From Bdellovibrionales bacterium (GTDB lineage Bacteria; Bdellovibrionota; Bdellovibrionia; Bdellovibrionales; UBA1609): DNA of 32,000 nucleotides. The stretch lies in NCBI GenBank assembly GCA_965247685.1, contig OZ252021.1:600001-632000 (forward strand), written 5' to 3'. The first letter of the stretch is position 1; every line of letters starts with the position of its first letter. The translations under genes and the position numbers were made by a program. Under the pieces are notes generated by a model, which was not told the DNA's origin, did no database searches, and saw nothing but the letters and a program-made list of their open reading frames with translations. Positions 1 through 32,000 of this stretch are shown piece after piece.

Positions 1-104
1 GTTTCTATTGGATAAATTAAAATCTGCAAAGGTAAACTCTGATTTTCTAAATAACATGAGTAATTAATTTATTTTGCAACAAAATAGAGTGCCAATGGAT
101 TCAA

Positions 105-1160
105 ATGTGGGATCAACTAAAAGAGATGGAGAAGCAATACTGCGAGCTTGAAGAGCAGTTGCAAAGTCACAATCTTCTTAAAGATAAACAACAATATCAA
201 AAGATTATTACTGAACATGCTAAATTTAAACACACTGTGGAATTATATAGAGATTATAAGTCTTTAGAGGAGTCCTTAAAAGAACATTTGAAAATGAAAG
301 AAGAGGATGTAGATTTAGCTCCTTTAGTTGAAGAAGAAATTCGACTAATTCAAAAAAAAATAAAGTATAAAGAAGAAGAATTAAGAGGTATTTTTCAAAG
401 TAAATCCAAAGATGTTTTAGATCAAAAGAATGTAATTATAGAACTCAGAGCTGGTGCAGGTGGAGAAGAGGCGGGGTTATTTTGTAGAGAATTATTTCAG
501 TCCTATGAAAAGTACGCTTATTCTAAGAATTGGAAAGTAGATATGCTTTCATGCTCTCTTCTTCCTTCAGGGGGATTTAGAGAAGTCATTGCAAAAATTA
601 ATGGAAAAGATGTCTATGCACATATGAAATTTGAAAGAGGAGTTCACCGAGTACAAAGAGTTCCTCAAACAGAATCCCAAGGTCGTGTACATACATCAAC
701 AATCACAGTAGCTGTTTTACCGGAAGCAAGTCCCAAAGATGTTCAAATTAAAATGGAAGATGTGCGTGTAGATTACTATCGTTCTAGCGGAGCAGGGGGG
801 CAGCATGTAAATACCACAGACTCTGCCGTTCGCCTCACTCATAAACCCACTAAAATTACAGTATCTTGCCAAGATGAAAAATCTCAACATGCCAATAAGG
901 ATAAAGCTTTTAAAATTTTATATGCTCGATTATTTGCTTTTGTTGAAGAAGAAAAAAGAAAAAAAGATTCTCAAATGAGGCTCCAACAAATCGGAACAGG
1001 AGATCGATCAGAAAAAATTAGAACTTATAACTTTCCTCAAAGTCGGGTGACAGACCATCGAATTTCAATAAGTCTACATTCTTTAGATCGAGTGATGAAA
1101 GGAGATATGGATCTATTGATTCAACCACTTATAGAGGAATCCAATAAGTTAAAAGTGTGA
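105..1160 (+). CDS. prfA: Peptide chain release factor 1
   Basis: 351-aa ORF with the GGQ motif (SGAGGQHVNTTDSAVRLTH) and the RF1-type PxT region (RVQRVPQTESQGRVHTS). It is followed by prmC, as in the conserved prfA-prmC pair. Confidence 0.95.
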   Translation: MWDQLKEMEKQYCELEEQLQSHNLLKDKQQYQKIITEHAKFKHTVELYRDYKSLEESLKEHLKMKEEDVDLAPLVEEEIRLIQKKIKYKEEELRGIFQSKSKDVLDQKNVIIELRAGAGGEEAGLFCRELFQSYEKYAYSKNWKVDMLSCSLLPSGGFREVIAKINGKDVYAHMKFERGVHRVQRVPQTESQGRVHTSTITVAVLPEASPKDVQIKMEDVRVDYYRSSGAGGQHVNTTDSAVRLTHKPTKITVSCQDEKSQHANKDKAFKILYARLFAFVEEEKRKKDSQMRLQQIGTGDRSEKIRTYNFPQSRVTDHRISISLHSLDRVMKGDMDLLIQPLIEESNKLKV

Positions 1161-1182
1161 GTGGATAGATTTCAGGAGTAAA

Positions 1183-2025
1183 ATGACAACTGTTGGACAA
1201 TGGATTAAAATTCCCTCTTTTATTTCTTCTTTTAATAAAGAATATATTCTTCAAAGTCTTTTAAAAAAGACAAAGAGTGAACTTTATCTTTCTTGGAATA
1301 CTGTTCTCACAAAAGATCAACTCAAGAAATGCTCTATAGCTTTATCTTTATGTGAAAAAGGAGTGCCTTTAGCTTATGTTTTTAAAGAAACTAATTTTTA
1401 CTCATCTACTTTTCAAGTAAATAAAAATGTTTTCATCCCACGCATAGATACAGAAGTACTTATAGATGTTGTTTTACATCAGATAAAAACTCCGCCTCAG
1501 CATTTTATGGATTGGGGATGCGGCAGCGGTTGTATTGGTTTAAGTTTGCTCAGAAAATGGTCTACATCCCATTTAATTTCTATTGATAAAAGTCAGGAAG
1601 CTATTTCTTGCACTCAAAACAATGCTTCAGCTTTAAATTTTCATGACAACAGCTTTTCTTCTCTTCACCAAGATGTTTTTTTTTTAGAAACAAAAAAGTT
1701 TCCACCTATTTCTTTAATAGTGGCTAACCCTCCTTACATTGCTTGGGAAGATCCCTATTTAGACAGTCAAGTTAAGATGTATGAACCACATGCAGCTTTA
1801 TTTTCAGGGGGGACAGGATTAGAATGTATTGAAGACTGGATTGAAAAAGCGATTGAATTTTTATCTTTACAAGGAGGAGATTATATTTTTGAAATTGGAT
1901 TTGACCAATTTAAAAAGGTAAAGCGAATAATTCAAAAATACCCATTGATTTGTTATTCTAAATTTTATAAAGATTACCAACAACATCATCGAGTCGTTCA
2001 TTGTGTTGTGAGAAAAAAATATTAA
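1183..2025 (+). CDS. prmC: Release-factor glutamine N5-methyltransferase (HemK/PrmC)
   Basis: 280-aa ORF with a SAM-binding motif (DWGCGSGCIGLSL) and the NPPY catalytic motif (VANPPYI). It lies immediately downstream of prfA. Confidence 0.9.
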   Translation: MTTVGQWIKIPSFISSFNKEYILQSLLKKTKSELYLSWNTVLTKDQLKKCSIALSLCEKGVPLAYVFKETNFYSSTFQVNKNVFIPRIDTEVLIDVVLHQIKTPPQHFMDWGCGSGCIGLSLLRKWSTSHLISIDKSQEAISCTQNNASALNFHDNSFSSLHQDVFFLETKKFPPISLIVANPPYIAWEDPYLDSQVKMYEPHAALFSGGTGLECIEDWIEKAIEFLSLQGGDYIFEIGFDQFKKVKRIIQKYPLICYSKFYKDYQQHHRVVHCVVRKKY

Positions 2026-2036
2026 AAAGGTAAGAT

Positions 2037-3293
2037 ATGGATCGCATTTTGATAAAAGGGGGAGTCTCTTTAAAAGGGAGCGTTGAAGCAAGTGGAGCTA
2101 AGAACTCTATTCTTCCTTTATTATTTTCTACTTTGCTTTCAGAAGGAATACATACTTTTCATAATGTTCCTCATGTCAAAGATGTTTTAACAGCTATCTC
2201 AATTTTAAAACAATTTGGCTGCACAATTGAAAAAATAAATTCTTCTTTAAAAATAAAAGTACCTCTAAAGCTTAGTGCTTTTAAAGCTCACTACGACTTA
2301 ATGAAAACTATGAGAGCGGGGGTTTTATGTTTAGGACCTTTGCTTGCTCGACAAGGTCAAGCTCAGGTGAGTTTACCTGGAGGTTGTGCGATAGGATTAC
2401 GACCTGTTAACTTTCATATTGAAAATTTAAAAAATTTGGGCGCTTTGATAGAAATAGAAAAAGGATATATCAATGGAAAAGTGACTTCCAAAAAATTAAA
2501 AGGAAATGTTTTATCTTTAAAAAAACCGTCTGTAGGAGCTACACAAAATTTGATGATGGCAGCGACCTTAGCACAAGGGGAAACTCAAATAACAAACGCC
2601 GCTCGGGAACCTGAAGTGCTAGATTTAGCAAAATACTTGATTCAAATGGGGGCTCAAATTCAAGGTGTTGGTACCAGTCAAGTGATTATAAACGGAGTGG
2701 ATGGCCTCAAGCCTTCTACGCATACTGTAATTTCTGATCGTATAGAGGTTGCAACACTTTTAATGGCCGTAGCTATAACAAAAGGAAGTGTTCGTGTAAC
2801 TCAATGCCACCCTACTCATCTTGTGTCTGTTATTGAAAGTTTAAGGGAAAGTGGTTTTGATATTCAAATAGGTGAGGATTGGATTGAGCTTCATTCTCCC
2901 TCTTCTTTTTCTGCTCTTTCTTTATCAACCTCTTTTTACCCTGGTTTTCCTACTGATTTACAAGCTCAATTTATGGCTTTAATGACACAAGCCCAAGGAG
3001 AAAGCCGTGTCGAGGAGTGTATTTTTGAAAATCGCTTTATGCACGTTCCTGAACTGATAAGGTTGAATGCAAATATTAAAATTGCAGATCAAACTGCAAT
3101 AGTTAAAGGTCCTTGTGTGTTAAAAGGGGCTTCTGTTACAGCTACAGATTTAAGGGCGAGTTCTTGTTTAGTGCTTGCCGGTTTAGTTGCGAAGGGTGAG
3201 ACTTGCATTCATCGAGTTTATCACTTAGACCGAGGTTATGAAAAATTGGAGCAAAAACTCTCAAAATTAGGGGCTCATATCCGCAGAGTTTAA
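2037..3293 (+). CDS. murA: UDP-N-acetylglucosamine 1-carboxyvinyltransferase
   Basis: 418-aa ORF with the typical MurA N-terminus (ILIKGGVSLKGSVEASGAKNSILPLL), the active-site Cys loop (LPGGCAIGLRPV) and a C-terminal HLDRGYEKLEQKL motif. Confidence 0.95.
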   Translation: MDRILIKGGVSLKGSVEASGAKNSILPLLFSTLLSEGIHTFHNVPHVKDVLTAISILKQFGCTIEKINSSLKIKVPLKLSAFKAHYDLMKTMRAGVLCLGPLLARQGQAQVSLPGGCAIGLRPVNFHIENLKNLGALIEIEKGYINGKVTSKKLKGNVLSLKKPSVGATQNLMMAATLAQGETQITNAAREPEVLDLAKYLIQMGAQIQGVGTSQVIINGVDGLKPSTHTVISDRIEVATLLMAVAITKGSVRVTQCHPTHLVSVIESLRESGFDIQIGEDWIELHSPSSFSALSLSTSFYPGFPTDLQAQFMALMTQAQGESRVEECIFENRFMHVPELIRLNANIKIADQTAIVKGPCVLKGASVTATDLRASSCLVLAGLVAKGETCIHRVYHLDRGYEKLEQKLSKLGAHIRRV

Positions 3294-3373
3294 CAAAAAT
3301 CATATTTTTTCGTAAAGCTTCATAAAAACTTCAACTTTTTTTAAGTTATTATGCACTTTTTCCGAATTATAGT

Positions 3374-6255
3374 TTGTGGTTAATTAAAAGTAAAAATTTG
3401 AAAATTACAGGCCCTTTTTCGGAAGAAGAAGTTTGCCTCAAAATCCAGTCTTCTCACTTTGATGGTGATGAGCTTATTTCTCAGCACCCTTTCGAACATT
3501 GGGTGCATATTTCTTCTTACCCTCGGTTTTATGAAGAATTGTTAAAATCTTTATCTCAAGAAGCCCTAGATAAAAAAATAGAAATGTCTCAATCTGTTGA
3601 AAAAATAGATTTAAAAGAACAATTTATTATTTCTATGAGTACTAGAAAGGGTGAACAAATAAATGCTGATCAAAAAGATAAATTTAAAACTAGCCGATCC
3701 AATAAAAGAAAAAATAAAAAATCTGTTCAAAAACCATCTTTCATACAAACTCAGAATCAAAAGATTAAGATAAAAAGAAAAGAACACGATCCTTCTATTA
3801 TTGAAATGGGGAATATTCAAAAGGAGAAATCTAAAAGCTTTATCAAAAAAATGATACTTCCTTTAATTGTTGGTGCAGTTCTTTTAGGGGTTGTTTTTCA
3901 GCTTTCTAAACATTCTTATAACTTATCTTCGAATGTGAAGAATGATGTTCAACTTTTAATCCCTAGGAATCATATGTCTTCCCTTTCTCAGAAAGAAATA
4001 AAAAGTATTATTGTTAAGGGGCTTCAGTTTTTCGTACAAGATCAAGTTTCTTTTTATGTAAAAGCACAAAATGAATTTGTAAGAGCTATTGAAGGAAGCT
4101 CTTCTAATGTTTTAGCTTTAGCTTATTTGTGTTTAACTTATTTTGAATTATGGCCTTATTCTTCAAAAAGTTCTCAAGAGATAAAAGCTGTAGATGCATT
4201 AAATAAACAAATAGGAAAATTAAATCAAGGAGGAGCTTATTCAGCCCTTTGTCGTTCAGTTCAACTTTTAGTGAAGGAAAATTATGAAGAAGCTTATAGT
4301 CTTATTCAAACATCTATTGGGGAATTGGATCAAAACAAACAATCAGAAAATATTTCGCCTTTCTTTTATTATTTTAAAAGCATTATTCAAGCTCAAGAGT
4401 TAAAGTATGATCAAGCTTTATTGAGTTTGAAACAAACAAGTACTTTATTTCCTCAATGGGTGCGTCCTTATGTTTTAGAAGGAAGATTTTTGAAGAAAAA
4501 TAATCAAATAAGTTCTTCTTTAAAATCATATACAAAAGCTGTGCAAATGAATCCTCAGCATAAAGTTGCTGTTTTGAACCAAGGTGTGTTGACAGTTCAA
4601 TTTTTAAAGAAATATAAGAAAGGAGAGGCTACTATTCAAGGAGCGCTTAAGTGGCCAGAAATAATTCCTGCTGAAGATTTAGGCGAAGCGTACTTTGCTT
4701 TATTTCAAATTGCTCAAATCAATAATGATACTGAAAAAATAAAAGAATATGCTCAAAAATCTTTGATATTAAAGCCAGAAAATCGAGAGCTAAAAAAATA
4801 CTTTTCACAATTTCAAGATAAAAAAATTGAAAAAACAGAGATCAAAAGTCGTCTATTGATTGAGCAAGGAGATCAGTTTATTCGCGAAGGAAAGCCTCTT
4901 AAAGCAAGGGATTATTATAAAAGGGCATTTAAATTAGACAAAGGAAGAAATGCTATTGCTGCAACCAAGCTAGGAGAAAATTTATGGAACTTTGGTTTAA
5001 ACGATAAAGCTATCTCTTGGCTCAATAAAGCTGTCGTAGCCAATCCGGATCATATTCGAGCTTATATTCTGCTTTCTGATTATTACTCGGAAAATTATGA
5101 GTTCAAAAAATCTGTGGAAAACTTAGGAATGGCAAATAGAAAATTTCCAGAAAGTTTAGATGTGATTAAAGGATACGCTAATTTGAGTTTGAAAAAAAAT
5201 GATTTTGAATCATCGATTTATTACGCAAAGAAAGCTTTGGAGCTTTATGAAGCTGATGTGGAATCACATATCATTCTTTCAAAGGCTTATGCATACGATG
5301 GAAAAAAGGACGAAGCTTTGAAAGCAGCAAAACGAGCTTTAGAAATTAACAGTAATGATAGAAATGTTCAGATTCAATATGCAACTTCCTTAGGAAGTAT
5401 ATATGGAGTAGATGTTACTTTTGATTATTTTGATCAATTAATTAGTAATACAGAAAAAGATTCTCAAAATCACATTGAGTATGCTCTTGCATTAGCTCAA
5501 TTTCTTTACAGCAACTTAAAATATGATCAAGCTTTAAGTGTTTTAGAAAGCCTTTCAAATGTGGAAGAAAAACCCAGTCGATATTTTATTTTAAAAGGAA
5601 AAATTTATAGTATAAATAAACATACAATCCCACAAGCTTACGAAGAGTTTATTAACGCAGCTTCTTTAGAACCTAAGAATCCAAAGATTATGTTCCACAT
5701 TGCTCAAATTTTAATGAGGAGTAGTGAATATATACAAGCTCGAAAGAATTTTCAAAAACTCTTAAATTTTTATCCTCGCTATCCTCAAATACATTACTAT
5801 ATTGCTGAAACCTATTTTAAAGAGGGAGGAAAAGAAAACCTCCATCTTGCTTTAAAAGAGACGGAAATAGAAAGTCGACTTAACCCTTTTATTCCAGAAA
5901 ATTATCAACTTTCTGGAGAAATTTACTATACTCTTGGTAAATACACACTTTGTGCACAGTCCTTTCAAAAAGCTATTGAATTAATACCAGATAACTCAGA
6001 ACTTTATCTTCGGGTAGCCGAGTGTTATAGAAGAGCAGGTTATTTAGATCTTGCATTAAAAATGCTCAAAAGTGCTTCCAATGGAAAGGATAAACTAGTT
6101 GCTAATCCTAAAATCTACAGAGAGCTTGGAGCAATTTACGAAATAAAAAAAGACTATGACAATGCGACTAAATCTTATAGTATTTATTTAAATCTTATAC
6201 CTCACGCAAAAGATAAAGAAGATATTCAAAATAGAGTGAAACAGTTTGGTCAATA

Positions 6256-6256
<1 letters not shown>
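3374..6256 (+). CDS. Membrane-anchored GYF-like / TPR-repeat protein
   Basis: 960-aa ORF with a TTG start. The N-terminus resembles a GYF_2-type domain (WLIKSKNLKITGPFSEEEV...WVHISS). A Lys-rich linker and one TM helix (MILPLIVGAVLLGVVFQL) follow, then about 700 aa of TPR-like 34-aa repeats (A..Y..A..l.P patterns). Confidence 0.8.
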
Positions 6257-7810
<1,554 letters not shown>

Positions 7811-7996
7811 CTTTCGCTTTACGTTCCTTCAAAAGTAATGTTTCGACGGCAGATCCTGGTAATCCCTTTTTTTTGAGTTTACTAATGAAAAAAAGCACTA
7901 CAAATAAAGATAGAATGAGAAAGTTAATTTTCACGTATAGATAAAGTTGTTTTTTAGTTAGCTTCATTTTTATATGATATAAACACTCGTTGTTTT

Positions 7997-8072
<76 letters not shown>

Positions 8073-8183
8073 AAATTCATCAAAAATTTAATCAAGAGTC
8101 TTCTTTTCTGTCAATAAACTTCCACGATAGCATTGATTTATTTTTTAATAAAGGATAGTTTTATTCATTGTATTTTTCTTTCT

Positions 8184-8273
8184 GGAGAGGTGGCAGAGTG
8201 GTCGATTGCACTGGTCTTGAAAATCAGCAGGCCTTTGCGGGTCTCGTGAGTTCGAATCTCACCCTCTCCGCCA
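8184..8273 (+). tRNA. tRNA-Ser (anticodon TGA)
   Basis: 90-nt class II tRNA. The acceptor stem is GGAGAGG/CCTCTCC and the anticodon loop is CTTGAAA. It has a long variable arm (GCAGGCCTTTGCGGGTC), a T-arm containing GGTTCGAATC-like sequence (GAGTTCGAATCTC) and an encoded CCA. Confidence 0.9.
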
Positions 8274-8381
8274 TTTTGCTAAATCAATTTATTTAGATCA
8301 ATGGTTATATATGGTTTTTTTAGACCTGTTTAACTCAAGAAAATATGTCAGATTAAAGATTTACTGACAGAAACTCTTTTG

Positions 8382-8975
8382 GAAAAAAATCGGATAAAGA
8401 TATAAGAAGTAGTTTTAAGGAAGAAAGAAATCTATCTTTTTGGCAGCGACTTTTTTTTCCAAAAATCTTCTAATTGATAATAACTTCTAAGATAATCATA
8501 AAAAATATGTATTATTAGGAAATGATAATCGAGAACTATCCATTGAGACAAAGCTTCTCCTTCTACATGCTTAGGTACAAGTCCATATTTATTTTTTATG
8601 TAATCTTGAAGAGCTAAGGATAGAGCCTGCACATGACGAGTGTTAAGCCCTGAAAGGGTTAAAATATTTTCATATACAGCTTCTTCAAAAGAAAACCATT
8701 CTGGATGAAGAGCCCCTTTATCTTTTGAAAATGAAACTAAATCGTTGAACCAATCTTTTTTTGAGAGTGGTTCAATGTGCTGATAGTAGTTTTGAATTAA
8801 TGGAATCAGTTTTGAAGGAACATCATCTTCTATAGGTAATTGGAATTGGATTTTATGACGAATAAGATTTGAAGATAAGTATTGGAATTTTTGAGTATGT
8901 AAAAGATGAATCTGTTTTTTAGTGATAAATTCTCCTGAGTGTTTATCAAGTTTTTTTAAATATCTTTTTAAAAGA
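8382..8975. repeat. Direct repeat copy 1 (~594 bp) of the 3' part of nadD::rsfS plus downstream flank
   Basis: Matches 10957..11550 at a constant offset of 2575 bp. Identity is near perfect. There is one synonymous difference inside the coding part (ACT/ACG Thr) and a few mismatches clustered in the first ~50 bp, the non-coding end. Confidence 0.9.
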
Positions 8976-8989
8976 GGTTGATCTATCAA
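8432..8989 (-). pseudogene. Displaced 3' fragment of nadD::rsfS (C-terminal part of NadD plus the complete RsfS-like domain)
   Basis: The 185-aa ORF is identical to residues ~146-324 of the 324-aa protein at 11007..11981. Only its first ~5 codons, including a TTG start, come from unrelated island DNA. The NadD N-terminal HxGH part is missing. Confidence 0.75.
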
Positions 8990-9171
8990 ACCATCAAATA
9001 TCTAGAATTGATTATGCTGTCGATTATCCTATAAAGTTTGATGACTTTTCAAAGTGCTTTGATATTAGATATAAACAATCAATTAGAGAATACATGGAGA
9101 TGTCAAGAAACTCCACTTCAAATAAAAGTTCAGAGAGTTGATTTAAAGATTCAGCAATACGAGGAAATTAG

Positions 9172-9420
9172 ATTCTTAGATGTTCGAGTCCTAATTTAGC
9201 TAGGCTTATTGAATTTAGATCAATTCCTACTGATACGACAGGTTATGTTGTTCCTGTTTCTAAAGATGGTGTGTTAGGTAAAGTAACAATTGCAGAATTA
9301 TCTTCAGAAAATAGTCAAGGTGGCGGAGGTTTAAGTAGAACGCAAGTTGATGCCAGAGTCAGGGATACAGTTGAGGATTGGGCTGAGGTTAGTAATTCAG
9401 CTTACTGTAAAGGAATCTAA
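9172..9420 (+). pseudogene. Orphan 3' gene fragment (unknown function, no start codon)
   Basis: An 82-codon open frame without any Met, ending at TAA 9418-9420 (…IPTDTTGYVVPVSKDGVLGKVTIAELSSENSQGGGGLSRTQVDARVRDTVEDWAEV…). It is preceded by an in-frame TAG. To me it is reminiscent of phage structural/fibre-like tails, but I cannot assign it. Confidence 0.35.
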
Positions 9421-9435
9421 GCAAAAAATTCATTT

Positions 9436-10518
9436 CTAAGTTTTTAAACATTTCAACATTCCATGATTATAATAAAGTATATATTTCCCAGATCGTTTTT
9501 TCTCTAATAGACCAGCTTTTTCTAAATCAGATAAGTATTTACTAGCTGTTTGATAGGTTATGTTTAATTTCTTACCCACAGCAGTTGGATAAGTTACAGG
9601 ATAAGTAAATAAATATTCTAGCAGCTCTTGGTTATAATTTAATTTATGTTTAGATTTAAGAATTTTTTTCATCTTATTTTTTTCTTCTATTATATCCGTG
9701 ATAACCTTTCGGGTAACTTCAGTTTGCCTGTGGAAAGCTTTCAGCATGAATTTAATAAACGTCAGCCAATGACCTGATTTTGTAATATTCAACAAACCAG
9801 AGTAATACTTTTGCCTGTTCTTAATAAGATAACCACTAACATACAACACAGGCCAATCAAGAAGTTTATAAAGTACCATCTGTAACACAACTAGTATTCT
9901 TCCTGTTCTTCCATTACCATCTAAAAAGGGGTGTATAGCTTCAAACTGATAATGGCTGATAGCTATTTTAATTAAAGGATCTATTTCTTTGTGTGAAGAA
10001 TGAATATAGTTCTCCCAGTTGCCCATTAAATCATTTATATGCCTTGGTGTAGGAGGCGTATAAATGGTTTTCGAATCCTCCACAATTTTATTTTCTTGTT
10101 TTTTAAAATACCCACCGTTTGACATGAGTTGACTGTGTATATCTAAGATAACTCTCGTTGGAAGAGATTGATAATTTTTAAGAGATTGAAATCCTCTATG
10201 AAGAGCATCTTTATATCTAAGAGTTTCTTTGCTATTGGGGTCTTTTTTCTTATCCAGCTTTATTTGAGCTTCTAAAAGTGTTTCAATAGTTGTATGAATT
10301 CCTTCTATTGCAGAACTGGATACACTTTCCTGTAAGATAGGAATATTCATTAAAAGAGAATAAGGATTTGGGATAGCTTGGCACAATCCATTTAGTTCAC
10401 CAATTGCTCTATTAGCTTTTATGGTGAGTTGTATTAGTTCTGGCTCAAGTAAATCCTCTTGTTTGAGATCAGGAGGTAACAGAGGTAAATCAAAAGAATA
10501 ATTAGGATTAAAAGTCAT
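9436..10518 (-). CDS. fic: Fic/DOC (Fido) family protein, class II type with a C-terminal winged-helix domain
   Basis: 360-aa ORF with the canonical Fic motif HPFLDGNGRTGR. It has an N-terminal Fic_N-like region carrying the inhibitory SxxxEG motif (SSAIEG). The C-terminus is wHTH-like (TYQTASKYLSDLEKAGLLEKKRSGKYILYYN). Confidence 0.9.
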   Translation of the reverse strand: MTFNPNYSFDLPLLPPDLKQEDLLEPELIQLTIKANRAIGELNGLCQAIPNPYSLLMNIPILQESVSSSAIEGIHTTIETLLEAQIKLDKKKDPNSKETLRYKDALHRGFQSLKNYQSLPTRVILDIHSQLMSNGGYFKKQENKIVEDSKTIYTPPTPRHINDLMGNWENYIHSSHKEIDPLIKIAISHYQFEAIHPFLDGNGRTGRILVVLQMVLYKLLDWPVLYVSGYLIKNRQKYYSGLLNITKSGHWLTFIKFMLKAFHRQTEVTRKVITDIIEEKNKMKKILKSKHKLNYNQELLEYLFTYPVTYPTAVGKKLNITYQTASKYLSDLEKAGLLEKKRSGKYILYYNHGMLKCLKT

Positions 10519-10579
10519 CTCTTAGGTTGCCAAAAATGATATACCTTTACTTAAAATACATCGATTTTTTATAGTTTTC

Positions 10580-10605
10580 TTAATATATTATAACCAATAT
10601 ATTAA
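10580..10605. promoter_or_regulatory. Perfect 10-bp inverted repeat upstream of fic (candidate operator)
   Basis: TTAATATATT-ataacc-AATATATTAA lies 62-87 nt upstream of the fic start codon. The sequence is AT-only, so chance occurrence in this AT-rich spacer is possible. Confidence 0.25.
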
Positions 10606-10956
10606 ATTTTTGTCAATTTTTTAATGTATTAATCTCTCATATTAAAAGAATCTATATTCGATACGATGGTAAAAACTTAGTTTTTAGGGTTCCTTTAGGG
10701 GTTTCATTCCAATTTTGAGAATTTTTCACCTTAGATTTTTTTATTTACATTTCAGAATCAACTGATATTTTTTCTTTTTTTTCAATGTATTTAACCCATT
10801 GATACATTTTATATTGGAAAAAGTTAGCGTCCTTAATAACAGTCTCTAATATAGATAGAGGCCTAACTAACAAGATCATAATACATTTAGCAGAGGTTTT
10901 TCCTTATCTGGGCTGGGGTGTTAAAACTAACGCTCCGAAATTGGCTGAAATAGCAA

Positions 10957-11550
10957 GAAAAAAATTGGATAAAGATATAAGAAGTGGCTTTAAGGAAGAA
11001 AGAAATCTATCTTTTTGGCAGCGACTTTTTTTTCCAAAAATCTTCTAATTGATAATAACTTCTAAGATAATCATAAAAAATATGTATTATTAGGAAATGA
11101 TAATCGAGAACTATCCATTGAGACAAAGCTTCTCCTTCTACATGCTTAGGTACAAGTCCATATTTATTTTTTATGTAATCTTGAAGAGCTAAGGATAGAG
11201 CCTGCACATGACGAGTGTTAAGCCCTGAAAGGGTTAAAATATTTTCATATACAGCTTCTTCAAAAGAAAACCATTCTGGATGAAGAGCCCCTTTATCTTT
11301 TGAAAATGAAACTAAATCGTTGAACCAATCTTTTTTTGAGAGTGGTTCAATGTGCTGATAGTAGTTTTGAATTAATGGAATCAGTTTTGAAGGAACATCA
11401 TCTTCTATAGGTAATTGGAATTGGATTTTATGACGAATAAGATTTGAAGATAAGTATTGGAATTTTTGAGTATGTAAAAGATGAATCTGTTTTTTCGTGA
11501 TAAATTCTCCTGAGTGTTTATCAAGTTTTTTTAAATATCTTTTTAAAAGA
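10957..11550. repeat. Direct repeat copy 2 (~594 bp), part of the intact nadD::rsfS gene
   Basis: Matches 8382..8975 (see copy 1). Identity stops abruptly at 11550/11551 versus 8975/8976. Confidence 0.9.
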
Positions 11551-11981
11551 ACAGGCCAATCTTTTTTCTTTGAAATCCACTCTCCAGAAGAATGAAAGAT
11601 TATAAGGAGGTGAACTTTTTCAATTATTTTTTCAAAAAATTTCCAATTATGCATTTGGAAAAGTAAATCTTCACCTACAATGAGGTAGGAGTTATCGTTG
11701 AGGTTGAGTGTTTCTAGTGTATCGATCGTGTAGTTCACCTCTTGCTTTTTTATTTCACAATCTAGTATTTGAGTTTTAGGAAAATCCTTAAATAAAACTT
11801 TAAGCATATCTATTCGATGTTCAGGTTTTGTTTGATATGCCGGTTTTTCTGGATTTTGATAGGATGGAATAATATGAATTTCATCAAAGTGAAATTGGTT
11901 AAAGCAAATTTCTACGAGGTGTTGATGCCCATTATGAGGAGGATCGAAACTGCCGCCGAATATTCCTATTTTTTTAACCAT
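11007..11981 (-). CDS. nadD: Nicotinate-nucleotide adenylyltransferase fused to a ribosomal silencing factor RsfS-like domain
   Basis: 324-aa ORF. The N-terminal ~215 aa carry NadD motifs (GIFGGSFDPPHNGH, IIPSYQNPEK, YTIDTL, SSNLIR). The C-terminal ~105 aa are RsfS/iojap-like (RHVQALSLALQDYIKNKYGLVPKHVEGEALSQWIVLDYHFLIIHIFYDYLRSYYQLEDFW). Confidence 0.85.
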   Translation of the reverse strand: MVKKIGIFGGSFDPPHNGHQHLVEICFNQFHFDEIHIIPSYQNPEKPAYQTKPEHRIDMLKVLFKDFPKTQILDCEIKKQEVNYTIDTLETLNLNDNSYLIVGEDLLFQMHNWKFFEKIIEKVHLLIIFHSSGEWISKKKDWPVLLKRYLKKLDKHSGEFITKKQIHLLHTQKFQYLSSNLIRHKIQFQLPIEDDVPSKLIPLIQNYYQHIEPLSKKDWFNDLVSFSKDKGALHPEWFSFEEAVYENILTLSGLNTRHVQALSLALQDYIKNKYGLVPKHVEGEALSQWIVLDYHFLIIHIFYDYLRSYYQLEDFWKKKSLPKR

Positions 11982-11988
11982 AATCAGT

Positions 11989-12459
11989 TTAACACTTAAG
12001 CTGAATTTCTAACATCTGACCTTTTTGACCTGGTCCCACCTTTGTAGGAGATTGATTGACACTGTTTTTAAAAAAGTGATTCCCTCTGCCACCTCTGCCC
12101 CCTTGAGCTAAAAGGTAAGGCTTATCCTGAGATAAAAGCATATCATGTTTTTTTGTTTTAATCCATGTATTCAAAGGAACCTCTATGTAGAGATCTTTTC
12201 CTTTTTGACCTGTTCTTCGGCGAGAGCTTCCCGGTTTTCCTGATTCAGCTTTGTATATTTTCTTATTTTTTAAATGAGCAAATGAATTAAGGTGGACATC
12301 AGCTTTCAAATAGACATTTCCTCCTCTTCCTCCATTGCCTCCATCGGGGCCACCTCTAGATTTACGACGAGAAGAAGCAAAACTCATACAGCCCGAGCCG
12401 CCTTTTCCTGATACAGCTGTAAATTGAATTGTATCGTTAGTTTTTTCTTTACTGAACAT
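11989..12459 (-). CDS. obg: Obg-fold (N-terminal glycine-rich domain) protein lacking the GTPase domain
   Basis: 156-aa ORF with Obg N-domain hallmarks ([36 protein letters not shown]). It ends at …MLEIQLKC*, where full-length Obg continues into the G1 P-loop. The start overlaps the rpmA stop (ATGTTCAGTAA), and nadD begins 8 nt after its stop. Confidence 0.8.
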
Positions 12460-12697
12460 GGACAGTAGATTTTTTACGATCGAAAGTTTTAAAAGAAACT
12501 CGACCTTCTTTTAAAGCAAACAGAGTGAAATCTCGACCTACACCTACATTTTGTCCGGGATAAAACTTGTATCCTCTTTGTCGCACGATAATAGTTCCAG
12601 AGGACACAAATTCTCCTCCAAAACGTTTCACTCCAAGTCTTTGACCTTTGGAATCTCTGCCATTCTTCGTACTTCCTGATGCTTTCTTAGATGCCAT
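12449..12697 (-). CDS. rpmA: 50S ribosomal protein L27
   Basis: 82-aa ORF ([52 protein letters not shown]…), a clear L27 signature downstream of rplU. Confidence 0.95.
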
Positions 12698-12717
12698 AAT
12701 CGATCTCCATCAATAAA

Positions 12718-13110
12718 TTATTGCTTTGCTACTTTCTTTTCAGTTTTTGAAGTAGAAGTTTTTTTAGATTCTAAAGTGGACCATTGTCCTTTGATATTCG
12801 ATAAAGCTTCTACGTGAAGCTCTGTGAAATACTGTCTATGCCCTTGAGTTTTTCTATAACCTTTTCTTCTTTTTTTCTTAATGATGAGAATTTTTTTTGC
12901 TCTTCCATGACGAACTATTTTAGCCTTGATCTGAGCTTTTTCTAAATAAGGAGTTCCAAATAAAAAACTACCATCTGTATTTTGAATAGCTAAGATTTGA
13001 TTCCCCACCCAAGTTTCACCTTTTTCCAAAGGAAGCTTGTCTACTCTCAATCGGGAACCGAGTTGAACAGAAAATTGCTTATTGCCGATACATACTATGG
13101 AAGTCATCAT
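12718..13110 (-). CDS. rplU: 50S ribosomal protein L21
   Basis: 130-aa ORF with an L21 core (…GNKQFSVQLGSRLRVDKL…AKIVRHGRAKKILIIKKKRRKGYRKTQGHRQYFTEL) plus a short Lys-rich C-terminal tail. It is the first gene of the rplU-rpmA-obg order. Confidence 0.95.
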   Translation of the reverse strand: MMTSIVCIGNKQFSVQLGSRLRVDKLPLEKGETWVGNQILAIQNTDGSFLFGTPYLEKAQIKAKIVRHGRAKKILIIKKKRRKGYRKTQGHRQYFTELHVEALSNIKGQWSTLESKKTSTSKTEKKVAKQ

Positions 13111-13212
13111 TCACCTCGAAAGACTTTTCTCTCATAAAAAGGCTTTTTATGTCAACTTCTAAGCTCTTCTTTTTCTTTATTAAGAGAAAAATAGCTTCTC
13201 TTTAAGGAAGGA

Positions 13213-14676
13213 CTAATTTTTAGTATATTGGATTTTTTCCATGGAATATTGGGAGTCTTCTTGAAAGGTGAGTTGAATGTTATATTGGCATTTTAGGAAT
13301 TCTAAAGCAGGAGTTGCATGTTCACTCATCCAGCGAATGACTTGAGGATGTCCTTTGAGGCAAATTGTTGTGGCTGTTTTCTTGTTTTTTTGACCTGAAA
13401 AAGCCTTTTTTCCATAATTTTTTTGTATGTCCAACAAAAAGTCACACAGTAAAGCTTCTGGAGATTTCACCCATCCATAACTGTTACAGTGTTCACACGG
13501 TTGGCACAATATGGCTTTTAAACTGGGTTTTTTACGATGGCGGGTCATTTGAATGATATTCAAATCTGAAAGAGAGACTACCTCTGTGTGAGCTCTATCT
13601 TTTTCTAGCTCTCTTTCTAATAACTGCATCACTTTTTCTTTAGATTCAGCTTCTTTCATATCAATGAGGTCTATGACAATAATGCCACCACAGTTTCTGA
13701 TTCTGAGTTGTTCTGCAATTTCTCTTACAGCTTCCAAGTTTGTTTTTAAAATATTTTCAGTTTGTGATTTTTTTCCAACAAATTTAGAAGTATTGACATC
13801 AATACTGACTAGAGCTTCATTTTCATCAATAACAATAGAGCTGCCAGATTTTAAGTAGACTGTTCTTTTTAAAGAATTTTTAATTCTTTTTTCTACTTTA
13901 AAATTCTCGAATAAAGGTTCTTTTTTAGTATAGTGAGAAATTTTAGATTCAAATTCAGGCATAAATTCACGAATAAAAGATAAGGCTTTGTCGTAAGTTT
14001 CTTTATGGTCAATCCATACTTCTGTGGATTTAGGGTTGAGTAAGTCATCTCTTAGGATTTGTAACTCAGGATCCAGTTCGGAGTGGATAAGACCTACACT
14101 TTTACGATTCTTTTTTTGTATTTTCTCCCACAGCGATAACATTTGACTCAAATCATTCTTAAAATCTTTTCTTCCTTGAGCTTTGCTTCGCACGATCACT
14201 CCTCCAGGAGGGCAAAGAGCTTCAATACACTCTATAAGACGAGTTCTTTCTTGTTCATCTTTTATTTGTTTTGAAACTCGAACGCCTTGCGAGTGAGGCA
14301 TATAAATTAAATAGGGTCCTATAAGGTTAATTTGTGTAGATAGGCGAGGACCTTTAGAAGCGAGAGGCTCTTTGGTGACTTGAACTATAATAGTTTGCCC
14401 TTGTTTAATTTTTGGAGTTTCAATTGAAACATTATTTTCTTCATTTTTCTCATCGTTCAGGTAAAGAAAACCACTGCGATCTATGCCTATATCTATAAAG
14501 CAAGAGGCCATGGTAGGCAGCACTTTAGAGATCTGACCTTTATAAATAGATCCGGATTGAATCTGCTTTTTATGTTTGTGATAATAAAAACTAGTAATAG
14601 ATTCTCCTTTTAAATTAATCACTCTAGTGCAAAGAGGAAGTACGTTAATGAGAATCTTGGATTTTTCCTTTTTCAT
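13213..14676 (-). CDS. rng: Ribonuclease G/E family endoribonuclease
   Basis: 487-aa ORF with an S1 domain (GSIYKGQISKVLPTMASCFIDIGIDRSGFLYLND), a DNase-I-like catalytic region (ALVSIDVNTSKFVG) and a Zn-link region (CxxCxxC-like QPCEHCNSYG). The size fits RNase G. Confidence 0.85.
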   Translation of the reverse strand: MKKEKSKILINVLPLCTRVINLKGESITSFYYHKHKKQIQSGSIYKGQISKVLPTMASCFIDIGIDRSGFLYLNDEKNEENNVSIETPKIKQGQTIIVQVTKEPLASKGPRLSTQINLIGPYLIYMPHSQGVRVSKQIKDEQERTRLIECIEALCPPGGVIVRSKAQGRKDFKNDLSQMLSLWEKIQKKNRKSVGLIHSELDPELQILRDDLLNPKSTEVWIDHKETYDKALSFIREFMPEFESKISHYTKKEPLFENFKVEKRIKNSLKRTVYLKSGSSIVIDENEALVSIDVNTSKFVGKKSQTENILKTNLEAVREIAEQLRIRNCGGIIVIDLIDMKEAESKEKVMQLLERELEKDRAHTEVVSLSDLNIIQMTRHRKKPSLKAILCQPCEHCNSYGWVKSPEALLCDFLLDIQKNYGKKAFSGQKNKKTATTICLKGHPQVIRWMSEHATPALEFLKCQYNIQLTFQEDSQYSMEKIQYTKN

Positions 14677-14815
14677 GCTGATATTATAAAAGGCTTTCTT
14701 TTAAGACATCATGTGTTCTTTAGTTCATTCATCGAGAAGCTAGACCTTGTGGGGTTTAAAATCAGGAAATTATTGAATGAACACAATATTTTTAAATCTT
14801 TCTATGAGAAAAAAT

Positions 14816-15958
14816 TTACTCTTCTAGATTATCAATATCAATATGTGTTTGAGAAAAATCAAAATCAGATCGATTTTTTCTATCTCTGATAATTTTTGCA
14901 AGAAGTAGGGCAACAATAACAAGTATAACACCTGCACTAATGATTTTTATTTTATCATTATTCCATGAACTTTTCGTCTTCATTGAATCTTCTTGTACAG
15001 GATCCATCTGTGGTTTTTCTATGGGAAGCTCATCCATTGCTACTGAAGTGTCTTCTATTATGACAGGTTCATCGTCAGGGATAGGTATATCATCAGGTTC
15101 TTCTATAGCCATAGCGACCTCTTCGGTAGCTTCTTCTTCTTGTGGCATCATTGGTGGTTCTTCTTCAATAGGAGGTGTATTTATAGGAGCTGTATCTGCT
15201 ATCCAGTATTGTATGGTGACAGGATCTGAGATTGCTCCTTTGGACTCTATCTGGGGGTTGGTTGCCCAAATTTCTTTCCAAGAGTTTTTATGTCCTAAAA
15301 GTCTTTCAGAAACTGTTCGAATATTGTTTCCTGTACTAAGATCGTAGGTTTGTGCAATTTTGTTATTATCTTCATAATAATGATAGAAGTTGTTTTTATC
15401 TGAAGGACGGTTTGGAGAACTATAGTAGATTTTATCTCCCACCTTAGGATCTCTTCTTTTGAGAAAGGGATTAAAATCTTTGAGCTCTTCGATCTTATTT
15501 TCTGAAAATAGCATCATGCTTATTTGACTCAAATTATCTGCAGGGCGAACAATGTAAACTGTATTGACCCATTTTCCGGATTGTTTCCAAGGTTTTGTAG
15601 GAATTTTTTTTAAAGGAATCCATTTTTTCTTTTTAGAAGATGAGTCATCGATGTTTTCTTGAGAATCTTCATTATTGGTCAGTACACCGCTTACAGAATC
15701 TTCATCTGTAGAGATACCTTCGTTGAGCACAGAATCAGAAAATATACCTTCTAAAACATCACTATCGGAACCAATCTCATCATTAGTGCTTTCAGTTTCA
15801 ATCCCTTCTTCTCTTTCGAATGTTGTTTCAGCGTAATACTCTTCTTCTTCAGATTGAAAAGAATCCTCGTCTAATTGTATCCCAAGGAAAGTACATGAAA
15901 TGAAAGAGAAAATAAAAAATACCTTTAATGTGAAAAAAGGCAACAATCTAAAAGTCAT
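14816..15958 (-). CDS. Acidic envelope protein with two LysM-like motifs and a C-terminal TM anchor
   Basis: The ORF track starts at a TTG at 15976, but the ATG at 15958 (MTFRLLPFFTLKVFFIFSFISC) gives a signal/lipobox-like N-terminus. LysM-like segments are VYIVRPADNLSQISMMLF…KVGDKIYY and NIRTVSERLLGHKNSWKEIWATNPQI. Acidic low-complexity regions are present, and there is a C-terminal TM helix (IISAGVILVIVALLLAKII). Confidence 0.6.
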   Translation of the reverse strand: MTFRLLPFFTLKVFFIFSFISCTFLGIQLDEDSFQSEEEEYYAETTFEREEGIETESTNDEIGSDSDVLEGIFSDSVLNEGISTDEDSVSGVLTNNEDSQENIDDSSSKKKKWIPLKKIPTKPWKQSGKWVNTVYIVRPADNLSQISMMLFSENKIEELKDFNPFLKRRDPKVGDKIYYSSPNRPSDKNNFYHYYEDNNKIAQTYDLSTGNNIRTVSERLLGHKNSWKEIWATNPQIESKGAISDPVTIQYWIADTAPINTPPIEEEPPMMPQEEEATEEVAMAIEEPDDIPIPDDEPVIIEDTSVAMDELPIEKPQMDPVQEDSMKTKSSWNNDKIKIISAGVILVIVALLLAKIIRDRKNRSDFDFSQTHIDIDNLEE

Positions 15959-16090
15959 ATCTTTCTCATCCAGCAAAAAATCCTTAACTTAGATGAGACC
16001 ATATTATTTAACTGAGAGGCAACTCTTCTAGACCTTAGGTGCAAAATTAGTAGAGTGAATAATTTTGCGTTATATCATTAAACAGTGAAA

Positions 16091-17509
16091 CTAAGATTCT
16101 AGCTTTTTCTTTAGAATTTGGTTCGCTTTTTCGGGGTCTGCTTGACCTTTAGAAATTTTCATTACTTGCCCCATTAGAAACTTATAGACTGTGATCTTTC
16201 CGTTTTTGTATTGCTCACACTGTGTAGGACATTCCTTGATCACTTGATCAATGATTTGAGATAAACTCTTTAGATCATCTAATTTATTTAAATTCATTTC
16301 TTTAACCAAAACTTTTAATGTCTTTCCTGTTTTCCACATTTGTTGAAAGGCATCTTTGGCCATCTTAGAGGATAAAAGTTTTTGTTCCACTTGATTGACA
16401 AGTTCTCCCATTTCTTCTGGTGCAATAGGGCAGTCTTTGACATCTATTTTAGAATCTTTGAGGTAAGATTGCATTTCATTAACTATCCATTTGCATAAAG
16501 TTTGAGCATGGCGAGTCTTTTTTAAAGCTATTTCAAAATAAGATGAAAGATCTATTTCTTCTGTTAAAAGTAATGCAGAGGAAAGAGGAATTTTATAATC
16601 CAAGTAAAATCTATTAATTTTATCGATAGGAAGCTCCTTATTCAAAGGAGTATCTGCTTGTTCTATCACTAAAGGAGGAAGATCGGGTTCAGGAAAATAT
16701 CTATAATCGCTCGCTTGTTCTTTGGTTCTCATAGGAAATGTTTCATTTTTCTTCGGATTATAAAGGCGAGTTTCTTGGATTATAGATTCTTTTTGATCTA
16801 AGAGTTGAGATTGTCTCTTAATTTCAAAATTAAGAGATTTTTCAATGAATCTAAAAGAATTTAGATTTTTTAATTCTACTTTTGTGCCTAATTTTTTTGA
16901 ATCCTTAGGACGAAGAGAGATATTACAATCGAAACGCATAGAGCCTTCTTGTAAATTACCATTACAAACTTTTAAATAAACTAAAATATTGCGCACCATT
17001 CGCGCATAGTCTGCCGCTTCTTGAGGAGAAGAGATTTCCGGATGAGATATGATTTCTAAAAGGGGCATACCAGATCGGTTAAAATCTACAAGTGAATAAT
17101 CAGGTTGATGGATGAGTCGCCCTGCATCTTCTTCTAAATGAATACGTTCAATATTAATTTTTTTAATTTTTTCTTGATGATAAAATTCGACATAACCTTC
17201 TTGAAAAAGGGGTAATTTAAACTGCGAAATTTGATAACCTTTTGGTAAATCAGGATAAAAATAGTTTTTTCTTTCAAAAATAGATGTTTTTTGCACTTGG
17301 CAATGAAAAGCTTTTCCTACTTGAAGAGCTAGATTAATGACATCTTTATTTAAACAAGGAAGAGTCCCTGGAAAACCTAGGCTGATAGGATGAATGGTTG
17401 TATTTTCTTGATCTGAAAAAGTTGTAGAATCAGGAGAAAATATTTTACTTTTTGTCAGCATTTGGGCATGAATTTCAAGCCCAATAACACATTCCCACGA
17501 ATTTTTCAT
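16091..17509 (-). CDS. gatB: Asp/Glu-tRNA(Asn/Gln) amidotransferase subunit B
   Basis: 472-aa ORF with the typical GatB N-terminus (WECVIGLEIHAQMLTKSKIFS), CNISLRP and a YqeY-like C-terminal tail. It is the last gene of the gatCAB order. Confidence 0.95.
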   Translation of the reverse strand: MKNSWECVIGLEIHAQMLTKSKIFSPDSTTFSDQENTTIHPISLGFPGTLPCLNKDVINLALQVGKAFHCQVQKTSIFERKNYFYPDLPKGYQISQFKLPLFQEGYVEFYHQEKIKKINIERIHLEEDAGRLIHQPDYSLVDFNRSGMPLLEIISHPEISSPQEAADYARMVRNILVYLKVCNGNLQEGSMRFDCNISLRPKDSKKLGTKVELKNLNSFRFIEKSLNFEIKRQSQLLDQKESIIQETRLYNPKKNETFPMRTKEQASDYRYFPEPDLPPLVIEQADTPLNKELPIDKINRFYLDYKIPLSSALLLTEEIDLSSYFEIALKKTRHAQTLCKWIVNEMQSYLKDSKIDVKDCPIAPEEMGELVNQVEQKLLSSKMAKDAFQQMWKTGKTLKVLVKEMNLNKLDDLKSLSQIIDQVIKECPTQCEQYKNGKITVYKFLMGQVMKISKGQADPEKANQILKKKLES

Positions 17510-17531
17510 AACTGTTCTCTTATTTTTATCA

Positions 17532-18995
17532 TTATTTTTCCACTTTTAAAGGAGGTTGATATTTATAACATTGGAGTTCTTTTTCTAATGCATATCCTAA
17601 GTTAAATAAACTTTGCTCATCAAAAGTATTTCCTATGAGTTGTACTCCACAAGGAAGATCATCAAATACTCCCACCGGAACGCTCATGCTAGGAAGACCT
17701 GACAAGTTTGATGCGACTGTGAACATATCAGAAAGATAGCCTTTAAGAATATCTGGAGATTTTTCTTCTACTAAAGGGGGTAAACATGCAGTGACTGGAG
17801 AAAGAATAGCATCCACCTTTTGAAAAACTTTTTGAAAATCTTGGCTGATCAGACGTCTTACTTTTTGAGCTTTTTGAAAGTAATCTTCATAATATCCTTG
17901 AGATAAACAAAAAGTTCCCATTAAGATTCTTCGCTTCACTTCAGATCCAAAGCCTTCTTTTCGAGATTGAGAGTAAAATTCTAACAAAGAATTTGTGGAT
18001 TTTGATGTTTGATGTCCATATCGAATACCATCGTAACGAGATAGATTGCTGCTAGCTTCACAACAGCTAATTAAGTAATAAACACTTGTAAAATACGGAG
18101 CTAGAGGAAGAGAAATAGGAATGATTTGAGCCCCTTTATCTTGAAAAACTTTTTGAGCTTGCTCTAGACTTTTATGAGTTGAATCAGTAAGATTATTTAT
18201 AAATTCTTTTGGAATTCCAATTTTTAAACCTTTAATATGATCGGACAGTTTTTCATGCCATAAGGGGACATCCTGAGAGCTTGTTGTGGAGTCTTTAGGA
18301 TCTTTACCGCTTATTAGGTTTAAAATAAGGGCACTATCTTTTACTGTTTTTGTCATAGGGCCTGCTTGATCAAGGCTGGAAGCAAAAGCCACAATTCCAT
18401 AGCGGCTCACTCGACCGTATGTGGGCTTTATTCCCACTAAATTGCAAAAATGAGAGGGCTGTCGAATGGAACCCCCTGTGTCCGTTCCCAAAGAAGCAGG
18501 AGCGAATCCTGCAGATACAGAAGAGGCACTTCCACCGCTTGAACCTCCGGGGGTGTAATTCGTGTTCCAAGGGTTTTTAGAAGGACCAAAATAAGAAGTT
18601 CTAGTGGAGTGACCCATAGCAAATTCGTCTTGATTACATTTTCCTAAAATAATAGCTCCTGCCGATAAAAGTCTATCTATTACTGTGGCAGAATAAGGTG
18701 GAATAAAATTTTCTAGTGATTGAGATGCCGCTGTTGTTTTGAGTCCTTTCGTGCAAAACATATCTTTAGATAAAATAGGAACCCCTTCTAAAGGTTTTCC
18801 CAAGAGGCCTTTTCGGTCTAATTCTTTTGCGGTTTTTAAAGCGTTTGAATTAATAGTGATGATAGAGTTGAGTTGAGGGTCGAGTTCTTCAATTCTTTTT
18901 ATAAAATAAGAGACAACTTCTGCAACAGAAACTTTTTTTTCACGAATGTTTTGGGCAATTTTTACAGCAGACCATTGATGTAGCATTTTATGCAT
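17532..18995 (-). CDS. gatA: Glu-tRNA(Gln)/Asp-tRNA(Asn) amidotransferase subunit A
   Basis: 487-aa ORF with the amidase signature (GGSSGGSASSVSAGFAPASLGTDTGGSIRQPS). Confidence 0.95.
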   Translation of the reverse strand: MHKMLHQWSAVKIAQNIREKKVSVAEVVSYFIKRIEELDPQLNSIITINSNALKTAKELDRKGLLGKPLEGVPILSKDMFCTKGLKTTAASQSLENFIPPYSATVIDRLLSAGAIILGKCNQDEFAMGHSTRTSYFGPSKNPWNTNYTPGGSSGGSASSVSAGFAPASLGTDTGGSIRQPSHFCNLVGIKPTYGRVSRYGIVAFASSLDQAGPMTKTVKDSALILNLISGKDPKDSTTSSQDVPLWHEKLSDHIKGLKIGIPKEFINNLTDSTHKSLEQAQKVFQDKGAQIIPISLPLAPYFTSVYYLISCCEASSNLSRYDGIRYGHQTSKSTNSLLEFYSQSRKEGFGSEVKRRILMGTFCLSQGYYEDYFQKAQKVRRLISQDFQKVFQKVDAILSPVTACLPPLVEEKSPDILKGYLSDMFTVASNLSGLPSMSVPVGVFDDLPCGVQLIGNTFDEQSLFNLGYALEKELQCYKYQPPLKVEK

Positions 18996-19003
18996 TCCTT
19001 AAT

Positions 19004-19303
19004 TTATGAGGGATCATTATTAACCACAGAAGGAACTTTTATGTACTGTCCTTCGAGGGAAGGGGCTTGTTTTGTTAATTCATTTGGGTTTTCTTTTGAG
19101 TAGGCTGAATCTTCTCGAAAAACCAAAGGTTCTTCCATAGGGGAGATAAGGGGCTCTACTTTATCTGTTGATAACTTCGAAATATGGTGAAAGTATTTTA
19201 TGATATTTTGGATTTGAGGAAAAATAGTCTTTTTCTCTTGCTCAGACATTTTAATATGAGCAAGTTGAATCATTTTATTCCATTGCTCTTTCATAAGACA
19301 CAC
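19004..19303 (-). CDS. gatC: Asp/Glu-tRNA amidotransferase subunit C
   Basis: Small (~96-99 aa) ORF directly upstream of gatA. It has a GatC-like core (…LAHIKMSEQEKKTIFPQIQNIIKYFHHISKLSTDKVEPL). The true start may be the ATG at 19294 (MKEQW). Confidence 0.85.
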   Translation of the reverse strand: MCLMKEQWNKMIQLAHIKMSEQEKKTIFPQIQNIIKYFHHISKLSTDKVEPLISPMEEPLVFREDSAYSKENPNELTKQAPSLEGQYIKVPSVVNNDPS

Positions 19304-19374
19304 CTTTATTATCTTTATCAGTACACTACTTTTTGAAAGTATGGTATCTTAAATTTTTTAAAAATTAAAGATAG

Positions 19375-21447
19375 ATGAAGAAGAAAATAAAAGAACTTCA
19401 AAAACAAATACGAAAACATGATTATCAGTATTATGTTCTAGATGATCCTATAATTTCAGACTTTAGCTATGATCAACTCTATGCCGAGCTTTTAAAGCTA
19501 GAGTCTCAATATCCTCATTTTATTGATAAAAATTCTCCCACTCAAAGGGTTCCCGGAAAGGCTTTAGATGCTTTTGAAAAGGTTTTTCATCGAAAGACGA
19601 TGCTCTCCCTCAATAATAGTTACTCTGTGGAAGACTTGTATCAATTTCATCAGAAAATATCTTCATCTCTTCAGCAAAAACAAGTGACTTATTTTTGTGA
19701 GCCTAAGCTTGATGGAGTGGCTGTAGAGTTGATCTACGAAAAAGGCCTTCTCACCTACGCTTTGACTCGAGGAGATGGAAAGGAAGGTGAGAATATTTTA
19801 GAGAATATTAAAACGATTAAAACAGTTCCTCTTTTTATAGAAGCTTTAAAAAAACAACCTGTTTTTGAAGTTCGTGCAGAAGCTTTATTATTTAAAAAGT
19901 ACTTTAGTGAAATGAATAAAAAACAGAAAAAAAACAAAGCAAAAGTTTTTGCTAATCCCAGGAATGCAGCCTCAGGATCTTTAAGAAATTTGAATCCTCA
20001 AATTACTGCGGATAGAAGACTCAGCTTATTTTGTCATGGACCGGGTTGGATTTCTAAAGAAATAACACAAAGTCAGAATCGGTTTTATAATTTAATAAAG
20101 AAGCTTGGTCTTCCTTGTTTGACCTATGAAAAATTTTCAAATTGGAATAAAAAATGGAAAAAACTTTCTGAACCTCTTTGTGTTCTTTGTAAGAATCCTG
20201 AAGATATTATTACTTATTACCACACGCTACAAAATTTAAGAAATAAAATTCCTTTTGAAGTCGATGGTATTGTAATTAAAGTAAATTCATTTGTTGAGCA
20301 AGGACAACTTGGGACTATAGCAAGAAGTCCTAAGTGGGCAACAGCTTTAAAATTTTCTCCCGACTCCGTTGTGACTCAAATAAAAGATATTCAGTTTTTT
20401 GTGGGACGTACAGGAGTTATTACTCCTGTAGCGGTTATGAATCCTGTTCCTTTAGGAGGAGTGGTTGTGAAGCAAGCTACTCTTCATAATAAAGGAGAGG
20501 TTCAAAGGAAAGATATTCGTAAAGGAGATTTTGTTTATATTCAAAGAGCAGGAGATGTGATTCCTGAAGTAATAGGTGTGGACTTGTCTCGGCGGTCAAA
20601 AAATTTAGCATCTTTTAAAGTTCCTAAAAAATGTCCCATCTGCCGCCTAGATGTTATAGAGGTGGATGATCTTTTATATTGTTCGAATCCTCAATGTGAT
20701 GGTGTGATTTTAAGGAAACTCCAACATTTTTTCTCTAAACCTTGTATGAATATTGAATTCTTAGGGGATCGTCTTGTGGAGCAGTTGTATGATGAGAAAC
20801 TTATTAAAAGCTATTCTGATATTTATAAGCTTAAAAAAGATCAAATAGAAAAATTAGAGGGAATGGGAGCTATTTCATCACAAAATATCATTAAAAGTAT
20901 TAATGAAAGCAAAAAAACATCTTTTGGGCGTTTTTTATTTGCTTTAGGTATTCGTCATGTTGGAGAGCAAATTGCTCTGAAGTTAGGGGATTATTTTGGT
21001 CCCCATCACAAGGGCTTTCAGAAGTTGTTAAAAAGTACTCAAGAAGAGCTGGTCCAGATAGAAGATGTAGGGTCTGTCGTAGCTCAGTCGATTGTATTAG
21101 AACTTCAAAAACTTAGACCTGAAATTCATAAGCTTTTTGAGCAAGGTGTTCAGATTATATCACCAAAAATTAAAGCTCAAACCTCTCACCAACCTTTAGC
21201 AAAAAAAAGTTTTGTGATTACGGGAAGCTTTGCAATTACAAGAAGGGAGATAGAAAACATTATCCGTGAAAACGGAGGCCAAGCTACTCAATCGGTCAGT
21301 CGTAAGACAAGCTACCTGCTGTGCGGTGAAAAAGCAGGTTCTAAGTATAATAAAGCACGAGAACTTAAGATCCCAGTAATAGACTGGAATCAGTTTCAAC
21401 GCATCCTGCGAGAAAATAAACTCTTAAGAATCAGAACTAAGATTTAA
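19375..21447 (+). CDS. ligA: NAD-dependent DNA ligase
   Basis: 690-aa ORF with the adenylation motif (CEPKLDGVAVEL), an OB fold, a Cys4 zinc finger (CPICRLDV…CSNPQC), HhH repeats and a C-terminal BRCT domain (FVITGSF…KARELKIPVIDWNQF). Confidence 0.95.
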   Translation: MKKKIKELQKQIRKHDYQYYVLDDPIISDFSYDQLYAELLKLESQYPHFIDKNSPTQRVPGKALDAFEKVFHRKTMLSLNNSYSVEDLYQFHQKISSSLQQKQVTYFCEPKLDGVAVELIYEKGLLTYALTRGDGKEGENILENIKTIKTVPLFIEALKKQPVFEVRAEALLFKKYFSEMNKKQKKNKAKVFANPRNAASGSLRNLNPQITADRRLSLFCHGPGWISKEITQSQNRFYNLIKKLGLPCLTYEKFSNWNKKWKKLSEPLCVLCKNPEDIITYYHTLQNLRNKIPFEVDGIVIKVNSFVEQGQLGTIARSPKWATALKFSPDSVVTQIKDIQFFVGRTGVITPVAVMNPVPLGGVVVKQATLHNKGEVQRKDIRKGDFVYIQRAGDVIPEVIGVDLSRRSKNLASFKVPKKCPICRLDVIEVDDLLYCSNPQCDGVILRKLQHFFSKPCMNIEFLGDRLVEQLYDEKLIKSYSDIYKLKKDQIEKLEGMGAISSQNIIKSINESKKTSFGRFLFALGIRHVGEQIALKLGDYFGPHHKGFQKLLKSTQEELVQIEDVGSVVAQSIVLELQKLRPEIHKLFEQGVQIISPKIKAQTSHQPLAKKSFVITGSFAITRREIENIIRENGGQATQSVSRKTSYLLCGEKAGSKYNKARELKIPVIDWNQFQRILRENKLLRIRTKI

Positions 21448-21627
21448 ATCTACTTTAGGGACGTGGGTTGCTTTGACTGTTTTAAGCTTATCAGCAATAA
21501 CGTTATCTGCAGCTTTTTGACAAAGTTTTTCAAATTGCTTGCTTAACTCTTCAACAGCTTCAGAAGAAGTCTTAAGACCTCTTTCTTTGAATAAATCCTT
21601 CGTTTTTTTAACTATGACTAATGACAT
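21424..21627 (-). CDS. Small histone-fold-like DNA-binding protein (DUF1931 / bacterial histone type)
   Basis: 67 aa if started at the second ATG (21627). That ATG lies 9 nt after an AGGAGA SD, whereas the first ATG at 21636 abuts the SD. From memory, the sequence MSLVIVKKTKDLFKERGLKTSSEAVEELSKQFEKLCQKAADNVIADKLKTVKATHV resembles singlet bacterial histone-fold proteins of the Bdellovibrio type. It is convergent with ligA and overlaps its 3' end by 24 nt. Confidence 0.55.
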   Translation of the reverse strand: MSLVIVKKTKDLFKERGLKTSSEAVEELSKQFEKLCQKAADNVIADKLKTVKATHVPKVDLNLSSDS

Positions 21628-22151
21628 AATGCACATTCTCCTTTTTATAATGAAAATTGCTATCAGATTAGAGGCTTAAAATCCAGAAAAAAAAGAGCCT
21701 TATTTCCTTTATAAAAAGATCTACTTGAAAAAACTAAGAGAAATCAATAACTTATGCTAAATCCTTATCTTTTCAAAAATAGATTTTAAAGTCTTAATTT
21801 TATACAAAAAAGCTTTGGGGGAATCTTTCGGCTAAAACCACAGAATTTTTAGGGGAATTATATACTTAACTTTCCATGGAATTTGACTTGATTTGAGGCA
21901 ATGGAAAATCTGAAGAAAGTTTTGAAAATAATTCTTTCTTAATAAACCAGAGAAAAAATCTAAGAAGATTTTAAAAACAACACAGCCAAAGAATAACCAC
22001 GCTTTAAAAAAGACATGATTAGTCTTTAAAGAAGAATTTAATATTAATCTTAAAAATTTTGAACCGCCTGTGTAAAATGTAAAGATTCATGCTTTATGAA
22101 TATATATACAAAAACTATACAATTTATAAATTATGTATAAATAAATAGTGT

Positions 22152-22220
22152 GAAGTCGTCGATAGTATATATATATGTTATTTTTTGAAATAAATTCTTA
22201 AGTATCAATGAAGGTAAAAG
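22152..22220 (+). promoter_or_regulatory. Conserved 5' cassette of the S8-HEAT family (copy A): putative promoter/5'UTR/RBS
   Basis: …GTCGTCGATAGTATAT…TTATTTTTTGAAATAAATTCTTAAGTATCAATGAAGGTAAAAG-ATG. The last ~45 nt are identical in all three copies. GAAGGT 7-8 nt before the ATG is SD-like. The function is inferred only from conservation and position. Confidence 0.4.
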
Positions 22221-24149
22221 ATGTACTTTTTAAAACAAATTTTTAAAGTGTCTTTTCTATTGATTTTTTTAAGCTTTAGTTTGTTCGCACAAACTAATGA
22301 AGAAGACACAGAAGCAGGTTCTCCTGCAAATTGTCCTTCTTGTGAGAATAGTTTTAGTTTGTTCCCACAAACTAATGAAGAAGATACAGAAGCAGGTTCT
22401 CCTGCAAATTGTCCTTCTTGTGAGAATAATTCTCCGTCAATGAGATTATCCAAGGATTTAGATTCCTTACGAAAAGCTAATGTGAAAACCTGTAATGTAA
22501 TATATTCGCCACATAATTCCATGAAAGACAGAATGGGGCTATCTGATTACTGGGCTCAAGAGCTGATAGGAGCGGATCTTTTAAGAGAAGAGTTAGAAAA
22601 AGTTCCTCCTCCTAAAACAAAGAATTTTATTGCTGTTTTTGACACTTCGACGAACAATCACAACGTTCATGTGAAGAATTTAATTTCTGATGAAGGCACT
22701 CAAGCTATTTTACCAGAATTAAAAGACCAAATAGTTTATGCTGAAGCAATTGATCCTCTTCAGTTTGTAGCAGCGGCTGAGCGTTTCCTCCGACAAGGGA
22801 CTCCTTCTTTTATCAATAATTCGGCGACTTATGTGTGGGAGAAGCTTTCGCGAACCATCTATGGGGCTTTTAAATCCTTATCTCCACCTTCTGTGCTAGT
22901 GACTAGTAGTGGTAATTACTATCCTATAGGTGTAGAGCAAATGAAAAGTGAAGCTTCAAAGGAGTTTTCAGCTATTATTGTGGGTAGCTTATCCCCCAAT
23001 GGGGTTGTGAGCAATCATTCTTCAGATGGAGAAGAAGTGCATATTCTAGCTCCTGCTGATGCATTTATCACAACTGCTGATGCTCAAGGGAATTATAGGC
23101 GATTTGGAGGCACCAGTGGAGCTGCTCCTTTAGTGACGGGTAGTTTAGCAGGATTTGAATGGCTTTCTGGTTATCATCCTACAGCCAAAGAGTCCAAAAT
23201 ACTTTTGGAAAAAACAGCTCTTCCTACACTCGAGTCCCTCGTGAAACCAAGAAGAAACGGGGTAGGTTTATTAAATTCCTATAAACTAGGAATGGTGGCT
23301 CAACGTTTAAAGCAAAAATGCCAGAACAAAAAGCCGTCTTGTTTTAAGAAAGAGATTGAAAATAATGAGAACTATATATTTAAAGTGGATCCAAATGTAA
23401 AGAATGAATTGTCGAGAGTGTTCCCTTCTTGTGCTATGAAAAATAGGTCTAAGCCACATGAGAATACAGTCCTATCTAGTTGTGAAGATAAGAAAAGAGT
23501 ATTTAAGCAGTTAAGAAAAGTAGCACTCCTTACTTCTCATCAAAAAGAGTTCTTAGATGCTTTAAGCTGTATCTATAAAGAGGAAGGATTTGATAGAAAT
23601 GCAAAAGCTTTAAAAAATTTATCTAGATTTTCTAGTTTCAAAAGAGAATTCTTTGAAAGATTATTGACAGGAATGATAGAGGATTTTGATCCTAATATGA
23701 GACAAGCAGCTGTTAGGCAAGCGAGTAAGTTAGGATATGAACGCGGCTTTCAATTGCTAGAAAAATCGATACAAACTTCAATTTATAAAGTTAAAAAAGC
23801 AGTTGTTAAGTCCGCGAGTCAGATGGGAGGTCCGAAAGGCTTAGAGATGTTAGAAAAATTGGGACAAGATTCAAATCCTGAAGTTAGAAGCATAGTTGCT
23901 TATTACGCGAGTCAGATGGAAGATGAGCAAGGCTTAGAGATTTTAGAAAAATTGGCAAAAGATCCAGACCCTGCAGTTAGACAAGCAGTTGTTTATTATG
24001 CGAGTCAGATGGGAGGCGATCGAGTTATTGAGTTGTTGCAACAATTAGCAGCTGATGAAAATCACAAGGTCAGAGAACTTGCAAAGTTGTTGCTCGCAAA
24101 GTTGTTGCTCAATGAAAAAATGAAGAAACGGAAAATAAATAATTCATAA
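22221..24149 (+). CDS. Secreted subtilase (S8)-like protein with 4-Cys module and C-terminal HEAT-like repeats (family copy A)
   Basis: 642-aa ORF with a Sec signal peptide (…FLSFSLFA/QT). The S8 motif series is present (IAVFDT, HNVHVKNLI, SFINNS, VTSSGNYY, GTSGAAPLVTGSLAG). A Cys module (KCQNKKPSC…FPSCA…SSCED) follows, then about 4-5 degenerate 31-aa HEAT/PBS-like repeats (DPDPAVRQAVVYYASQMGG). Confidence 0.8.
   Translation: MYFLKQIFKVSFLLIFLSFSLFAQTNEEDTEAGSPANCPSCENSFSLFPQTNEEDTEAGSPANCPSCENNSPSMRLSKDLDSLRKANVKTCNVIYSPHNSMKDRMGLSDYWAQELIGADLLREELEKVPPPKTKNFIAVFDTSTNNHNVHVKNLISDEGTQAILPELKDQIVYAEAIDPLQFVAAAERFLRQGTPSFINNSATYVWEKLSRTIYGAFKSLSPPSVLVTSSGNYYPIGVEQMKSEASKEFSAIIVGSLSPNGVVSNHSSDGEEVHILAPADAFITTADAQGNYRRFGGTSGAAPLVTGSLAGFEWLSGYHPTAKESKILLEKTALPTLESLVKPRRNGVGLLNSYKLGMVAQRLKQKCQNKKPSCFKKEIENNENYIFKVDPNVKNELSRVFPSCAMKNRSKPHENTVLSSCEDKKRVFKQLRKVALLTSHQKEFLDALSCIYKEEGFDRNAKALKNLSRFSSFKREFFERLLTGMIEDFDPNMRQAAVRQASKLGYERGFQLLEKSIQTSIYKVKKAVVKSASQMGGPKGLEMLEKLGQDSNPEVRSIVAYYASQMEDEQGLEILEKLAKDPDPAVRQAVVYYASQMGGDRVIELLQQLAADENHKVRELAKLLLAKLLLNEKMKKRKINNS
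22275..22430 (+). repeat. 78-nt tandem duplication (2 units) inside the 5' end of copy A
   Basis: Units 22275-22352 and 22353-22430 differ at only a few positions. They encode FSLFAQTNEEDTEAGSPANCPSCENS / FSLFPQTNEEDTEAGSPANCPSCENN. Confidence 0.9.
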
Positions 24150-24161
24150 ACAAATACCCTA

Positions 24162-24227
24162 GAGTTGTCGATAACGTATGTATATTATTTTTTGAAATAA
24201 ATTCTTAAGTATCAATGAAGGTAAAAG
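24162..24227 (+). promoter_or_regulatory. Conserved 5' cassette (copy B)
   Basis: GAGTTGTCGATAACGTATGTATATTATTTTTTGAAATAAATTCTTAAGTATCAATGAAGGTAAAAG is identical to 27686..27751. Confidence 0.4.
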
Positions 24228-25112
24228 ATGTACTTTTTAAAACAAATTTTTAAAGTGTCTTTTCTATTGATTTTTTTAAGTATTAGTTTGTTCGCACAAG
24301 CTAATGAAGAAGACACAGAAGCAGGTTCTCCTGCAAATTGTCCTTCTTGTGAGGATAATTCTCCTTTAATACAATTAACCAAGGATATACTGGGGTTTCC
24401 AAAAAGACTCTTCATAAATGAGTTTTCTTGGCTAAAGGATACGTTGTTGAGTCCACATACAAAAGGAAAAGCTAAGATGAATACCTGTGATGTAATATAT
24501 TCGACACGTAATTTCATAAAATCATCACTAATACCATTATCTCTATCTGATTACTGGGCTCAAGAGATGATAGGAGCGGATCTTTTAAGAGAAGAGTTAG
24601 AAAAAGTTCCTCCTCCTAAAACAAAGAATTTTATTGCTGTTTTTGACACTTCGACGAACAATCACAACGTTCATGTGAAGAATTTAATTTCTGATGAAGG
24701 CACTCAAGCTATTTTACCAGAATTAAAAGACCAAATAGTTTATGCTGAAGCAATTGATCCTCTTCAGTTTGTAGCAGCGGCTGAGCGTTTCCTCCGACAA
24801 GGGACTCCTTCTTTTATCAATAATTCGCTGAGTTGGAGTTCGCGAACCGGCTATGATGCTTATAAATCCTTATCTCCACCTTCTGTGATAGTGACTGCCA
24901 GTGGTAATAGATATCCTAGTAGTTGTATAGGGCAAATAAAAAGCGAAGCTTCAAAGGAGTTTTCAGCTATTATTGTGGGTAGCCTTTCTGCAACTGGTCG
25001 TGTGAGCACATTTTCTTCATCTGGACCTGATGTTAAAAGAATGGCTGCTTATTATGCGAAGGAGATGGGAGGCAAGGGCTTAGAGTTGTTAATAAGAGAA
25101 GATGACAAATGA
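24228..25112 (+). pseudogene. In-frame deletion derivative of the S8-HEAT family (copy B), lacking the catalytic Ser region, Cys module and all but the last HEAT repeat
   Basis: The 294-aa ORF is colinear with copy C up to …FSSSG (25025), then jumps to the last repeat (PDVKRMAAYYAKEMGGKGLELLIREDDK). This equals removal of C coordinates 28550-30055, which is 1506 nt or 502 codons (796-502=294). The frame remains open, so it could still be expressed as a non-catalytic protein. Confidence 0.7.
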
Positions 25113-25216
25113 TAAAGACTCCTATGTCAATAGGCTTTGAGTTATTGCAAACGATGATAGATGATGGAGATCCTGATATCAAAACACTTGTAAACCAGTA
25201 TCTATCTGAATTAAAA
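25026..25216 (+). repeat. Conserved 3' cassette of the family (copy after B)
   Basis: Near-identical to 30056..30246 (offset 5030). It spans the last HEAT repeat, the stop codon and ~105 nt of downstream sequence. The downstream part encodes an out-of-frame HEAT-like remnant (MIKTPMSIGFELLQTMIDDGDPDIKTLVNQYLSELK). Confidence 0.9.
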
Positions 25217-25239
25217 TAAAAAAGTAAGAGATGTTAGTT

Positions 25240-26016
25240 ATGAAATTAAAGTATGGGCGTTTCGTTTCAATTTTTTTTGTTTTATTACTTTCTCATTGTT
25301 CTGAAAATGAAGAAACTGCACCTTCCGATAATAATACAGAAGTTCAACAGAGATCTGTCCAAAATGAAACTAGAAAGAACAACCAGTCTGATATTACTTC
25401 TGAGAATAATGTAGGTGAGGCGCCTACTTCTACGACTTCAAATGGAGAAGGGGGTGATCAAAATGTAAGAACTGTAACTTCCGGTAATGAGAAAGAAGTC
25501 CAACAGAGATCTGATGATCGAAGAAATGAAGCTGGAAATAGCAACCAGGTTGAGAGTATTTCTGCTGGTGAGTCTTGTGTGTTTCATGGGGGACTATATG
25601 CTACAGAGGAGGATTTGATTTGGAATTGGCCTTGGTGGGGTTATCAAGCCCAAGCGATTGAAATAGCAAGAGATTCCCATAATAATTTGATCATCATGAT
25701 TGAAGATGATGAAAATAACAAAGTTTGTTCCATTTTTAGAGACGTTCAGTTTAGTGATGGTAACTTTGTTTTTTCATCTGTAAATAGCTATAGTGGTGCC
25801 AGAAACGATGAAAATTTTATGTCTGGAGTGGCTAAGATTGATTTTAGCTTTTTAGAGATGCAGACAGGCTCTTATGTTTGTATTATGGAAAGATTGATTG
25901 TCTCTAGTCCAGATGGTAACTCTGATGACACAGAGACTATAGAACTAATTGAGCCAACACCTATTGATCCAATGGCTGGAGATGAATTAAGGAAGTTTTG
26001 TGAGAAAGGTTTGTGA
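25240..26016 (+). CDS. Putative lipoprotein, family member D (unique C-terminal domain)
   Basis: The start is taken at the second ATG (MKLKYGRFVSIFFVLLLSHC), 9 nt after AAGAG. The signal peptide has a lipobox-like LLSHC, though His at -1 is atypical. A Ser/Thr/Asn/Glu-rich linker follows, then a ~140-aa domain with WNWPWWGY that I do not recognise. The ORF track start is 25231. Confidence 0.6.
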   Translation: MKLKYGRFVSIFFVLLLSHCSENEETAPSDNNTEVQQRSVQNETRKNNQSDITSENNVGEAPTSTTSNGEGGDQNVRTVTSGNEKEVQQRSDDRRNEAGNSNQVESISAGESCVFHGGLYATEEDLIWNWPWWGYQAQAIEIARDSHNNLIIMIEDDENNKVCSIFRDVQFSDGNFVFSSVNSYSGARNDENFMSGVAKIDFSFLEMQTGSYVCIMERLIVSSPDGNSDDTETIELIEPTPIDPMAGDELRKFCEKGL

Positions 26017-26186
26017 TTTTTTTGTGAGAATATTTTATCTCTCATCTTAGTTTGATAGCAATTCTTTTGGAAAATTAATTTCACTTCGACGTCACAGGTG
26101 AAATAACTTTGTTGATTTTCAGTTTAAATAAGAGTCTTCTTATAGTAGAAGCTAAAATTAGTTTTTTTAAGTAAGAGGTGTTAGTT

Positions 26187-26777
26187 ATGAAATTAAAGTA
26201 TGGGTATTTCGTTTCAATTTTTTTTGTTTTATTACTTTCTCATTGTTCTAAAAATGAAGAACCTGCAACTTCCGATATTACTTCTGAGAATGATGTAAGT
26301 GAGAAGTCGAATTCTGCCACTTTAGAAAAAGTAGCTGATCAAAATGAAGAAACTGTAACTTCCGATAATGAGAAAGAAGTCCAACAGAGCTCTGATCAAA
26401 CTGGGGCTGAAGAGGATACTGAGGTTGCTCAGACAGACGACTCCGTTGATGATAATGATCTTTTTAAAGTCTTATCCTACTGTGAAGATCAGGTATCGAA
26501 GGAGTTAAACAAAATATTCCTTTCTCCTAAAAAGGAACTCTTCAATATTTTAAGTAGAAGCGGGGTAGATTTAGAACGGGGCTATAAACTAGGAATTCTG
26601 GCTCTAGAATTAGGACAAAAATGCGAAAACCAGTTGTCGACTTGTTATATGCTGGAGATTGAAAATAAGAAGTGCGATATATTTGAGTTGGCTCCAAAGT
26701 TAAAGCAGGAATTGATTAGAAGGGTTCCTTCTTGTGCTGGTGTAGTAGACGCAATCTTAGCCAGCTGTGAAGAATAG
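26187..26777 (+). CDS. Putative lipoprotein, family member E (acidic linker plus the 4-Cys module shared with S8-HEAT proteins)
   Basis: It has the same signal/lipobox as D. Its C-terminus (GYKLGILALELGQKCENQLSTCYMLEIENKKCDIFELAPKLKQELIRRVPSCAGVVDAILASCEE) aligns with the post-protease module of copies A and C (SYKLGMVAQRLKQKCQNKKPSCFKKEIENNENYIFKVDPNVKNELSRVFPSCA…SSCED). It ends at a TAG where C has CAG. Confidence 0.6.
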   Translation: MKLKYGYFVSIFFVLLLSHCSKNEEPATSDITSENDVSEKSNSATLEKVADQNEETVTSDNEKEVQQSSDQTGAEEDTEVAQTDDSVDDNDLFKVLSYCEDQVSKELNKIFLSPKKELFNILSRSGVDLERGYKLGILALELGQKCENQLSTCYMLEIENKKCDIFELAPKLKQELIRRVPSCAGVVDAILASCEE

Positions 26778-26950
26778 AAAAAAATATTGAAGCAGTTAAG
26801 AAAAGCCATGTTCCTTACTTCTTCTAGGAAGGAATACTTAGATAGTTTAAGTTGTATCTATAAAGAGAAAGAATTTCAATGGTGGAGATTCCGATATCAA
26901 AACACTTGTAAACCAGTATCTATCTGAATTAAAACTGAATTAAAATAAAA
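26778..26950 (+). pseudogene. Collapsed remnant of an S8-HEAT 3' half downstream of E
   Basis: After the TAG the frame stays open for 49 codons (KKILKQLRKAMFLTSSRKEYLDSLSCIYKEKEF…), homologous to C 28997-29125. It then jumps directly to the terminal 3' cassette (GGAGATTCCGATATCAAAACACTTGTAAACCAGTATCTATCTGAATTAAAA), with CTGAATTAAAA duplicated. Confidence 0.7.
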
Positions 26951-26968
26951 AAGTAAGAGATGTTAGTT

Positions 26969-27544
26969 ATGAAATTAAATTACGGGTATTTCGTTTCAAT
27001 TTTTTTTGTTTTATTACTTTCTCATTGTTCTAAAAATGAAGAACCTGCAACTTCCGATATTACTTCTGAGAATGATGTAAGTGAGACGTCGAATTCTGCC
27101 ACTTTAGAAAAAGTAGCTGATCAAAATGAAGAAACTATAACTTCCGATAATGAGAAAGAAGTCCAACAGAGCTCTGATCAAACTGGGGCTGAAGAGGTTG
27201 CTCAGACAGACGACTCCGTTGATGATGAGCTTTTTGCAGTCTTATCTTACTGTGAAGATCAGATATCGAAGGAGTTAAACAAAATATTCCTTGCCCCTAG
27301 AAAGGAATTCTTAAGTATTATAATAAGAAGCAGGATACGTTTGATAAGGGGCTATAAACTAGGAAGGTTAGCTCTACGATTAAGACGCAAATGCCAAAAC
27401 CAGCAGTATTGTTATATGCTGGAGATTGACAATAATAAGTGTTATATATTTAAAGTGGCTCCAAAGTTAAAGCAGGAATTGATTAGAAGGGTTCCTTCTT
27501 GTTCTAGTGTTGTAGACGCAATCTTAGCCAGCTGTGAAGAATAG
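26969..27544 (+). CDS. Putative lipoprotein, family member F (paralog of E)
   Basis: About 190 aa and highly similar to E throughout. It has the same lipobox, acidic linker, 4-Cys module and identical terminal …ASCEE-TAG. The ORF track start is 26960. Confidence 0.6.
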   Translation: MKLNYGYFVSIFFVLLLSHCSKNEEPATSDITSENDVSETSNSATLEKVADQNEETITSDNEKEVQQSSDQTGAEEVAQTDDSVDDELFAVLSYCEDQISKELNKIFLAPRKEFLSIIIRSRIRLIRGYKLGRLALRLRRKCQNQQYCYMLEIDNNKCYIFKVAPKLKQELIRRVPSCSSVVDAILASCEE

Positions 27545-27685
27545 AAAAAAATATTGAAGCAGTTAAGAAAAGCAAGTCTCCTTACTTCTCCCAACAAGAA
27601 ATTTTTAGATGTTTTAAGTTGTATCTATAAAGAGAGAGGATTTCATCAGAATGCAAAAGCTTTAAAAAATTTAGCTAATGCCGCG
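27545..27685 (+). pseudogene. Remnant of S8-HEAT mid-region downstream of F
   Basis: The frame stays open for 59 codons after the TAG (KKILKQLRKASLLTSPNKKFLDVLSCIYKERGFHQNAKALKNLANA…), homologous to copy A around 23505-23625. Homology ends exactly where the 5' cassette of copy C begins (27686). Confidence 0.7.
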
Positions 27686-27751
27686 GAGTTGTCGATAACG
27701 TATGTATATTATTTTTTGAAATAAATTCTTAAGTATCAATGAAGGTAAAAG
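27686..27751 (+). promoter_or_regulatory. Conserved 5' cassette (copy C)
   Basis: Identical to 24162..24227. See copy A for the shared core. Confidence 0.4.

Positions 27752-32000: not shown

Follow-up and report, generated by a model that had tools for sequence, protein, structure and literature searches.

A SoFic-type gene between direct repeats of the nadD::rsfS gene end: a candidate case of insertion by homologous recombination

In the window, by which we mean the whole analysed stretch of 32,000 nucleotides, an insert (C) with a full-length SoFic-type fic gene is bracketed by two long direct repeats of a host segment (H), each of them a copy of the 3' region of nadD::rsfS (Table 1). The explanation that we favour is a duplicative insertion by homologous recombination without involvement of an integrase, to which we assign a probability of about 0.4. 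Campbell-type single-crossover integration of a circle carrying H fits the structure and is put forward tentatively, the H-C-H topology being the expected product when such a circle integrates by one homologous crossover. The rearrangement is of an ordinary kind, its class of mechanism is textbook knowledge, and its cargo is a known defence system.

Table 1. Features at the insertion site (positions in the window)
Feature	Position	Strand	Remarks
tRNA-Asn(GUU)	7997..8072	-	in the conserved tRNA-Ser/tRNA-Asn/serS block
tRNA-Ser(UGA)	8184..8273	+	neighbours nadD::rsfS in all relatives; 3' end toward the insert
Flank from left repeat copy to tRNA-Ser	8274..8381		108 bp; native rsfS 3' flank or deletion scar
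Left repeat copy (H)	8382..8975	-	5'-truncated nadD::rsfS duplicate: aa 145-324 plus 50 bp of 3' flank
185-aa ORF over the left copy	8432..8989	-	RsfS domain only; internal Met absent; TTG start
Insert (C)	8976..10956		1981 bp between the two repeat copies; mosaic of three blocks
Decayed 5'-truncated gene fragment	8977..9417 (about)	+	two in-frame stops
Conserved Fic cassette, promoter region and ORF	9419..10656	-	1.24 kb; from DNA alignment to relatives
SoFic-type fic, full-length	9436..10518	-	360 aa; Fic_N, Fic and SoFic-like C-terminal winged helix
Predicted sigma-70 consensus promoter upstream of fic	10587..10616	-	TTGACA-18-TATAAT, 12/12
DNA between Fic cassette and right repeat copy	10657..10956		300 bp; homologue searches found none
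Right repeat copy (H)	10957..11550	-	3' 544 bp of intact nadD::rsfS plus 50 bp past the stop
nadD::rsfS fusion, intact	11007..11981	-	324 aa; NaMN adenylyltransferase domain aa 7-183, RsfS domain aa 243-316

The repeats and the two copies of the gene end

As the preliminary description had noted, the two copies are nearly identical at a constant offset of 2575 bp; over 594 bp they differ by 4 mismatches (99.3% identity). Both ends of the repeat are sharp, identity breaking off abruptly and the sequence beyond either end being dissimilar, and direct repeats of a host segment thus bracket the inserted DNA as in a Campbell product. Chance is ruled out as the origin of such a pair. The inner repeat end lies in the middle of the NadD domain and not at a gene end. 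Since each copy is followed by a different, unrelated sequence, the arrangement is not a simple head-to-tail tandem duplication, which would need an extra deletion to explain it.

Three of the mismatches (8391, 8411 and 8413) are located in the 3'-UTR, at the non-coding end of the repeat where all of them had been thought to cluster. The remaining one, at 8921, is a synonymous change 55 bp from the opposite end, so that the clustering is at both ends. Hence all differences are silent, none is more than 55 bp away from a repeat end, and the copies do not differ anywhere in their central 507 bp. This pattern hints at homogenisation of the repeat interiors by gene conversion, which would keep them identical, and the earlier dating of the event as recent, drawn from the high identity, therefore becomes insecure. 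The two repeats may also recombine again, with deletion of the insert.

The assignment of the right copy to an intact gene and of the left copy to a truncated one was borne out. The product of the former carries the Pfam domains CTP_transf_like and RsfS and aligns end to end with homologues of 319-325 aa in relatives, the closest of which shares only 79% DNA and 71% protein identity. The upstream side of the proposed Campbell junction is thus formed by a gene colinear with its relatives, as expected of native sequence. The ORF over the left copy encodes RsfS alone; it takes its first 4 codons, the start codon among them, from insert DNA, lacks a clear Shine-Dalgarno sequence, and is probably a pseudogene fragment. 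Annotators should beware of this 185-aa 'RsfS' ORF, which is a duplication remnant and not a second gene. It had been called promoter-less, which is unproven, because it has the same orientation as fic and lies downstream of the consensus promoter of that gene, no terminator-like site was predicted between the two, and a promoter-like site (10/12) was found at 9052-9023. A convincing start codon or ribosome-binding site is absent from the truncated copy. Two RsfS-only homologues (P0025 and P0026) considered as parallel duplicates were rejected, as they are frameshifted fusion genes in error-prone contigs.

The insert and its Fic cassette

The insert matches nothing else within the window, and its composition of fic, a gene fragment and an AT-rich non-coding stretch was found as first described. 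The non-coding DNA upstream of fic amounts to 438 bp with 27% GC, and Rfam yielded no match in the insert. The last 82 codons of the gene fragment (9172-9417) include one unit of a repeat of ~30 aa, 'GLSxxQVDARVxxxVxDWAE', a family that surfaced only in an exhaustive search. Up to 15 such units occur in large proteins with weak phage-tail affinities (Phage_tail_C at 23.4 bits against a cutoff of 23.7, and one tail-fibre PHROG match with E=6e-4). The fragment itself had no match in phage records, viral contigs or a word-indexed protein search, nor did the related repeat protein P0193 in phage records. A search for the insert (8976-10956) on plasmids or phages had been suggested; in plasmid and phage records the match was limited to ~90 bp around the conserved Fic motif. 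The core of the insert is instead a Fic cassette common to related chromosomes. As a mosaic of decayed DNA the insert could be the remnant of something larger, and the circle of ~2.6 kb assumed in the preliminary description is thus not required.

SoFic has been described as a single-gene anti-phage defence system (bioRxiv 10.1101/2022.05.11.491447; PMC12249575). The fic product in the window has the SoFic architecture, with PF13784, PF02661 and PF21248 across its full length, and resembles SoFic end to end in matches to the PADLOC profile (E=1.6e-103, residues 11-358) and to the solved structures 3EQX and 3ZCN in PDB (chains matched with E about 1e-57). Its catalytic motif HPFLDGNGRTGR at aa 196 (pattern HxFx(D/E)GNGRxxR) and its inhibitory-helix motif SSAIEG at aa 68 (pattern (S/T)xxxE(G/N)) are both intact. 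From these features the cargo is predicted to be an intact SoFic-type anti-phage defence gene, which differs from the comparison system in that an AS1-like small ORF is not evident downstream of fic in the window.

The cassette shares 79-85% DNA identity with those in three other Oligoflexia-like contigs, L041, L042/L043 and L044, where its genomic surroundings differ from case to case. Identity to L041 runs ~55 bp further, to roughly 10712. The -35 hexamer of the predicted promoter is invariant in all four cassettes (window, L041, L042 and L044), of which only L042 departs from TATAAT in the -10 hexamer. Because this level of identity is found in three contexts while nadD::rsfS itself reaches only 79%, the cassette appears to be mobile among related genomes. 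In L042 the Fic patch lies between direct repeats of 57 bp without mismatch, 14 nt of which come from the 3' end of tRNA-Met, and in L041 integrase fragments adjoin tRNA-Val. The similar repeat spacing in L042 (2618 bp) and in the window is regarded as coincidence, as only the Fic cassette is common to both. Fic relatives in JGI metagenomes showed 43% identity or less.

The insertion site and the routes to its present structure

Comparison with relatives lacking the insertion, as had been suggested, revealed an empty site in L037, at 71% protein identity, and in L046, at 65%. The preliminary description had regarded the sequence downstream of the left copy as native flank. Synteny of tRNA-Ser, tRNA-Asn and serS agrees with this, but the 108 bp between the left copy and tRNA-Ser align with no relative. 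Conservation was also absent among the aligned rsfS-to-tRNA-Ser spacers of the relatives, and tblastx and blastn of insert and flank against their rsfS-serS regions gave nothing beyond rsfS and the tRNAs. A hairpin in the flank, considered as a native rsfS terminator, was not significant (z = -0.7). From the stop codon of the left copy to tRNA-Ser the distance is 158 bp, which is within the range of the relatives (84 bp in L037, 145 bp in L046). No conspecific genome or second independent sequence of this species was present in any collection searched. Exact-protein look-ups of NadD::RsfS, Fic and the truncated ORF found no sister contig, a scan of genome contigs brought up RsfS and NadD-RsfS proteins of Bacteroidota and Chloroflexota alone, all of them distant, and a 24-mer from the repeat interior had no exact counterpart in JGI metagenomes.

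The scanned ORFs of the window (at least 100 aa) lacked Phage_integrase, recombinase and transposase domains, the remaining ORFs being syntenic core genes. The 3' 24-mer of tRNA-Ser occurs only once, even at 3 mismatches, and a tRNA-derived att repeat is therefore absent. Thus, neither an integrase nor short repeats derived from a tRNA or gene end were found, the 594-bp pair being the sole repeat, and the corresponding earlier statement holds for the whole window.

The proposed course of events would start from the order nadD::rsfS, short spacer, tRNA-Ser, as in L037 and L046. A decayed defence-island patch with an intact SoFic-type gene and its own promoter would have been located just downstream of rsfS, either in a donor or at an earlier stage of this lineage. 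This patch may have been linked to the final 594 bp of the nadD::rsfS region, e.g. by aberrant excision or circularisation of a fragment, and the resulting circle would have recombined via one RecA-type crossover within the 594 bp in a chromosome lacking the patch. The product would consist of intact nadD::rsfS, the insert, a 5'-truncated copy of the gene end, the original flank and tRNA-Ser. The essential nadD::rsfS would survive, its 3' end being part of the homology segment.

Single-crossover integration is supported by the right copy, which completes a full-length gene, by the exact H-C-H topology, by a left-copy spacer within the range of empty sites, by the lack of an integrase, a transposase or a repeat of the tRNA-Ser 3' end, and by the apparent mobility of the cassette. 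Furthermore, four silent differences are expected if the copies descend from two functional alleles, whereas an unconstrained duplicate decaying after duplication in place would give them with a probability of about 0.05, an argument limited by the small number of mismatches and by gene conversion as another possible cause. The case is weakened by a tandem duplication at the same site in L038, since local duplication does occur here, and by the unaligned flank, whose native status is not demonstrable. Hence topology, integrase absence and empty sites speak for the Campbell reading of the preliminary description, but the structure is not diagnostic and is no proof of a circle, because tandem duplication followed by deletion yields a topologically identical product. 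Plasmid and phage records, protein look-ups, contigs and JGI metagenomes yielded neither a circular form nor a donor element nor an empty site in a conspecific.

Such a duplication with subsequent deletion fits the structure as well, and we regard it as only somewhat less likely. It presupposes an insert already present between rsfS and tRNA-Ser, where unequal or illegitimate exchange duplicated the unit of 594 bp plus insert in place; from the resulting H-C-H-C, the distal insert would then have been deleted into the flank. A precedent is provided by L038, whose plain tandem duplication also starts inside rsfS, with L045 as the single-copy precursor. The unit in L038 has ~1055 bp and extends from inside rsfS through a whole downstream gene to 26 nt into tRNA-Ser, giving the head-to-tail layout rsfS - X - (tRNA fragment + rsfS fragment) - X' - tRNA-Ser. 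Like the window, L038 has a displaced rsfS 3' fragment beside tRNA-Ser; unlike the window with its one insert copy, it keeps both copies of the intervening gene, which are 76-80% identical. Coincident breakpoints, transfer and a circle would all be unnecessary, and the loss of one insert copy could be favoured where a toxic Fic gene is present twice. However, two rare illegitimate events are needed, and the intermediate would readily collapse by homologous recombination. Moreover, 8274-8381 holds no remnant of a second insert copy, the distance from left copy to tRNA-Ser resembles an undeleted native spacer, and mismatches that are all silent are mildly unexpected in a decaying duplicate unless gene conversion has acted.

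The chance that the second copy was made by the assembly, through a chimeric join or mis-assembly of a strain mixture in a long-read metagenome, appears slim. The sequence belongs to a 1.28-Mb metagenome contig of uncultured origin, and the species is represented by this one sequence in the collections searched. Yet the four differing positions indicate that the assembly told the copies apart, the feature lies inside a megabase contig, long reads easily span 0.6-kb repeats 2 kb apart, and the junction 8975/8976, which joins the middle of nadD to the decayed fragment, would be absent from any natural single-copy haplotype. Slimmer still is the prospect of a larger island or prophage that integrated site-specifically through an att region with a surrogate nadD::rsfS 3' end and later lost its integrase and most of its cargo. 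The Fic patches of the relatives do resemble decayed tRNA-targeting islands (L042 by its repeats, L041 by its integrase fragments), and the insert in the window likewise faces a tRNA 3' end and contains decayed gene debris. The 594-bp repeat at 99.3%, however, far exceeds an att duplication such as the 57 bp in L042, its inner end lies inside the NadD domain, and the 32 kb contain neither an integrase nor a repeat derived from tRNA-Ser.

Relation to known systems

Elements such as e14 and phage 21, which use icd of E. coli, and tRNA-targeting islands supply their target gene with a surrogate 3' end. The duplications they leave measure between tens of bp and about 165 bp and have diverged, and an integrase accompanies them. 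The window resembles them in that the target gene is intact and a displaced 3' fragment lies on the far side of the element; it differs by repeat copies that match almost perfectly over 594 bp and by the absence of an integrase. Another parallel is offered by the Campbell products of suicide plasmids and transformation and by merodiploids. In pneumococcal merodiploids an intact essential gene is kept beside a disrupted copy, although these cases are 100-900-kb tandem duplications arising via interchromatid exchange (PMC3784515). Host-segment direct repeats around foreign DNA, an intact and a truncated version of an essential gene, and the lack of an element-encoded recombinase are shared features, and reversal by recombination between the repeats should be possible as well. 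In contrast, the present case arose naturally in a bacterium that is uncultured and has a small genome, with repeats of 594 bp that are neither IS-sized nor kilobase-long.

If the homology-driven reading is true, it describes a natural entry of a defence gene into a reduced genome without an integrase, beside an essential gene and in a reversible manner, which bears on defence turnover in small genomes without mobile-element machinery. By extension, in this Oligoflexia-like lineage with its small genomes the junction of rsfS and tRNA-Ser might be a recurrent hotspot for homology-driven cargo that always spares nadD::rsfS, with the SoFic cassette as an integrase-free passenger on short host homology, excisable via gene-converted repeats; we consider this generalisation improbable. 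Small cargo, no recombinase of its own and unusually long flanking direct repeats are also known from the Microcin H47 island of E. coli, which is small, integrase-less and flanked by extensive imperfect direct repeats (PMC3191183); the repeats in the window differ from these in being a duplicated gene end.

A 594-bp repeat of the nadD::rsfS end

A fixed-offset comparison (2575 bp) showed that the 594 bp at 8382-8975 and 10957-11550 are identical except at 4 positions (8391, 8411, 8413 and 8921), and that the likeness breaks off sharply at both edges. Apart from two amendments, this bore out the coordinates and character of the repeat in the preliminary description. Its statement that mismatches cluster at the non-coding end holds for three of them; 8921 is synonymous and located near the opposite end. 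The 108-bp flank 8274-8381, called native there, aligned with no relative and is at most putatively native. All four differences are silent and lie at most 55 bp from a repeat end, leaving 507 identical bp in the centre. For this end-clustering a uniform model gives P = 0.0012 and a silent-site model 0.015, with a threshold picked post hoc. Self-BLAST of 8274-10956 against the whole window revealed no further repeats of this region.

All relevant genes are on the minus strand. The fused gene nadD::rsfS remains intact beside the insert. It is full length, and both the NadD and the RsfS domain are present in 24 homologues of 315-333 aa. The truncated left-copy ORF takes its TTG start and first four codons from insert DNA and has no internal Met. 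This rsfS copy is located downstream of fic in the same orientation, with no terminator-like site predicted between the two and a weak promoter-like site at 9052-9023, and thus may be transcribed. It probably is a non-translated remnant, since neither a Met codon nor a convincing ribosome-binding site is present.

Features of the repeat, the insert and their neighbourhood (window positions)
Feature	Position	Strand	Description
tRNA-Asn	7997-8072	-	
tRNA-Ser(UGA)	8184-8273	+	
Flank, left copy to tRNA-Ser	8274-8381		108 bp
Truncated left-copy ORF	8432-8989	-	185 aa, RsfS domain only; 5'-truncated
Gene fragment	8977-9417	+	One reading frame, two stops inside, cut at left-repeat junction
Fic cassette	9419-10656	-	360-aa protein with Fic_N, Fic and SoFic-like C-terminal domains
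fic promoter	10616-10587	-	Perfect TTGACA-18-TATAAT
Right repeat copy	10957-11550	-	Last 544 coding bases of ORF 11007-11981 and 50 bp of 3' flank
nadD::rsfS ORF	11007-11981	-	324 aa; cytidylyltransferase-like (NadD) domain aa 7-183, RsfS domain aa 243-316

The NadD-RsfS fusion (324 aa in the window) is kept in 24+ homologues of the window's lineage and also occurs in some Chloroflexota MAGs (full-length tblastn matches of 22-36% identity on contigs L006, L007 and L027). The neighboring obg (11989-12459, minus strand), between rpmA and nadD::rsfS, encodes the N-terminal Obg fold only (Pfam GTP1_OBG) and no GTPase domain. The same short form of 155-158 aa was found in the related contigs L037 (9523-9993), L038 (9540-10016), L045 (5540-6016) and L046 (5531-5998), so that, being kept in all relatives examined, it is not a local truncation. 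An sX4 sRNA at 8180-8309 (plus strand), indicated by a sub-threshold Rfam match (37.9 bits, where the gathering score is 70) overlapping tRNA-Ser, was rejected, as this is almost certainly tRNA-Ser itself scoring against the sX4 model. Elsewhere in the window, two large paralogous proteins of 642 and 796 aa (22221-24149 and 27752-30142, both plus strand) combine a subtilase domain (Peptidase_S8) with C-terminal HEAT repeats. In the interval, an ORF of 294 aa (24228-25112, plus strand) gave a weak subtilase match, and several ORFs among these genes are without Pfam match.

A Fic defence cassette among decayed DNA

The 1981-bp insert (8976-10956) splits into three blocks: the Fic cassette, the gene fragment, and 300 bp (10657-10956) for which no homologue was found. 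The match of the Fic protein to the SoFic profile of PADLOC is end to end (E=1.6e-103); solved SoFic structures, among them 3EQX and 3ZCN, are matched with E about 1e-57. The protein contains the catalytic motif HPFLDGNGRTGR and an inhibitory-helix motif SSAIEG. By these matches, the cargo is assigned to the SoFic family, a single-protein anti-phage system (bioRxiv 10.1101/2022.05.11.491447) acting as a toxic AMPylase (PMC12249575).

The cassette, comprising promoter region and ORF, shares 79-85% DNA identity with those in L041, L042/L043 and L044, three other long contigs; for comparison, nadD::rsfS and its closest relative share 71% protein and 79% DNA identity. The likeness spans from ~140 bp upstream of the ATG to at most about 17 bp past the stop codon. 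As these ~140 bp (window 10587-10656, minus strand, and the aligned parts of L041, L042 and L044) are kept at four otherwise unrelated loci, fic apparently moves together with a strong promoter of its own, from which it is probably expressed. The -35 hexamer TTGACA is invariant at all four loci; the -10 hexamer TATAAT is found in the window, L041 and L044 and differs in L042.

The neighbourhood differs from contig to contig. In L041 the cassette is adjoined by integrase fragments, AbiEii and tRNA-Val, in L044 by AbiEii. The AbiEii-domain genes (L041 7372-8238, L044 12044-12913) are about 1-2 kb from the cassette, which is consistent with residence in defence islands there. In L042, an HhH-GPD gene is located on one side and tRNA-Met/rpoD on the other. 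Perfect direct repeats of 57 bp (8803-8859 and 11421-11477, 2618 bp apart), which take in 14 nt from the 3' end of tRNA-Met, form the boundaries of the L042 patch. Within it are an NYN-domain pseudogene, the SoFic gene and perhaps a fragment of HsdS (E=0.089 only) but no integrase, and the patch looks like the att-type scar of a decayed integrative island or att-flanked mini-island.

An exhaustive search with the last 82 codons of the gene fragment matched 80 proteins, always on a ~30-aa 'GLSxxQVDARV...DWAE' unit, of which up to 15 occur in proteins of 300-2300 aa. Ties of this family to phage tail proteins are weak, and phage collections gave no match. The search against plasmids and phages proposed in the preliminary description did not make the insert recognizable as either. 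Its GC content (31%) is close to that of the window (34%). The insert is a mosaic that combines decayed debris with one intact defence cassette, which has its own promoter and is common in related chromosomes.

The rsfS/tRNA-Ser site in relatives

The window's lineage is uncultured and represented by contigs of about 1.1-1.4 Mb. The label Oligoflexia is attached to Fic homologues, and Bdellovibrionales to a distant NadD-RsfS homologue. Gene order is kept from RF1/PrmC/AroA/TPR/serS through nadD::rsfS to L27/L21/RNase G/GatBAC/LigA. The rsfS/tRNA-Ser site has three states in four relatives and is therefore a variable spot. The proposed comparison with genomes lacking the insertion yielded an empty site in L037 and L046, with 84 and 145 bp, respectively, from rsfS stop to tRNA-Ser. 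L045 contains a single 274-aa gene, X, at this position. The rsfS end was duplicated a second time, independently, in L038 (10833-12907): a tandem unit of about 1055 bp runs from ~130 bp before the rsfS stop, through X, to 26 nt into tRNA-Ser, so that a fragment of rsfS is displaced and X is present as two paralogues 76-80% identical. These paralogues are lipoprotein-like genes of 277 and 260 aa. Identity varies along the unit, being 99% over 76 nt of the rsfS fragment, 76-80% in the gene body and 96% at the distal end; this mosaic is suggestive of an old duplication modified by partial gene conversion or diversifying selection.

Origin of the arrangement

Two main routes can lead to an insert between two repeat copies: a single crossover with a circle, or tandem duplication plus deletion. 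Both need the insert to have been once directly downstream of rsfS, in the window's lineage or a donor. In the Campbell-type integration put forward in the preliminary description, the chromosome would recombine with a circle carrying repeat and insert by one homologous crossover. The arrangement fits this origin, to which we give a tentative probability of about 0.4, but would equally result if repeat and insert were duplicated in tandem and a deletion then ran from the end of the second repeat through the second insert copy into the flank. We regard this second route as possible but somewhat less likely. Coincident breakpoints are not required for it, as the homology ends where the deletion starts, and a repeat-insert-repeat-insert type of intermediate is present in L038 at the same site. 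However, self-BLAST against the window gave no trace of a second insert copy in the flank, and the 158 bp from left-copy stop to tRNA-Ser resemble the undisturbed spacers of the empty-site relatives; both lean towards Campbell-type integration. So does the exclusive occurrence of silent differences, as expected of copies derived from two functional alleles; for in-place decay of an unconstrained duplicate P is about 0.05, a value based on four mismatches only. End-clustered mismatches around an identical centre are the pattern expected of gene conversion between the copies; such conversion would remove this signal as well as that of age. Thus, the earlier reading of high identity as a recent event is not secure.

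Site-specific integration, which would need an att region of 594 bp, is improbable: as noted previously, an integrase is absent, no integrase or transposase being found within 32 kb, and the window has no tRNA-Ser-derived repeat comparable to that of L042. An assembly artefact is hardly more probable, as the copies differ, the contig extends over 1.28 Mb with the site in its interior, and at 8975/8976 a novel junction connects the middle of nadD with a pseudogene fragment. The remaining probability falls to other routes, e.g. template switching.

The rearrangement adds a new case to a known kind, with a known defence gene as cargo. Its structure matches textbook duplication-insertion products, and the intact nadD::rsfS echoes merodiploids keeping an essential gene intact (PMC3784515). 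As a natural case of a reduced genome acquiring a defence gene next to an essential one without an integrase, it is of modest interest. The 594-bp repeats should permit RecA-dependent loss of the insert, regenerating the empty site. The microcin H47 island likewise is integrase-less with long flanking repeats, although recombination there is site-specific (PMC3191183). From surrogate-3'-end integrative elements the window differs in repeat length, repeat identity and lack of integrase.

Follow-up and report, generated by a model that had tools for sequence, protein, structure and literature searches.

Two adjacent short open reading frames, E and F, lie in a 32-kb stretch of DNA from a member of the Bdellovibrionales (hereafter the window, meaning that stretch at its full length), and both stop at a TAG codon beyond which the reading frame of a protease family carries on. 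This arrangement raises the question of whether E and F encode a short and a long product that are both maintained, stand-alone copies of a protease module with a role of their own, or only the by-products of a gene array that is being rearranged.

Architecture of E and F within the protease gene array

The genes A to G are all encoded on the plus strand, in what appears to be a tandem array that alternates genes for secreted S8-subtilase/HEAT proteins (A, B and C) with D-type lipoprotein-like genes. A (22221-24149) encodes a secreted S8 subtilase with a four-cysteine helical module (approximately residues 353-421) and HEAT repeats, and C (27752-30142; 796 aa) is its paralog, 83% identical to A, with a HEAT region consisting of a 93-nt tandem repeat. 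Both are recognizable as subtilases from their Peptidase_S8 matches, from a structure model that resembles subtilisins and from the four catalytic residues (D141, H147, N232 and S299), which are invariant in 64 sequences. B (24228-25112) is a C-like copy that carries an in-frame internal deletion, is without the catalytic Ser, the module and most of the HEAT region, and mixes A-like with C-like tracts; it is a further rearrangement product, specifically a deletion derivative, of the same array as E and F. D (25240-26016) is an intact lipoprotein-like gene whose signal and acidic linker are common to E and F, and which has an orphan C-terminal domain of its own. In G (30388-31026), a signal and an (ER)n repeat are combined with a domain homologous to the pro-region that full-length family members have at their N-terminus; A and C are without this region, and G is a detached form of it within the array. 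No plus-strand terminator was found between the array genes, and a promoter scan was uninformative, with 33 sites compared with 29.6 expected.

E (26187-26777; 196 aa) consists of a signal-like N-terminus with a cysteine at residue 20 (26244-26246), a disordered acidic linker extending to approximately 26456, an ambiguous stretch (26457-26540), a family-homologous segment (26541-26774) and the TAG (26775-26777). Its paralog F (26969-27544; 191 aa) has a family-homologous segment from approximately 27341 and its TAG at 27542-27544, and the two copies match at 88.7% between 26169-26878 in E and 26951-27645 in F. A GAGG Shine-Dalgarno sequence lies 8 nt 5' of the ATG of E, and Shine-Dalgarno sequence and ATG are intact in both genes. 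At the 5' end, leader DNA of D recurs in E in two blocks (25222-25333 with 26169-26280 at 94%, and 25387-25515 with 26271-26396 at 81%), while further downstream 26552-26876 of E and 27322-27681 of F match C (28768-29157) and A (23249-23625) at 69-73%. The reading frames and the shared DNA thus confirm the original prediction that E and F are fusions of a D-type signal and acidic linker with part of an A/C-type protease gene.

The same prediction described this N-terminus as a lipoprotein-type signal, which fits in part. The N-terminus, MKLKYGYFVSIFFVLLLSHC, has the positive n-region and hydrophobic h-region of such a signal, and direct reading of the sequence places its cysteine at residue 20, within the range of residues 15-35. 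However, it departs from the canonical lipobox [LVI][ASTVI][GAS]C, as D, E and F all read L-S-H-C, with His at position -1 (LLSH-C), where the PROSITE PS51257 rule, applied by hand, requires A, G or S.

The source of the module is a helical, four-cysteine C-terminal extension that follows the S8 domain and precedes the HEAT repeats in a large family of subtilisin-like proteins from metagenome-derived genomes of Bdellovibrionota and Oligoflexia. A profile built from 171 family members aligns across the TAG with 74 bits in E and 97 bits in F. The four module cysteines, invariant in 64 aligned family members, are all kept in both copies, as is the motif YKLG...KC...C(F/Y)..EI...F...P.C...CE, and both are without the S8 catalytic domain and the HEAT region. 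They also lack a fifth family-invariant cysteine (LSCIY), the position of which falls after the TAG, and two extra cysteines common to E and F keep the cysteine total even. While the expected ~65-aa module does align with the A/C family, its proposed boundary did not hold: profile homology begins upstream of YKLG, at residue 119 in E and residue 125 in F, so that the last strand of the S8 fold is included and the segment is not a clean module. Two other identities considered for the pre-module part of E, either 30 residues representing the last S8 helix or a further, diverged copy of the helix that follows the module (26470-26555 resembles 26755-26852 at 68%), gave no significant match to the family profile. 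Modelled with AlphaFold, E scores poorly as a whole (mean pLDDT 50.6), and only its helical module core reaches ~80-85. The predicted products would be short exported proteins comprising the signal, ~70 disordered acidic residues and a ~75-105-residue, mostly helical, cysteine-paired module.

Across the genomes and metagenomes searched, D, E and F were confined to this 1.28-Mb genome. With D as the query, a homolog search matched only D, E and F; a profile search of genome contigs with the module alignment and a search of metagenome contigs with E returned no relative; and no protein other than E and F combining signal, linker and module was seen in the genomes or metagenomes searched. The module profile matched 195 clusters, and all of those inspected were S8-family proteins or frameshift-split pieces of them. 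Short metagenome family proteins considered as E/F-like stand-alone modules were rejected, as they proved to be such frameshift-split S8 genes. D, E and F have no family in Pfam or NCBIfam, and the module had no match in Pfam, NCBIfam or, by profile search, the sequences of the PDB. The nearest genome match is distant, with ORF 19375-21447 (read as a DNA ligase) sharing at best 45% identity with an uncultured Bdellovibrionales MAG, and a search of the literature on the organism or the protease family found nothing relevant.

The shared TAG and the mosaic sequence around it

Both E and F end in ILASCEE followed by TAG. Codon alignment bears out the earlier claim that this common stop stands opposite CAG in C; the equivalent codon in A is AAG (K424, inside the first turn of helix 421-437), and the family consensus at this column is lysine (171 relatives). 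Past the TAG, no further in-frame stop occurs for 49 codons in E and 59 codons in F, where the frame closes at 26927 and 27724 respectively, and the family profile runs straight across the stop, as had been anticipated. In E, ~34 codons of this tail (26778-26878; KKILKQLRK...LSCIYKEKEF) are homologous to the helix-rich post-module region of A and C, and in F ~44 codons (27545-27681, to ...NAKALKNLA) are homologous to A and C; in both tails, the final ~15 codons are unrelated.

The 3' breakpoints differ between the two copies. After E, 26879-26968 is an intergenic unit that also follows B and C and precedes D (26879-26934 matches 30191-30246 at 96%, and 26879-26968 resembles 25161-25239). After F, 27686-27751 is the 5' leader of protease gene C, which matches the 66 nt preceding B (24162-24227) at 100% and the sequence preceding A at 90%. 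The HEAT-encoding remainder of the protease gene, ~1 kb, is gone from both.

Differences between E and F are unevenly distributed, with divergence of 2.9% in 26169-26480, 21.8% in 26541-26687, 3.4% in 26688-26806 and 20.8% in 26807-26878, and this clustering is significant (p = 0.0015 and p = 0.0001). The near-identical block at 26688-26806, which spans the TAG (F counterpart ~27455-27573; 4 differences in 119 nt), has the appearance of a probable, recent gene conversion between E and F. Since the TAG lies inside this tract, the nonsense codon may be younger than the duplication, and the proposal that it predates the E/F duplication is not required.

The TAG itself is an ordinary terminator in this genome. 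It ends five other ORFs in the window, including rng and nadD-rsfS, and prfA, encoding RF1, is also present there. No tRNA with a CUA anticodon occurs in the 32-kb window, which holds only tRNA-Asn and tRNA-Ser(UGA), and predicted RNA folding around the TAG revealed nothing stable or unusual (z = -0.38). The sequence just after the stop is A-rich (TAG AAAAAAA), but frameshifting at the A7 run was rejected, as this run comes only after the stop and the family sequence is read in the zero frame. In random 34%-GC DNA, open runs of 49 and 59 codons would have probabilities of ~0.02 and ~0.01. For recently coding DNA, a stop-free tail is unsurprising: ~7% of single changes in the tail make a stop, and 8, 14 and 20 substitutions left the simulated tail open in 49%, 31% and 21% of trials, respectively, or in 20-50% of trials per copy.

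Substitution patterns and competing explanations

Comparison of E with F reveals no purifying selection on the module, which has evolved close to the neutral rate. The dN/dS values are 0.91 in the pre-module region, 0.86 in the module and 0.86 after the TAG, with nucleotide divergence of 14-16% in all three alike, and module dN/dS for E/F versus A/C is 0.65-1.34, compared with 0.24 for A versus C. E and F thus resemble pseudogenes in being truncated relative to their parent, in their near-neutral substitution (dN/dS 0.86-0.91) and in having a nonsense codon where A, C and the family consensus have a sense codon. Conversely, they have no stops or frameshifts before the TAG, their indels are in frame and their start signals are present.

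Taking these observations together, we put at roughly 60% the probability that E and F are young, genome-specific chimeric ORFs, by-products of a rearranging array, with the family sequence after the TAG being a relic. As by-products of array turnover they may still be translated, and we assign no function to them. The post-TAG sequence is most likely an untranslated leftover and not a second, longer product.

An alternative that we regard as unlikely is that E and F are functional, fast-evolving, membrane- or surface-tethered copies of the module that are kept by (possibly diversifying) selection. They would dock, compete with or act as decoys for A and C, or work together with them; the TAG would have cut them down to the portion that is of use, and the tail would again be a relic. 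Nothing in the analysis speaks positively for the docking, inhibitor or decoy role originally suggested. Such a role sits poorly with the lack of purifying selection between E and F, with an architecture confined to one genome, with homology that begins inside the S8 fold and not at a domain border, with the His at -1 of the lipobox and with the low mean pLDDT of the E model; it fits better with the intact Shine-Dalgarno sequence and ATG and with the predicted helical core of the module. The region upstream of the TAG also lends it some support, in comparisons for which all counts are small: E and F are both stop-free over 105 codons despite 45 substitutions (simulated probability ~0.05); all 3 of their indels are in frame (9, 3 and 3 nt), at least one of them in a triplet repeat; family-conserved module residues are preferentially kept (12-13 of 17 columns, versus 12 of 28 variable columns; p = 0.12 for E and 0.035 for F), along with all four cysteines; and, relative to C, dN/dS is 1.2-1.3 in the translated module and 0.5-0.9 in the tail, with significantly more non-synonymous change in the module (0.30 per site) than in the tail (0.12 per site; p = 0.002). 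The last of these differences is not expected of a uniformly dead fragment. Several of these results suggest that the sequence 5' of the stop is still maintained as an open frame with a folded product, which counts against the by-product reading.

A more specific scenario along these lines, which we consider distinctly improbable, is that E and F are expressed, rapidly diversifying, envelope-tethered module copies that would serve as competitors or docking sites controlling where and when the secreted proteases act. They would then represent a newly born regulator, soon after it emerged from a gene fragment, of which a trimmed form performed better, leading to fixation of the TAG in both copies.

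Less probable again is the idea that E and F are mainly sequence reservoirs, that is, gene-conversion donor cassettes that would diversify the module region of A and C in a manner resembling antigenic-variation loci. The array is visibly mosaic, with A-like and C-like tracts in B and conversion-like tracts in E and F, and tandem paralogs are seen in relatives too; however, E and F have start codons and ribosome-binding sites of their own, no tract of A or C is nearer to them (69-73%) than A and C are to each other (83%), and there are two cassettes only. Finally, programmed read-through of the TAG to maintain short and long products, for which the open frames of 49 and 59 codons still encoding family sequence and the A-rich context could be cited, is the least credible reading of all, given a tail dN/dS of 0.86, tails that end at different breakpoints in unrelated sequence, open frames in 20-50% of neutral simulations, the use of TAG as the stop of other window genes in the presence of RF1, and a search that found neither a suppressor tRNA in the 32-kb window nor a stimulatory structure; of the two possibilities originally raised for the undecayed frame, a maintained short/long pair and very recent events, it is the second that the evidence favours.

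Proposed origin of the chimeras and relation to known systems

If E and F are by-products of array turnover, deletion and recombination inside the array would have generated both chimeras. We infer a 5' fusion that placed a D-type signal and acidic linker onto the 3' end of the S8 domain, and the fused piece would have brought with it the helical four-cysteine extension plus everything downstream. The HEAT-encoding DNA would have been removed later by two separate deletions, one joining the post-module region of E to the inter-gene spacer and the other joining that of F to the gene C leader. The TAG itself arose by one base change, from AAG or CAG, and E and F have it in common by descent or, more likely, through a recent gene-conversion tract. 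The tail still reads open, as the number of substitutions so far is too small to have closed its frame.

The locus provides a clean case of a tandem paralog array yielding gene fusions, deletion derivatives and detached domains. An open family frame after a stop is what a young nonsense mutation or gene-conversion tract leaves, and is no evidence of recoding. Should E and F turn out to be expressed and under selection, they would record how a new exported protein arises from a piece of a protease, in a little-known lineage of the Bdellovibrionota with small genomes; at present, the finding opens no long-standing question.

Several known systems bear comparison with E and F. Like genes with programmed read-through, they have an in-frame stop followed by an open frame with recognizable protein sequence, but the tail is not conserved as coding sequence and ends differently in the two copies, and the stop is an ordinary TAG in this genome with no stimulatory element. 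C-terminal extension domains are known from other S8 subtilases, such as the P-domain of kexin and the C-domain of Tk-SP. The E/F module is homologous to a family-specific, helical four-cysteine extension of this kind (74-97 bits); unlike those domains, the copy in E and F is detached from the catalytic domain and the HEAT solenoid. Trans-acting subtilisin pro-peptides and I9-type inhibitors are a natural precedent for a small subtilase regulator. E and F are likewise small, separately encoded subtilase pieces that lie beside full-length paralogs, although they align only to the C-terminal extension, and it is G that is homologous to the pro-region.

Remnants and chimeric ORFs also arise in tandem paralog arrays, as in the split and truncated genes of reduced genomes and the lipoprotein multigene families of host-associated bacteria. 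E and F resemble such remnants in being shorter than the full-length paralogs, in their mosaic junctions with neighbouring repeats, in their gene-conversion tracts, in dN/dS values close to 1 and in their restriction to a single lineage. They differ from them in that the part before the TAG is without a disabling lesion and in that they keep their start signals, in-frame indels and paired cysteines, so that E and F may still be translated.

Chimeric structure of E and F in a mosaic array

E (26187-26777) and F (26969-27544) are ORFs that join an N-terminus and acidic linker shared with the lipoprotein-like gene D (25240-26016; DNA-level identity 94% and 81%) to C-terminal halves that align with the segment following the S8 domain in the secreted Peptidase_S8 and HEAT-repeat proteins A (22221-24149) and C (27752-30142). 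Every feature that the original prediction had read directly from these two ORFs holds. Codon alignment of E and F against A and C places their common terminating TAG in a column where C has CAG and A has AAG, and for which Lys is the consensus among 171 relatives. Beyond the TAG the frame runs on without a stop for 49 (E) and 59 (F) codons, and a profile of 171 family members aligns across the stop (74 bits for E, 97 bits for F). Some descriptions nevertheless need narrowing. The lipoprotein-type signal is present as a D-like N-terminus, but its lipobox is non-canonical (LLSH/C, His at -1). The module, a helical four-Cys segment, is homologous to that of A and C, but profile-supported homology begins at residue 119 of E and 125 of F, inside the last S8-fold strand (...NGVGLLNAYKLG) rather than at a domain border. 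Likewise, the tail beyond the TAG keeps family sequence except for its final ~15 codons, which are unrelated in each copy and have the length expected in random 34%-GC DNA (mean open run 13.6 codons). Slippage-prone homopolymer tracts are common in AT-rich DNA; here a T8 tract lies within the signal-peptide coding region (26217-26224 in E, same position in D and F) and an A7 run immediately follows the TAG of E and F.

Self-comparison of the array reveals a clear mosaic. E 26169-26878 and F 26951-27645 match at 88.7%, and both contain an A/C-like fragment (26552-26876 in E, 27322-27681 in F; 69-73% identity). Beyond the break in homology, E continues as the spacer seen 3' of B and C and 5' of D (26879-26934 = 30191-30246, 96%), whereas F continues as a 66-nt protease-gene leader (27686-27751 = 24162-24227, 100%). 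The 5' fusion is thus common to both copies, but the HEAT-encoding remainder was lost by different deletions. At the gene scale, the region past the TAG has decayed independently in each copy.

Other array genes are also products of rearrangement. B (24228-25112) resembles C but has lost ~1.5 kb internally without a change of frame: 24162-25025 corresponds to 27686-28549 (94.6%) and 25026-25216 to 30056-30246 (98.4%). It retains neither the catalytic Ser nor the module and only a minor part of the HEAT region, and its protein mixes A-like and C-like stretches. G (30388-31026) consists of a signal, an (ER)n run encoded by a 6-nt repeat (AAGAGA x16.5, 30615-30714) and a domain related by homology to the pro-region found at the N-terminus of full-length family members but absent from A and C; this detached pro-region could act as a propeptide in trans, or G could be another fragment. 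In A, 78 nt of the N-terminal region are duplicated in tandem (97%, 22275-22428), repeating the TNEEDTEAGSPANCPSCEN segment, and the HEAT regions are, at the DNA level, tandem repeats of 93-nt period (C 29354-30102, 8 copies; A 23788-24016, 2.5 copies; 74-77% matches), and probably served as a substrate for the deletions that B, E and F show. Three minus-strand antisense ORFs of 101-105 aa at the 5' ends of A, B and C (22205-22522, 24212-24517 and 27736-28041) are most likely not genes, since their mutual similarity stems only from the sense-gene repeats.

The array, A to G, begins at 22221 in a bacterial chromosome segment of 33.8% GC. Housekeeping genes fill the first two thirds of the window (prfA, prmC, murA, serS, rng, nadD-rsfS, ribosomal proteins L21 and L27, and an OBG-domain ORF), which also holds two tRNAs (tRNA-Asn and tRNA-Ser). 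An ORF at 19375-21447 reads as a putative DNA ligase, judged by its KLDG motif; searched against 185,579 species genomes, it finds its closest counterpart, at only 45% identity, in an uncultured Bdellovibrionales MAG. The obg-like ORF (11989-12459, minus strand) encodes 156 aa comprising the OBG fold alone and ends where the GTPase domain should start, with the nadD start 7 nt after it; this may be a truncated or split gene. The 3' portion of the nadD-rsfS fusion gene is duplicated as a 594-bp direct repeat (99.3%; 8382-8975 and 10957-11550). The ~2-kb insert between the repeats (8976-10956) contains the gene for a Fic-type adenylyltransferase (9436-10518, minus strand) and adjoins both tRNAs. 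It resembles an integrated element that arrived with a duplicate of the 3' end of its target.

The module belongs to a family of S8 proteins

Searched against 1.84 billion representative proteins, a module profile matched 195 clusters, of which 139 reached E <= 1e-10. All inspected matches were S8-family proteins with the module straight after GTSGAAPLVTGSLAGFEWLSGYHPT..., followed in many by HEAT repeats; no match was found in Pfam, NCBIfam or PDB sequences. The catalytic Asp, His, Asn and Ser and the four module Cys do not vary across 64 aligned members, nor does a fifth Cys, in LSCIY, beyond the TAG position. The AlphaFold model of A (mean pLDDT 84.6) has a subtilisin fold followed by short helices (353-367, 372-380 and 392-400), a loop and a helix at 421-437. 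The residue equivalent to the TAG, K424, sits in the first turn of this last helix, so the stop in E and F truncates this helix close to where it begins.

No other instance of the E/F architecture turned up in the genome and metagenome contigs searched, and a homolog search with D returned D, E and F alone. Short profile-matching metagenome proteins proved to be not signal-linker-module chimeras but adjacent pieces of frameshift-split S8 genes. Relatives also carry S8 genes of the A/C family in tandem pairs, and on several long-read metagenome contigs frameshifts divide such genes into 2 or 3 adjacent ORFs, which are either pseudogenes or assembly errors (loci L002/L003 7361-12370, L025, L026 and L027). 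Named relatives of A and C come from MAGs that bear the label Oligoflexia or Bdellovibrionaceae; A to F themselves are on record from one 1.28-Mb contig alone.

Age of the stop codon and fate of the tail

The original prediction explained the open tail by either a maintained short/long product pair or very recent events. The maintained pair is not supported, given the tail dN/dS, the different deletions in E and F and the use of TAG as a functioning stop in this genome: five other ORFs in the window end with TAG, RF1 is encoded by prfA at 105-1160, no suppressor tRNA was found within the window, and RNA around the E/F stop folds no better than shuffled controls. Between E and F, nucleotide divergence is 1.9% in the signal and linker (5 differences, too few for an informative dN/dS), 14.4% in the pre-module and module (dN/dS about 0.9) and 15.7% past the TAG, where a dN/dS of 0.86-0.93 gives no sign of upkeep as coding sequence. 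Recent events, on the other hand, are supported. Of the single-nucleotide changes possible in the tail, about 7.3% would create a stop, and 49%, 31% and 21% of simulated tails remained open after 8, 14 and 20 substitutions; an open tail is unsurprising.

Divergence between E and F is also strongly patchy: 2.9% at E 26169-26480, 21.8% at 26541-26687, 3.4% at 26688-26806, which holds the TAG, and 20.8% at 26807-26878. The longest identical run is 62 nt (chance p = 0.0015) and, as read from the difference positions, spans the TAG; the longest stretch with <=3 differences is 118 nt (p = 0.0001). This pattern is most simply read as recent gene conversion between the two copies. On this reading the TAG need not predate the duplication, as the original prediction had it, but may be much younger than it and may have been copied from one gene to the other.

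Are E and F still genes?

Evidence on this point is mixed. In favor, 45 substitutions have left E and F stop-free across 105 codons (probability about 0.05 in simulation), their three indels are all in frame, and the ATG and ribosome-binding site are intact. Module residues conserved in the family are kept at 12-13/17 versus 12/28 for variable ones (p = 0.12 and 0.035), with no such preference in the 40 residues that would correspond to the S8 core; all four module Cys are kept, and two new Cys common to E and F keep the count even. Measured against C, non-synonymous divergence in the translated module (0.30) exceeds that in the tail (0.12; p = 0.002), with equal synonymous divergence. Against this, dN/dS is near 1. 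Module values are 0.65-1.34 for E or F versus A or C and 0.24 for A versus C, and purifying selection is not seen in the translated module either. In addition, E and F are orphans, their fusion point lies within the S8 fold, the lipobox is atypical, and the AlphaFold model of E is poor except in the module core.

With high confidence, we regard the tail beyond the TAG as a relic. Translation of the two short ORFs may persist, although they are not demonstrably functional, and the suggested role as decoy, docking partner or inhibitor appears unlikely, at a probability of roughly one in eight to one in four. The E/F locus is an instructive but ordinary outcome of turnover in a paralog array.
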